DNA of 64,000 nucleotides from a virus: the IMG/VR virus record IMGVR_UViG_3300037501_000241, one strand, 5' to 3'. This document shows, one piece after another, positions 1-64,000 of the stretch (positions are counted from its first letter, which is position 1; each line of letters begins with the position of its first letter). Both the position numbers and the translations under genes were made by a program. The notes under the pieces are model-generated. The model made no database searches, had not been told where the DNA came from, and saw only the letters and a program-made list of their open reading frames with translations.

Positions 1-178
1 CAATAATAAGTGAAGCATATTGGTTTGTTGCTCCCGCCAGATAATGAACCGGAATATTTATATCCTTGCAATTTTCTATTTTTATCGGATTTGTTTGGTT
101 ATCAGAAGCAGTCGCTGTTAATGTTTCATGCGAAGTTCTTGAACCAATTAGATCAGTTACTATTGTTTGTAAAGGCAT
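1..178 (-). CDS. 5' part of virion-module protein (complete copy at 42087..42542)
   Basis: Identical to 42365-42542; truncated by the window edge. Confidence 0.85.
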   Translation of the reverse strand, partial: MPLQTIVTDLIGSRTSHETLTATASDNQTNPIKIENCKDINIPVHYLAGATNQYASLII

Positions 179-192
179 AAGTTTATATTAAA

Positions 193-849
193 TTATTTCT
201 TAAGAGAACCCCACCTTTTCTTTTGATTAAATACTTTAATTTCATTTTCAGGCACCAAAGTTTCTTCCGATTCAACTATCGGAACTTCAATAGGCGCGTC
301 TGTAATCTTTTCTTCATTAACTTCAATTTCTTTAACAACCGGCCCTGGCTCTTTTACAATTTCTTCCATTTTTCCAAGTATTTCATCAACTCTTTTTTGA
401 ATACTCTTTACAGAAAATTTTTTTGAATATTCTTTATCAATTTTCTCAATTTCAGAATTAATTTCAGAAATTAAGTCCTTAGTATTCTTTCCATCTGCCT
501 TAACAATGCTTAAATCCGCTTCTAATTCCATTTTTTTGTTAATAAGTTTATTCTTCGATGATATAAGTTCAACTTCTTCATTTATTAAATCCTGAAACTT
601 ATTTTCCTGTTCAGGTGTTTCAATAATAATTCCTTGCAAAACAGATGAAACCCTGTGCTCTAACCCAAGTGTTTTTGGTTGCAGATAATTAACAAGTTTC
701 TGTATTTCAATTTCTTTTTCCATATCATTACCCGACTCTAAAACAGCAATTAAACTTTCTGTTTTGCCAAGTTTTATAAGTTTTTTTAAGTTTTGTATTT
801 CTTCAAGAGTGAAAACATCCTCTTTGAAATTTTGTGGAAATATAGACAT
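193..849 (-). CDS. Hypothetical Glu/Lys-rich coiled-coil protein
   Basis: 218-aa ORF in the late operon; no recognised motif. Confidence 0.75.
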   Translation of the reverse strand: MSIFPQNFKEDVFTLEEIQNLKKLIKLGKTESLIAVLESGNDMEKEIEIQKLVNYLQPKTLGLEHRVSSVLQGIIIETPEQENKFQDLINEEVELISSKNKLINKKMELEADLSIVKADGKNTKDLISEINSEIEKIDKEYSKKFSVKSIQKRVDEILGKMEEIVKEPGPVVKEIEVNEEKITDAPIEVPIVESEETLVPENEIKVFNQKKRWGSLKK

Positions 850-883
850 ATCATTTTATAAAAAATTATTTATTTAAATTATC

Positions 884-933
884 AGCGCCTTTTATTGCTC
901 TCCGTTTTTATTACGAAGAGCAAATAAGACGCT
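884..933 (-). other. Intergenic RNA hairpin (processing/stabilising stem)
   Basis: agcgtctt/aaggcgct and ttgctct/agagcaa arms; G-U pairs fit the minus strand; no U tract follows. Confidence 0.5.
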
Positions 934-937
934 TATA

Positions 938-1699
938 TTACCAGGTTTGTGTTGATGTTGACATTGTTTTAAATGTAACAGAAGCTATAATTTCCGATAA
1001 ACCAACATCAGCTGTGCTTGTTGCGGCTACAGAATCACTCGTGGCGCGAACATTTGCAACATAATACTCACCCTCTCTTACGGGAATACAAGACCCAGCT
1101 CCGCTTGGAATATACCGTGTTCCTGTAGCTGCGACAGAAGACACAAATACATCTACAGCGCCGGATGTCGGTGAATAAGCATATTCAGGAGAAAATAGCG
1201 ATTGCGGAATATTTGCTGCTACTGTACCCAAAGGAATTGATGAGACAGTTGAAGTTCCAGCATACGCGAATAGAGTTGTTGAAGCAGTTCCCATAAAAAA
1301 GAAATTTTGGTCGCAAGCAAAAACTGTCTGTCCCCAAGTATTCTTTACGGATAAAATTGTATCTGTCGCGTTTGTCATTGATAGACCAACAAATTCTCTT
1401 GTGCAATTCTGGTATGAAGAATTGTTATCTTCATCTGTAGTTAAACAAAAAGAATTATATGTGCTAATAACTTCATCATCCCAAACAGCTGTTTGAGCTC
1501 CAAATCCAATTTCTGCCGCAAGTTCTTTATATAAACTTGCGATTGCTTTTGCAGAACCGGAAATTGTCAATTCACCATCTTCGTTAGCTGCTCTTGCAAT
1601 ACCAAATCCACCAATAACTAAATTACTAACAACAACAGATGCTACAACAGAGATAATTGCATATCTCATCACTAACTTTTTGATTTCTATATTTTTCAT
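938..1699 (-). CDS. Putative virion-associated protein with N-terminal signal peptide/membrane anchor
   Basis: Directly downstream of the capsid gene; basic N-terminus, hydrophobic YAIISVVASVVVSNLVIGGFG, A-R-A site, Ser/Thr-rich body. Confidence 0.6.
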   Translation of the reverse strand: MKNIEIKKLVMRYAIISVVASVVVSNLVIGGFGIARAANEDGELTISGSAKAIASLYKELAAEIGFGAQTAVWDDEVISTYNSFCLTTDEDNNSSYQNCTREFVGLSMTNATDTILSVKNTWGQTVFACDQNFFFMGTASTTLFAYAGTSTVSSIPLGTVAANIPQSLFSPEYAYSPTSGAVDVFVSSVAATGTRYIPSGAGSCIPVREGEYYVANVRATSDSVAATSTADVGLSEIIASVTFKTMSTSTQTW

Positions 1700-1722
1700 A
1701 TAAGTAGTGTTGTGTTAATAAG

Positions 1723-2712
1723 TTAAGAAATTGACGAACCATCGCCTTTAGAACCTGCGATAAATTGCCATCCAAGAGCAATCGGAGCAAAACTAACAGA
1801 AGCATCGTTTTCAAAGGTTCCGTTTGATATTACCGAATCTTGAGCCAAGCGAGGTTTCCAAGCCCAACACATAAGCATTCTGTTTGGTGTTCTATCCATT
1901 GCAACAACAAACCAATAATTCTTGTATGCCGCAGGCATATACGGCATAACGCGAAAATCAACAACTTTGCCACGACCCTGAAATGCTTCTGCAGAAGCCG
2001 TTGAAAGGTTAAGATTGGCTGTCGGACCATATTTTGAATCAATCGCCTGTTGTACCGTAGGCGCGGCTTCAATAGAACACAAAACTCTTAAGTGTTTTGT
2101 CGGAAGCATCTGTGTTCCATTTTGACCCTTAAATCTATCCATTAAGTTGATTAATTCAACCAAAGCCGATGCTGAGAATGCGCGATGTGTATCACCAGAG
2201 CCGAAGTTATTAGCTTGAGTTCCTCCTGATCTCAATGGATGCGCTGTATTAATCAGAGAAAGTGAATCACCACCAGTGAACATCGCAGTTGTGTGCGAAA
2301 GATAGATAAATCTTGTCGCGTCAAATTCAACGTTGTAATTCAACGCGTTAATCGCATTGTCAAGCATTGATATAATTTGCATTTCATGCTTTTGCTGTTT
2401 AGCTTTAGTAAGCCAATGTATATCTTCTTCTGTAATTACCAATCTGCTTGTATATTTACGAAGTGTTACTGTTACAGGGTAATCTCTATAAATTTCATTA
2501 CTCCCATAAGTTTGTCCCTCAACTGTCAAAATACCCCTTGCCGGACCCCAATATCCTTGCAATTGTTCATCTGCCGCGTCTGGTTCAAAATCGTGGAATC
2601 CGTATTCCTGGTATCTAAGTTGTGAAGACAAATCTTGCATTCTGAAATCCCATAGCGCGCCTATCGCGCGACTCTTTGGGTCAGAAAACGAAGCTGTTGT
2701 CATTAAAGCCAT
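1723..2712 (-). CDS. Major capsid protein (Mu gpT-like, HK97 fold)
   Basis: 329 aa, follows scaffold and decoration genes; KYTSRLVITEE and GGDSLSLINTAHPL resemble gpT-type capsid motifs. Confidence 0.8.
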   Translation of the reverse strand: MALMTTASFSDPKSRAIGALWDFRMQDLSSQLRYQEYGFHDFEPDAADEQLQGYWGPARGILTVEGQTYGSNEIYRDYPVTVTLRKYTSRLVITEEDIHWLTKAKQQKHEMQIISMLDNAINALNYNVEFDATRFIYLSHTTAMFTGGDSLSLINTAHPLRSGGTQANNFGSGDTHRAFSASALVELINLMDRFKGQNGTQMLPTKHLRVLCSIEAAPTVQQAIDSKYGPTANLNLSTASAEAFQGRGKVVDFRVMPYMPAAYKNYWFVVAMDRTPNRMLMCWAWKPRLAQDSVISNGTFENDASVSFAPIALGWQFIAGSKGDGSSIS

Positions 2713-2733
2713 ATTTTTATATTAAGTTATTTA

Positions 2734-3189
2734 TTATGGTTGTGCGTATGCATTTTCTTCCAATTCGGAAGCAACAACAACTACTACATCGTTATCACTT
2801 TCAGAATATGGATCAAATGCAAGAACTTTAACCTGTCCACCTGTAATATCCGACATTCCAACCACGAATGACCCAGAAGTTACAGTTGAGAAATCCTTGT
2901 ATAAATTTAAGTCTGATTGAGCGCAATCCTCACTTGATGGGAAAACCATTTCCACATCGCGGGCAATAACAAATTCAGGACAATACTTGTCAACAGTAGT
3001 GTTATCGGAGTCAACAGTTATCGTTTCTGTTGCCCATCCAAGAATTTTTTGTCCCGCGCTTACTGTCTCAAGATAACCATCTGAATTTATACCAACAGGG
3101 TCCGCTTCAGCAAAAGCACCACTGTTTTTAGCAATCAATGGCTGACCTCTCTCTACGCGAACAGGCGCTCTGTGAAATAATTGTGCCAT
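2734..3189 (-). CDS. Capsid decoration/cement-like protein (paralogue of 3213..3674)
   Basis: Position beside the capsid gene; colinear similarity to its neighbour (DGYLETVSAGQKILGW vs SGYLALATTSSQIVGF; FDPYSESDNDVVVV vs FDPNNEADDDDVVV). Confidence 0.6.
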   Translation of the reverse strand: MAQLFHRAPVRVERGQPLIAKNSGAFAEADPVGINSDGYLETVSAGQKILGWATETITVDSDNTTVDKYCPEFVIARDVEMVFPSSEDCAQSDLNLYKDFSTVTSGSFVVGMSDITGGQVKVLAFDPYSESDNDVVVVVASELEENAYAQP

Positions 3190-3212
3190 ATAGATTTATT
3201 ATTAAAGGTTTA

Positions 3213-3674
3213 TTATGCCTGCGATGAACCATATTGCTGCGGTTCAGCGCAAGTTACTACTACATCGTCATCATCAGCTTCGTTATTCGGATCAAAACCT
3301 CTAACAAGAAACTGGGCTTTTGAACTTGCGGCAAGATTCAAAGTCATTGCTCCGGTTGTTACAGAACCAAAATCGCACCACGCGCCAATATCGGTTTGCG
3401 TGCAATCTTGGTCTGAAGGATATGCCATATAGATATTCATCATTGCGTCCACATATTGCGGGCAATAAAGCTCTACTGTGGCATTTGTTGAAGCGGTTGT
3501 CTTATCTTCCAAGCAAAAACCAACAATCTGACTTGAAGTTGTCGCAAGAGCCAAGTAACCACTTGAATCAATATATACAGCATCAGCTTTTGAAAATTGC
3601 GTGTTTGCAACACCGATTGTCGGATACCCAATAAATCTATCAACGGCACTTTCGTGTAAAAATCTTTGTGCCAT
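3213..3674 (-). CDS. Capsid decoration/cement-like protein (paralogue of 2734..3189)
   Basis: As for its neighbour; 153 aa. Confidence 0.6.
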   Translation of the reverse strand: MAQRFLHESAVDRFIGYPTIGVANTQFSKADAVYIDSSGYLALATTSSQIVGFCLEDKTTASTNATVELYCPQYVDAMMNIYMAYPSDQDCTQTDIGAWCDFGSVTTGAMTLNLAASSKAQFLVRGFDPNNEADDDDVVVTCAEPQQYGSSQA

Positions 3675-3692
3675 ATTTTAATTATAAGTTAA

Positions 3693-4364
3693 CTATTTTT
3701 TAAGAAACTTTAACGCTTTAGGATTAATTGCTTTTACAAATTGAACCGCGGGATCGTTTTCATCGTAATAGTCAGCTCCCTCAGAAGAAGCTTTTGAAGC
3801 AGAAAATGATTTCATAATATCTTCTCTTTTCTTTTCCATTCCCTCTTTAATTCCTTCATTATAAATAAGTTGCTGATTGGCAAGTAATTTTGCCGCCTTA
3901 ATCTTCTCTTCATTCGTTTTATAAAGCGGAGAATTTTTAACTGTTTCAAAATGGAGTTCAATTAATTTTGCTTCATCTTCCGATGACGCAACTTTATTTA
4001 TTCCATCTTTAATCTCCTTTTCAAAAATAATACTTTTAAACTTTTCCTCAATTCCGTCAACCTTTTCATTAACCATTTTTTGTATGGTTTCTGTTAAAAT
4101 TTCCGCATCAAGTTTAGGCTCTTTCTTCATTGATTCAATGGCTCGGTTCTTGTGGTTAATTATTTCGTTCGCTTTTTTAAGTTCTTCTTTGTAAAAATCA
4201 ACTTCCTTGTTATCTGAACTTTCTTGTTTTACACCGTCTCCGCTTTTCTCAGCGTTTTCGGTAGTTTGTTCAGCTTGCGATTTTTGTTTATTCTCATTAT
4301 CGCCTTGAGTTTTACCAACTTTATTTTCCGACTCGTTGGTTTGGGTCTGTGTTTCGTCTGCCAT
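3693..4364 (-). CDS. Capsid scaffolding protein
   Basis: Acidic disordered N-terminus then coiled coil, between portal and capsid genes; start taken at MADETQ (4364). Confidence 0.65.
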   Translation of the reverse strand: MADETQTQTNESENKVGKTQGDNENKQKSQAEQTTENAEKSGDGVKQESSDNKEVDFYKEELKKANEIINHKNRAIESMKKEPKLDAEILTETIQKMVNEKVDGIEEKFKSIIFEKEIKDGINKVASSEDEAKLIELHFETVKNSPLYKTNEEKIKAAKLLANQQLIYNEGIKEGMEKKREDIMKSFSASKASSEGADYYDENDPAVQFVKAINPKALKFLKK

Positions 4365-4498
4365 AAAATTATGGTTAGTTTTTCTCCGCAAGAAGAGAAT
4401 TAATACTTGCTTAAGTTTTTATTTTCCGCCATAAACTTATAAAAATGGCTGTTATTTATTTTGAAATTATGTCAACGATGGGAGGATTTGGTTTCATA

Positions 4499-4825
4499 TT
4501 AAAATTTATTAATTATACTTTCTTTTTCCTTAGAATTATATTTTGCGATAAGCTCATCAAAAACTCGCTGATAAAACCTTATTGTCTTTTCAAAAGAAAC
4601 AAATATCTGCAATGCTTTCCGTGTTGATTGCAGGTCTTCGGGAGCCGTTCTTATGGCAATTTCTTCATAAAAACCTCGTAAAACTTCATCATATAGCGTC
4701 TTTATCCCGCCATCCCACTTTTCTTTTATATCACGACAAAACTTAATCTTATCTTCTTCACTCATTATACCAAACTTTACTCCAAAATTATTACCAATGT
4801 CTATGTTTCTTAATAATTCTTCCAT
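4499..4825 (-). CDS. Hypothetical protein
   Basis: 108-aa ORF packed in the head operon. Confidence 0.7.
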   Translation of the reverse strand: MEELLRNIDIGNNFGVKFGIMSEEDKIKFCRDIKEKWDGGIKTLYDEVLRGFYEEIAIRTAPEDLQSTRKALQIFVSFEKTIRFYQRVFDELIAKYNSKEKESIINKF

Positions 4826-4828
4826 AAT

Positions 4829-5137
4829 TTATTTTAATTCTTCATCTGATTGCATTTCCAAATCGCGAAATGTCGTTGAATAGAACTTGGCTCTTGCATC
4901 ATTCATTTCTTTCCACCCCTTTGTTTTGAAAATCATTGTTTGAGCTTTGTTTCTAACACTTTCAGAAGCAATTTCAATTATTTCTGTCATAAATCCTTCG
5001 TTAATAAGAGATTGTATAAACATCTTTGACATCTCATTTAGTTTTTCAATTTCTTTTTTAGCGCGTTCCTGTATCGCTTTTTGTTCTTCTGTCAATTCTG
5101 GTAATTCAATCTTTTCTTCTTGTAATTTATTAGACAT
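4829..5137 (-). CDS. Hypothetical protein
   Basis: 102-aa ORF overlapping the portal stop. Confidence 0.7.
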   Translation of the reverse strand: MSNKLQEEKIELPELTEEQKAIQERAKKEIEKLNEMSKMFIQSLINEGFMTEIIEIASESVRNKAQTMIFKTKGWKEMNDARAKFYSTTFRDLEMQSDEELK

Positions 5138-7037
5138 TTTGTGCCACTGGCGGTGTTTTTGTTACTCCCAAACCACGCAAATTTGGCGGTGTTTGTTGAG
5201 GCATAGAACCTGCCGGATTAAAACTATTTATTTGTGGAATTTGTGGTTGTTGTTGAATTAACAAAATATTCTCATCATCACCCTGCGATTGTATAACCTG
5301 ACGCAAAGCCGCTCGCTGGTCTATATTCGGATTATTAAGATATACCTGTAAATACTTTTGTAAAGTCAAGTATCTTTTTGAAGCATCATCAATTCTCTGA
5401 ACAGGATTTCCGACAACTTGTATAAACAAATCAAGATTTTCAGCATAAGACGGGTCAATATATGTTATTTCCCGTTCAACACCCTGTTTTTTCGCTTCAC
5501 TTTCCATTGACAAAATATCAAATGCTTTCTTCTTTCTCTGTTCTTTATCAAGATTCATTACATTATCAAAAATTATATCAATATTTCCGATAGCGCCTGT
5601 TTTTAAATTCTGATTTGGAATAGACACTCGCGCCAATTCATTTACTTTATTTCTCGGATAAAATTGTATTATATTGCGCAACGTAAGCCACCCTTCTGTT
5701 TCAATACCGGTCGCAATCATAATACCGAAAGAAATCATTAATCTATTCGCGTTTAACTCCATAATTTCAATCTCGCCCAAAGTGCGCGGTTGTCTTGATG
5801 GTTGACCCCCGAAAGTTGGCGAGGTCGAAGCGCTATCGGCAGATTTGCTTATCAAATCAAGCATTGTAACATCGCTTTGCGTCACAGGAGTTACTCCCGG
5901 AACTTGTATAAGGTCTTCCTGCGGATTGCCCTGAACATTCGTAATCTTAGAAGGAACATAAACATCTTTATCGACCACAAAGCCGTTGCGCGCGAACATT
6001 GGCGGCATTAAGTTCAACTTCTCCTTATTCATTATCATTGTCCGCAAAGCATCCGCCCATTTCTTATCGTGTCTAAGTTTATTAGGCAGAGAATTTCCCC
6101 AATAAAAGTTAGCATCAAACATTTCAAAGACCATCTTGGAAATAGGATAGTATCCGTGTCGGTAAGCATCAATATTATCAATCGGAAACATCAGAACACC
6201 ATTTATCAGAACATTAAAATACTTTTGTTGTTTTCTTTTCTTGCTTAATTTTTCAAAAGGAACAGGATACCATAGGCGGATAATCTGCACCCTATTTTCT
6301 TTAATCAAAAGAGAGTCGTATTCCTTAAAAAAAGGTTGTGATACATTCCACTTGCTTACTTCCCCTGGTATCACATACTTAAAATTATCCAAAGAACCAA
6401 ACTCGCGTTTCGCTTCTTCATAAGAAACATTTTCCTGAACACGCAAAAAATGCGGTTGTTTCTGTATATCGTATTGTAAAAAATTAGAAATAAAAACTTC
6501 TTCGTTAGGTATAATTTCAGTTTCGTGTTTCCTATCATCATTTATATAAATCATTCTATGAACAGTTCCTTCAACAACTGCCTTATGAACAGCTTGTATA
6601 AATTTGAAATGTCCGTTAAGAGACGGACGACCATCGTTTTTTACGGCATAAGAAAGAAGGATACCAAGAATACGAGAAATAATATTATCAATTTCCTGAT
6701 TTTGATTCTGCGCGAAAACACGAGGTTCAACAAGATTTGAAACAAGGTTTGAAATAAATACATTAACCTTGTCGCGAGTAATGCCGTCCGGATAATATTT
6801 CATCCAATCATCTGATGGGTCCGACGGAACAAAATTATTGTAATCGGCAATACAATCATCCCAAAATTTCTGCAACCCGCGCCCGCCAAGAAATTTAAGC
6901 GATTTTAGTTTCAAATCCAAATCCTTGCGATAATCTTTATAAACTTTAACTATAAACTCAGAAGTTTCTTCGTCAGGAATATACGTCGGAACGGATTCGG
7001 GAAGTTGTTCTAAAATCATTTTTTTTTCTAATGCCAT
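5130..7037 (-). CDS. Portal protein (podovirus-type)
   Basis: 635 aa, downstream of the terminase, Gln/Pro-rich C-terminal tail typical of P22-like portals. Confidence 0.8.
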   Translation of the reverse strand: MALEKKMILEQLPESVPTYIPDEETSEFIVKVYKDYRKDLDLKLKSLKFLGGRGLQKFWDDCIADYNNFVPSDPSDDWMKYYPDGITRDKVNVFISNLVSNLVEPRVFAQNQNQEIDNIISRILGILLSYAVKNDGRPSLNGHFKFIQAVHKAVVEGTVHRMIYINDDRKHETEIIPNEEVFISNFLQYDIQKQPHFLRVQENVSYEEAKREFGSLDNFKYVIPGEVSKWNVSQPFFKEYDSLLIKENRVQIIRLWYPVPFEKLSKKRKQQKYFNVLINGVLMFPIDNIDAYRHGYYPISKMVFEMFDANFYWGNSLPNKLRHDKKWADALRTMIMNKEKLNLMPPMFARNGFVVDKDVYVPSKITNVQGNPQEDLIQVPGVTPVTQSDVTMLDLISKSADSASTSPTFGGQPSRQPRTLGEIEIMELNANRLMISFGIMIATGIETEGWLTLRNIIQFYPRNKVNELARVSIPNQNLKTGAIGNIDIIFDNVMNLDKEQRKKKAFDILSMESEAKKQGVEREITYIDPSYAENLDLFIQVVGNPVQRIDDASKRYLTLQKYLQVYLNNPNIDQRAALRQVIQSQGDDENILLIQQQPQIPQINSFNPAGSMPQQTPPNLRGLGVTKTPPVAQNV

Positions 7038-7043
7038 AGCAAT

Positions 7044-7532
7044 TTATTTTTTTCTTAAATGTTTTTCAAATTCGCTTTTTAATTGTCTTAAACCATTTAT
7101 CGGTTTTGTAAAAAACTGCTTTTTTTTGGAATCAAACACAACCTGAGAATTTTGTATCTTTTCATATTTCTCATTCGGCTGTTTCAACTTTTGTATAACT
7201 CCATTATTAAAATAAGCAATGCGGTGTATCTTTTCGCGAAGTTCTATCCAAGTTTTCCAAGAATGGAAAAATCCGCAATTTATACACCGGAGTCCGCGTA
7301 TCCCTTTTGTCCTCAACAGATGATTATTTTCACATCCGCAAACTATGGTATATATTTTCTTTCCATTTGCTTCAAACCATTTTATAAACAGATTCCCATC
7401 TTTCGGAAAAATATTCGCTTTCTGGTCTTCAAAAACACTCTTAACAATCTGTTTATCGGCAACATCTTCCATCGCTTTAATGTCTTTTGACAGATCGAGT
7501 TTACGACCTTGCGGATTTATAAAATTACTCAT
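7044..7532 (-). CDS. Hypothetical protein with Cys cluster (CGC...CINC)
   Basis: 162-aa ORF coupled to the terL stop (ATGA overlap). Confidence 0.7.
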   Translation of the reverse strand: MSNFINPQGRKLDLSKDIKAMEDVADKQIVKSVFEDQKANIFPKDGNLFIKWFEANGKKIYTIVCGCENNHLLRTKGIRGLRCINCGFFHSWKTWIELREKIHRIAYFNNGVIQKLKQPNEKYEKIQNSQVVFDSKKKQFFTKPINGLRQLKSEFEKHLRKK

Positions 7533-8842
7533 ATATTATCAATAACTCTTCCGCCATTGCTTCCATACATTAATTTTTTATACTTTTTAAATTCTTTAAC
7601 ATCATACGATTCTTCTTTTACCAAAGGAACTTTAGATAAGTTCCAACAAGCGAAAGATAGTGCCATTACGCAATCATCGTGTTCTGTCGTAGAAACAAGT
7701 TTAATTTTCTTTGTTTTTTCATCTCTCTCATACCGCATTGCCTTAAGTTCTTTTATAAGCGGTTCATAATTTGGCAATTTTATTGAATCTGTTTCTATCA
7801 AAATGCTTAAATTTTTAAGCATTGCTTCTTTCAACTTTTCAGTCGTTGTAAAACGCTCAACAACTATTCCTCTTTTTTGCAAATGGTCGCAAACTGGTTC
7901 CCCAATAGAATTTGCTTCAACGCGCAAATGAGCTTTATTGTATTTTCTCCAGTTGCTTTCAATCCGCGATTCAATCAAGTTATAATCAAGTTGCGTAAAA
8001 CGATCAGGGATACCAACTTTCCAAGTATGCAAATCAACAGGAATAATAACTGTGTAATCATTTAATTTAGCCAAGTCAATGCCTATTTGATATTGTCTTC
8101 CGTCTTGAATAACCAAATCGCCATCCCATAAATTATTATCTATTCTTCTAAAAAGACCTGAACCGGTAGCATTAAACTGACTTCTGTATTCTTGATCATA
8201 AACAACTTGAGGCAATTCTCCGTTAAGCACATCTTTTTTTAACCTATCAAGTTCTTCCTGTGGAAGTATTCCTGAAGTTTCAGCATCTAAAATATTTCCG
8301 CACCACCAATCCTTATCCTTTGTTTCTGTCGCTCTTTTATAAAAATTATAAAGATTTAAATATCCTTTAACTGTGCCAATAAACATCGCCCAACCGCGCG
8401 TCAAAGACAACATAGGTTGCAATATTGTCGTCCAGATTGAAATATCAATATCATCAAATTCATCTATAACCAAACCGCGAAGACCGCTTCCTCTCAAATT
8501 TTCAGGATTATCAGCGCCAATAAAACGTATTATGCTTCCATTTGGCAATTCTATTTTTAATTCGGTATGATTTATTTTGCAGCCGGGCGGAATATACTTA
8601 TTTAACATTTCGGGATCTTCAAAAATAATTCTTTTTACTTGATTGGCATAAGGAGCAATATACCAATAAACACCAACTTGTTTAAATGCCTCTATAATTA
8701 ATTTGTTAAGAGCAAAGCAAGATTTTCCCGCGCGCCTGTGCCATATTAAAACTATAAAGCGCTCTTTTCTTTTTAAAACTTCCATTTGATAAGATCGTGG
8801 GATAAAATTATAAGGAATAGATATTTCATTTCCCATAATCAA
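7529..8842 (-). CDS. terL: Terminase large subunit
   Basis: Walker A WHRRAGKS, Walker B LVIDE, nuclease motifs IGIDLAK and HDDCVMAL. Confidence 0.95.
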   Translation of the reverse strand: MIMGNEISIPYNFIPRSYQMEVLKRKERFIVLIWHRRAGKSCFALNKLIIEAFKQVGVYWYIAPYANQVKRIIFEDPEMLNKYIPPGCKINHTELKIELPNGSIIRFIGADNPENLRGSGLRGLVIDEFDDIDISIWTTILQPMLSLTRGWAMFIGTVKGYLNLYNFYKRATETKDKDWWCGNILDAETSGILPQEELDRLKKDVLNGELPQVVYDQEYRSQFNATGSGLFRRIDNNLWDGDLVIQDGRQYQIGIDLAKLNDYTVIIPVDLHTWKVGIPDRFTQLDYNLIESRIESNWRKYNKAHLRVEANSIGEPVCDHLQKRGIVVERFTTTEKLKEAMLKNLSILIETDSIKLPNYEPLIKELKAMRYERDEKTKKIKLVSTTEHDDCVMALSFACWNLSKVPLVKEESYDVKEFKKYKKLMYGSNGGRVIDNI

Positions 8843-9314
8843 CTATTTTATAAACTATATTGCCGGCAACATTCTCGGTACTTTTGTCAGTAATTAAACG
8901 AATTCTCTTAAAATAAATATCATTTATAGCGGCAACATCTTTCGCTTGAATAAGTTCAGGATGTTCTTTATATTTGCTTTTAATTAACTCATTTGTATCA
9001 TCAACAACTTCATAAGCATTATCAAGAATTTTTTTCATTTTATCGCTATAAAGTCCTTTGGTGAGCTCATCCATATCCATATCCCGTATCTTCTCAATAA
9101 ATCCGCGAGGACATCCAATTTCTTTCTCAAGAGTAGATACAGGGATACCTAAATCAATCATAGAACGAACCGATAAAAGTTCTTCTATTGTTTCATATCT
9201 GAATAAACCAAATTTTTTATATCTTTCAATAAGAATATTAATCGTATCGCCAAATTTTTGTTTAGCTTCTTTAGAAATTAAATCTATGATAGCTAAATTT
9301 TTCTTTTTTTTCAT
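8826..9314 (-). CDS. terS: Putative terminase small subunit
   Basis: Directly upstream of and overlapping terL; HTH-like segment LGIPVSTLEKEIGCPRGFIEKI; assignment mainly positional. Confidence 0.5.
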   Translation of the reverse strand: MKKKKNLAIIDLISKEAKQKFGDTINILIERYKKFGLFRYETIEELLSVRSMIDLGIPVSTLEKEIGCPRGFIEKIRDMDMDELTKGLYSDKMKKILDNAYEVVDDTNELIKSKYKEHPELIQAKDVAAINDIYFKRIRLITDKSTENVAGNIVYKIVDYGK

Positions 9315-9631
9315 CTCAATTTTCGTTTAAACATCCGTTGTATGCGCGTGTAAATCGGCACTTTGAACCACGCCTTTACCGGCACCAATCTTGTTAGAAC
9401 ACTTACAGGCAAAATATCAAATAAAAGAGATTTATAATACATCAGCGCTTTATCCTGCACAATCGCTTTATTCCACCTTATCTGCGGACACTCTTTAAAT
9501 CTTTCATCTTCTTTGTAAATTGATATTCCACAGAATAGGCACACTTCGCTTCTAAAACAATGTTTCTTTTCAGCTATCTTTTTACGGACAAAGAACCATT
9601 CACAAATGAGATGATATATTTTTTTAATCAT
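9311..9631 (-). CDS. Hypothetical Cys-containing protein
   Basis: 106-aa ORF with ATGA overlap into the terS candidate. Confidence 0.65.
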   Translation of the reverse strand: MIKKIYHLICEWFFVRKKIAEKKHCFRSEVCLFCGISIYKEDERFKECPQIRWNKAIVQDKALMYYKSLLFDILPVSVLTRLVPVKAWFKVPIYTRIQRMFKRKLR

Positions 9632-9634
9632 AAA

Positions 9635-10015
9635 GCAAACCGCCCTCCTAACCTACTTACAACCAAATAATAGTTAAAATAAATTGTAGAAATCTTATAC
9701 GAGACTAAAAGCTTTAAAAAAAGCGTATAAGCGTATTAAGTTATCTCCTCTTAACAACACAGCGGTCATAGGAAAAGGAGAGCGGATTAAATTTGTTAAT
9801 AAACATCTTGAAGAGATAGTCATCAGACCAGATGTAGTGGCTCTTCAAGATGCAATGCCTCGTGGCTTAATGTCTCTTTGACAAAAGATAGTTGCCTGAG
9901 ATAGCTAATCTCTTCACGGTTATTGAGATTGGTCAGTTCCCTTCATCCGTAGTTCCTTAAAATCAGCATTGATGATTTTTCCAGTAGTCGGATGACAATT
10001 TATTAAACGACAATA
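9635..10015 (-). ncRNA. Candidate multi-domain structured RNA in the late-operon leader
   Basis: Stems tcatccg/cggatga, aaaatca/tgatttt, aatctc/gagatt, catcttgaagag/ctcttcaagatg (12 bp perfect), cttatacg/cgtataag, ccgctctcc/ggagggcgg. Confidence 0.45.
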
Positions 10016-10038
10016 AACACATTGTATATGTGTTTTAA

Positions 10039-10077
10039 TTATCTCCTCTTTTTTCCCCTCTTTTTACCACACGCCAT
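10039..10077 (-). CDS. Putative 12-aa basic micropeptide MACGKKRGKKRR
   Basis: ATG-TAA frame about 65 nt after the late promoter, in the tttttATG context used by other genes. Confidence 0.3.
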   Translation of the reverse strand: MACGKKRGKKRR

Positions 10078-10148
10078 AAAAATGAAATGCGGTTATGTTT
10101 TTACGCAGATTTGAAAATTTGTTTGCTTAACTTTCATTCTGCAAATAT

Positions 10149-10177
10149 ATCATAACATATTTTTAGAAATATGTCAA
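10149..10177 (-). promoter_or_regulatory. Sigma70-type promoter of the late (terminase/structural) arm
   Basis: TTGACA-17 nt-TATGAT with extended -10 TG on the minus strand. Confidence 0.75.
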
Positions 10178-10365
10178 TAAGGTATTTTTTAAGCTATTTG
10201 GGAATTATCAACAAGGAGCGATTTTGATTATATGGTTTGCTGTGTGATGTCAAGTAATTTAAAAAATGTGGTTATGGGGAATTTGACCAAACCACAAAAT
10301 ATAACTTCCAAAACCCCCCATACCCGCTTCATAATTTATTATCAACGACACACCGCATAACGCCT

Positions 10366-10430
10366 CTAATTTCTATTTTTTCTAATTTCTATTTTTTCTA
10401 ATTTCTATTTTTTCTAATTTCTATTTTTTT
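10366..10430. repeat. Four tandem copies of 16-bp ctaatttctatttttt
   Basis: Read directly; non-coding. Confidence 0.95.
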
Positions 10431-10529
10431 CACTAATTAACCGCCAAAATACCAACACCTTATTATGCAACAACATACCGCAACCACCGCCAAAACTTAT
10501 CAACACCCCGACAAATCATAACACAAAAG

Positions 10530-10538
10530 TTATCCACA
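10530..10538 (+). promoter_or_regulatory. DnaA box
   Basis: Perfect TTATCCACA about 50 bp upstream of an early promoter. Confidence 0.6.
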
Positions 10539-10588
10539 AACACAGCCAATCCAGCAAATAACCTTATAATTTAGCTTTAAATAATCTC

Positions 10589-10617
10589 TTGACAATAATT
10601 TTAAGATGTTATATAAT
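10589..10617 (+). promoter_or_regulatory. Consensus sigma70 early promoter
   Basis: TTGACA-17 nt-TATAAT. Confidence 0.9.
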
Positions 10618-10662
10618 GATAATATAAAAGGTCGTTTAATAAAAAAACTAATCTCATCTTAT

Positions 10663-10824
10663 ATGAATATAAATTCTATAAGCGGAACACGCTTGCGATA
10701 TTATCTCATTATTTCTAAAAACTATATTGAAAACTCTAAAACATCTGGGGATATTCAAACAACAATAGACAAAGACATAAAAGAAATAGAATTGGTCTTG
10801 GCGGAAATCAAAGAACAGAAATAG
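10663..10824 (+). CDS. Small early hypothetical protein (53 aa)
   Basis: Start moved to ATG 10663 because ATG 10606 lies inside the promoter. Confidence 0.6.
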   Translation: MNINSISGTRLRYYLIISKNYIENSKTSGDIQTTIDKDIKEIELVLAEIKEQK

Positions 10825-10875
10825 AGGCGAACAGACAAGGGGGGCGGAGATGTTCGTCTCACGCTCTCCTTGCCT

Positions 10876-10993
10876 TTACAGGTATAAATAACACTATAAC
10901 GCAAAATTTTGCGAAATTTGGCGCTTACAGGTATAAACTATCATCTTTAGTATAAACTAACACTATAACGCAGAATTTTGCGAAATTTGGCAC
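10876..10993 (+). repeat. Imperfect tandem duplication containing palindrome cgcaaaattttgcg
   Basis: taacactataacgca(a/g)aattttgcgaaatttggc twice (offset 69 bp); ttacaggtataaa twice. Confidence 0.85.
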
Positions 10994-11007
10994 TATTAAC
11001 ACTATAT

Positions 11008-11367
11008 ATGAATATACAAGCGCAAATCAAACAATTAAGCAGAACGAGCAAATCAAAACTTAAAAAAGATGTCTGTCGAATAATCTTAAATCATCTTGAC
11101 GGATACGACAATCCGCTTAACTTCTTTTTAGATCTTGAACGGAATGGATGTCAAAGCGGAATAATAGGCGAGCTTAGCTATTATGCCAATACTCATAAAT
11201 TTTTCCTAAAACACTGCGAGGAAATTATGGAACTTTTGAATGAGCTAAAATACCAAACAGGAGAAGAGATTAAAATCAACGGAGAAGATAGAATGAATTT
11301 TTACGCTTGGCTTGCTTTTGAAGAGACGGCAAAAAAAATTATAGAAAATGACTTGATGATGGAATAA
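11008..11367 (+). CDS. Early phage protein with GCxSG...LxYY motif
   Basis: NGCQSGIIGELSYY motif resembles a widespread uncharacterised phage family; start at ATG 11008. Confidence 0.7.
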   Translation: MNIQAQIKQLSRTSKSKLKKDVCRIILNHLDGYDNPLNFFLDLERNGCQSGIIGELSYYANTHKFFLKHCEEIMELLNELKYQTGEEIKINGEDRMNFYAWLAFEETAKKIIENDLMME

Positions 11368-11369
11368 TT

Positions 11370-11930
11370 AACATTTAGACACTAACAAAAATGTCAATAT
11401 TTTTCTTGACACTGAAAGTGAAATTATAACTGCTGTCTAATTGCTATATAAAAATGTTTAGCTTCAAAATGTCGTCAATAGCACTTTCAAATTTAGCCAT
11501 TTTAATCGTAAAATTATGCATTGCTGGTGGATGCTATATAGTTTTTTCTACAAAAATCAGCAAAAAAAAATAGCTAAAATAAGCCATTATAAAGCTAACA
11601 TAATCAAAAAAATAGCTAAAATAAGCCATTATAAAGCTAACGCATTTTTGCGACTACCCCCCTAAATACCAAAAATCATATAGCAATAGCATATTTTATA
11701 TAAAAATATAATAAAAATAAAGCTAATATAATAATTTTACAAAATTCTGTGCTATATATTTGTTTCCTAATTACTATATATAAATTGGCTAATTGCTGGA
11801 TACTACTGCTCAACATCATTTTAGCTTAAAATAGGATAAAAGATAGTTAAACATAACTCATTCTATTGAACTATAGCTATAGCTTTGTTTAGCAATTTAT
11901 TGTATGATAAAAATAAAAACTAACCAAATG
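11370..11930. promoter_or_regulatory. Putative replication origin (AT-rich, AGC/GCT-rich short repeats)
   Basis: 560-bp non-coding stretch; gctatata at 11443, 11533, 11751; roughly 37-bp tandem repeat at 11561-11641. Confidence 0.45.
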
Positions 11931-11934
11931 AAAT

Positions 11935-12270
11935 ATGTATATATTATTTAATACCGAAACCTTAAAAGCAAAAGAAGTTATAATACCAGCTAACTTAACC
12001 CCTATGGAAGCAGCTATCAAATCTGTTCTCTTGGAAAGAGAAAAAAGAGAAGTCGCAAAAATAAAAAAAATTGATAATAAAAAAAACTTACTTTTACAAA
12101 AAATTAAAGATAATCCTGAAATATCCAAAAGAGAACTTTATAGGAAAATTAATAAATTAAAAGCAAGCGATCTATCTATTTTTATAGATAATTTAATAAA
12201 AGAAAATAAAATATCTTATAAATTCATTCAAAAAGGTAATAAATCAATAGCGGTTTTTACAGCATTATAA
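11935..12270 (+). CDS. Winged-helix DNA-binding protein, paralogue of the C-terminus of 15501..16763
   Basis: LQKIKDNPEISKRELYRKINKLKASDLSIFIDNLIKENKI aligns with LSKIKNNPGITRRILYNKVSGLSSSEMNKIEDSLIDAEKI. Confidence 0.75.
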   Translation: MYILFNTETLKAKEVIIPANLTPMEAAIKSVLLEREKREVAKIKKIDNKKNLLLQKIKDNPEISKRELYRKINKLKASDLSIFIDNLIKENKISYKFIQKGNKSIAVFTAL

Positions 12271-12271
12271 C

Positions 12272-12280
12272 TTATCCACA
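12272..12280 (+). promoter_or_regulatory. DnaA box
   Basis: Perfect TTATCCACA 9 bp upstream of a -35 element. Confidence 0.6.
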
Positions 12281-12289
12281 GTTAATCTC

Positions 12290-12318
12290 TTGACAATAAT
12301 TTTAAGATGTTATACAAT
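12290..12318 (+). promoter_or_regulatory. Sigma70 early promoter (duplicate of the 10589 module)
   Basis: TTGACA-17 nt-TACAAT; 31 bp identical to 10583-10613. Confidence 0.88.
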
Positions 12319-12368
12319 TAAAGTATTCAAGGTCGCTTAATAAAAAAACTAATTTTTAAAACACTCTT

Positions 12369-12455
12369 ATGACAACAAATAAATACTTTTGTCCGTTCTG
12401 TGGAGAACCTATTGAAACGACAGATGAAATAAACGGTTCTCTATATGTTTCTTAG
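12369..12455 (+). CDS. Putative 28-aa peptide with CPFCG knuckle
   Basis: MTTNKYFCPFCGEPIETTDEINGSLYVS; first ATG after the promoter leader. Confidence 0.35.
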   Translation: MTTNKYFCPFCGEPIETTDEINGSLYVS

Positions 12456-12518
12456 GAATTATCTTTTTATGAACAGGTTTAGATAATCTCTAAAAATTAA
12501 TTAAATAAAATACTTTAT

Positions 12519-12731
12519 ATGCCTAAACAAATTAAAAAAAAGATAGAATACGAGTATTATTGCGAAAATTGTGGCAAACCCGCTTTTTACAATATATGCA
12601 CGAATTACACTTCTTATGAAATTGTCTATGATAAAAAAGGAAATTGCGATGATTATTATGAAATTGCAAATTGGGAAGGAGATGCGAGTTTCTTTTGTAA
12701 AAAGTGCGCTAAAAACGAAAAAATAATTTAA
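12519..12731 (+). CDS. Small zinc-ribbon protein
   Basis: CENCG and CKKC motifs. Confidence 0.7.
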   Translation: MPKQIKKKIEYEYYCENCGKPAFYNICTNYTSYEIVYDKKGNCDDYYEIANWEGDASFFCKKCAKNEKII

Positions 12732-12797
12732 TTAACTAATATAAAACTTAGGTATGATATTCGGAATTGTGGAAACTATAATTGAATAGCAATCTAT

Positions 12798-13496
12798 ATG
12801 ATTTTTCATAAAGATATACAGAAAATGTTAAAAAAACACACAAAGATAATCGCCTGCTCTGAAAGATACCAAAATACGCCGTATATTGCGATTTCCCGTG
12901 ATAATGAGGGCTTAATGCGGTTTATATCCTGTTGCTCTTATTTTTGCCTAAAAACGCAATTTCTTGACGAATTTGGCATATCCTCGCGCTTCTTGCCGAA
13001 CAAAACTTATTATATGAATTGTGAATCTTTTAATTGGGCTAAAAATGTTAAGAAAAATGAAGACGGCAACATAGAGATAGATGACATTTTCTTTGCCTCG
13101 CCAGAGAAAAATAAAGCGACTTATTTTATAAATGTGGCAAAGATTTTTAACGATTTTAAAGATAAAAAAGATAATAGTATTACCATATCAAACGAACTTC
13201 TGTCTAAATTTCTCAGATCTTGCGCGCATCTTGATAAAAATGTTTCCATAAAAATTAAGAATACCGATGATGATTTATATTGCTCTGCTGTTAAAGATGA
13301 AATTAAGGTTTCAACGCACATTAGAAAAAGAAATGACGGCAAGCAAAGTTATTTTAACGCCACTGTAAATCCTTATTACCTCTCTTTGTGCTTGCCGGAA
13401 GATGATAAAGAGCTTGTATCCTTTGTGTATGATAATAGACGATTGTATTTGAACGGAGCGCGTTTTGAAGCGATTGTGATGACCATTAAGCAATAA
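12798..13496 (+). CDS. Possible sliding-clamp (DnaN-like) fold protein
   Basis: C-terminal pattern FNATVNPYYLSLCL...FEAIVMTI resembles the beta-clamp C-terminal domain. Confidence 0.4.
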   Translation: MIFHKDIQKMLKKHTKIIACSERYQNTPYIAISRDNEGLMRFISCCSYFCLKTQFLDEFGISSRFLPNKTYYMNCESFNWAKNVKKNEDGNIEIDDIFFASPEKNKATYFINVAKIFNDFKDKKDNSITISNELLSKFLRSCAHLDKNVSIKIKNTDDDLYCSAVKDEIKVSTHIRKRNDGKQSYFNATVNPYYLSLCLPEDDKELVSFVYDNRRLYLNGARFEAIVMTIKQ

Positions 13497-13498
13497 CA

Positions 13499-13527
13499 TT
13501 GACAACCTAAAACAAAAATGTTATTAT
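13499..13527 (+). promoter_or_regulatory. Sigma70 promoter for the HNH gene
   Basis: TTGACA-17 nt-TATTAT. Confidence 0.7.
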
Positions 13528-13547
13528 ATTCTTATAATAACCTTGAC

Positions 13548-13617
13548 ACACAAAACTCCGTTTTATGGATATTTTCGTCAAGGTTAATATCTAAAAGGCG
13601 GAGTTTTGTGTTTTTTA
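13548..13617 (+). terminator. Terminator/attenuator-like hairpin in the HNH leader
   Basis: acacaaaactccg/cggagttttgtgt stem followed by a T run, just before ATG 13625. Confidence 0.55.
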
Positions 13618-13624
13618 TAAGAAT

Positions 13625-14194
13625 ATGCCACACGGAATAAATAAAGAAACAGGTAAAAATAATAGATTTAAAGATTTAACCGGAAAACAATTTGGGAGAT
13701 TAACAGTGATAAAATTTGATAGTGTAAAAAATAAACATTCTTGTTGGTTAAGCAAATGTAGTTGCGGAAATAAAAAAGTAATTAGTGGATATAGTTTTAA
13801 AAGTGGAAATACAAAAAGTTGTGGGTGTCTTAAAAAAGAAAATAGGGGACAACTGCACAAAAATTTTAAACACGGAATGAATCGGACAAGATTTTATGTA
13901 ATATGGAACAATTTTGTCGCAAGATGTCTAAACAAAAATTGTAAATCTTATAAAAATTATGGAGGACGAGAAATAACAGTTTGCGACGAGTGGCTTGGCG
14001 AAAATGGATTTATAAATTTTAAAAAGGATATGTATGAACTTTATCTTAAACACTGTAAAGAATTTGGAGAAAAAGAAACAACAATAGACAGAATTAACAA
14101 CGATGGAAATTATTGTAAGGAGAATTGTAGATGGGCTACATATAAAGAACAGGCGAATAATAAGAGAAAATATAAACCAAGAAAAAAATCTTAA
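13625..14194 (+). CDS. HNH homing-endonuclease-like protein
   Basis: N-terminal DLTGKQFGRLTV and SCGC motifs; C-terminal TIDRINNDGNYCKENCRWAT. Confidence 0.9.
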   Translation: MPHGINKETGKNNRFKDLTGKQFGRLTVIKFDSVKNKHSCWLSKCSCGNKKVISGYSFKSGNTKSCGCLKKENRGQLHKNFKHGMNRTRFYVIWNNFVARCLNKNCKSYKNYGGREITVCDEWLGENGFINFKKDMYELYLKHCKEFGEKETTIDRINNDGNYCKENCRWATYKEQANNKRKYKPRKKS

Positions 14195-14650
14195 ATATAT
14201 TTATATAACGCCTTTTTTTCAGGGTGGCGTGATGATACAAATTACCTAATACTGAAACTTAAAAATATAGATATTTGTATCAAACGGAATTTTGCTTCGT
14301 AGTGTTTTTTTGTGCTTGTGTTTTGAATAATTAGGAAAAATGGCTATATGGATATTCTTTTAACACAGGGGCGGCAAACGCAAAAAAGGTCAATTCATTT
14401 TGTATGCTTATATCCTGTATTTTATAGGATCTTTATTTAATGATAGTAAATACTATTCTCTTATGGCAGAGTAAAAACCAACCTTAAAAAACTGAAATAT
14501 CTTAGAGGAGACAGAATTGTTTGCTGTTTTCTCTGGTTTTTGCTTGTATAAAATACGGATTTTTAGCCATTTTTATCCATTTTATAGAAACCGGAGAATA
14601 TGTATTTTTTATTTTCTGCTCCTCTATGTATTTTGGTAATTTCTATTTAA

Positions 14651-15307
14651 ATGTTCACCAATAAATATATGAATAAGCAAGAGCAATTATTAGCTTTCAT
14701 AAAATTTTCTCTAAAAGGAAACGGAACAGGCGGTCTTTTGTATGGAAAACCTGGTTTTGGGAAGACGCACGCCCTCTTTCAAGCTCTTGCCGAATATGGT
14801 TTGGGCAAAAACTTTCTATACGCCACGAATTATTACACGCCACTTTCTTTTTTTGAACTTCTAAGAGACAACAGCGATAAAATAATTGTGTGCGATGATG
14901 CCGAGAACATCTTGGAAAATAAACTATCTTCCAACTTTCTCCGTTCCGCTTTATGGAAAAACAACGGACATCGGTTTATAACATATTCAACTTCCAAGAA
15001 AAAAACCACTTTTGAATTTAAAGGTAAAATAATTTTGATTGCCAATTATTTGCCAAAACGAATTGCCCCTATTGCCGACAGGGTGCCGACTTATGAGTAT
15101 AATTTAACTCGGGAAGAATTATTATCTATAATAGAACGCAATCTGGTGAATAAAGAATATAAAAATTTATCTTTTAAAGATAGAAAAGAAATTTTTGAAC
15201 ATATAAAAAATTATAAAAATAACGATTCGCTTAGTTTGCGGACCTTTATAAAAATGGCTGATGCTATGTCTTTTGATAGAAATAATTGGCGTTCTTTGAA
15301 TTTTTAA
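14651..15307 (+). CDS. P-loop AAA ATPase
   Basis: Walker A GKPGFGKT, Walker B IIVCDD. Confidence 0.85.
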   Translation: MFTNKYMNKQEQLLAFIKFSLKGNGTGGLLYGKPGFGKTHALFQALAEYGLGKNFLYATNYYTPLSFFELLRDNSDKIIVCDDAENILENKLSSNFLRSALWKNNGHRFITYSTSKKKTTFEFKGKIILIANYLPKRIAPIADRVPTYEYNLTREELLSIIERNLVNKEYKNLSFKDRKEIFEHIKNYKNNDSLSLRTFIKMADAMSFDRNNWRSLNF

Positions 15308-15322
15308 GATGTGGATCTGTTC

Positions 15323-15331
15323 TGTGGATAA
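15323..15331 (-). promoter_or_regulatory. DnaA box (reverse orientation)
   Basis: TGTGGATAA just after the ATPase stop and upstream of the helicase-like gene. Confidence 0.5.
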
Positions 15332-15500
15332 TTGCTTATTGTAATGTTAAAGAATATATGATATGCTTTATTCGTATGAATAAAACACAACGCTATCCTT
15401 TTATAAAAAATAAAAAGCTCATATACTCCAAAAAGGATTCAATTAGCGTTGTGTGCCTTAAAGGAGTATGTGAGCTTTTTGTATTTTATAAAAAATAATT

Positions 15501-16763
15501 ATGCCTTTCTTTTCAGAGAAAATTATTCCAGAGCAAGGCTTTATAAGAAAATATATTGATTATGTTTCTTTACTTTCAGATAGTCCGGAAGAATTTGCTA
15601 TTTTAAATTCTTTTGGTTTGTTATCAATTATTTCTCGTCAATGTGTTATATCCCGCAATGGAATTAACTTGCGTCCAAATATATGGGTTATGATTTTGGC
15701 GGCTTCAACTATTTATCATAAAACAGAGGCAATAAACATATCGCACGAATTATTATCTTTATTTGCTTATTCATCTTGGGAAGAAAAAAATAAAGATGGA
15801 GAAATAAAAAAAAGAAGCATAGTGTTTCCGCAAGAATTTACAAAAGAAAAATTCTTTGAAATTTTAGCCGAGCAGAATTATGGAATAATTTTTTCGGAGG
15901 AATTCGCGGGCTTTATGTCAATGATGCAAAAAGATTATATGGGTGGAACAAAAAATTTTTTGGCAACCCTATATGATAGTCCGCCTTTTCCTTTGACTCG
16001 TGGAACAAAAGCGGAGGGAATAATAACCATACCTCCAAATCCTTATCTTGTTATGATGACGGCTTCTTCTTTGACTTGGTTTCACGAGTCAGCGACCGGG
16101 ATAGATGCGGGTGGCGGTTTTCTTAATCGGTTTATTATATGTTCTTTTAAAGGAAGAAAAACGCGCGTCATTCCATATTGGGATAGAATAAAAGCGGGAG
16201 ATAAAAAGATTGAACTTGTTTTAATGATGAATGAAATTCATAATTTGATTGAACAAAATAAAAATGGCGGCAGCTTATGCCAATTTACTATTACAGATGA
16301 AGCTGTTTCATTTTCAAATAATAAAGAAATTGAATATGAAGAGCAGATTATGGATAAACTTCAAGAAGGAGATGATACAACTTTTATTCCGCGCATACCA
16401 ACACAAGCAATTAAATTATCCGCTCTTTACGCATTATCGGAAAAACGATTTCTTATTAAAATCAAAGATATGGAAAGAGCTTGGTGTTTTCTTGAACTGT
16501 TAAGAGAAAATACCACAAAAGAACTTCAATATCTCAGTGAGGATAAAATAAGTCAAAAGTGGGAAAGAAGAACACAGCTTATTTTATCAAAAATTAAAAA
16601 TAATCCCGGAATTACGAGGCGTATTTTATACAATAAAGTTTCAGGTTTATCTTCAAGTGAAATGAATAAAATAGAAGATTCTTTGATTGATGCCGAAAAA
16701 ATAGAAATTAGAAATGAACAAATTGATAAAAAAACAGTGCGAAGTTATTATATTAAGAATTAA
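15501..16763 (+). CDS. DUF3987-like replicative helicase/ATPase with C-terminal winged helix
   Basis: LRPNIWVMILAAST.HKT, IIFSEEFAGF and GFLNRF motifs typical of DUF3987 proteins. Confidence 0.75.
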   Translation: MPFFSEKIIPEQGFIRKYIDYVSLLSDSPEEFAILNSFGLLSIISRQCVISRNGINLRPNIWVMILAASTIYHKTEAINISHELLSLFAYSSWEEKNKDGEIKKRSIVFPQEFTKEKFFEILAEQNYGIIFSEEFAGFMSMMQKDYMGGTKNFLATLYDSPPFPLTRGTKAEGIITIPPNPYLVMMTASSLTWFHESATGIDAGGGFLNRFIICSFKGRKTRVIPYWDRIKAGDKKIELVLMMNEIHNLIEQNKNGGSLCQFTITDEAVSFSNNKEIEYEEQIMDKLQEGDDTTFIPRIPTQAIKLSALYALSEKRFLIKIKDMERAWCFLELLRENTTKELQYLSEDKISQKWERRTQLILSKIKNNPGITRRILYNKVSGLSSSEMNKIEDSLIDAEKIEIRNEQIDKKTVRSYYIKN

Positions 16764-16778
16764 AAGCGCAAATTAAAT

Positions 16779-17189
16779 ATGGAAAAATGTCTAAAACCGG
16801 AACTCTTGGAAGATATGACCGAACAATTTATTAAATGGTATTCGGAGCATCCCGACGGGAAACTTGAAATAGAAAAGTGGTATAAAAAACAAGGAACGGG
16901 TTATAAAAAATATGCTGTAAAGGGTTTCTTTAATTCTTTTGGACAATTTACTTTTTATTGTCCGATGTGCGGACAATGGCATTATCATTCCGAAGTTGAA
17001 GATGATGACGGATATGGAGAATATAAAACTAAATTCGGACATCGCGTTCCTCATTGCAATTATTGGAGAAATCAATATGAGATACAATTATTTTCTTTTA
17101 AAGAACTTTTAGAGATGAGAGATTTAATCAACATAACTCTTAATAATGTTCGGTATAAAAATTTATTGGCAGATTGCGACAACGAATAA
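16779..17189 (+). CDS. Hypothetical protein with CPMC..H.H...HRVPHC metal-binding motif
   Basis: 136-aa ORF in the replication cluster. Confidence 0.7.
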   Translation: MEKCLKPELLEDMTEQFIKWYSEHPDGKLEIEKWYKKQGTGYKKYAVKGFFNSFGQFTFYCPMCGQWHYHSEVEDDDGYGEYKTKFGHRVPHCNYWRNQYEIQLFSFKELLEMRDLINITLNNVRYKNLLADCDNE

Positions 17190-17761
17190 AAAATATGGAA
17201 AATCTTTATCTTAAATCAATAGAATTAGAAATTGAATCGCAAATCACAATTTCTTTATGGAAAGATAATTTAATTAAAAAATCATTGAATGAACCAAATG
17301 TTGCCGATTTTTTGATGTATCATAAGAAAAAGAAATATGATTTGGACCGCAGTATTGAAAATAGATGGAATAATTTAATGCTCTCCCCCCGGTTTAGAAA
17401 TTATTTCTACGAAAGGGAATACGAAATTGAAAGCAGAAAAGATGATAGCGAATCAATCGCTTATTGCGCTACTTTAAGAAAATTATGGATGAAAGGAAAT
17501 ACAAATTATAATTACGCTCTTTTGGCAGAGAAAAAAAAGAATTTTAGTTATGAGGCGTATTTGGGAGAACCGAAGAGAACAAACGGAGGTAAAAAAGTAT
17601 GGTTATGTCCTCTTGGACACATTGAAAAAAATCCATCTTTTACAGTTTTTCCGGACAATCATTTTTACTGTTTCTCGTGTTGTGAAGGAGGGGACCCGAT
17701 AACATTTGTGATGAAAATGGAAAACTGTGATTTTAAGCGCGCTTTAAATAAATTATATTAA
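17174..17761 (+). CDS. Protein with C-terminal primase-type CHC2 zinc finger
   Basis: CPLGHIEKNPSFTVF...FYCFSCCEGGDPITFVMKMENCDFKRAL. Confidence 0.88.
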   Translation: MRQRIKNMENLYLKSIELEIESQITISLWKDNLIKKSLNEPNVADFLMYHKKKKYDLDRSIENRWNNLMLSPRFRNYFYEREYEIESRKDDSESIAYCATLRKLWMKGNTNYNYALLAEKKKNFSYEAYLGEPKRTNGGKKVWLCPLGHIEKNPSFTVFPDNHFYCFSCCEGGDPITFVMKMENCDFKRALNKLY

Positions 17762-17786
17762 AAATAAAAAAACACAATATTTTTTT

Positions 17787-18770
17787 ATGAAAATTGAAAA
17801 ATTAAAAATAAATACGGTGGTTTGTGGAGATAGCTTAGCTGTTCTCAAAACTTTTCCAAACGAAAGCGTGGACTGCGTAATCACAAGTCCGCCATACTTT
17901 AATCTTAGAGATTATGGCGTTAATGGACAGATAGGTTTGGAAAAAACATATCAAGAATATATTGATAAATTGATTGCCGTATTTGATGAAGTAAAAAGAA
18001 TTTTGAAAAAAGACGGAACTTGTTTTATTAATCTTATGGATACTTATGGTGGTAGCGGGGGATTGGGATATAAACAAAGTTATTCAAATGTTAATCAATC
18101 AACCGGTGGAAAGGAAAATATATCATTAAAAAGCAAATTAGGGATTAAAACTAATTATCTGCAAAAAAGTTTAATGATGATACCCGAAAGATTTGGAATA
18201 GCAATGATTGATAGGGGTTGGATAAACAGAAATTGTCTTATCTGGATAAAACCAAATGCGATGCCCGAAAGCGTGCAAGACAGATGGAAAAAGGCGCACG
18301 AGTATATATTTTTCTTCACAAAATCAAAAAAATATTACTTTAACTTGGATGCCATAAGAACACCGCATAAAGATATTTCCATTAAAAGAGCCGACTATGA
18401 ACAAGGAAGAAATGCTTTGGGACAAAATGTTAGCAGTATGGGAGATAAATCAAAAAAATATGGAATGTCTGCAAGACAAGTTAAGTTAAATCCAAAAGGA
18501 GCAGTTCCACCGGACTATCTGATAGTTAATACAAATTGCTCTGAATTTGACACTGTAAAAGAACATTACGCCACATATCCGACTAAATTGATAGTTCCGC
18601 TTATTAAAGCAGGGTGTCCGGATAAAGGAATTGTTTTAGACCCATTCTTTGGAAGCGGAACAACAGGGCTTGTCGCGAAATTCTTGGGACGTAATTACAT
18701 CGGAATAGAACTTAATCCTGAATATATCAAGTTAGCAAAACAAAGATTATCGCAACAAATCTTAATCTAA
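17787..18770 (+). CDS. DNA methyltransferase (N4-C/N6-A, beta class)
   Basis: TSPPY catalytic motif precedes the DPFFGSGTT SAM-binding motif. Confidence 0.93.
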   Translation: MKIEKLKINTVVCGDSLAVLKTFPNESVDCVITSPPYFNLRDYGVNGQIGLEKTYQEYIDKLIAVFDEVKRILKKDGTCFINLMDTYGGSGGLGYKQSYSNVNQSTGGKENISLKSKLGIKTNYLQKSLMMIPERFGIAMIDRGWINRNCLIWIKPNAMPESVQDRWKKAHEYIFFFTKSKKYYFNLDAIRTPHKDISIKRADYEQGRNALGQNVSSMGDKSKKYGMSARQVKLNPKGAVPPDYLIVNTNCSEFDTVKEHYATYPTKLIVPLIKAGCPDKGIVLDPFFGSGTTGLVAKFLGRNYIGIELNPEYIKLAKQRLSQQILI

Positions 18771-18928
18771 ATAACCCCCTCACCATAAAAACGCGCGGGG
18801 TCGGTCAGCAGAGAAGCTGTGCGTGTTCACAGGGGGAATATAAAAAATAAAATTAACACAAAACAAGAACAGATTAAAAAGGTTTTAAGTGTTAATTCCT
18901 TTTTAGTCCTTTATTGTTTTAAATATAT

Positions 18929-19792
18929 ATGCTTAATGTAAAAAATCTCGCAGAAATACAAAAGCAAGGAAATCAAACGCTTAACATTTTAATTTATGGA
19001 CAACCAGGAACAGGAAAGACAACACTTGCGTCCTCAGTTTCTAAGCTCGGCAAAACTTTACTTATTGATAGTGAAGCAGGAAGTAAATTTATAAAAGAAG
19101 AGTTTGCAGGTAATATTGACTACCTAAAACTTGAAAAGATAGAACAGTTGGATGAAGTATTAAAAAAAGAAAACATAAAAGAATATAAAGCAATAATAAT
19201 TGATTCAATTTCTGATGTTCTGAAACGAATGATTGACAAAGTAAAAGGGACGAAAGAAACCCCGCAACTTCAAGATTGGTCTAAAATTATTGGGGGTCTT
19301 GAAACTTATTTTAGACATTTTCGTGATTTAGATAAACATTGTATTCTTGTTGCTTTATCTCAAGATCACGAAGACGAAGGAATAATCTTGCAAAGACCCC
19401 TGCTTGCAGGAAAGTCGTTGCCACAGAATGTTTGTGGTTATATGGATATTGTTCTTTATTTGACTTCAGATAAACAAAATAAGAGACACGGATTCGTTCA
19501 GCCGACAGAAAAATATTACGCCAAAGATCGTAGTGGAATGCTTGGAGATAATCTTGTTGATGAACAACTAAATATTCAATGGATTTCCGAAAGGTGTTTA
19601 ATAACGCCAAAGAGTGCTTCTAAAGAACAATTAGAAAGAGTTTCTGAACTTGTCAAAGAATTAAAACTTGATAATGACGCAAAATTAAAAGCGGCATTTT
19701 GGGTTGGGGCGATTGATTTAAAAGTTCTTAACTGTGTGCAGGCAGAGAAAATAATTGGAATGTTAGAAAAAAAATTATCTTTAGCTAACTAA
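18929..19792 (+). CDS. Sak4-like (AAA_24) ssDNA-annealing ATPase
   Basis: YGQPGTGKTT, LLIDSEAG, IIIDSIS and YAKDRSG motifs; followed by nuclease and SSB-like genes. Confidence 0.85.
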   Translation: MLNVKNLAEIQKQGNQTLNILIYGQPGTGKTTLASSVSKLGKTLLIDSEAGSKFIKEEFAGNIDYLKLEKIEQLDEVLKKENIKEYKAIIIDSISDVLKRMIDKVKGTKETPQLQDWSKIIGGLETYFRHFRDLDKHCILVALSQDHEDEGIILQRPLLAGKSLPQNVCGYMDIVLYLTSDKQNKRHGFVQPTEKYYAKDRSGMLGDNLVDEQLNIQWISERCLITPKSASKEQLERVSELVKELKLDNDAKLKAAFWVGAIDLKVLNCVQAEKIIGMLEKKLSLAN

Positions 19793-19796
19793 ATTT

Positions 19797-20429
19797 ATGT
19801 GGTCAGCAAGCCAACTCAAAATATATCGCATTTGTCCAAAGAAATACTATCATCAGTATATACTTGGAGAAAAGGAAGCGCCGTCAGAAGCGCAGTCCTT
19901 TGGCATATTGTTTCACGAAGCGGTCCAAAAACTTAATGATTTGAATGAAAATCTATACCCGGAAGAAATTGTAAGTATGATTAAAAATCTAAGAGCAACT
20001 CCCGAATTTGCGGAAATAAAAATCATTGCGTGGGAACAAAAGTTTAAACAGAAATTGGGCGAATTCACTTTTCTCGGCTATATAGACGCGATAGGAAAAT
20101 TACCAAACAGAGAAGATGTTATTATTGAGCTCAAGTCCGCAAATTCTATGTGGAAAGAGAAAGAGATACAAGAAAATATAGTTCAGCCGACAATATATCA
20201 AAAGGCTACCGGCATAAAGAATATAAAATACTTCATTGTCGGAAAACAAAAAAATCCAAAAGTTCAAGTTATAAATGCAGAAGTTGAGCTTTGGGAAAAG
20301 GTAGAACAAACTTGTAGAGATATAATAAATGATTTTGGATATGAGCCAAATGCTTACAAAGATGAAAATAAAAAACATAATTGCTTTTCTTGTTCATTGC
20401 GAGAAAGCAGGTGCGAAGCTTATTTTTAG
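19797..20429 (+). CDS. PD-(D/E)XK exonuclease (RecB/Cas4-like)
   Basis: WSASQL...CPKKYY, GYIDAI...IELKS and C-terminal CFSC...C. Confidence 0.88.
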   Translation: MWSASQLKIYRICPKKYYHQYILGEKEAPSEAQSFGILFHEAVQKLNDLNENLYPEEIVSMIKNLRATPEFAEIKIIAWEQKFKQKLGEFTFLGYIDAIGKLPNREDVIIELKSANSMWKEKEIQENIVQPTIYQKATGIKNIKYFIVGKQKNPKVQVINAEVELWEKVEQTCRDIINDFGYEPNAYKDENKKHNCFSCSLRESRCEAYF

Positions 20430-20481
20430 AAATTTAACTTAACCGCCTCCCAAAATAAAATAATGGAAGGCAAAAAATAGT

Positions 20482-20916
20482 ATGGAAGAAAATTTATTAG
20501 ATAATTTGTTAGATGATGAAGCCAAAAAACTCTACAACAAGCCAGAAAGTTCTTTGAATACGAAGTTTCTAAAGAATGAGTTTTTTATTGGAGATGGTAT
20601 AGTTCTATCATTGAAAGAAAAAGTTGGAAAAATTACATCAACATTTAAGAATGAGAAAACCGGAGAATATCCTGAAAAATATCTTTTTACATTCTTTAAT
20701 GAAATTGCCAATGAGCAAACAATGGAAACATCAGTTAAGAACGGAAAAAGAATGTTGGAAGCAATAATAAAAGCAGGAGTCAGAATTGGTGATAAAATGA
20801 TTTTGAAAGCTGAGAAGTTGGATGAATATAACTATTCTTGGGAATGCAAGAAATTGGAAGACGAGAAAGAAGAAAATCCACTTGATTCAATGGGACAAGA
20901 AGATTCTCCGATTTAA
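20482..20916 (+). CDS. Putative single-stranded DNA-binding protein
   Basis: Follows the Sak4-exonuclease pair; acidic C-terminal tail ending DSPI. Confidence 0.45.
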   Translation: MEENLLDNLLDDEAKKLYNKPESSLNTKFLKNEFFIGDGIVLSLKEKVGKITSTFKNEKTGEYPEKYLFTFFNEIANEQTMETSVKNGKRMLEAIIKAGVRIGDKMILKAEKLDEYNYSWECKKLEDEKEENPLDSMGQEDSPI

Positions 20917-21002
20917 TTCAATTTTAGTCTGGCTGAAAAGCTGGACTATATAGTGAATTAAATATCCCTCCATAAAAAAATTGTGGGAGATGAATAAATA
21001 CT

Positions 21003-21293
21003 ATGAAAAAATGGACAAAAAAATTTCTTAATAAAACAATGTTAGAAAAATGGGAAAAAGAATATAATGATCCATTAAATTGTAACCATACAAAAGATAA
21101 CGCAGAAAAGGCGTTTAAAAAATTTGGTATTCCGAAAGATTTGTGGATGGAATTATCAGAACATCACATAATTTTGCAAGACATAATCAAATCTTCAATT
21201 AAACTGGAATGGAAATTCAATATGGCTTTTATGTGTGGATTTTTAGTTGGTTGGAAAGAGAGGATGGACGATAAAAAGAGAATAAATAAATAA
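21003..21293 (+). CDS. Hypothetical protein
   Basis: 96-aa ORF. Confidence 0.7.
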   Translation: MKKWTKKFLNKTMLEKWEKEYNDPLNCNHTKDNAEKAFKKFGIPKDLWMELSEHHIILQDIIKSSIKLEWKFNMAFMCGFLVGWKERMDDKKRINK

Positions 21294-21640
21294 AAATATA
21301 AAAACAAAACAAATCAAAATAATCCCCAAATATGAAAAAACAAAAAGTAAATATGCGGGTATGGCTTTGCACCAATCCGCTAAAAAGCGGACAAAATCAA
21401 GCGTTCCCACAAAGATTTATAAGCCAGCTTGAAAAAGATTATTTGACAAATAATTGAAAAATCCGTAAAACTATTGAAAAAATGCGGAATTTTAATTTTA
21501 TTTCACATAATTATTACTCCGACTTACAGAAAAAAAACAGGGTTTGAAAGAGTGGGATTGCATCCTGTTTTATGCGGATTGGGAAACGCGATAAGAGTTG
21601 TAAATGTGTTAAGAAAATAAAAAAAGTTAGATAAAACATT

Positions 21641-22504
21641 ATGAAAAAATACGGATTTTCTTATCAGGGAAGCAAATCAACAATCGCGCAAAATATTATC
21701 AACACATTACCATCGGCTGAAAATTTTTATGATTTATTTGCTGGTGGTTGCGCTATAACTCATTGCGCTTTGGAAAGTAATAAATGGCAAAATGTGATTG
21801 CCAACGATATTCAAAATGCGCCATCTTTATTTTTAAGAGCCATTAAGGGTGAATTTAAGAATGAAAAAAGATGGATAAGCAGAGAGCGATTTTTTAAAGA
21901 AAAAGACAAAGACCCTTATATTCGTTGGATTTGGTCTTTTGGAAATAACGGACAAGCTTATTTATTTGGAAGAGATATTGAAAATTTGAAAAAAGAGGCT
22001 CATATATTTTTATTTGAAAATGGTTATGATTATACATCTGAAAAAAGAGTTAAATTGATTAAATTATTTAAAAAAAAATATAAAAAAGATGAAAGATTTG
22101 AGCTTCAACAGCTTGAACAGCTTGAACGGCTTGAACGGCTCCAACAGCTTGAGCAGCTCCAGCAGCTTGAACGACCACAAGTTTTACAAAAAGATTATAA
22201 AAAAATAAAAATAAAAGCGTCATCAGTAGTTTATTGCGATATTCCATATAACCAAAAAAAAGATAGAAAAAAAGAGTATTACGGAATAACATTTGATACA
22301 AAAGAATTTTATGAATGGGCAAAAACACGAGATTTTCCAGTTTATTTCTCTTCTGTATCTTGTGATGACCCGTATTTCAACGAAGTTTGGTCAAAAGAAA
22401 AAGTGTGCTTAATGAATAATAAAAATTCAATCGGAAATAAAAAAATAATTGAACGATTATTTTGGAATAAAAAAGGAAATAACTTTAAAACAACGCTTTT
22501 TTAA
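21641..22504 (+). CDS. Dam/D12-class N6-adenine DNA methyltransferase with internal L-[EQ]-[QR] repeats
   Basis: YQGSK, DLFAGG, AND and YCDIPY motifs; eight 9-nt repeats at 22103-22174. Confidence 0.88.
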   Translation: MKKYGFSYQGSKSTIAQNIINTLPSAENFYDLFAGGCAITHCALESNKWQNVIANDIQNAPSLFLRAIKGEFKNEKRWISRERFFKEKDKDPYIRWIWSFGNNGQAYLFGRDIENLKKEAHIFLFENGYDYTSEKRVKLIKLFKKKYKKDERFELQQLEQLERLERLQQLEQLQQLERPQVLQKDYKKIKIKASSVVYCDIPYNQKKDRKKEYYGITFDTKEFYEWAKTRDFPVYFSSVSCDDPYFNEVWSKEKVCLMNNKNSIGNKKIIERLFWNKKGNNFKTTLF

Positions 22505-22528
22505 TCACTTAAAAAAATAAATTAGTGG

Positions 22529-22572
22529 TGTGGATAAAAACACTTGACATATATATGGCAATAGTGTAAAGT
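22529..22572 (+). promoter_or_regulatory. Reverse DnaA box plus sigma70 promoter
   Basis: TGTGGATAA (22529-22537) then TTGACA-17 nt-TAAAGT. Confidence 0.65.
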
Positions 22573-22617
22573 AATAATAGATAATCAATACATTCATTGT
22601 GTTGGTTTCGCTAAAAA

Positions 22618-22786
22618 AACCTGCGAGAAAAAATTATTTTAAAATAATTGTGTATCTCGCGGGGCAAACCTGCGAGATTTGTTTATATATAAAGACCCGC
22701 AAGGAGCAAAACTATTGGAGAGTGAATAACTTGACAATTAGTTTTTAACCTTAAATACTCTCGCAGGTTGCGGGTCTTTATGTGTA
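22618..22786 (+). ncRNA. Candidate switch/antisense-type structured RNA
   Basis: aacctgcgaga twice with two complements; tatatataaagacccgcaa pairs ttgcgggtctttatgtgta through G-U pairs. Confidence 0.55.
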
Positions 22787-22828
22787 AATAAATTAGTTAA
22801 ACAAAAAAAGAAATTAACTAAAAAAATA

Positions 22829-22966
22829 ATTCTCGGTGCTTGCGAAGATGCAAGCTAAGTGTCTGTCGTATGCCGAAATGTCAGTAAAAGTTTAGATATT
22901 TACCTCCTCCACAATTTATCTAAATGATGAAGAACAAAGTAGGCGCATAAGAAACAGCCGAGAAAT
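22829..22966 (+). ncRNA. Candidate small RNA with anti-SD loop
   Basis: Closing stem ttctcgg/ccgagaa, hairpin gcttgc/gcaagc, hairpin tttagata/tatctaaa with ACCTCCT in its loop. Confidence 0.5.
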
Positions 22967-22992
22967 TAAAAATTAACATTTCATAATACATT

Positions 22993-23238
22993 ATGAAAAA
23001 ACTATTAAAAAAAATAGAGAATAAATTATATCATTTTGAAGATGGTATAAAAGTAGAGGGAAAAAATAAAGATTTGTTTGGCGATTGCTCTAATTTGTTT
23101 GGCGACTGCTCTGGCTTGTTTGGCGACTGCTCTAATTTGTTTGGCGACTGCTCTGGCTTGTTTGGCAATTTAGACGAATGTGAAATTTCAGATGAAGAGC
23201 GAAAAAAAGGAATTGATATTAAGGAATTGATTAAATAA
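22993..23238 (+). CDS. Small protein with four 7-aa LFGDCS(N/G) repeats
   Basis: 21-nt tandem repeats at 23074-23157. Confidence 0.85.
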   Translation: MKKLLKKIENKLYHFEDGIKVEGKNKDLFGDCSNLFGDCSGLFGDCSNLFGDCSGLFGNLDECEISDEERKKGIDIKELIK

Positions 23239-23243
23239 TTTTT

Positions 23244-23642
23244 ATGAAAAAACTAATCTTCGTTTTAATAATTGCCGGAAGTTTTCTTTGTCTTACAGGC
23301 GGAGGATGCTCTGACGCAGATATCGCATCCCGTAATTTATCAACGGCTGCCGACCAATTTGAGATTAACAGACGCATAGTATTCTATAACGGAATAAATG
23401 GGGAATACATGCTCACGATAGAAGGTCTTTGTTCTTTGGGAAATGACAGAACAACAACTGAATTAAGCGTAACTTGTAAAACAGGAGTTGGTGAATATAA
23501 AAAACATTTTCTTGGTCTTTCTGACAATGTAACTTATTTTGTAGAACAAATAAAAGACGCAAAAGTTAACGAATATCGTTATAGAGTTATTTTCAAGCCA
23601 TCGGTAATTATTCCCGATATTGACACAGAAATTGGAATTTAA
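23244..23642 (+). CDS. Conserved phage lipoprotein (beta-sandwich type)
   Basis: Signal peptide ending GGGC; RRIVFYNGI...KKHFLGLSDNVTYFVEQ motif of a widespread phage family. Confidence 0.85.
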   Translation: MKKLIFVLIIAGSFLCLTGGGCSDADIASRNLSTAADQFEINRRIVFYNGINGEYMLTIEGLCSLGNDRTTTELSVTCKTGVGEYKKHFLGLSDNVTYFVEQIKDAKVNEYRYRVIFKPSVIIPDIDTEIGI

Positions 23643-23737
23643 AATATAAATCTTATCTAATATGTTTAGAAATTAAGGAGATTTATATTCGGCAATATAA
23701 GAAATGGTAAAGAAATTAAAAATTAACACATAACTTT

Positions 23738-23983
23738 ATGAAAATTTTTTCACAACCAAAAAAATATTGGTCAAAAGAAGCGTGCAAAGAACGCTATAAA
23801 TGCGAAACAATTAACGAAGGCGATTGCGAAGAAACAAAAGATGTTATATTTGTCCCAGACAACGCTGAAGCGGATGAAAGAGAGAGAGAATATGAAGAAG
23901 AAGCTCAGTTTTACGCAGAGCAGGCGGAGAATGACGCTCAATATGTTTGGGAGAACTCGCGCGGGACATCTAATTTAAAATAA
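23738..23983 (+). CDS. Acidic hypothetical protein
   Basis: 81-aa ORF with an acidic C-half. Confidence 0.65.
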   Translation: MKIFSQPKKYWSKEACKERYKCETINEGDCEETKDVIFVPDNAEADEREREYEEEAQFYAEQAENDAQYVWENSRGTSNLK

Positions 23984-23996
23984 ATAAAACCAACTT

Positions 23997-24626
23997 ATGA
24001 CACTCATACAAGAAAAATTAAAAAAATATAGAGAAAACATTTTAAAAGAAGCGGGATATGACTTAACAAATGAAAATGTCCGTGATTGCGCTAAATATGC
24101 CAAACTTGAAAATCTTAAATTGTTAATTGAGAATAAATGTGATTTAACAGATTATAATGTCCGTGATTGCGCTGAATATGCTAATCTTGAAAATCTTAAA
24201 TTGTTAATTGAAAATAAATACGATTTAACAAATGAAAATGTCCGTTATTGCGCTAAATGCGCCAAACTTAAAAATCTTAAATTCTTAATTGAGAATAAAT
24301 GTGATTTAACAGATTATAATGTCCGTGATTGCGCTGAATATGCTAATCTTGAAAATCTTAAATTGTTAATTGAGAATAAATGCGATTTAACAAATTATGA
24401 TATTCGTTATTACACTGAGCGCGCCAACCTTGAAAATCTTAAATTGCTAATTGAGAATAAATACGATTTAACAAATGAAAATGTCCGTTATTGCGCTAAA
24501 TATGCCAATCTTGAAAATCTTAAATTGCTAACTGAGAATAAATATGATTTAACGGATGAAAATATTTGGTATTGCGCTCTCTATGCCGATATAGATTTTA
24601 TTAAGAAAGAGCTTTTAATCAAATAA
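23997..24626 (+). CDS. Ankyrin-like 27-aa repeat protein 1 (7 repeats)
   Basis: 20-aa N-cap plus 7 x 27 aa = 209 aa. Confidence 0.9.
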   Translation: MTLIQEKLKKYRENILKEAGYDLTNENVRDCAKYAKLENLKLLIENKCDLTDYNVRDCAEYANLENLKLLIENKYDLTNENVRYCAKCAKLKNLKFLIENKCDLTDYNVRDCAEYANLENLKLLIENKCDLTNYDIRYYTERANLENLKLLIENKYDLTNENVRYCAKYANLENLKLLTENKYDLTDENIWYCALYADIDFIKKELLIK

Positions 24627-24641
24627 ATAAAATATAACATT

Positions 24642-25271
24642 ATGACACTCATACAAGAAAAATTAAAGACATATAAAGAAAATTTATTAAAAGAAGCAGG
24701 ATATGACTTAACAAATGAAAATGTCTATTATTGCGCTGAATATGCTAAACTTGAAAATCTTAAATTGCTAATTGAGAATAAATATGATTTAACAAATAGT
24801 GATGTCCATTATTGCGCTAAATATGCCAAACTTGAAAATCTTAAATTGTTAATTGAGAATAAATACGATTTAACAAATGAAAATATCCGTTATTGCGCTG
24901 AATATGCTAATCTTGAAAATCTTAAATTCTTAATTGAAAATAAATGTGATTTAACAGATTATAGTATCCGTTATTGCGCTGAATTCGCCAAACTTGAAAA
25001 CCTTAAATTCTTAATTAAGAATAAATATGATTTAACAAATAGTAATGTCCGTTATTGCGCTAAATGCGCCAATCTTGAAAATCTTAAATTACTAATTGAA
25101 AATAAATGCGATTTAACAAATAGTAATGTCCGTGATTGCGCTAAATGCGCCAAATTTGAAAATCTTAAATTCTTAATTGAGAATAAGTGCGATTTAACAG
25201 ATGAAAATATTCGTTATTGCGCTCTCTATGCCGATATAGATTTTATTAAGAAAGAGCTTTTAATCAAATAA
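24642..25271 (+). CDS. Ankyrin-like 27-aa repeat protein 2 (7 repeats)
   Basis: 20-aa N-cap plus 7 x 27 aa. Confidence 0.9.
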   Translation: MTLIQEKLKTYKENLLKEAGYDLTNENVYYCAEYAKLENLKLLIENKYDLTNSDVHYCAKYAKLENLKLLIENKYDLTNENIRYCAEYANLENLKFLIENKCDLTDYSIRYCAEFAKLENLKFLIKNKYDLTNSNVRYCAKCANLENLKLLIENKCDLTNSNVRDCAKCAKFENLKFLIENKCDLTDENIRYCALYADIDFIKKELLIK

Positions 25272-25286
25272 ATAAAATATAACATT

Positions 25287-34622: not shown

Positions 34623-36422
34623 TTATTTATAAAAAGTTGTTGTAACAGCGTGCTGTTCTGTTGATCCGCCCACAGAAGAACCAAAAACAGTAAATTTAGT
34701 TGCGTCATTCGGATTCCATTGAAAATCAACTATAAAATTATTGTTCTCGCCATCTTGAATTGAACTTGAAGCAAACCATCCTTCATTTTCTCCTTTAATT
34801 ACTATTTCAGAAACGCCAGCAGATATTCTGCTATCAGTATTATAACCAGCGCGAATTTTTATCGCTTTTGTCCCTGCCGGAACTGTAATAAAACCATAAG
34901 AGCCGTCAAGTCCGGTAACTGCCGCCTGACTAATATATTCCCAAGTCGGAGTATTTCCGCTTGTAACACAACTTCCATCAATGGCATAACACCCATCCGC
35001 CAAATCAATCCCATTCGCGAAAGTTGAAGTTGCCGAGCCGGTAGCATCAATCTGCATCAAAGACACTCCACCCGCAAAGGTTGAAGTGCCTGTGCCCTGA
35101 ACTATTAAATCAGAACCCGTGCCATACAGAGTTAAATCATCATACAAAGTTGTCACCCCTGTAACTTGTAGGGTTGAAGAAGCAAATAAGCCAGTGATAA
35201 CCGTGCCCGATACTGTTAAATCATTAAGATAAGCCGTGCCCGATGAGTATATGCTTCTCCATTCATCCCCTGAACCGCCTAAATCATATGTATTTGTTGC
35301 CCAAGGGTAGATATATGAAGTAGTAGCCGATTCACTAAACATTACTGTTGTAGAGGCGTTTAGAGCGCTAAAAAAGGCATCTCCTGCGGTAGAACCTCCA
35401 ATAGTTAATCCATCAAAAGTTGAAGTTGAAAAACCGCCAAAAGTTGCTATTCCGTCAATTAAAAGCGTGCCTGAACTATTTAAGTTGCCCTCCGGACCCC
35501 AAAAGCCAAAAATACTCGCGCCATCAGAGATAATGGTTGAAGAAGCATTTAAGTCGGGAATATAAACACTTGTCTGCATATCCATAATACCTGCTGTTAA
35601 ATCCAAATTTTTCCCCGCCGCAATAACAGTTGAAGTCGGAGTAAGTTGGAAAGATGATGTGCCATCTGATGAAATTATCCAATAATTTTCCGATTCATCA
35701 TAACAAATATAAGGTCTATCTGTTGCCCCATTTTCAAGATAAAAACATTTATCAATATCTGAAGTCGCGTCATCATCTCCTATCGCAATAGTGTTAGAAG
35801 CAAATGTTTTCATTCCATAAACCAATTCATTGGTCCATTTATCCATAAACATCTGCTCATAGAATTGATATGGATTTGAAGCGATAATATCGGTTCCAGC
35901 GGGATGATCTTTTGCATTTGCGGTAACCTTATAGGCTGTATTTGTAGCGTATTTTGTATTCATTGTTGTTGTCGCGGAAAAAGACAATCCGCGAACACAA
36001 TTTGTAAAAGACGTTCCTGAAATATCTTCACAGAATATAATTTCTTTATCAGCTCCGCCAGGATCAATAGTTAAATAAAGTCCCGGATAAATAATAGCGC
36101 TTGTAAGAGCAGTGTTGTCTGTTGTGGTAATGGAAGAAACATTTAGAGTTGTATCATCTTCATCTACTGAAGAAGTCAAAGTTACCGCAAAATCTGAAAC
36201 AGGAGAACCATAGCCAAAAAACGGTTCATTTTCATTTTCTTTAATTTGCGCCAGAAAATCATCTATTTTAGCGGAAGTATCATCATTTATATTCTGAACC
36301 TTATCAGCATATAAATTTGCAAAAGTTTCTTCTACGTGTTGTTTGTATCCCCAACATCCCGCAATTAAAAGCGCTGTTGCCAATAAACCTATTGTTATTT
36401 TATGTATTTGATTCATATCCAA
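34623..36422 (-). CDS. Spike/fibre-like protein with lipoprotein-type signal peptide
   Basis: N-terminal GLLATALLIAGC lipobox; Ser/Thr-rich repeats; TYDLGGSGDEWRSIYSSGT and ATSTFANGI motifs. Confidence 0.65.
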   Translation of the reverse strand: MDMNQIHKITIGLLATALLIAGCWGYKQHVEETFANLYADKVQNINDDTSAKIDDFLAQIKENENEPFFGYGSPVSDFAVTLTSSVDEDDTTLNVSSITTTDNTALTSAIIYPGLYLTIDPGGADKEIIFCEDISGTSFTNCVRGLSFSATTTMNTKYATNTAYKVTANAKDHPAGTDIIASNPYQFYEQMFMDKWTNELVYGMKTFASNTIAIGDDDATSDIDKCFYLENGATDRPYICYDESENYWIISSDGTSSFQLTPTSTVIAAGKNLDLTAGIMDMQTSVYIPDLNASSTIISDGASIFGFWGPEGNLNSSGTLLIDGIATFGGFSTSTFDGLTIGGSTAGDAFFSALNASTTVMFSESATTSYIYPWATNTYDLGGSGDEWRSIYSSGTAYLNDLTVSGTVITGLFASSTLQVTGVTTLYDDLTLYGTGSDLIVQGTGTSTFAGGVSLMQIDATGSATSTFANGIDLADGCYAIDGSCVTSGNTPTWEYISQAAVTGLDGSYGFITVPAGTKAIKIRAGYNTDSRISAGVSEIVIKGENEGWFASSSIQDGENNNFIVDFQWNPNDATKFTVFGSSVGGSTEQHAVTTTFYK

Positions 36423-37410
36423 TTTTTTTTAATGTGTCTTTAATTTGCATAGAAAGGGTTTTTTTATCACCACTTATCGGTTCACCGACTTTTTTAAGCA
36501 ATGGAAGCATATCTGTATGTGATAAATTCTGCCAAATGTGATTATTCCAAGCGCTTTCACCAAAATATATTTTGAATACTTCTGGCGTTATTATCCAATG
36601 TAATACTTGGTCGGAGTCCATTAAATATATTTTTCCGGTATTTCCATCTCTTACCAAAGATAAATCCGCTTTTGCGCCATATTTAACCAAATTTAACATT
36701 CTTGGAGGATAAAACAGATAATTCCAATGATATTGTTTGAAACAATTTTCATAGCTGTTATATGTTATCCATTTAACATTTTTTTCTCCGCGAATTAATA
36801 ATTCAAAATGATTATATCCATTCGGAAGTTTGGGTTGGATTATTCCACCAGAAACAGGAGAACCAAAATCAACTGCTGTTGGCAAAGGAGAATATTTAAG
36901 AGCTTCAAGTGTTTTTTCTTTATTAAAAGAATTTGTAACTACCCAAGAATACTGTATTTCATAATCTTTTAGAAAATCTTTTCCTATTTGTTTTATTTGC
37001 GGTGTAATCGCGGATTTATTAAAATATTCTTTTTCAGACATGTCTTCTGTAAAAGGAAAAACTTCTTCAGGGACTAAACCATTATGTGTTATAGCATCCA
37101 AAACTTTTGACGGACTATTTCCTTTTCCTGGAATAGTGCCTGATATATTACTTATAAAACGGTCGGATTTATTCCAATCAACATCAAACAATCTTTTTGC
37201 CAAAGCTTCAATACCATTAAGTATCGCGTAGCTGACACAGGACCATGAATCCATAAAACGATTCTTTTGAATTTCAAGCGCGGGCAAATAGGGCTCCCAA
37301 TTTCCATCTGCCACTAAAATTTGAGCGCCAAAAGTTTTTTCACTTCCAAATTCCCAATCGCTTTCTTTTATTACATCGGGCAAAAATCCTTTTATAAGTT
37401 TTTTCTTCAT
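36400..37410 (-). CDS. Papain-like cysteine peptidase, candidate endolysin
   Basis: Q...SCVSY (catalytic Cys), NHF (His), YNSY (Asn); C-terminal LVRD...KIYL...HWI...F repeat module; adjacent to holin-like genes. Confidence 0.75.
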   Translation of the reverse strand: MKKKLIKGFLPDVIKESDWEFGSEKTFGAQILVADGNWEPYLPALEIQKNRFMDSWSCVSYAILNGIEALAKRLFDVDWNKSDRFISNISGTIPGKGNSPSKVLDAITHNGLVPEEVFPFTEDMSEKEYFNKSAITPQIKQIGKDFLKDYEIQYSWVVTNSFNKEKTLEALKYSPLPTAVDFGSPVSGGIIQPKLPNGYNHFELLIRGEKNVKWITYNSYENCFKQYHWNYLFYPPRMLNLVKYGAKADLSLVRDGNTGKIYLMDSDQVLHWIITPEVFKIYFGESAWNNHIWQNLSHTDMLPLLKKVGEPISGDKKTLSMQIKDTLKKIGYESNT

Positions 37411-37644
37411 AAAAATAAATCTTTAATAATATCAAAATAATGCCAAATTAACGCAACTGCCATCGCGAGCATAAGCAGATAACTTACTTTTTTGAAAACG
37501 TCATCCACATTTTTTTATTCGCTCTTAAAAGATAAGATAAATACAATCGTCATTACCACCAAAAATCCTAATATATACATTGGTTGCGACATAATATATA
37601 TTAATATCGTTTTTTTAACACTTATTTTGACTTATAGGCATAGT

Positions 37645-37920
37645 TTATTGCTTTTGTGATAAATTCTTCACGGCAATTAAAATCTCCCTATTTATCTCAA
37701 TCTGTGAGCTTATCACCCCTGCCAATCTTTCTCTACTTTCAATATCATCTCTTTGCGTTTTATCAGCATGGGATAAGTGATTTCCAAGTATTTTTGAAAA
37801 TTCAGTTCCCTGCTGTCTTGAACCCTTAAAGATAAAATAACAAAGTGCGAGAGCTGTTAAAGCCACCACAACTTCTCCCGCTTTCAGTATCGTCTCGGAA
37901 TTTACAAATGAAAAATCCAT
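37645..37920 (-). CDS. Membrane protein, holin/antiholin candidate
   Basis: One N-terminal TM segment plus soluble coiled tail. Confidence 0.55.
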   Translation of the reverse strand: MDFSFVNSETILKAGEVVVALTALALCYFIFKGSRQQGTEFSKILGNHLSHADKTQRDDIESRERLAGVISSQIEINREILIAVKNLSQKQ

Positions 37921-37926
37921 AGCAGT

Positions 37927-38136
37927 TTATTTCAATCGCGCTCCGAACATATCCGTGTTTGTCCGCAGCCATTTAGTTACTTCGCCCAGAGCTAAACCGA
38001 TTATGCCCTGCAAAACAACGGGAACTTCAAACATTCCCAAGTTTTCTGTTGCCCAAGAGATACCGGCAATAAGAGCAACGCACATAAAACGCCATCCGAA
38101 ACTGCGCAATCTTTTTAATAATTGTTCTTTTGTCAT
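37927..38136 (-). CDS. Holin candidate
   Basis: 69 aa with two hydrophobic segments, in the lysis cluster. Confidence 0.6.
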   Translation of the reverse strand: MTKEQLLKRLRSFGWRFMCVALIAGISWATENLGMFEVPVVLQGIIGLALGEVTKWLRTNTDMFGARLK

Positions 38137-38173
38137 ACTATTTTTTATGTTAACCGTCGCAAATCGGTTAACA

Positions 38174-38517
38174 TATGTTAATTATCTTATCCCTCTGTTC
38201 ATAAAAACAGAGAGGAAGATAACTATACTACAAACCAATCTTCGGCAAAGATACTTTCACAAGATAAATCCAATGGAAACACTTTTTTAACACCATTTAC
38301 TAATTTTTCCATTACTAAATAGGGTTCGGTATTCATTGAATTTTCGTCTGGACGCTGAACTCTTACGAAAATGCTTGGATTATTCCAACTCCTTCTCGCA
38401 ACTTTTTTTCCTTCTTTTAATAACGCAAGAGCGTCTGAAAAATTTATATCTTCTCCCATACGATTTTTGCCAATTCATTATTTTATTTTGAATTTGGCGT
38501 TATGTTAATTATCTTAT
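38174..38517. repeat. 17-bp direct repeats tatgttaattatcttat flanking the Tad2-like gene
   Basis: Copies at 38174-38190 and 38501-38517. Confidence 0.9.
38223..38459 (-). CDS. tad2: DUF2829 / Thoeris anti-defence Tad2-like protein
   Basis: NFSDAL.LLKEGKKVARRSWN...PYL...SCESIFAEDW matches the DUF2829 pattern (F..AL..LK.G.KVAR.GWN...PY...SQ.D.LAEDW). Confidence 0.75.
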   Translation of the reverse strand: MGEDINFSDALALLKEGKKVARRSWNNPSIFVRVQRPDENSMNTEPYLVMEKLVNGVKKVFPLDLSCESIFAEDWFVV

Positions 38518-38541
38518 TTTTTGACAATGGTTAAGTTTTAT

Positions 38542-38862
38542 TTAGATTTCTATAATTTTAATTCCATAAATCGCTTCAACCAACTTCTTTTTAAGCCGAT
38601 AAGTTGATGTTTTAATACCTTTTACATCTTCAATTTCTTCGCGTCCATCTTCATATCTAACCTTGAAATCGGCTTTGTAGTGAGCAATATACTTATTTCC
38701 CAGATATATATCATATCTCGGATGGCAATCAATACTCACAACTTTGTCTTTTGGATTATTCGCGTGTTTCATCAATTTTAACTCTTCATATCTCTTGCCT
38801 TCCGCCAAACTATCAAAGACAATTCCATCAATAGTTATTTTTTTATTGCGATATTTTCTCAT
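38542..38862 (-). CDS. DUF1064 endonuclease-like protein
   Basis: KYRNKKITIDGIVFDSLAEGKRY...YKADF...EDVKG..T..YRLKKKL. Confidence 0.9.
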   Translation of the reverse strand: MRKYRNKKITIDGIVFDSLAEGKRYEELKLMKHANNPKDKVVSIDCHPRYDIYLGNKYIAHYKADFKVRYEDGREEIEDVKGIKTSTYRLKKKLVEAIYGIKIIEI

Positions 38863-39017
38863 AAATCTCCATTAAAAATATCAAATTTAGTTCCTTCCAA
38901 AAAGAGAAAATATGATGCCAGCATCAATCCAATAATTATAAACGTCCATACGACAGGGGACCAAAACCATTTGCTTTCACAAATCGCAGCTAAGATGTCT
39001 AATAATTTATCCAACAT
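38859..39017 (-). CDS. Small membrane protein (52 aa)
   Basis: MLDKLLDILAAICESKWFWSPVVWTFIIIGLMLASYFLF...; ATGA-coupled to the DUF1064 gene. Confidence 0.55.
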   Translation of the reverse strand: MLDKLLDILAAICESKWFWSPVVWTFIIIGLMLASYFLFLEGTKFDIFNGDL

Positions 39018-39074
39018 ATATAAAACATTGAAATTAGAATGGCTAAAAATATGATGCCAATACCTTTCATAAGT

Positions 39075-40886
39075 TTATCTAAATAATTCAAATAATTTAT
39101 CCCAAAAGGACATTTTATTTTTAAGCGATTCAATTTCTCGCTGCTGTTCTTGATAAGCAACAAGAAGAACGGTGGACAATCGGCTATAATCAACACCCGA
39201 TAATTCGCCTGTTTTATAATAAGTCGCAATTTCAGGCAAAACTTTTTCCACCTCTTCTGCAATCAAACCAATACTTTTTTCTCCGCCATCAATATAGGTA
39301 TAACTTACTGGTCGGAGTTCCATCAATTTTTTAACATCAATGTCTAAATCTTTTATATTTTCTTTCATTGCCATGGAAGACGAACATCCGTCTCCGGTAT
39401 TGTATGTCAAGGCTTTTGTTGTTGAGTTATAACAAACCGAATTGGAATTTGTGGCATTGGTAAGCTCAGCCACTAATGTTCCTGACGCAGAAACATTTCC
39501 GTTGGCATCAACATAAAATTTTTCGCCAACATCAAATAATGAACGTGGATTTTGCGTGGAAATGCCAATTCTATCGGTTGTGCCGTTAAGATAGAATAAT
39601 TCCGCGTCATTGTCGGACTCCATTCTGACATTCGAGACAATTCCTCTTTCATTAAATACAACGCCCGACGATGTAAATGAAAATTGCACCTGTCCGGAAG
39701 AATATATATATAATTGCCCCGTAGTTGCCGCGCCATTAAACACGATTGCCGTATTATTGCTGTCGCTTTCAGTAATAGTAATGCCCTCGCCTGATGTTGT
39801 CGGCTTAATAGTCACTAAGTCCAAAGAAGCGACCGAACCTCCGATTCCTCCAATATTCAAACCATAAAAAGTGGATGTCGTTTCTCCGCCTTGATATGTT
39901 TGCTGAATCGTGCCACTGGTATAAACACTTCCATCATTATCAAGATACAAAGTGCCGGAAGCGTTGTCAGTTGAAGCGTTTATGCGGAAAAAGTTAGAAT
40001 CAAGACCGGTGAAATAACCAGCAAGAGGCGTTGAACCACCAATAATCATATTGTCTAAAGTGCTGGTGGCATTTGAAATATAAAGTGTAATCGCGCTTAA
40101 ATCAGCATCCGCTATAGCGGCGCAGGTTAAATTACCATTTGCCGCGATAGCATTGGCAAATTGATTTGCTGAACAATCTATGGGATTTGCCGCTAATGTG
40201 GAAGCGGTAGAAGCATTACCGGTTAATGTGCCAGTAATCGCACCAACAACATCCAAAGTTCCACTGGCCGACATATTACCGCTTGAATCTACATAAAATA
40301 ATCCAACATTATCAATATCGGAACCAGAACCTAATGCAATAGAATTAACAATATGCAAATCATTCCCATAAATTGTTCCTGAAGAATAAACTTCGGACCA
40401 CGGAATCGCAAAAGAACCTAAGTTATCTGTATTCGCAGTATCTGAAATAAGAGATTCGTTTATCGCCACAGAAGCAAGGTTGTCTAAGGCTGTTGAAGCT
40501 CCTGATCCCGATCCCGAACCAGCGCAAGTTCCGTTAGGCATTAAATAACAACCGGATGTTAATTGAATGCCGTTCGCGAAGGTGTTGGTGGCAGTTGTGC
40601 CTGTTAAATTAAGATAGGTTGCATCCAAAGCTCCGGCAAGTGTATTTGTTGCTGTTCCGCTTCCTAAAAGTTGATTAAAATAAGCTGTTCCTGAAGAATA
40701 AATATTACTCCAGGCATAATTATAAGCGCCAATATCATAAGAATTATTTGAATCTGGTATTATACTGCTTCCAAAAACATTTCTTATTTCTGGCGGCTCA
40801 AATCCAAAAATATCATTTGCTTGATAACATTCAGGACAAATAAGCAAAGCTAATGATAATAACCATTGCGCTATTATTGTCTTCAT
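39075..40886 (-). CDS. Tail spike/fibre with C-terminal intramolecular chaperone (peptidase S74) and N-terminal signal-like segment
   Basis: SSSMAMKENI..L...LRPVSY...IGLIAEEV...VDYSRL...LLVAYQEQQ..I..LK. Confidence 0.88.
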   Translation of the reverse strand: MKTIIAQWLLSLALLICPECYQANDIFGFEPPEIRNVFGSSIIPDSNNSYDIGAYNYAWSNIYSSGTAYFNQLLGSGTATNTLAGALDATYLNLTGTTATNTFANGIQLTSGCYLMPNGTCAGSGSGSGASTALDNLASVAINESLISDTANTDNLGSFAIPWSEVYSSGTIYGNDLHIVNSIALGSGSDIDNVGLFYVDSSGNMSASGTLDVVGAITGTLTGNASTASTLAANPIDCSANQFANAIAANGNLTCAAIADADLSAITLYISNATSTLDNMIIGGSTPLAGYFTGLDSNFFRINASTDNASGTLYLDNDGSVYTSGTIQQTYQGGETTSTFYGLNIGGIGGSVASLDLVTIKPTTSGEGITITESDSNNTAIVFNGAATTGQLYIYSSGQVQFSFTSSGVVFNERGIVSNVRMESDNDAELFYLNGTTDRIGISTQNPRSLFDVGEKFYVDANGNVSASGTLVAELTNATNSNSVCYNSTTKALTYNTGDGCSSSMAMKENIKDLDIDVKKLMELRPVSYTYIDGGEKSIGLIAEEVEKVLPEIATYYKTGELSGVDYSRLSTVLLVAYQEQQREIESLKNKMSFWDKLFELFR

Positions 40887-41302
40887 AAATTATAAGTAGC
40901 TATTGAACGTATTAAAATTGTTCCAAAATCAGAACTCCCGCTTTCTTTTACGGAAATCCTAAACCATTTATCGGCAACATCTATCGCGTCTCTTAACTTA
41001 TACGTTGTTCCACCTGAAATTCCTATAAATTTAGTTGGAGTTATATACAAATTTCTATTGGTTGTAGCTGGATATTGTGTTGTTGATTTATATAAATCAT
41101 TCAAATCGTTTCCAAATTCATATTGAATTTCAATATATCTTCCGTCTTGAGCAGGAACATATTCAATATAACAAATTAATTGACCAACTCCTTCTACATT
41201 TAAATCTTTATAATTATCATCATACGATGCTGTAAGAGTAGCATTAGTAGAAGATGTTCCTATTAAGTATGTTTCGTTTTGCTGTGAAAAAATAACTGCC
41301 AT
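40883..41302 (-). CDS. Virion-module beta-sandwich protein (paralogue of 42087..42542)
   Basis: KWFRISVKE...FGTILI vs RWLRISVRE...FGSIYI; LTASYDDN vs LTATASDN. Confidence 0.7.
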   Translation of the reverse strand: MAVIFSQQNETYLIGTSSTNATLTASYDDNYKDLNVEGVGQLICYIEYVPAQDGRYIEIQYEFGNDLNDLYKSTTQYPATTNRNLYITPTKFIGISGGTTYKLRDAIDVADKWFRISVKESGSSDFGTILIRSIATYNL

Positions 41303-41583
41303 AATTTTACAATAAAAGGTGTTTTAATAGTAAGTTCAAATATATTAGCTTTATTTTCAATAAATTTTTTTATCTCTCTATCATAATAACCAGGCGCATT
41401 TTCAATTTCGGTAAGATTTATAAGATGATATTTATTAATAAGAAACATAGCTTGATTATCTTCAAATCTTTTAATTTCTCCAGGCAAAATTTCAACATTG
41501 ATTTTTATTAAATCATCTTGATAATAATCTTTTATTTTTTTATCAGTATTATTTTTAATTTTTATCATAATTTCTAATAACAA
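41263..41583 (-). CDS. Hypothetical protein
   Basis: 106-aa ORF; true start may be MIKIKNN at 41568. Confidence 0.65.
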   Translation of the reverse strand: MLLEIMIKIKNNTDKKIKDYYQDDLIKINVEILPGEIKRFEDNQAMFLINKYHLINLTEIENAPGYYDREIKKFIENKANIFELTIKTPFIVKLWQLFFHSKTKHT

Positions 41584-42077
41584 ATACCCGCGCTCGTGCT
41601 TGTTGATAATTCATAATGGTCTCCAAGATTGCTAAAAAACATATATATCGTTACACCATCATTTGCAACCATTGGTATGCATCCACCGGCTCCAGCCGCG
41701 CCAGCTGTTCCAATATGAAGAGTTGTGGTCGCGTTGGATTTCGCAATTTCTACATTTCCAGCAAAAGTGGAAGTTCCTGAACCATTAATAATAACATTTG
41801 AAACATACGCAGTGCCTGACGTAAAAATATTGCGCCAAGATTTATCATAAGAACCAAGAGAATAAGCATCATTTATATTTGGTCTTACATCTCCAAAAAA
41901 ATCCGAGGATGTCGCGACTATTCCATCCGAAACGACTGGAATATAATTTTGTATATATAATCCTGCCGAGCCTAAATTTTGCTCTTTATTTATTTCTCTA
42001 TAAAAAACAAAAAATATACAAAATATGCAAACTCCGATTAAAAGCAACATCCTGTATTTAAAAATGTTTTTAATCAT
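41574..42077 (-). CDS. Membrane-anchored short spike-like protein
   Basis: TM segment MLLLIGVCIFCIFFVFY; YSLGSYDKSWRNIFTSGT motif shared with the long spikes. Confidence 0.7.
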   Translation of the reverse strand: MIKNIFKYRMLLLIGVCIFCIFFVFYREINKEQNLGSAGLYIQNYIPVVSDGIVATSSDFFGDVRPNINDAYSLGSYDKSWRNIFTSGTAYVSNVIINGSGTSTFAGNVEIAKSNATTTLHIGTAGAAGAGGCIPMVANDGVTIYMFFSNLGDHYELSTSTSAGICY

Positions 42078-42086
42078 AGATATTTT

Positions 42087-42542
42087 TTATATTTCTTCGT
42101 GAGAACTTAAACCAATATAGATACTTCCAAACACAGACGGATCGCCACCCCCATTTGTATATTCTCTTACGGAAATACGCAGCCATCTTGCGTTTACGTT
42201 TAGTGGCACATTCATTCTTTCTGTTGTTGTGGTTTCAGAAACTTTATCTCCCGGAACTATAAATGAATTACCATACACGGCATTCTCCGATGCCGATGAA
42301 ACGAGAGACGGATAATATTCCCAATCCGTTGAAGCAGTCGGCAAAGTATCTTTATTAGAAACTTCAATAATAAGTGAAGCATATTGGTTTGTTGCTCCCG
42401 CCAGATAATGAACCGGAATATTTATATCCTTGCAATTTTCTATTTTTATCGGATTTGTTTGGTTATCAGAAGCAGTCGCTGTTAATGTTTCATGCGAAGT
42501 TCTTGAACCAATTAGATCAGTTACTATTGTTTGTAAAGGCAT
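42087..42542 (-). CDS. Virion-module beta-sandwich protein (paralogue of 40883..41302)
   Basis: See paralogue. Confidence 0.7.
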   Translation of the reverse strand: MPLQTIVTDLIGSRTSHETLTATASDNQTNPIKIENCKDINIPVHYLAGATNQYASLIIEVSNKDTLPTASTDWEYYPSLVSSASENAVYGNSFIVPGDKVSETTTTERMNVPLNVNARWLRISVREYTNGGGDPSVFGSIYIGLSSHEEI

Positions 42543-42556
42543 AAGTTTATATTAAA

Positions 42557-43213
42557 TTATTTCTTAAGAGAACCCCACCTTTTCTTTTGATTAAATACTT
42601 TAATTTCATTTTCAGGCACCAAAGTTTCTTCCGATTCAACTATCGGAACTTCAATAGGCGCGTCTGTAATCTTTTCTTCATTAACTTCAATTTCTTTAAC
42701 AACCGGCCCTGGCTCTTTTACAATTTCTTCCATTTTTCCAAGTATTTCATCAACTCTTTTTTGAATACTCTTTACAGAAAATTTTTTTGAATATTCTTTA
42801 TCAATTTTCTCAATTTCAGAATTAATTTCAGAAATTAAGTCCTTAGTATTCTTTCCATCTGCCTTAACAATGCTTAAATCCGCTTCTAATTCCATTTTTT
42901 TGTTAATAAGTTTATTCTTCGATGATATAAGTTCAACTTCTTCATTTATTAAATCCTGAAACTTATTTTCCTGTTCAGGTGTTTCAATAATAATTCCTTG
43001 CAAAACAGATGAAACCCTGTGCTCTAACCCAAGTGTTTTTGGTTGCAGATAATTAACAAGTTTCTGTATTTCAATTTCTTTTTCCATATCATTACCCGAC
43101 TCTAAAACAGCAATTAAACTTTCTGTTTTGCCAAGTTTTATAAGTTTTTTTAAGTTTTGTATTTCTTCAAGAGTGAAAACATCCTCTTTGAAATTTTGTG
43201 GAAATATAGACAT
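42557..43213 (-). CDS. Hypothetical coiled-coil protein (copy of 193..849)
   Basis: Identical translation. Confidence 0.75.
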   Translation of the reverse strand: MSIFPQNFKEDVFTLEEIQNLKKLIKLGKTESLIAVLESGNDMEKEIEIQKLVNYLQPKTLGLEHRVSSVLQGIIIETPEQENKFQDLINEEVELISSKNKLINKKMELEADLSIVKADGKNTKDLISEINSEIEKIDKEYSKKFSVKSIQKRVDEILGKMEEIVKEPGPVVKEIEVNEEKITDAPIEVPIVESEETLVPENEIKVFNQKKRWGSLKK

Positions 43214-43301
43214 ATCATTTTATAAAAAATTATTTATTTAAATTATCAGCGCCTTTTATTGCTCTCCGTTTTTATTACGAAGAGCAAATAAGACGCTTAT
43301 A

Positions 43302-44063
43302 TTACCAGGTTTGTGTTGATGTTGACATTGTTTTAAATGTAACAGAAGCTATAATTTCCGATAAACCAACATCAGCTGTGCTTGTTGCGGCTACAGAATC
43401 ACTCGTGGCGCGAACATTTGCAACATAATACTCACCCTCTCTTACGGGAATACAAGACCCAGCTCCGCTTGGAATATACCGTGTTCCTGTAGCTGCGACA
43501 GAAGACACAAATACATCTACAGCGCCGGATGTCGGTGAATAAGCATATTCAGGAGAAAATAGCGATTGCGGAATATTTGCTGCTACTGTACCCAAAGGAA
43601 TTGATGAGACAGTTGAAGTTCCAGCATACGCGAATAGAGTTGTTGAAGCAGTTCCCATAAAAAAGAAATTTTGGTCGCAAGCAAAAACTGTCTGTCCCCA
43701 AGTATTCTTTACGGATAAAATTGTATCTGTCGCGTTTGTCATTGATAGACCAACAAATTCTCTTGTGCAATTCTGGTATGAAGAATTGTTATCTTCATCT
43801 GTAGTTAAACAAAAAGAATTATATGTGCTAATAACTTCATCATCCCAAACAGCTGTTTGAGCTCCAAATCCAATTTCTGCCGCAAGTTCTTTATATAAAC
43901 TTGCGATTGCTTTTGCAGAACCGGAAATTGTCAATTCACCATCTTCGTTAGCTGCTCTTGCAATACCAAATCCACCAATAACTAAATTACTAACAACAAC
44001 AGATGCTACAACAGAGATAATTGCATATCTCATCACTAACTTTTTGATTTCTATATTTTTCAT
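43302..44063 (-). CDS. Signal-peptide virion-associated protein (copy of 938..1699)
   Basis: Identical translation. Confidence 0.6.
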   Translation of the reverse strand: MKNIEIKKLVMRYAIISVVASVVVSNLVIGGFGIARAANEDGELTISGSAKAIASLYKELAAEIGFGAQTAVWDDEVISTYNSFCLTTDEDNNSSYQNCTREFVGLSMTNATDTILSVKNTWGQTVFACDQNFFFMGTASTTLFAYAGTSTVSSIPLGTVAANIPQSLFSPEYAYSPTSGAVDVFVSSVAATGTRYIPSGAGSCIPVREGEYYVANVRATSDSVAATSTADVGLSEIIASVTFKTMSTSTQTW

Positions 44064-44086
44064 ATAAGTAGTGTTGTGTTAATAAG

Positions 44087-45076
44087 TTAAGAAATTGACG
44101 AACCATCGCCTTTAGAACCTGCGATAAATTGCCATCCAAGAGCAATCGGAGCAAAACTAACAGAAGCATCGTTTTCAAAGGTTCCGTTTGATATTACCGA
44201 ATCTTGAGCCAAGCGAGGTTTCCAAGCCCAACACATAAGCATTCTGTTTGGTGTTCTATCCATTGCAACAACAAACCAATAATTCTTGTATGCCGCAGGC
44301 ATATACGGCATAACGCGAAAATCAACAACTTTGCCACGACCCTGAAATGCTTCTGCAGAAGCCGTTGAAAGGTTAAGATTGGCTGTCGGACCATATTTTG
44401 AATCAATCGCCTGTTGTACCGTAGGCGCGGCTTCAATAGAACACAAAACTCTTAAGTGTTTTGTCGGAAGCATCTGTGTTCCATTTTGACCCTTAAATCT
44501 ATCCATTAAGTTGATTAATTCAACCAAAGCCGATGCTGAGAATGCGCGATGTGTATCACCAGAGCCGAAGTTATTAGCTTGAGTTCCTCCTGATCTCAAT
44601 GGATGCGCTGTATTAATCAGAGAAAGTGAATCACCACCAGTGAACATCGCAGTTGTGTGCGAAAGATAGATAAATCTTGTCGCGTCAAATTCAACGTTGT
44701 AATTCAACGCGTTAATCGCATTGTCAAGCATTGATATAATTTGCATTTCATGCTTTTGCTGTTTAGCTTTAGTAAGCCAATGTATATCTTCTTCTGTAAT
44801 TACCAATCTGCTTGTATATTTACGAAGTGTTACTGTTACAGGGTAATCTCTATAAATTTCATTACTCCCATAAGTTTGTCCCTCAACTGTCAAAATACCC
44901 CTTGCCGGACCCCAATATCCTTGCAATTGTTCATCTGCCGCGTCTGGTTCAAAATCGTGGAATCCGTATTCCTGGTATCTAAGTTGTGAAGACAAATCTT
45001 GCATTCTGAAATCCCATAGCGCGCCTATCGCGCGACTCTTTGGGTCAGAAAACGAAGCTGTTGTCATTAAAGCCAT
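44087..45076 (-). CDS. Major capsid protein (copy)
   Basis: Identical to 1723..2712. Confidence 0.8.
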   Translation of the reverse strand: MALMTTASFSDPKSRAIGALWDFRMQDLSSQLRYQEYGFHDFEPDAADEQLQGYWGPARGILTVEGQTYGSNEIYRDYPVTVTLRKYTSRLVITEEDIHWLTKAKQQKHEMQIISMLDNAINALNYNVEFDATRFIYLSHTTAMFTGGDSLSLINTAHPLRSGGTQANNFGSGDTHRAFSASALVELINLMDRFKGQNGTQMLPTKHLRVLCSIEAAPTVQQAIDSKYGPTANLNLSTASAEAFQGRGKVVDFRVMPYMPAAYKNYWFVVAMDRTPNRMLMCWAWKPRLAQDSVISNGTFENDASVSFAPIALGWQFIAGSKGDGSSIS

Positions 45077-45097
45077 ATTTTTATATTAAGTTATTTA

Positions 45098-45553
45098 TTA
45101 TGGTTGTGCGTATGCATTTTCTTCCAATTCGGAAGCAACAACAACTACTACATCGTTATCACTTTCAGAATATGGATCAAATGCAAGAACTTTAACCTGT
45201 CCACCTGTAATATCCGACATTCCAACCACGAATGACCCAGAAGTTACAGTTGAGAAATCCTTGTATAAATTTAAGTCTGATTGAGCGCAATCCTCACTTG
45301 ATGGGAAAACCATTTCCACATCGCGGGCAATAACAAATTCAGGACAATACTTGTCAACAGTAGTGTTATCGGAGTCAACAGTTATCGTTTCTGTTGCCCA
45401 TCCAAGAATTTTTTGTCCCGCGCTTACTGTCTCAAGATAACCATCTGAATTTATACCAACAGGGTCCGCTTCAGCAAAAGCACCACTGTTTTTAGCAATC
45501 AATGGCTGACCTCTCTCTACGCGAACAGGCGCTCTGTGAAATAATTGTGCCAT
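45098..45553 (-). CDS. Capsid decoration-like protein (copy)
   Basis: Identical to 2734..3189. Confidence 0.6.
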   Translation of the reverse strand: MAQLFHRAPVRVERGQPLIAKNSGAFAEADPVGINSDGYLETVSAGQKILGWATETITVDSDNTTVDKYCPEFVIARDVEMVFPSSEDCAQSDLNLYKDFSTVTSGSFVVGMSDITGGQVKVLAFDPYSESDNDVVVVVASELEENAYAQP

Positions 45554-45576
45554 ATAGATTTATTATTAAAGGTTTA

Positions 45577-46038
45577 TTATGCCTGCGATGAACCATATTG
45601 CTGCGGTTCAGCGCAAGTTACTACTACATCGTCATCATCAGCTTCGTTATTCGGATCAAAACCTCTAACAAGAAACTGGGCTTTTGAACTTGCGGCAAGA
45701 TTCAAAGTCATTGCTCCGGTTGTTACAGAACCAAAATCGCACCACGCGCCAATATCGGTTTGCGTGCAATCTTGGTCTGAAGGATATGCCATATAGATAT
45801 TCATCATTGCGTCCACATATTGCGGGCAATAAAGCTCTACTGTGGCATTTGTTGAAGCGGTTGTCTTATCTTCCAAGCAAAAACCAACAATCTGACTTGA
45901 AGTTGTCGCAAGAGCCAAGTAACCACTTGAATCAATATATACAGCATCAGCTTTTGAAAATTGCGTGTTTGCAACACCGATTGTCGGATACCCAATAAAT
46001 CTATCAACGGCACTTTCGTGTAAAAATCTTTGTGCCAT
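45577..46038 (-). CDS. Capsid decoration-like protein (copy)
   Basis: Identical to 3213..3674. Confidence 0.6.
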   Translation of the reverse strand: MAQRFLHESAVDRFIGYPTIGVANTQFSKADAVYIDSSGYLALATTSSQIVGFCLEDKTTASTNATVELYCPQYVDAMMNIYMAYPSDQDCTQTDIGAWCDFGSVTTGAMTLNLAASSKAQFLVRGFDPNNEADDDDVVVTCAEPQQYGSSQA

Positions 46039-46056
46039 ATTTTAATTATAAGTTAA

Positions 46057-46728
46057 CTATTTTTTAAGAAACTTTAACGCTTTAGGATTAATTGCTTTTA
46101 CAAATTGAACCGCGGGATCGTTTTCATCGTAATAGTCAGCTCCCTCAGAAGAAGCTTTTGAAGCAGAAAATGATTTCATAATATCTTCTCTTTTCTTTTC
46201 CATTCCCTCTTTAATTCCTTCATTATAAATAAGTTGCTGATTGGCAAGTAATTTTGCCGCCTTAATCTTCTCTTCATTCGTTTTATAAAGCGGAGAATTT
46301 TTAACTGTTTCAAAATGGAGTTCAATTAATTTTGCTTCATCTTCCGATGACGCAACTTTATTTATTCCATCTTTAATCTCCTTTTCAAAAATAATACTTT
46401 TAAACTTTTCCTCAATTCCGTCAACCTTTTCATTAACCATTTTTTGTATGGTTTCTGTTAAAATTTCCGCATCAAGTTTAGGCTCTTTCTTCATTGATTC
46501 AATGGCTCGGTTCTTGTGGTTAATTATTTCGTTCGCTTTTTTAAGTTCTTCTTTGTAAAAATCAACTTCCTTGTTATCTGAACTTTCTTGTTTTACACCG
46601 TCTCCGCTTTTCTCAGCGTTTTCGGTAGTTTGTTCAGCTTGCGATTTTTGTTTATTCTCATTATCGCCTTGAGTTTTACCAACTTTATTTTCCGACTCGT
46701 TGGTTTGGGTCTGTGTTTCGTCTGCCAT
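46057..46728 (-). CDS. Scaffolding protein (copy)
   Basis: Identical to 3693..4364. Confidence 0.65.
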   Translation of the reverse strand: MADETQTQTNESENKVGKTQGDNENKQKSQAEQTTENAEKSGDGVKQESSDNKEVDFYKEELKKANEIINHKNRAIESMKKEPKLDAEILTETIQKMVNEKVDGIEEKFKSIIFEKEIKDGINKVASSEDEAKLIELHFETVKNSPLYKTNEEKIKAAKLLANQQLIYNEGIKEGMEKKREDIMKSFSASKASSEGADYYDENDPAVQFVKAINPKALKFLKK

Positions 46729-46862
46729 AAAATTATGGTTAGTTTTTCTCCGCAAGAAGAGAATTAATACTTGCTTAAGTTTTTATTTTCCGCCATAAAC
46801 TTATAAAAATGGCTGTTATTTATTTTGAAATTATGTCAACGATGGGAGGATTTGGTTTCATA

Positions 46863-47189
46863 TTAAAATTTATTAATTATACTTTCTTTTTCCTTAGAAT
46901 TATATTTTGCGATAAGCTCATCAAAAACTCGCTGATAAAACCTTATTGTCTTTTCAAAAGAAACAAATATCTGCAATGCTTTCCGTGTTGATTGCAGGTC
47001 TTCGGGAGCCGTTCTTATGGCAATTTCTTCATAAAAACCTCGTAAAACTTCATCATATAGCGTCTTTATCCCGCCATCCCACTTTTCTTTTATATCACGA
47101 CAAAACTTAATCTTATCTTCTTCACTCATTATACCAAACTTTACTCCAAAATTATTACCAATGTCTATGTTTCTTAATAATTCTTCCAT
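46863..47189 (-). CDS. Hypothetical protein (copy)
   Basis: Identical to 4499..4825. Confidence 0.7.
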   Translation of the reverse strand: MEELLRNIDIGNNFGVKFGIMSEEDKIKFCRDIKEKWDGGIKTLYDEVLRGFYEEIAIRTAPEDLQSTRKALQIFVSFEKTIRFYQRVFDELIAKYNSKEKESIINKF

Positions 47190-47192
47190 AAT

Positions 47193-47501
47193 TTATTTTA
47201 ATTCTTCATCTGATTGCATTTCCAAATCGCGAAATGTCGTTGAATAGAACTTGGCTCTTGCATCATTCATTTCTTTCCACCCCTTTGTTTTGAAAATCAT
47301 TGTTTGAGCTTTGTTTCTAACACTTTCAGAAGCAATTTCAATTATTTCTGTCATAAATCCTTCGTTAATAAGAGATTGTATAAACATCTTTGACATCTCA
47401 TTTAGTTTTTCAATTTCTTTTTTAGCGCGTTCCTGTATCGCTTTTTGTTCTTCTGTCAATTCTGGTAATTCAATCTTTTCTTCTTGTAATTTATTAGACA
47501 T
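47193..47501 (-). CDS. Hypothetical protein (copy)
   Basis: Identical to 4829..5137. Confidence 0.7.
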   Translation of the reverse strand: MSNKLQEEKIELPELTEEQKAIQERAKKEIEKLNEMSKMFIQSLINEGFMTEIIEIASESVRNKAQTMIFKTKGWKEMNDARAKFYSTTFRDLEMQSDEELK

Positions 47502-49401
47502 TTTGTGCCACTGGCGGTGTTTTTGTTACTCCCAAACCACGCAAATTTGGCGGTGTTTGTTGAGGCATAGAACCTGCCGGATTAAAACTATTTATTTGTG
47601 GAATTTGTGGTTGTTGTTGAATTAACAAAATATTCTCATCATCACCCTGCGATTGTATAACCTGACGCAAAGCCGCTCGCTGGTCTATATTCGGATTATT
47701 AAGATATACCTGTAAATACTTTTGTAAAGTCAAGTATCTTTTTGAAGCATCATCAATTCTCTGAACAGGATTTCCGACAACTTGTATAAACAAATCAAGA
47801 TTTTCAGCATAAGACGGGTCAATATATGTTATTTCCCGTTCAACACCCTGTTTTTTCGCTTCACTTTCCATTGACAAAATATCAAATGCTTTCTTCTTTC
47901 TCTGTTCTTTATCAAGATTCATTACATTATCAAAAATTATATCAATATTTCCGATAGCGCCTGTTTTTAAATTCTGATTTGGAATAGACACTCGCGCCAA
48001 TTCATTTACTTTATTTCTCGGATAAAATTGTATTATATTGCGCAACGTAAGCCACCCTTCTGTTTCAATACCGGTCGCAATCATAATACCGAAAGAAATC
48101 ATTAATCTATTCGCGTTTAACTCCATAATTTCAATCTCGCCCAAAGTGCGCGGTTGTCTTGATGGTTGACCCCCGAAAGTTGGCGAGGTCGAAGCGCTAT
48201 CGGCAGATTTGCTTATCAAATCAAGCATTGTAACATCGCTTTGCGTCACAGGAGTTACTCCCGGAACTTGTATAAGGTCTTCCTGCGGATTGCCCTGAAC
48301 ATTCGTAATCTTAGAAGGAACATAAACATCTTTATCGACCACAAAGCCGTTGCGCGCGAACATTGGCGGCATTAAGTTCAACTTCTCCTTATTCATTATC
48401 ATTGTCCGCAAAGCATCCGCCCATTTCTTATCGTGTCTAAGTTTATTAGGCAGAGAATTTCCCCAATAAAAGTTAGCATCAAACATTTCAAAGACCATCT
48501 TGGAAATAGGATAGTATCCGTGTCGGTAAGCATCAATATTATCAATCGGAAACATCAGAACACCATTTATCAGAACATTAAAATACTTTTGTTGTTTTCT
48601 TTTCTTGCTTAATTTTTCAAAAGGAACAGGATACCATAGGCGGATAATCTGCACCCTATTTTCTTTAATCAAAAGAGAGTCGTATTCCTTAAAAAAAGGT
48701 TGTGATACATTCCACTTGCTTACTTCCCCTGGTATCACATACTTAAAATTATCCAAAGAACCAAACTCGCGTTTCGCTTCTTCATAAGAAACATTTTCCT
48801 GAACACGCAAAAAATGCGGTTGTTTCTGTATATCGTATTGTAAAAAATTAGAAATAAAAACTTCTTCGTTAGGTATAATTTCAGTTTCGTGTTTCCTATC
48901 ATCATTTATATAAATCATTCTATGAACAGTTCCTTCAACAACTGCCTTATGAACAGCTTGTATAAATTTGAAATGTCCGTTAAGAGACGGACGACCATCG
49001 TTTTTTACGGCATAAGAAAGAAGGATACCAAGAATACGAGAAATAATATTATCAATTTCCTGATTTTGATTCTGCGCGAAAACACGAGGTTCAACAAGAT
49101 TTGAAACAAGGTTTGAAATAAATACATTAACCTTGTCGCGAGTAATGCCGTCCGGATAATATTTCATCCAATCATCTGATGGGTCCGACGGAACAAAATT
49201 ATTGTAATCGGCAATACAATCATCCCAAAATTTCTGCAACCCGCGCCCGCCAAGAAATTTAAGCGATTTTAGTTTCAAATCCAAATCCTTGCGATAATCT
49301 TTATAAACTTTAACTATAAACTCAGAAGTTTCTTCGTCAGGAATATACGTCGGAACGGATTCGGGAAGTTGTTCTAAAATCATTTTTTTTTCTAATGCCA
49401 T
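47494..49401 (-). CDS. Portal protein (copy)
   Basis: Identical to 5130..7037. Confidence 0.8.
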   Translation of the reverse strand: MALEKKMILEQLPESVPTYIPDEETSEFIVKVYKDYRKDLDLKLKSLKFLGGRGLQKFWDDCIADYNNFVPSDPSDDWMKYYPDGITRDKVNVFISNLVSNLVEPRVFAQNQNQEIDNIISRILGILLSYAVKNDGRPSLNGHFKFIQAVHKAVVEGTVHRMIYINDDRKHETEIIPNEEVFISNFLQYDIQKQPHFLRVQENVSYEEAKREFGSLDNFKYVIPGEVSKWNVSQPFFKEYDSLLIKENRVQIIRLWYPVPFEKLSKKRKQQKYFNVLINGVLMFPIDNIDAYRHGYYPISKMVFEMFDANFYWGNSLPNKLRHDKKWADALRTMIMNKEKLNLMPPMFARNGFVVDKDVYVPSKITNVQGNPQEDLIQVPGVTPVTQSDVTMLDLISKSADSASTSPTFGGQPSRQPRTLGEIEIMELNANRLMISFGIMIATGIETEGWLTLRNIIQFYPRNKVNELARVSIPNQNLKTGAIGNIDIIFDNVMNLDKEQRKKKAFDILSMESEAKKQGVEREITYIDPSYAENLDLFIQVVGNPVQRIDDASKRYLTLQKYLQVYLNNPNIDQRAALRQVIQSQGDDENILLIQQQPQIPQINSFNPAGSMPQQTPPNLRGLGVTKTPPVAQNV

Positions 49402-49407
49402 AGCAAT

Positions 49408-49896
49408 TTATTTTTTTCTTAAATGTTTTTCAAATTCGCTTTTTAATTGTCTTAAACCATTTATCGGTTTTGTAAAAAACTGCTTTTTTTTGGAATCAAA
49501 CACAACCTGAGAATTTTGTATCTTTTCATATTTCTCATTCGGCTGTTTCAACTTTTGTATAACTCCATTATTAAAATAAGCAATGCGGTGTATCTTTTCG
49601 CGAAGTTCTATCCAAGTTTTCCAAGAATGGAAAAATCCGCAATTTATACACCGGAGTCCGCGTATCCCTTTTGTCCTCAACAGATGATTATTTTCACATC
49701 CGCAAACTATGGTATATATTTTCTTTCCATTTGCTTCAAACCATTTTATAAACAGATTCCCATCTTTCGGAAAAATATTCGCTTTCTGGTCTTCAAAAAC
49801 ACTCTTAACAATCTGTTTATCGGCAACATCTTCCATCGCTTTAATGTCTTTTGACAGATCGAGTTTACGACCTTGCGGATTTATAAAATTACTCAT
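49408..49896 (-). CDS. Hypothetical protein (copy)
   Basis: Identical to 7044..7532. Confidence 0.7.
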   Translation of the reverse strand: MSNFINPQGRKLDLSKDIKAMEDVADKQIVKSVFEDQKANIFPKDGNLFIKWFEANGKKIYTIVCGCENNHLLRTKGIRGLRCINCGFFHSWKTWIELREKIHRIAYFNNGVIQKLKQPNEKYEKIQNSQVVFDSKKKQFFTKPINGLRQLKSEFEKHLRKK

Positions 49897-51206
49897 ATAT
49901 TATCAATAACTCTTCCGCCATTGCTTCCATACATTAATTTTTTATACTTTTTAAATTCTTTAACATCATACGATTCTTCTTTTACCAAAGGAACTTTAGA
50001 TAAGTTCCAACAAGCGAAAGATAGTGCCATTACGCAATCATCGTGTTCTGTCGTAGAAACAAGTTTAATTTTCTTTGTTTTTTCATCTCTCTCATACCGC
50101 ATTGCCTTAAGTTCTTTTATAAGCGGTTCATAATTTGGCAATTTTATTGAATCTGTTTCTATCAAAATGCTTAAATTTTTAAGCATTGCTTCTTTCAACT
50201 TTTCAGTCGTTGTAAAACGCTCAACAACTATTCCTCTTTTTTGCAAATGGTCGCAAACTGGTTCCCCAATAGAATTTGCTTCAACGCGCAAATGAGCTTT
50301 ATTGTATTTTCTCCAGTTGCTTTCAATCCGCGATTCAATCAAGTTATAATCAAGTTGCGTAAAACGATCAGGGATACCAACTTTCCAAGTATGCAAATCA
50401 ACAGGAATAATAACTGTGTAATCATTTAATTTAGCCAAGTCAATGCCTATTTGATATTGTCTTCCGTCTTGAATAACCAAATCGCCATCCCATAAATTAT
50501 TATCTATTCTTCTAAAAAGACCTGAACCGGTAGCATTAAACTGACTTCTGTATTCTTGATCATAAACAACTTGAGGCAATTCTCCGTTAAGCACATCTTT
50601 TTTTAACCTATCAAGTTCTTCCTGTGGAAGTATTCCTGAAGTTTCAGCATCTAAAATATTTCCGCACCACCAATCCTTATCCTTTGTTTCTGTCGCTCTT
50701 TTATAAAAATTATAAAGATTTAAATATCCTTTAACTGTGCCAATAAACATCGCCCAACCGCGCGTCAAAGACAACATAGGTTGCAATATTGTCGTCCAGA
50801 TTGAAATATCAATATCATCAAATTCATCTATAACCAAACCGCGAAGACCGCTTCCTCTCAAATTTTCAGGATTATCAGCGCCAATAAAACGTATTATGCT
50901 TCCATTTGGCAATTCTATTTTTAATTCGGTATGATTTATTTTGCAGCCGGGCGGAATATACTTATTTAACATTTCGGGATCTTCAAAAATAATTCTTTTT
51001 ACTTGATTGGCATAAGGAGCAATATACCAATAAACACCAACTTGTTTAAATGCCTCTATAATTAATTTGTTAAGAGCAAAGCAAGATTTTCCCGCGCGCC
51101 TGTGCCATATTAAAACTATAAAGCGCTCTTTTCTTTTTAAAACTTCCATTTGATAAGATCGTGGGATAAAATTATAAGGAATAGATATTTCATTTCCCAT
51201 AATCAA
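49893..51206 (-). CDS. terL: Terminase large subunit (copy)
   Basis: Identical to 7529..8842. Confidence 0.95.
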   Translation of the reverse strand: MIMGNEISIPYNFIPRSYQMEVLKRKERFIVLIWHRRAGKSCFALNKLIIEAFKQVGVYWYIAPYANQVKRIIFEDPEMLNKYIPPGCKINHTELKIELPNGSIIRFIGADNPENLRGSGLRGLVIDEFDDIDISIWTTILQPMLSLTRGWAMFIGTVKGYLNLYNFYKRATETKDKDWWCGNILDAETSGILPQEELDRLKKDVLNGELPQVVYDQEYRSQFNATGSGLFRRIDNNLWDGDLVIQDGRQYQIGIDLAKLNDYTVIIPVDLHTWKVGIPDRFTQLDYNLIESRIESNWRKYNKAHLRVEANSIGEPVCDHLQKRGIVVERFTTTEKLKEAMLKNLSILIETDSIKLPNYEPLIKELKAMRYERDEKTKKIKLVSTTEHDDCVMALSFACWNLSKVPLVKEESYDVKEFKKYKKLMYGSNGGRVIDNI

Positions 51207-51678
51207 CTATTTTATAAACTATATTGCCGGCAACATTCTCGGTACTTTTGTCAGTAATTAAACGAATTCTCTTAAAATAAATATCATTTATAGCGGCAAC
51301 ATCTTTCGCTTGAATAAGTTCAGGATGTTCTTTATATTTGCTTTTAATTAACTCATTTGTATCATCAACAACTTCATAAGCATTATCAAGAATTTTTTTC
51401 ATTTTATCGCTATAAAGTCCTTTGGTGAGCTCATCCATATCCATATCCCGTATCTTCTCAATAAATCCGCGAGGACATCCAATTTCTTTCTCAAGAGTAG
51501 ATACAGGGATACCTAAATCAATCATAGAACGAACCGATAAAAGTTCTTCTATTGTTTCATATCTGAATAAACCAAATTTTTTATATCTTTCAATAAGAAT
51601 ATTAATCGTATCGCCAAATTTTTGTTTAGCTTCTTTAGAAATTAAATCTATGATAGCTAAATTTTTCTTTTTTTTCAT
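51190..51678 (-). CDS. terS: Putative terminase small subunit (copy)
   Basis: Identical to 8826..9314. Confidence 0.5.
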   Translation of the reverse strand: MKKKKNLAIIDLISKEAKQKFGDTINILIERYKKFGLFRYETIEELLSVRSMIDLGIPVSTLEKEIGCPRGFIEKIRDMDMDELTKGLYSDKMKKILDNAYEVVDDTNELIKSKYKEHPELIQAKDVAAINDIYFKRIRLITDKSTENVAGNIVYKIVDYGK

Positions 51679-51995
51679 CTCAATTTTCGTTTAAACATCC
51701 GTTGTATGCGCGTGTAAATCGGCACTTTGAACCACGCCTTTACCGGCACCAATCTTGTTAGAACACTTACAGGCAAAATATCAAATAAAAGAGATTTATA
51801 ATACATCAGCGCTTTATCCTGCACAATCGCTTTATTCCACCTTATCTGCGGACACTCTTTAAATCTTTCATCTTCTTTGTAAATTGATATTCCACAGAAT
51901 AGGCACACTTCGCTTCTAAAACAATGTTTCTTTTCAGCTATCTTTTTACGGACAAAGAACCATTCACAAATGAGATGATATATTTTTTTAATCAT
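51675..51995 (-). CDS. Hypothetical protein (copy)
   Basis: Identical to 9311..9631. Confidence 0.65.
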   Translation of the reverse strand: MIKKIYHLICEWFFVRKKIAEKKHCFRSEVCLFCGISIYKEDERFKECPQIRWNKAIVQDKALMYYKSLLFDILPVSVLTRLVPVKAWFKVPIYTRIQRMFKRKLR

Positions 51996-52512
51996 AAAGC
52001 AAACCGCCCTCCTAACCTACTTACAACCAAATAATAGTTAAAATAAATTGTAGAAATCTTATACGAGACTAAAAGCTTTAAAAAAAGCGTATAAGCGTAT
52101 TAAGTTATCTCCTCTTAACAACACAGCGGTCATAGGAAAAGGAGAGCGGATTAAATTTGTTAATAAACATCTTGAAGAGATAGTCATCAGACCAGATGTA
52201 GTGGCTCTTCAAGATGCAATGCCTCGTGGCTTAATGTCTCTTTGACAAAAGATAGTTGCCTGAGATAGCTAATCTCTTCACGGTTATTGAGATTGGTCAG
52301 TTCCCTTCATCCGTAGTTCCTTAAAATCAGCATTGATGATTTTTCCAGTAGTCGGATGACAATTTATTAAACGACAATAAACACATTGTATATGTGTTTT
52401 AATTATCTCCTCTTTTTTCCCCTCTTTTTACCACACGCCATAAAAATGAAATGCGGTTATGTTTTTACGCAGATTTGAAAATTTGTTTGCTTAACTTTCA
52501 TTCTGCAAATAT

Positions 52513-52541
52513 ATCATAACATATTTTTAGAAATATGTCAA
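52513..52541 (-). promoter_or_regulatory. Late-arm sigma70 promoter (copy)
   Basis: Copy of 10149-10177. Confidence 0.75.
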
Positions 52542-52729
52542 TAAGGTATTTTTTAAGCTATTTGGGAATTATCAACAAGGAGCGATTTTGATTATATGGT
52601 TTGCTGTGTGATGTCAAGTAATTTAAAAAATGTGGTTATGGGGAATTTGACCAAACCACAAAATATAACTTCCAAAACCCCCCATACCCGCTTCATAATT
52701 TATTATCAACGACACACCGCATAACGCCT

Positions 52730-52794
52730 CTAATTTCTATTTTTTCTAATTTCTATTTTTTCTAATTTCTATTTTTTCTAATTTCTATTTTTTT
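52730..52794. repeat. 4 x 16-bp tandem repeat (copy)
   Basis: Copy of 10366-10430. Confidence 0.95.
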
Positions 52795-52952
52795 CACTAA
52801 TTAACCGCCAAAATACCAACACCTTATTATGCAACAACATACCGCAACCACCGCCAAAACTTATCAACACCCCGACAAATCATAACACAAAAGTTATCCA
52901 CAAACACAGCCAATCCAGCAAATAACCTTATAATTTAGCTTTAAATAATCTC

Positions 52953-52981
52953 TTGACAATAATTTTAAGATGTTATATAAT
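52953..52981 (+). promoter_or_regulatory. Consensus early promoter (copy)
   Basis: Copy of 10589-10617. Confidence 0.9.
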
Positions 52982-53026
52982 GATAATATAAAAGGTCGTT
53001 TAATAAAAAAACTAATCTCATCTTAT

Positions 53027-53188
53027 ATGAATATAAATTCTATAAGCGGAACACGCTTGCGATATTATCTCATTATTTCTAAAAACTATATTGAAAACTC
53101 TAAAACATCTGGGGATATTCAAACAACAATAGACAAAGACATAAAAGAAATAGAATTGGTCTTGGCGGAAATCAAAGAACAGAAATAG
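53027..53188 (+). CDS. Small early protein (copy)
   Basis: Copy of 10663..10824. Confidence 0.6.
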   Translation: MNINSISGTRLRYYLIISKNYIENSKTSGDIQTTIDKDIKEIELVLAEIKEQK

Positions 53189-53371
53189 AGGCGAACAGAC
53201 AAGGGGGGCGGAGATGTTCGTCTCACGCTCTCCTTGCCTTTACAGGTATAAATAACACTATAACGCAAAATTTTGCGAAATTTGGCGCTTACAGGTATAA
53301 ACTATCATCTTTAGTATAAACTAACACTATAACGCAGAATTTTGCGAAATTTGGCACTATTAACACTATAT

Positions 53372-53731
53372 ATGAATATACAAGCGCAAATCAAACAATT
53401 AAGCAGAACGAGCAAATCAAAACTTAAAAAAGATGTCTGTCGAATAATCTTAAATCATCTTGACGGATACGACAATCCGCTTAACTTCTTTTTAGATCTT
53501 GAACGGAATGGATGTCAAAGCGGAATAATAGGCGAGCTTAGCTATTATGCCAATACTCATAAATTTTTCCTAAAACACTGCGAGGAAATTATGGAACTTT
53601 TGAATGAGCTAAAATACCAAACAGGAGAAGAGATTAAAATCAACGGAGAAGATAGAATGAATTTTTACGCTTGGCTTGCTTTTGAAGAGACGGCAAAAAA
53701 AATTATAGAAAATGACTTGATGATGGAATAA
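53372..53731 (+). CDS. GCxSG-motif early protein (copy)
   Basis: Copy of 11008..11367. Confidence 0.7.
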   Translation: MNIQAQIKQLSRTSKSKLKKDVCRIILNHLDGYDNPLNFFLDLERNGCQSGIIGELSYYANTHKFFLKHCEEIMELLNELKYQTGEEIKINGEDRMNFYAWLAFEETAKKIIENDLMME

Positions 53732-54298
53732 TTAACATTTAGACACTAACAAAAATGTCAATATTTTTCTTGACACTGAAAGTGAAATTATAACTGCTGT
53801 CTAATTGCTATATAAAAATGTTTAGCTTCAAAATGTCGTCAATAGCACTTTCAAATTTAGCCATTTTAATCGTAAAATTATGCATTGCTGGTGGATGCTA
53901 TATAGTTTTTTCTACAAAAATCAGCAAAAAAAAATAGCTAAAATAAGCCATTATAAAGCTAACATAATCAAAAAAATAGCTAAAATAAGCCATTATAAAG
54001 CTAACGCATTTTTGCGACTACCCCCCTAAATACCAAAAATCATATAGCAATAGCATATTTTATATAAAAATATAATAAAAATAAAGCTAATATAATAATT
54101 TTACAAAATTCTGTGCTATATATTTGTTTCCTAATTACTATATATAAATTGGCTAATTGCTGGATACTACTGCTCAACATCATTTTAGCTTAAAATAGGA
54201 TAAAAGATAGTTAAACATAACTCATTCTATTGAACTATAGCTATAGCTTTGTTTAGCAATTTATTGTATGATAAAAATAAAAACTAACCAAATGAAAT

Positions 54299-54634
54299 AT
54301 GTATATATTATTTAATACCGAAACCTTAAAAGCAAAAGAAGTTATAATACCAGCTAACTTAACCCCTATGGAAGCAGCTATCAAATCTGTTCTCTTGGAA
54401 AGAGAAAAAAGAGAAGTCGCAAAAATAAAAAAAATTGATAATAAAAAAAACTTACTTTTACAAAAAATTAAAGATAATCCTGAAATATCCAAAAGAGAAC
54501 TTTATAGGAAAATTAATAAATTAAAAGCAAGCGATCTATCTATTTTTATAGATAATTTAATAAAAGAAAATAAAATATCTTATAAATTCATTCAAAAAGG
54601 TAATAAATCAATAGCGGTTTTTACAGCATTATAA
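54299..54634 (+). CDS. Winged-helix protein (copy)
   Basis: Copy of 11935..12270. Confidence 0.75.
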   Translation: MYILFNTETLKAKEVIIPANLTPMEAAIKSVLLEREKREVAKIKKIDNKKNLLLQKIKDNPEISKRELYRKINKLKASDLSIFIDNLIKENKISYKFIQKGNKSIAVFTAL

Positions 54635-54653
54635 CTTATCCACAGTTAATCTC

Positions 54654-54682
54654 TTGACAATAATTTTAAGATGTTATACAAT
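54654..54682 (+). promoter_or_regulatory. Early promoter (copy)
   Basis: Copy of 12290-12318. Confidence 0.88.
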
Positions 54683-54882
54683 TAAAGTATTCAAGGTCGC
54701 TTAATAAAAAAACTAATTTTTAAAACACTCTTATGACAACAAATAAATACTTTTGTCCGTTCTGTGGAGAACCTATTGAAACGACAGATGAAATAAACGG
54801 TTCTCTATATGTTTCTTAGGAATTATCTTTTTATGAACAGGTTTAGATAATCTCTAAAAATTAATTAAATAAAATACTTTAT

Positions 54883-55095
54883 ATGCCTAAACAAATTAAA
54901 AAAAAGATAGAATACGAGTATTATTGCGAAAATTGTGGCAAACCCGCTTTTTACAATATATGCACGAATTACACTTCTTATGAAATTGTCTATGATAAAA
55001 AAGGAAATTGCGATGATTATTATGAAATTGCAAATTGGGAAGGAGATGCGAGTTTCTTTTGTAAAAAGTGCGCTAAAAACGAAAAAATAATTTAA
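54883..55095 (+). CDS. Zinc-ribbon protein (copy)
   Basis: Copy of 12519..12731. Confidence 0.7.
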   Translation: MPKQIKKKIEYEYYCENCGKPAFYNICTNYTSYEIVYDKKGNCDDYYEIANWEGDASFFCKKCAKNEKII

Positions 55096-55161
55096 TTAAC
55101 TAATATAAAACTTAGGTATGATATTCGGAATTGTGGAAACTATAATTGAATAGCAATCTAT

Positions 55162-55860
55162 ATGATTTTTCATAAAGATATACAGAAAATGTTAAAAAAA
55201 CACACAAAGATAATCGCCTGCTCTGAAAGATACCAAAATACGCCGTATATTGCGATTTCCCGTGATAATGAGGGCTTAATGCGGTTTATATCCTGTTGCT
55301 CTTATTTTTGCCTAAAAACGCAATTTCTTGACGAATTTGGCATATCCTCGCGCTTCTTGCCGAACAAAACTTATTATATGAATTGTGAATCTTTTAATTG
55401 GGCTAAAAATGTTAAGAAAAATGAAGACGGCAACATAGAGATAGATGACATTTTCTTTGCCTCGCCAGAGAAAAATAAAGCGACTTATTTTATAAATGTG
55501 GCAAAGATTTTTAACGATTTTAAAGATAAAAAAGATAATAGTATTACCATATCAAACGAACTTCTGTCTAAATTTCTCAGATCTTGCGCGCATCTTGATA
55601 AAAATGTTTCCATAAAAATTAAGAATACCGATGATGATTTATATTGCTCTGCTGTTAAAGATGAAATTAAGGTTTCAACGCACATTAGAAAAAGAAATGA
55701 CGGCAAGCAAAGTTATTTTAACGCCACTGTAAATCCTTATTACCTCTCTTTGTGCTTGCCGGAAGATGATAAAGAGCTTGTATCCTTTGTGTATGATAAT
55801 AGACGATTGTATTTGAACGGAGCGCGTTTTGAAGCGATTGTGATGACCATTAAGCAATAA
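55162..55860 (+). CDS. Possible sliding-clamp-like protein (copy)
   Basis: Copy of 12798..13496. Confidence 0.4.
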   Translation: MIFHKDIQKMLKKHTKIIACSERYQNTPYIAISRDNEGLMRFISCCSYFCLKTQFLDEFGISSRFLPNKTYYMNCESFNWAKNVKKNEDGNIEIDDIFFASPEKNKATYFINVAKIFNDFKDKKDNSITISNELLSKFLRSCAHLDKNVSIKIKNTDDDLYCSAVKDEIKVSTHIRKRNDGKQSYFNATVNPYYLSLCLPEDDKELVSFVYDNRRLYLNGARFEAIVMTIKQ

Positions 55861-55988
55861 CATTGACAACCTAAAACAAAAATGTTATTATATTCTTATA
55901 ATAACCTTGACACACAAAACTCCGTTTTATGGATATTTTCGTCAAGGTTAATATCTAAAAGGCGGAGTTTTGTGTTTTTTATAAGAAT

Positions 55989-56558
55989 ATGCCACACGGA
56001 ATAAATAAAGAAACAGGTAAAAATAATAGATTTAAAGATTTAACCGGAAAACAATTTGGGAGATTAACAGTGATAAAATTTGATAGTGTAAAAAATAAAC
56101 ATTCTTGTTGGTTAAGCAAATGTAGTTGCGGAAATAAAAAAGTAATTAGTGGATATAGTTTTAAAAGTGGAAATACAAAAAGTTGTGGGTGTCTTAAAAA
56201 AGAAAATAGGGGACAACTGCACAAAAATTTTAAACACGGAATGAATCGGACAAGATTTTATGTAATATGGAACAATTTTGTCGCAAGATGTCTAAACAAA
56301 AATTGTAAATCTTATAAAAATTATGGAGGACGAGAAATAACAGTTTGCGACGAGTGGCTTGGCGAAAATGGATTTATAAATTTTAAAAAGGATATGTATG
56401 AACTTTATCTTAAACACTGTAAAGAATTTGGAGAAAAAGAAACAACAATAGACAGAATTAACAACGATGGAAATTATTGTAAGGAGAATTGTAGATGGGC
56501 TACATATAAAGAACAGGCGAATAATAAGAGAAAATATAAACCAAGAAAAAAATCTTAA
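55989..56558 (+). CDS. HNH endonuclease (copy)
   Basis: Copy of 13625..14194. Confidence 0.9.
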   Translation: MPHGINKETGKNNRFKDLTGKQFGRLTVIKFDSVKNKHSCWLSKCSCGNKKVISGYSFKSGNTKSCGCLKKENRGQLHKNFKHGMNRTRFYVIWNNFVARCLNKNCKSYKNYGGREITVCDEWLGENGFINFKKDMYELYLKHCKEFGEKETTIDRINNDGNYCKENCRWATYKEQANNKRKYKPRKKS

Positions 56559-57014
56559 ATATATTTATATAACGCCTTTTTTTCAGGGTGGCGTGATGAT
56601 ACAAATTACCTAATACTGAAACTTAAAAATATAGATATTTGTATCAAACGGAATTTTGCTTCGTAGTGTTTTTTTGTGCTTGTGTTTTGAATAATTAGGA
56701 AAAATGGCTATATGGATATTCTTTTAACACAGGGGCGGCAAACGCAAAAAAGGTCAATTCATTTTGTATGCTTATATCCTGTATTTTATAGGATCTTTAT
56801 TTAATGATAGTAAATACTATTCTCTTATGGCAGAGTAAAAACCAACCTTAAAAAACTGAAATATCTTAGAGGAGACAGAATTGTTTGCTGTTTTCTCTGG
56901 TTTTTGCTTGTATAAAATACGGATTTTTAGCCATTTTTATCCATTTTATAGAAACCGGAGAATATGTATTTTTTATTTTCTGCTCCTCTATGTATTTTGG
57001 TAATTTCTATTTAA

Positions 57015-57671
57015 ATGTTCACCAATAAATATATGAATAAGCAAGAGCAATTATTAGCTTTCATAAAATTTTCTCTAAAAGGAAACGGAACAGGCGGTCT
57101 TTTGTATGGAAAACCTGGTTTTGGGAAGACGCACGCCCTCTTTCAAGCTCTTGCCGAATATGGTTTGGGCAAAAACTTTCTATACGCCACGAATTATTAC
57201 ACGCCACTTTCTTTTTTTGAACTTCTAAGAGACAACAGCGATAAAATAATTGTGTGCGATGATGCCGAGAACATCTTGGAAAATAAACTATCTTCCAACT
57301 TTCTCCGTTCCGCTTTATGGAAAAACAACGGACATCGGTTTATAACATATTCAACTTCCAAGAAAAAAACCACTTTTGAATTTAAAGGTAAAATAATTTT
57401 GATTGCCAATTATTTGCCAAAACGAATTGCCCCTATTGCCGACAGGGTGCCGACTTATGAGTATAATTTAACTCGGGAAGAATTATTATCTATAATAGAA
57501 CGCAATCTGGTGAATAAAGAATATAAAAATTTATCTTTTAAAGATAGAAAAGAAATTTTTGAACATATAAAAAATTATAAAAATAACGATTCGCTTAGTT
57601 TGCGGACCTTTATAAAAATGGCTGATGCTATGTCTTTTGATAGAAATAATTGGCGTTCTTTGAATTTTTAA
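57015..57671 (+). CDS. AAA ATPase (copy)
   Basis: Copy of 14651..15307. Confidence 0.85.
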   Translation: MFTNKYMNKQEQLLAFIKFSLKGNGTGGLLYGKPGFGKTHALFQALAEYGLGKNFLYATNYYTPLSFFELLRDNSDKIIVCDDAENILENKLSSNFLRSALWKNNGHRFITYSTSKKKTTFEFKGKIILIANYLPKRIAPIADRVPTYEYNLTREELLSIIERNLVNKEYKNLSFKDRKEIFEHIKNYKNNDSLSLRTFIKMADAMSFDRNNWRSLNF

Positions 57672-57864
57672 GATGTGGATCTGTTCTGTGGATAATTGCT
57701 TATTGTAATGTTAAAGAATATATGATATGCTTTATTCGTATGAATAAAACACAACGCTATCCTTTTATAAAAAATAAAAAGCTCATATACTCCAAAAAGG
57801 ATTCAATTAGCGTTGTGTGCCTTAAAGGAGTATGTGAGCTTTTTGTATTTTATAAAAAATAATT

Positions 57865-59127
57865 ATGCCTTTCTTTTCAGAGAAAATTATTCCAGAGCAA
57901 GGCTTTATAAGAAAATATATTGATTATGTTTCTTTACTTTCAGATAGTCCGGAAGAATTTGCTATTTTAAATTCTTTTGGTTTGTTATCAATTATTTCTC
58001 GTCAATGTGTTATATCCCGCAATGGAATTAACTTGCGTCCAAATATATGGGTTATGATTTTGGCGGCTTCAACTATTTATCATAAAACAGAGGCAATAAA
58101 CATATCGCACGAATTATTATCTTTATTTGCTTATTCATCTTGGGAAGAAAAAAATAAAGATGGAGAAATAAAAAAAAGAAGCATAGTGTTTCCGCAAGAA
58201 TTTACAAAAGAAAAATTCTTTGAAATTTTAGCCGAGCAGAATTATGGAATAATTTTTTCGGAGGAATTCGCGGGCTTTATGTCAATGATGCAAAAAGATT
58301 ATATGGGTGGAACAAAAAATTTTTTGGCAACCCTATATGATAGTCCGCCTTTTCCTTTGACTCGTGGAACAAAAGCGGAGGGAATAATAACCATACCTCC
58401 AAATCCTTATCTTGTTATGATGACGGCTTCTTCTTTGACTTGGTTTCACGAGTCAGCGACCGGGATAGATGCGGGTGGCGGTTTTCTTAATCGGTTTATT
58501 ATATGTTCTTTTAAAGGAAGAAAAACGCGCGTCATTCCATATTGGGATAGAATAAAAGCGGGAGATAAAAAGATTGAACTTGTTTTAATGATGAATGAAA
58601 TTCATAATTTGATTGAACAAAATAAAAATGGCGGCAGCTTATGCCAATTTACTATTACAGATGAAGCTGTTTCATTTTCAAATAATAAAGAAATTGAATA
58701 TGAAGAGCAGATTATGGATAAACTTCAAGAAGGAGATGATACAACTTTTATTCCGCGCATACCAACACAAGCAATTAAATTATCCGCTCTTTACGCATTA
58801 TCGGAAAAACGATTTCTTATTAAAATCAAAGATATGGAAAGAGCTTGGTGTTTTCTTGAACTGTTAAGAGAAAATACCACAAAAGAACTTCAATATCTCA
58901 GTGAGGATAAAATAAGTCAAAAGTGGGAAAGAAGAACACAGCTTATTTTATCAAAAATTAAAAATAATCCCGGAATTACGAGGCGTATTTTATACAATAA
59001 AGTTTCAGGTTTATCTTCAAGTGAAATGAATAAAATAGAAGATTCTTTGATTGATGCCGAAAAAATAGAAATTAGAAATGAACAAATTGATAAAAAAACA
59101 GTGCGAAGTTATTATATTAAGAATTAA
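57865..59127 (+). CDS. DUF3987-like helicase (copy)
   Basis: Copy of 15501..16763. Confidence 0.75.
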   Translation: MPFFSEKIIPEQGFIRKYIDYVSLLSDSPEEFAILNSFGLLSIISRQCVISRNGINLRPNIWVMILAASTIYHKTEAINISHELLSLFAYSSWEEKNKDGEIKKRSIVFPQEFTKEKFFEILAEQNYGIIFSEEFAGFMSMMQKDYMGGTKNFLATLYDSPPFPLTRGTKAEGIITIPPNPYLVMMTASSLTWFHESATGIDAGGGFLNRFIICSFKGRKTRVIPYWDRIKAGDKKIELVLMMNEIHNLIEQNKNGGSLCQFTITDEAVSFSNNKEIEYEEQIMDKLQEGDDTTFIPRIPTQAIKLSALYALSEKRFLIKIKDMERAWCFLELLRENTTKELQYLSEDKISQKWERRTQLILSKIKNNPGITRRILYNKVSGLSSSEMNKIEDSLIDAEKIEIRNEQIDKKTVRSYYIKN

Positions 59128-59142
59128 AAGCGCAAATTAAAT

Positions 59143-59553
59143 ATGGAAAAATGTCTAAAACCGGAACTCTTGGAAGATATGACCGAACAATTTATTAAAT
59201 GGTATTCGGAGCATCCCGACGGGAAACTTGAAATAGAAAAGTGGTATAAAAAACAAGGAACGGGTTATAAAAAATATGCTGTAAAGGGTTTCTTTAATTC
59301 TTTTGGACAATTTACTTTTTATTGTCCGATGTGCGGACAATGGCATTATCATTCCGAAGTTGAAGATGATGACGGATATGGAGAATATAAAACTAAATTC
59401 GGACATCGCGTTCCTCATTGCAATTATTGGAGAAATCAATATGAGATACAATTATTTTCTTTTAAAGAACTTTTAGAGATGAGAGATTTAATCAACATAA
59501 CTCTTAATAATGTTCGGTATAAAAATTTATTGGCAGATTGCGACAACGAATAA
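59143..59553 (+). CDS. Hypothetical metal-binding protein (copy)
   Basis: Copy of 16779..17189. Confidence 0.7.
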   Translation: MEKCLKPELLEDMTEQFIKWYSEHPDGKLEIEKWYKKQGTGYKKYAVKGFFNSFGQFTFYCPMCGQWHYHSEVEDDDGYGEYKTKFGHRVPHCNYWRNQYEIQLFSFKELLEMRDLINITLNNVRYKNLLADCDNE

Positions 59554-60125
59554 AAAATATGGAAAATCTTTATCTTAAATCAATAGAATTAGAAATTGAA
59601 TCGCAAATCACAATTTCTTTATGGAAAGATAATTTAATTAAAAAATCATTGAATGAACCAAATGTTGCCGATTTTTTGATGTATCATAAGAAAAAGAAAT
59701 ATGATTTGGACCGCAGTATTGAAAATAGATGGAATAATTTAATGCTCTCCCCCCGGTTTAGAAATTATTTCTACGAAAGGGAATACGAAATTGAAAGCAG
59801 AAAAGATGATAGCGAATCAATCGCTTATTGCGCTACTTTAAGAAAATTATGGATGAAAGGAAATACAAATTATAATTACGCTCTTTTGGCAGAGAAAAAA
59901 AAGAATTTTAGTTATGAGGCGTATTTGGGAGAACCGAAGAGAACAAACGGAGGTAAAAAAGTATGGTTATGTCCTCTTGGACACATTGAAAAAAATCCAT
60001 CTTTTACAGTTTTTCCGGACAATCATTTTTACTGTTTCTCGTGTTGTGAAGGAGGGGACCCGATAACATTTGTGATGAAAATGGAAAACTGTGATTTTAA
60101 GCGCGCTTTAAATAAATTATATTAA
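59538..60125 (+). CDS. CHC2 zinc-finger protein (copy)
   Basis: Copy of 17174..17761. Confidence 0.88.
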   Translation: MRQRIKNMENLYLKSIELEIESQITISLWKDNLIKKSLNEPNVADFLMYHKKKKYDLDRSIENRWNNLMLSPRFRNYFYEREYEIESRKDDSESIAYCATLRKLWMKGNTNYNYALLAEKKKNFSYEAYLGEPKRTNGGKKVWLCPLGHIEKNPSFTVFPDNHFYCFSCCEGGDPITFVMKMENCDFKRALNKLY

Positions 60126-60150
60126 AAATAAAAAAACACAATATTTTTTT

Positions 60151-61134
60151 ATGAAAATTGAAAAATTAAAAATAAATACGGTGGTTTGTGGAGATAGCTT
60201 AGCTGTTCTCAAAACTTTTCCAAACGAAAGCGTGGACTGCGTAATCACAAGTCCGCCATACTTTAATCTTAGAGATTATGGCGTTAATGGACAGATAGGT
60301 TTGGAAAAAACATATCAAGAATATATTGATAAATTGATTGCCGTATTTGATGAAGTAAAAAGAATTTTGAAAAAAGACGGAACTTGTTTTATTAATCTTA
60401 TGGATACTTATGGTGGTAGCGGGGGATTGGGATATAAACAAAGTTATTCAAATGTTAATCAATCAACCGGTGGAAAGGAAAATATATCATTAAAAAGCAA
60501 ATTAGGGATTAAAACTAATTATCTGCAAAAAAGTTTAATGATGATACCCGAAAGATTTGGAATAGCAATGATTGATAGGGGTTGGATAAACAGAAATTGT
60601 CTTATCTGGATAAAACCAAATGCGATGCCCGAAAGCGTGCAAGACAGATGGAAAAAGGCGCACGAGTATATATTTTTCTTCACAAAATCAAAAAAATATT
60701 ACTTTAACTTGGATGCCATAAGAACACCGCATAAAGATATTTCCATTAAAAGAGCCGACTATGAACAAGGAAGAAATGCTTTGGGACAAAATGTTAGCAG
60801 TATGGGAGATAAATCAAAAAAATATGGAATGTCTGCAAGACAAGTTAAGTTAAATCCAAAAGGAGCAGTTCCACCGGACTATCTGATAGTTAATACAAAT
60901 TGCTCTGAATTTGACACTGTAAAAGAACATTACGCCACATATCCGACTAAATTGATAGTTCCGCTTATTAAAGCAGGGTGTCCGGATAAAGGAATTGTTT
61001 TAGACCCATTCTTTGGAAGCGGAACAACAGGGCTTGTCGCGAAATTCTTGGGACGTAATTACATCGGAATAGAACTTAATCCTGAATATATCAAGTTAGC
61101 AAAACAAAGATTATCGCAACAAATCTTAATCTAA
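60151..61134 (+). CDS. N4/N6 DNA methyltransferase (copy)
   Basis: Copy of 17787..18770. Confidence 0.93.
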   Translation: MKIEKLKINTVVCGDSLAVLKTFPNESVDCVITSPPYFNLRDYGVNGQIGLEKTYQEYIDKLIAVFDEVKRILKKDGTCFINLMDTYGGSGGLGYKQSYSNVNQSTGGKENISLKSKLGIKTNYLQKSLMMIPERFGIAMIDRGWINRNCLIWIKPNAMPESVQDRWKKAHEYIFFFTKSKKYYFNLDAIRTPHKDISIKRADYEQGRNALGQNVSSMGDKSKKYGMSARQVKLNPKGAVPPDYLIVNTNCSEFDTVKEHYATYPTKLIVPLIKAGCPDKGIVLDPFFGSGTTGLVAKFLGRNYIGIELNPEYIKLAKQRLSQQILI

Positions 61135-61292
61135 ATAACCCCCTCACCATAAAAACGCGCGGGGTCGGTCAGCAGAGAAGCTGTGCGTGTTCACAGGGGG
61201 AATATAAAAAATAAAATTAACACAAAACAAGAACAGATTAAAAAGGTTTTAAGTGTTAATTCCTTTTTAGTCCTTTATTGTTTTAAATATAT

Positions 61293-62156
61293 ATGCTTAA
61301 TGTAAAAAATCTCGCAGAAATACAAAAGCAAGGAAATCAAACGCTTAACATTTTAATTTATGGACAACCAGGAACAGGAAAGACAACACTTGCGTCCTCA
61401 GTTTCTAAGCTCGGCAAAACTTTACTTATTGATAGTGAAGCAGGAAGTAAATTTATAAAAGAAGAGTTTGCAGGTAATATTGACTACCTAAAACTTGAAA
61501 AGATAGAACAGTTGGATGAAGTATTAAAAAAAGAAAACATAAAAGAATATAAAGCAATAATAATTGATTCAATTTCTGATGTTCTGAAACGAATGATTGA
61601 CAAAGTAAAAGGGACGAAAGAAACCCCGCAACTTCAAGATTGGTCTAAAATTATTGGGGGTCTTGAAACTTATTTTAGACATTTTCGTGATTTAGATAAA
61701 CATTGTATTCTTGTTGCTTTATCTCAAGATCACGAAGACGAAGGAATAATCTTGCAAAGACCCCTGCTTGCAGGAAAGTCGTTGCCACAGAATGTTTGTG
61801 GTTATATGGATATTGTTCTTTATTTGACTTCAGATAAACAAAATAAGAGACACGGATTCGTTCAGCCGACAGAAAAATATTACGCCAAAGATCGTAGTGG
61901 AATGCTTGGAGATAATCTTGTTGATGAACAACTAAATATTCAATGGATTTCCGAAAGGTGTTTAATAACGCCAAAGAGTGCTTCTAAAGAACAATTAGAA
62001 AGAGTTTCTGAACTTGTCAAAGAATTAAAACTTGATAATGACGCAAAATTAAAAGCGGCATTTTGGGTTGGGGCGATTGATTTAAAAGTTCTTAACTGTG
62101 TGCAGGCAGAGAAAATAATTGGAATGTTAGAAAAAAAATTATCTTTAGCTAACTAA
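61293..62156 (+). CDS. Sak4-like ATPase (copy)
   Basis: Copy of 18929..19792. Confidence 0.85.
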   Translation: MLNVKNLAEIQKQGNQTLNILIYGQPGTGKTTLASSVSKLGKTLLIDSEAGSKFIKEEFAGNIDYLKLEKIEQLDEVLKKENIKEYKAIIIDSISDVLKRMIDKVKGTKETPQLQDWSKIIGGLETYFRHFRDLDKHCILVALSQDHEDEGIILQRPLLAGKSLPQNVCGYMDIVLYLTSDKQNKRHGFVQPTEKYYAKDRSGMLGDNLVDEQLNIQWISERCLITPKSASKEQLERVSELVKELKLDNDAKLKAAFWVGAIDLKVLNCVQAEKIIGMLEKKLSLAN

Positions 62157-62160
62157 ATTT

Positions 62161-62793
62161 ATGTGGTCAGCAAGCCAACTCAAAATATATCGCATTTGTC
62201 CAAAGAAATACTATCATCAGTATATACTTGGAGAAAAGGAAGCGCCGTCAGAAGCGCAGTCCTTTGGCATATTGTTTCACGAAGCGGTCCAAAAACTTAA
62301 TGATTTGAATGAAAATCTATACCCGGAAGAAATTGTAAGTATGATTAAAAATCTAAGAGCAACTCCCGAATTTGCGGAAATAAAAATCATTGCGTGGGAA
62401 CAAAAGTTTAAACAGAAATTGGGCGAATTCACTTTTCTCGGCTATATAGACGCGATAGGAAAATTACCAAACAGAGAAGATGTTATTATTGAGCTCAAGT
62501 CCGCAAATTCTATGTGGAAAGAGAAAGAGATACAAGAAAATATAGTTCAGCCGACAATATATCAAAAGGCTACCGGCATAAAGAATATAAAATACTTCAT
62601 TGTCGGAAAACAAAAAAATCCAAAAGTTCAAGTTATAAATGCAGAAGTTGAGCTTTGGGAAAAGGTAGAACAAACTTGTAGAGATATAATAAATGATTTT
62701 GGATATGAGCCAAATGCTTACAAAGATGAAAATAAAAAACATAATTGCTTTTCTTGTTCATTGCGAGAAAGCAGGTGCGAAGCTTATTTTTAG
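62161..62793 (+). CDS. PD-(D/E)XK exonuclease (copy)
   Basis: Copy of 19797..20429. Confidence 0.88.
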   Translation: MWSASQLKIYRICPKKYYHQYILGEKEAPSEAQSFGILFHEAVQKLNDLNENLYPEEIVSMIKNLRATPEFAEIKIIAWEQKFKQKLGEFTFLGYIDAIGKLPNREDVIIELKSANSMWKEKEIQENIVQPTIYQKATGIKNIKYFIVGKQKNPKVQVINAEVELWEKVEQTCRDIINDFGYEPNAYKDENKKHNCFSCSLRESRCEAYF

Positions 62794-62845
62794 AAATTTA
62801 ACTTAACCGCCTCCCAAAATAAAATAATGGAAGGCAAAAAATAGT

Positions 62846-63280
62846 ATGGAAGAAAATTTATTAGATAATTTGTTAGATGATGAAGCCAAAAAACTCTACA
62901 ACAAGCCAGAAAGTTCTTTGAATACGAAGTTTCTAAAGAATGAGTTTTTTATTGGAGATGGTATAGTTCTATCATTGAAAGAAAAAGTTGGAAAAATTAC
63001 ATCAACATTTAAGAATGAGAAAACCGGAGAATATCCTGAAAAATATCTTTTTACATTCTTTAATGAAATTGCCAATGAGCAAACAATGGAAACATCAGTT
63101 AAGAACGGAAAAAGAATGTTGGAAGCAATAATAAAAGCAGGAGTCAGAATTGGTGATAAAATGATTTTGAAAGCTGAGAAGTTGGATGAATATAACTATT
63201 CTTGGGAATGCAAGAAATTGGAAGACGAGAAAGAAGAAAATCCACTTGATTCAATGGGACAAGAAGATTCTCCGATTTAA
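62846..63280 (+). CDS. Putative SSB (copy)
   Basis: Copy of 20482..20916. Confidence 0.45.
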   Translation: MEENLLDNLLDDEAKKLYNKPESSLNTKFLKNEFFIGDGIVLSLKEKVGKITSTFKNEKTGEYPEKYLFTFFNEIANEQTMETSVKNGKRMLEAIIKAGVRIGDKMILKAEKLDEYNYSWECKKLEDEKEENPLDSMGQEDSPI

Positions 63281-63366
63281 TTCAATTTTAGTCTGGCTGA
63301 AAAGCTGGACTATATAGTGAATTAAATATCCCTCCATAAAAAAATTGTGGGAGATGAATAAATACT

Positions 63367-63657
63367 ATGAAAAAATGGACAAAAAAATTTCTTAATAAAA
63401 CAATGTTAGAAAAATGGGAAAAAGAATATAATGATCCATTAAATTGTAACCATACAAAAGATAACGCAGAAAAGGCGTTTAAAAAATTTGGTATTCCGAA
63501 AGATTTGTGGATGGAATTATCAGAACATCACATAATTTTGCAAGACATAATCAAATCTTCAATTAAACTGGAATGGAAATTCAATATGGCTTTTATGTGT
63601 GGATTTTTAGTTGGTTGGAAAGAGAGGATGGACGATAAAAAGAGAATAAATAAATAA
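63367..63657 (+). CDS. Hypothetical protein (copy)
   Basis: Copy of 21003..21293. Confidence 0.7.
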   Translation: MKKWTKKFLNKTMLEKWEKEYNDPLNCNHTKDNAEKAFKKFGIPKDLWMELSEHHIILQDIIKSSIKLEWKFNMAFMCGFLVGWKERMDDKKRINK

Positions 63658-64000
63658 AAATATAAAAACAAAACAAATCAAAATAATCCCCAAATATGAA
63701 AAAACAAAAAGTAAATATGCGGGTATGGCTTTGCACCAATCCGCTAAAAAGCGGACAAAATCAAGCGTTCCCACAAAGATTTATAAGCCAGCTTGAAAAA
63801 GATTATTTGACAAATAATTGAAAAATCCGTAAAACTATTGAAAAAATGCGGAATTTTAATTTTATTTCACATAATTATTACTCCGACTTACAGAAAAAAA
63901 ACAGGGTTTGAAAGAGTGGGATTGCATCCTGTTTTATGCGGATTGGGAAACGCGATAAGAGTTGTAAATGTGTTAAGAAAATAAAAAAAGTTAGATAAAA

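Follow-up and report, generated by a model that had tools for sequence, protein, structure and literature searches.

Genome organisation and the late promoter

The window, i.e. the whole stretch of 64,000 nt that was analysed, consists of 1.51 tandem copies of a single circular phage genome of 42,364 bp, with 0 mismatches between the copies. Features at 1-21636 are repeated at +42364, and because the window holds roughly one and a half genome copies, the leader copy at 51996-52506 is the same element as the one described here and not a second one. The genome has a GC content of ~31-33% (33% in the leader region) and is organised in two arms, with the replication and early genes on the + strand (10.6-27.5 kb) and a late arm of 24.6 kb on the - strand. 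The products of the early arm comprise a DUF3987 helicase-like protein, a primase zinc finger, two methylases, an AAA_24 ATPase and a PD-(D/E)XK nuclease. An HTH protein, also early, is encoded at 27161-27544. An alternative genetic code was ruled out, as TGA terminates genes in ATGA overlaps and the long ORFs are all intact under table 11.

The late arm begins with a gene of 106 aa (9311-9631, - strand; gene 1), whose start is the 3' limit of the leader, followed by a TerS-like gene (9314-8826) and TerL (8842-7529), the genes being coupled by ATGA overlaps. The 106-aa protein is basic, carries an H-x6-CxxC...C motif and ends in a KRKLR tail. A HMMER search of 1.84 billion representative proteins returned a single homologue, P0123 (109 aa, 42% identical, aligned end to end), and no lead was obtained from Pfam, PHROGs, fold or Atlas comparisons. 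TerL matches Terminase_6C, a nuclease domain (1.6e-9). Its identity to entries of the phage collection is at most 29%, and no cultured phage is close; the closest TerL proteins found are 54-58% identical, and the nearest genome-binned (prophage-like) relatives belong to Patescibacteria-type MAGs (32-37% identity).

A preliminary description of this DNA had placed a strong - strand promoter at 10149-10177, about 510 nt ahead of the first substantial ORF. We confirmed the promoter as a near-consensus sigma-70 site (TTGACA, 17-nt spacer, TG-extended TATGAT; 11/12 matches) with a predicted transcription start at ~10142 and, as the first real gene starts with the ATG at 9631, the gap of ~510 nt as well. 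In the promoter scan of the 24.6-kb late arm this was the one - strand site scoring at least 11/12, i.e. a single sigma-70 promoter for the whole late operon, as in the lambda Q/PR' arrangement. The promoter spacer is filled by a strand-neutral palindrome of 20 bp (ACATATTT-N4-AAATATGT, 10155-10174), whose exact match is unique in the genome and which is a candidate operator or factor-loading site.

Several repeats were observed on the early side of the late promoter. Between the late and early promoters, a 16-nt unit (TCTAATTTCTATTTTT, 10365-10436) is repeated perfectly in tandem ~4.5 times, near a DnaA box (TTATCCACA) at 10530; these repeats are iteron-like and may mark an origin. Two early promoters (10585-10660 and 12286-12360) are near-identical modules of ~75 nt (ATCTCTTGACAATAATTTTAAGATGTTATAyAAT ... 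GGTCGyTTAATAAAAAAACTAAT), with a DnaA box shortly upstream of each. In the early leader (10875-10994), two units of ~50 nt (TTACAGGTATAAA ... ACACTATAACGCAnAATTTTGCGAAATTTGGC) were seen by eye, each with the palindrome CGCAAAATTTTGCG.

Coding capacity of the leader region

The ~510-nt region holds no credible gene. A frame-specific Markov model trained on the phage genes scored 9.1 ± 7.0 in-frame and -23 ± 12 off-frame, compared to -1.4 or less throughout the leader. The best leader frame, which is continuous with the 106-aa gene, was read through nine stops and compared by HMMER to the 1.84 billion representative proteins. Matches were confined to residues 171-276, which correspond to the 106-aa gene, and consisted of the 106-aa protein itself and its 109-aa homologue; the 170 leader codons matched no protein. 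Searches of all six read-through frames against Pfam and PHROGs were empty for the leader, and no homologue was found for the only long open stretch on the + strand. The frame with a short HEALH stretch, which had been mentioned in connection with a possible decayed gene, scored as plainly non-coding and had no match in Pfam or PHROGs.

A decayed gene was thus ruled out by the lack of homology in any frame, by coding scores below the gene range and by the full length of the gene 1 homologue. The broader explanation that the region is a spacer or remnant (decayed gene, recombination leftovers), with functionless hairpins, could draw on intermediate coding scores at 9740-9800 and 9980-10040, where the reading frame is that of the 106-aa gene, and on a leader sequence that is not conserved in any relative compared. 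However, the frames were without protein homology even with their stops read through, gene 1 and its homologue are of the same length, the leader folds far beyond its shuffles and long structured gaps recur in relatives (see below), and we consider this explanation very improbable.

Folding of the leader

Folded as - strand RNA, the whole leader reached -134.1 kcal/mol compared to -107.2 ± 6.2 kcal/mol in dinucleotide shuffles (z -4.37), and none of 100 shuffles was as good, and the folding check set by the preliminary description came out in its favour. The + strand also folded well (z -3.67). The stems proposed there were all recovered: tcatccg/cggatga enclosing aaaatca/tgatttt, aatctc/gagatt, and ccgctctcc/ggagggcgg enclosing cttatacg/cgtataag (8-bp repeat at 9694-9701/9724-9731) are present both in the sequence and in the minimum-energy fold, and the perfect 12-bp inverted repeat was located at 9804-9815/9841-9852. 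A gcc-acga-ggc stem does exist, but with merely 3 bp it is trivial.

The 5' end of the leader is formed by a module of two hairpins (10066-10142, - strand), namely P1, which extends from the predicted +1 (10142-10105), and P2 (10093-10066). The module had a folding energy of -22.8 kcal/mol on the - strand (z -4.23; 0/200 shuffles as good) compared to a z of -0.43 on the + strand, an asymmetry that is due to four G.U pairs and that confines the structure to the - strand RNA. This strand specificity points to RNA rather than DNA as the folded species. The module is followed by a purine-rich tract (AAAAAGAGGGGAAAAAAGAGGAGAUAA, 10039-10065), which includes the first copy of a repeated 12-mer (10050-10039), and by hairpin P3 (10005-10047), a weak terminator-like element with the core AAACACAU/AUGUGUUU and then AUUGUCGUUUAAU.

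The middle of the leader holds three further hairpins on the - strand. P4 (9943-9995), in which UCAUCCG/CGGAUGA surrounds AAAAUCA/UGAUUUU, had z values of -2.07 (- strand) and -3.37 (+ strand) and is uninformative on strand because all its pairs are Watson-Crick. P5 (9907-9930; AAUCUC/GAGAUU) competes with an alternative pairing GAGAU/AUCUC, and its local z is weak (-1.3). In P6 (9794-9853), the perfect 12-bp stem is joined by a closing G.U pair and encloses a second stem of 4 bp, with UUUAUUAAC coming next; the folding of P6 (9853-9803) was significant (-22.2 kcal/mol, z -3.97) and symmetric between strands. In the leader of the window, a simple scan called no canonical intrinsic terminator, and P6 was missed by that scan because its loop is 25 nt. 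P6, with a large loop and an interrupted U tract in its tail (UUUAUU), is the best terminator or pause candidate of the leader.

The 3' domain P7 (9636-9789, - strand) is closed by a long-range helix of CCGCUCUCC (9785-9777) with GGAGGGCGG (9648-9640), which encloses the second 12-mer copy (9752-9741) and the hairpin CUUAUACG/CGUAUAAG. It reached -42.6 kcal/mol (z -3.20) on the - strand compared to -28.1 kcal/mol on the + strand, i.e. 14 kcal/mol weaker. Since the 5' module and P7 are both biased to the - strand, selection seems to have acted on the transcribed RNA at the two leader ends at least; the palindromes in the middle are neutral in this respect.

The 12-mer AAGAGGAGATAA, noted before as occurring twice, is present exactly two times per genome copy (9741-9752 and 10039-10050); with one mismatch allowed, six matches were found in the window compared to 0.36 expected. 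Its copies were rejected as ribosome-binding sites, as neither precedes a start codon (both copies close a tiny ORF with K-R-R-stop) and also because SD-like sites occur in just 4 of the 53 phage genes. Either copy can pair over 9 bp with the P6 3' arm (-12.3 to -12.5 kcal, compared to -19.5 kcal for the 5' arm of P6 itself), and we conjecture that such pairing could underlie an alternative fold. Pairing of the leader with the phage RNA carrying anti-SD words (22829-22966) was discarded, with 76/300 shuffles as good.

The main rival is a role at the level of DNA, in which the region just upstream of the terminase module serves for cos/pac packaging recognition or protein binding: TerS or a regulator would attach to the inverted repeats, with the GC-rich island by gene 1 as the cut site or cohesive end. 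In lambda-like phages, cos sites usually lie directly upstream of the terminase genes, which is the position of the present region. Most stems are perfect Watson-Crick repeats and as such equally usable as DNA sites, in keeping with the good folding of the + strand as a whole and with P4 and P6, which fold as well or better on that strand. Furthermore, the GC-rich island before the first ATG is the one feature in common with L081, the nearest relative compared (GGAGGGCGG vs GGGCGGAGGGC), and GAGATA occurs four times, two in each orientation, compared to 0.37 expected. This enrichment is, however, lost after correction for the ~2000 hexamers tested, and the 5' module and P7, which rely on G.U pairs, lose much of their stability when the opposite strand is folded. 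As a circular or concatemeric assembly, the record defines no termini. A cos site and a transcribed leader are also compatible rather than mutually exclusive, since lambda cos itself lies within the late transcript. We consider a DNA-level role unlikely.

Translation start of the first late gene

Translation initiation in this phage makes little use of SD-like sites, which were found at 4 of 53 ORFs genome-wide; starts lie in tracts rich in A/T, although promoters of the canonical TTGACA/TATAAT type are used. One of the four sites (AGGAGGGCGG, 9640-9649, - strand) lies 9-12 nt before the ATG of gene 1. The 3' arm of P7 is this AGGAGG element directly before the first gene, and its partner CCGCUCUCC lies ~130 nt upstream. 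The start region of gene 1 had an opening energy of 8.0 kcal/mol (rank 7 of 50 genes), so occlusion is moderate and not extreme, and the proposal that the pairing of P7 with the gene 1 start may damp translation receives moderate support.

Leaders of related phages

No DNA homologue of the leader was found in the phage collection, in IMG/VR via TerL or the 106-aa protein, or among 240 loci by blastn or tblastn. The nearest metagenomic loci compared were L081 (53% TerL identity), L082 and L083 (42-43%) and L001 (40%). An alignment with the L081 leader was marginal (z 2.6; 3/100 shuffles as good) and was dismissed as not significant after seven comparisons.

The leaders of the nearest relatives compared differ from that of the window in sequence and are similar in layout. 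In L081, a perfect TG-extended promoter (3086-3114) precedes a 5' hairpin, which is followed by GAGAUAAUAAAAC and a canonical terminator (3185-3206); the structured gap of ~300 nt after it (z -3.3) ends in GGCGGAGGG just before the first ATG. L082 combines a promoter (2925-2952) with a long hairpin at the 5' end, a tract of purines and a canonical terminator (3035-3056). By eye, the purine tracts of L081 and L082 lie at matching relative positions. Strong structure was also found in the L083 leader (1888-2230; z -7.9), where a 16-bp hairpin abuts the start codon, in a second L081 leader (2584-2860; z -5.0), which is closed by a ~20-bp helix of GGAGGAG/CUCCUCC words, and in the gaps of L084 (z -4.9) and L091 (z -3.4). 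Excess gap structure was absent in L001, L090, L162 and L161 (z near 0 to +1), which counts against the proposed leader function. The layout of consensus promoter, 5' hairpin, purine tract, terminator and long structured gap therefore recurs in the nearest relatives compared and is not universal. In L001, the 400-nt gap before the terminase module (3437-3833) carries at least five TTGACA-type motifs without excess structure (z +1.1) and has the appearance of a cluster of promoters or binding sites, as opposed to a folded leader.

The canonical terminators of L081 and L082, which lie 65-100 nt after an equally strong promoter, much like in lambda 6S RNA, also suit the explanation that the promoter makes a separate short RNA (~135 nt to P3 or ~345 nt to P6) and that the late genes are served by an unrecognised, activator-dependent promoter nearer gene 1. 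The 5' module, as the most RNA-specific part of the leader, would fit such a product. On the other hand, the - strand from P6 to gene 1 had no promoter-like site in the promoter scan, neither a late activator nor a sigma factor was recognised and P3 is a weak terminator, which makes a separate short RNA improbable.

Search for known RNA families and late regulators

The earlier remark that no known family was recognised agrees with the Rfam 15 search of the leader, which yielded chance-level matches alone: the best scores were 15-20 bits compared to gathering thresholds of 40-65, and all had E values of 0.4 or worse. The sole echo near P3 was a chance-level match to the STnc350 terminator (E 4.8). 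Two specific suggestions of the preliminary description did not stand. For a put-like RNA, we built a covariance model from eight elements (HK022 putL and putR plus six from other phages), which recovered HK022 putL and putR with scores of 95 and 46 bits, respectively. The same model found nothing in the window, L081-L084 or L001; with filters off, its best score in 9400-11100, which spans the leader, was 4.1 bits (E 0.58). A packaging role like that of phi29 pRNA was excluded because RF00044 had no match at E values up to 10 and because the phage packages with a classical TerS/TerL pair, not with a phi29-type motor.

A comparison of the late and early leaders showed similarity at chance level both by plain scoring (204/300 shuffles score as well) and by composition-aware scoring (27/200 shuffles as good). 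Two words are present in sense in both leaders, CGCTCTCCTT at 9775-9784 (-) and 10862-10871 (+) and GTCGTTTAATAAA at 9999-10011 (-) and 10631-10643 (+). They were rejected as boxA or put-type twin sites, being at chance level by shuffling. Their spacing of 227 nt in the late and 231 nt in the early leader is an unexplained coincidence.

A self-sufficient processive antitermination RNA, comparable to put, EAR or conAn2 and unrelated to them, which would ride the polymerase through the 24.6-kb operon, was considered in this context. It would account for one promoter serving a very long operon. The 77-nt module of two stem-loops at +1 has the position and size of putL, whose two stem-loops lie right at the promoter +1 (PMC9378689), and the size, poor conservation and short GC-rich boxes of the leader recall conAn2 (PMC8191782). 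However, the put model had no hit, Rfam gave no EAR or other match, the early leader has no related second copy, with the common words at chance level, and the late arm is without an excess of internal terminators that would need suppression. We consider such an RNA quite improbable. There is only a slight chance that the leader or its 5' module represents a novel RNA class that acts in cis in processive antitermination or as a late switch, functionally akin but unrelated to put and conAn2, and with which a group of SD-poor, low-GC uncultured phages would take host polymerase from one constitutive promoter through the late operon.

Pfam scans of 27 phage proteins recognised no antiterminator, sigma factor, late activator or Q-like gene. 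This speaks against a leader that depends on such a factor; as Q families are diverse, the missing Q family is weak negative evidence.

Discussion

A near-consensus promoter, a region without coding capacity, significant and partly strand-specific folding, and a layout that recurs in relatives together suggest that the region is the untranslated 5' leader of a single 24.6-kb late (packaging/structural) transcript and acts in cis as RNA. We would give this reading about an even chance of being right. An mRNA leader is the simplest reading, in preference to a free-standing RNA or to the new large ncRNA suggested in the preliminary description, and most likely the region is a regulatory leader of a type ordinary in phages, new in its sequence and belonging to no known family. 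We regard it as a well-documented candidate that has no family support.

The proposed mechanism begins with a gate, which would be needed because a constitutive-looking promoter lies before structural genes. This sigma-70 promoter would fire into a leader of three parts. The two-hairpin module at +1 probably stabilises the RNA or modifies the polymerase, after which the terminator-like P3 and then the 12-bp P6 with its U-rich tail may halt or delay most transcripts. Read-through into the 24.6-kb operon would then depend on a factor made by the phage or on an alternative fold, and the 3' domain would pair the start region of gene 1 with the upstream CU-rich strand and thereby damp translation. 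The canonical promoter-proximal terminators of the relatives and the U-rich tails of P3 and P6 point to conditional termination according to the PR'-tR' logic of lambda. As all structural genes apparently depend on one host-type consensus promoter, the switch probably resides in the leader or in the promoter palindrome. That the leader is transcribed, that transcripts end at P3 or P6, that a read-through factor exists and that translation is damped are all inferences.

Late-gene timing is poorly understood in phages without recognisable sigma factors, activators or Q proteins. If the leader gates transcription, an uncultured lineage of phages would contribute a late switch made of RNA, and the succession of 5' hairpin, purine tract and terminator would provide a search pattern for metagenomic phages.

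Among known systems, phi29 pRNA (RF00044) resembles the leader in being a structured RNA encoded near packaging genes and in nothing else; the present phage has TerS and a nuclease-bearing TerL, and its RNA would be an mRNA leader. The put RNAs of HK022 act on the zinc-binding domain of the RNA polymerase beta' subunit without protein factors, and their two copies, putL and putR, serve two operons. Like them, P1 and P2 form a structured, potentially cis-acting RNA just 3' of a promoter (77 nt from the predicted +1), a likeness in anatomy only. Unlike put, the leader has no match to the model and no second related copy, and the host is probably not enterobacterial. The conAn2 RNA belongs to the bipartite conAn antitermination system of Gram-positive conjugative plasmids, is 260-600 nt long and poorly conserved, and follows the conAn1 gene; it is a large non-coding region that opens a very long operon and contains a short GC-rich box and stem-loops (PMC8191782). 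The present leader has a comparable anatomy (510 nt at 33% GC, with GC-rich boxes of 9 nt), and the resemblance is one of anatomy only: no ORF that could be a conAn1-like partner lies between promoter and leader, gene 1 is downstream and of no known family, a phage late operon is compared with a plasmid conjugation operon, and homology would not be expected.

The late control region of lambda comprises the PR' promoter, the qut site, the 194-nt 6S leader RNA, the tR' terminator and the antiterminator Q, which binds in the promoter spacer. The phage described here differs in its longer leader (510 vs 194 nt), in a late operon that is divergent from the early genes and not downstream of Q, and in terminator candidates of its own that are non-canonical. 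It shares with lambda one strong sigma-70 promoter, a late operon of ~25 kb, terminator-like hairpins before the first late gene, with canonical terminators in L081 and L082, and a symmetric site inside the promoter spacer, which is where Q binds in lambda and which is here a candidate factor-binding site.

Follow-up and report, generated by a model that had tools for sequence, protein, structure and literature searches.

The c4 antisense RNA of phages P1 and P7, whose known details are used in the comparison made here, and the immunity region of phage P4 (CI RNA, seqA/seqC) are close described counterparts of the RNA element discussed in this work. A further likeness is found in the C-rich loop sRNAs of the Firmicutes (RNAIII, RsaE, LhrC), which are discrete transcripts with terminators in hosts that depend strongly on Shine–Dalgarno (SD) sequences. 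In P4, the CI RNA is processed from an untranslated leader and pairs with sites in that leader, leading to termination (PMC4825925). The cuckoo family is defined by 2–4 CCUCCUCCC hairpins (PMC4615179), and the cuckoo/alpha-r14 sRNAs of Alphaproteobacteria (RSs0680/CcsR, NfeR1; PMC4615179, PMC10746234) have, like the present element, a hairpin loop with the anti-SD-like CCUCCUCC.

The locus considered here resembles the P4 and c4 regions in having an untranslated early-operon leader with two promoters, a terminator, and repeats, a structured module downstream that carries a complementary copy, and a multi-stem unit with a closing stem of 7–8 bp. The complementarity within the same leader is present for an upstream 11-mer cascade but weak for the loop of the module; moreover, there is no sequence or Rfam match to these systems, and processing and lysogeny enter the comparison by analogy alone. 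The CCUCCUCCA of the element matches the cuckoo motif CCUCCUCCC in 8 of 9 nt, with an exposure that is model-dependent. However, the element has one C-rich loop instead of 2–4 tandem hairpins, this loop may be hidden when a rival fold forms, it is situated in a phage leader without a terminator of its own, the host is probably SD-poor, and no Rfam match is obtained. The likeness to RNAIII, RsaE, and LhrC lies in a single-stranded C-rich seed able to pair with G-rich ribosome-binding sites (RBSs), while the lack of a terminator and the probably SD-poor host set the element apart.

Genomic Setting

The window, i.e., the whole stretch of 64,000 nt that was analyzed, holds 1.5 copies of a circular phage genome of 42,364 bp, with 0 mismatches between the copies. 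The late arm (terminase, capsid, and tail genes) is on the minus strand and the early arm (~10.6–27.7 kb; primase-helicase, Sak4-like protein, methylases) on the plus strand. The nearest relatives of the capsid are at most 55% identical, apart from one fragment at 63%, and a comparison with GenBank phages gave no match. The element is located in a 488-nt gap, flanked on one side by a D12-type methylase gene (ending at 22504) and on the other by a gene of 81 aa (starting at 22993), the homologues of which are mostly operon-internal. The sequence of the element is unchanged in both other assemblies of the same phage that span it. No integrase was recognized among the phage proteins scanned, and a role in immunity is therefore not established.

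The methylase gene carries a tandem LEQLEQLERL repeat insert (22100–22175). Two strong, near-identical promoters at 10581–10650 and 12270–12345 have in common a downstream AAGGTCG...AAAAAAACTAAT motif, which is resembled by GGTTTCGCTAAAAAAAC at ~22604, 3′ of promoter P1 of the leader. Short intergenic hairpins are also found at 20440–20475 and 20960–20992, with C-rich 5′ arms and GGAAGG/GGGAG in the 3′ arms, lying 11–15 nt ahead of where ORFs 20482 and 21003 begin.

Structure of the Element

The multi-stem unit of 138 nt closed by TTCTCGG/CCGAGAA, as reported in the preliminary description of this locus, is indeed present (Table 1). It surpasses 200 of 200 shuffles in folding (z −3.47) and takes rank 8 among 306 genome windows. 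Since the minus strand folds nearly as well (z −3.24), the plus strand is inferred for the element from the plus-strand promoters. A minus-strand reading with an SD and a small ORF was rejected, the GGAGG having no downstream start codon. The outer frame of the unit is robust: the closing stem P1 has a pairing probability of 0.95–0.98 in the isolated 138 nt with four energy sets, and P1 and P2 together remain at ~0.95 or above across these sets.

Table 1. Coordinates of the leader, the element, and the late-operon leader in the window
Feature	Position	Strand	Basis
DnaA box (22529–37) and sigma70-like promoter P1, TTGACA-17-TAAAGT (22544–72)	22529–22572	+	consensus match alone
Antiterminator/terminator pair: AACCTGCGAGA twice (22618, 22667) and terminator-like hairpin 22654–78	22618–22685	+	
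Long hairpin, ~25 bp including G-U; bears TCTCGCAGGTT (22759–69), complement of both upstream 11-mer copies	22677–22793	+	
Sigma70-like promoter P2, TTGACA-17-AATACT; start ~22766	22731–22759	+	consensus match alone
Structured RNA module with 7–8 bp closing stem and three near-isoenergetic inner folds	22829–22966	+	shuffles, partition probabilities
Closing stem P1, TTCTCGG/CCGAGAA (22830–36 with 22958–64)	22830–22964	+	robust under every energy set
Hairpin P2, 6 bp with 6-nt loop	22838–22855	+	robust
Rival helices for strand 22893–22902: 10 bp with 22856–65 (three G-U) or 7 bp with 22876–82	22856–22902	+	
Outer helix TATGC/GCATA (22869–73 with 22945–49), can coexist with the 8-bp hairpin	22869–22949	+	
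8-bp hairpin of the preliminary description	22891–22924	+	folding of growing transcript, energy sets
Anti-SD-like word ACCUCCUCC; sole ACCTCCT of the genome in non-coding DNA	22902–22910	+	
AGUAGG, internal partner hiding CCUCCU in the rival folds	22938–22943	+	
First early-operon gene, 81 aa, heptad repeats, A/U-rich SD-less start	22993–23238	+	
Late-operon leader, three AGGAG sites, one of them as AGGAGGG ahead of the first late ORF (9631); possible trans target in a rival reading only	9632–10142	−	

The inner domain contains the hairpin that was described as displaying ACCUCCU. The 8-bp Watson–Crick stem (22891–98/22917–24) and the 18-nt loop (22899–22916), with ACCUCCU at 22902–08, are present, but the display itself is less certain: the probability of the hairpin is 0.04 with Turner 2004, 0.13 with Turner 1999, 0.43 with Andronescu, and 0.87 with Langdon. 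Strand 22893–22902 has three alternative partners, namely 22917–24, which gives this hairpin, 22856–65, and 22876–82, and in the folds with either of the last two, CCUCCU is paired to AGUAGG. The predicted exposure of the anti-SD word hence varies with the energy model, from an open loop to a buried CCUCCU. In foldings of the growing transcript, the 8-bp hairpin leads for transcripts ending at ~22925–35, with a probability of 0.97 at 22925 (Turner 2004), and it is displaced after synthesis reaches 22945 (Turner 2004).

An A-rich segment of 18 nt, identical at 22961–22978 and 23711–23728, precedes ORFs 22993 and 23738; its first copy shares bases with the 3′ strand of stem P1.

The Early-Operon Leader

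The element makes up the 3′ module of a ~415-nt leader (22579–22992), which is densely structured: the 417 nt between the first start and the ATG fold at z −8.8. No terminator was found 3′ of the element, and the next ATG, in an unstructured A/U-rich start region, is 28 nt downstream, so that a free-standing small RNA is not confirmed. This start region is computed to be unpaired in both states of the module. Upstream, AACCTGCGAGA occurs twice and its complement once, which permits an antiterminator, a terminator, and pairing from the long downstream hairpin. The best partner of the C-rich loop within its own leader is not strong (−9.9 kcal/mol). The terminator/antiterminator cascade at 22579–22793 has a local z down to −6.7 on the plus strand and is a stronger structure than the element itself.

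Homologues and Analogues

A homologue search had been suggested for the element, and none was found with Rfam, IMG/VR patterns, blastn, nhmmer, or covariance models. Rfam gave no match at the gathering score and none for the element at E ≤ 10, and its C4-type and cuckoo models do not match the element. ARAGORN reported no tRNA or tmRNA, and the hammerhead, HDV-like, and c-di-GMP-II cores do not close when inspected by eye. The DNA-pattern scans of IMG/VR returned nothing, or chance matches in coding DNA or on the strand opposite real SDs; searching phages and plasmids by blastn returned nothing, and nhmmer found no homologue of the element. Covariance models of both folds, which are insensitive because each was built from one sequence, reached at best ≤19.1 bits in capsid relatives, pattern matches, and Patescibacteria genomes. 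No homologue was detected among the capsid-related loci (~100) or in ~250 scans of Patescibacteria genomes, a set that covers the early arms of a minority of the close relatives, and the element RNA is not upstream of the homologues of the neighboring genes. With no homologues, there is no covariation that would back any of the folds.

Analogous structures are found in two other phages. In the SD-less capsid relative G004, a perfect 9-bp hairpin (L396:190–216) has ACCTCCTCC as its entire loop. This hairpin is intergenic and on the plus, transcribed strand, with a stop codon directly upstream and a promoter downstream. A 12-mer common to the phage and G004 is present in 63 of 401 Patescibacteria genomes; these copies were discarded, 29 of the 30 inspected being inside ORFs and the remaining one not in a loop. 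Two further candidates were rejected: the "target" at ~22120 in G004 is the coding sequence of the terminase Walker B and not an RBS, and a hairpin in G018 is within a gene. Phage L430 has the most similar early arm, with five early genes in common with the present phage. Its intergenic leader (L430:10805–11022) has crossing helices and a CCUCC-loop hairpin (z −3.2), and the loop has a cis partner ~70 nt upstream (−19 kcal/mol). According to these folding calculations, the L430 leader is built on the same switch logic with an unrelated sequence.

In shuffles of the region, ACCTCCT appears in 0.3–0.5% and CCTCCTCC in 0.02–0.04% of the cases. For a word that was picked post hoc, the chance of meeting the 7-mer somewhere in all non-coding DNA (~5 kb) is roughly 5%. 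In 441 intergenic regions of the family, neither the frequency of CCTCC nor its placement in loops exceeds that of pyrimidine control words, and the stems of the family's intergenic hairpins commonly contain C-rich and G-rich tracts.

SD Use and the Host

The starts of the phage genes had been described as mostly SD-less, and the count agrees with this. A strong SD-like site (ΔG ≤ −6.5 with ACCUCCU) precedes 2 of 56 genes, which is the background rate, as 4% of random windows are at ≤ −6. The capsid family is likewise at background level: of the 1078 starts scored in genomes and loci among the ~100 capsid-related ones, 42 have an SD. SD use on the host side, also called for in the preliminary description, was counted in the tentative host group: a strong SD is found in 28 of 278 Patescibacteria genes (20 sampled stretches), i.e., ~10% versus 2.5% background. 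SD use amounts to 33–85% in five of the six controls. The 16S 3′-end word with the anti-SD is present in 112 of 201 sampled Patescibacteria genomes, and about half of the Parcubacteria are without an anti-SD (PMC9297842).

The sole hint about the host is L053, a relative in both capsid and terminase and the sole relative in the genome collection; its contig of 14 kb is binned in a Saccharibacteria MAG. The assignment is tentative, because L053 is one distant contig, possibly mis-binned. Bacteroidota promoters are unlike the TTGACA/TATAAT type, and the promoters of the phage, being of this type, speak against a Bacteroidota host. The host is probably Patescibacteria-like and SD-poor, and the SD loss of the phage most likely mirrors that of its host instead of being an escape from a decoy. 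As the SD absence is family-wide and probably host-derived, the premise of an SD-selective shut-off of the host is gone.

Proposed Role and Alternatives

The best explanation, which we hold tentatively and with slightly less than even confidence, is that the module belongs to a control leader that switches conformation in a P4 CI/c4-like region, with the C-rich tract as the switching strand. The stretch 22579–22992 would then be the 5′ leader of the early operon, and the phage would infect an SD-poor host, probably one of the Patescibacteria. In the computed folds, P1 and P2 form a stable frame around the inner domain, in which strand 22893–22902 may take any of its three partners. In one computed state the C-rich tract is open in a loop, and in the other states it is paired internally with AGUAGG; the open state is predicted to be favored ~100 nt into the module and to be displaceable with further synthesis. 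Upstream of the module, a putative terminator/antiterminator pair would be combined with the long hairpin complementary to both 11-mer copies. The leader modules, in cis or excised, may in this way set the read-through or the stability of the operon in the style of P4 CI and phage P1 c4, and the C-rich tract would be a switching or pairing strand and no weapon against host SD sequences.

This reading draws on the folding of the leader (z −8.8) with its two promoters, terminator-like site, and repeated and inverted 11-mers, on the lack of a terminator after the module together with the nearby ATG, and on the three near-equal folds with their length-dependent switching. The comparable cis logic of the L430 leader, the family-wide SD absence, and the logic of P4 CI (PMC4825925) point in the same direction. 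Against it, no output platform is evident, as the module is without a terminator and the start region is unpaired in both states. The near-equal folds can also be explained by model error alone, and the local rarity of the word (0.3–0.5%) and the identical 9-mer in a simple loop of G004 fit the switch reading poorly.

These last two observations, the G004 loop being ACCTCCTCC on a perfect 9-bp stem, instead favor a cuckoo-like anti-SD RNA that is cut from the leader and pairs with few SD-like sites, an alternative that we regard as somewhat unlikely. The P1-closed unit does resemble RNase P-processed leader RNAs, e.g., c4 and CI, and its loop is open with the Langdon set and partly so with the Andronescu set. 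The aSD loops of NfeR1 are known to silence targets (PMC10746234). The targets would most plausibly be the phage's own late leader, the translation of late genes being delayed, or the minority of host mRNAs led by an SD, which the ~10% of sampled Patescibacteria genes with a strong SD would supply. Among 57 phage genes, the RBS that the loop matches best is indeed that of the first late ORF (9631, AGGAGGG; −13.8 kcal/mol). AGGAG occurs 3 times in the late leader versus 0.43 expected (P 0.007, post hoc). However, a match to some RBS that is just as good is obtained with 29% of shuffled loops, and the best duplex of the loop on the phage sense strands (−18.2) is average among shuffled loops. Two of the three late AGGAG sites are paired within the leader's own fold, and the late SD is not kept in relatives. 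Anti-SD loops are not enriched in the 441 family intergenic regions, and the element has a single loop, not 2–4, and no terminator. These matches lend no strong support to a possible late-gating role of the loop. The late leader (9632–10142, minus strand) is itself structured and contains AAGAGGAGATAA twice, and its AGGAGGG is the strongest SD-like start in the SD-less genome. The fuller scenario, in which an SD-poor Patescibacteria phage makes a switchable, leader-derived anti-SD RNA that gates a few SD-tagged messages (its own late leader or a host subset), is distinctly improbable in our estimate; in it, a generic anti-SD seed would become specific because SD-like sites are rare in the system.

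The decoy originally proposed, which would silence SD-dependent host mRNAs and spare the SD-less phage mRNAs, is very unlikely. The SD-less phage genes, the anti-SD word in a loop, and the 112 of 201 Patescibacteria genomes with the 16S word are compatible with it, but SD loss is seen in all relatives, where no copy of the RNA was found, and the likely host rarely uses SD (PMC9297842). A single loop of uncertain exposure and without a dedicated terminator is also ill-suited to titrating a transcriptome. What survives of this proposal is that the word is unusual, is able to sit in a loop, and recurs as the same 9-mer in a relative's perfect intergenic hairpin, so that the element may have some anti-SD function; the selectivity premise of the proposal does not survive, an SD-dependent host being unlikely. 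The module could also be a passive structured leader (a stability element, a processing site, or an insulator) with an incidental C-rich word, as might be suggested by the C-rich and G-rich tracts common in family hairpin stems, the ~5% chance of the 7-mer in non-coding DNA, and the lack of any conservation found. We consider this unlikely, since the three-partner strand and the neighboring competing helices look organized and the same 9-mer is in the G004 loop. Finally, ACCUCCU matches the 16S tail, and the RNA might mimic the 16S rRNA 3′ end and bind a protein, such as the Era KH domain, the bS21/bS18/bS6 anti-SD pocket, or an anti-SD-cutting toxin. Era reads the GAUC before the anti-SD, and the word in the element is without a preceding GAUC and is not at a 3′ end. 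Ribosomal proteins are known to sequester the anti-SD in Bacteroidetes (PMC7797042), but even so we judge the mimic extremely improbable.

Conclusions

To our knowledge, RNA regulation in viruses of the ultra-small Patescibacteria is essentially undescribed. The present value of the element is modest, as it is a candidate from a single genome that comes from sequence and folding computation. If it is a cis switch, as in the conformational leader that we tentatively prefer, it would represent a P4/c4-like control region of a kind not yet catalogued. Should the loop act in trans, anti-SD seeds would be at work even in a system in which few genes are initiated from an SD, with rarity providing the specificity, and a leader-derived anti-SD RNA, if true, would mean that a CPR virus has a timing circuit based on a small RNA.
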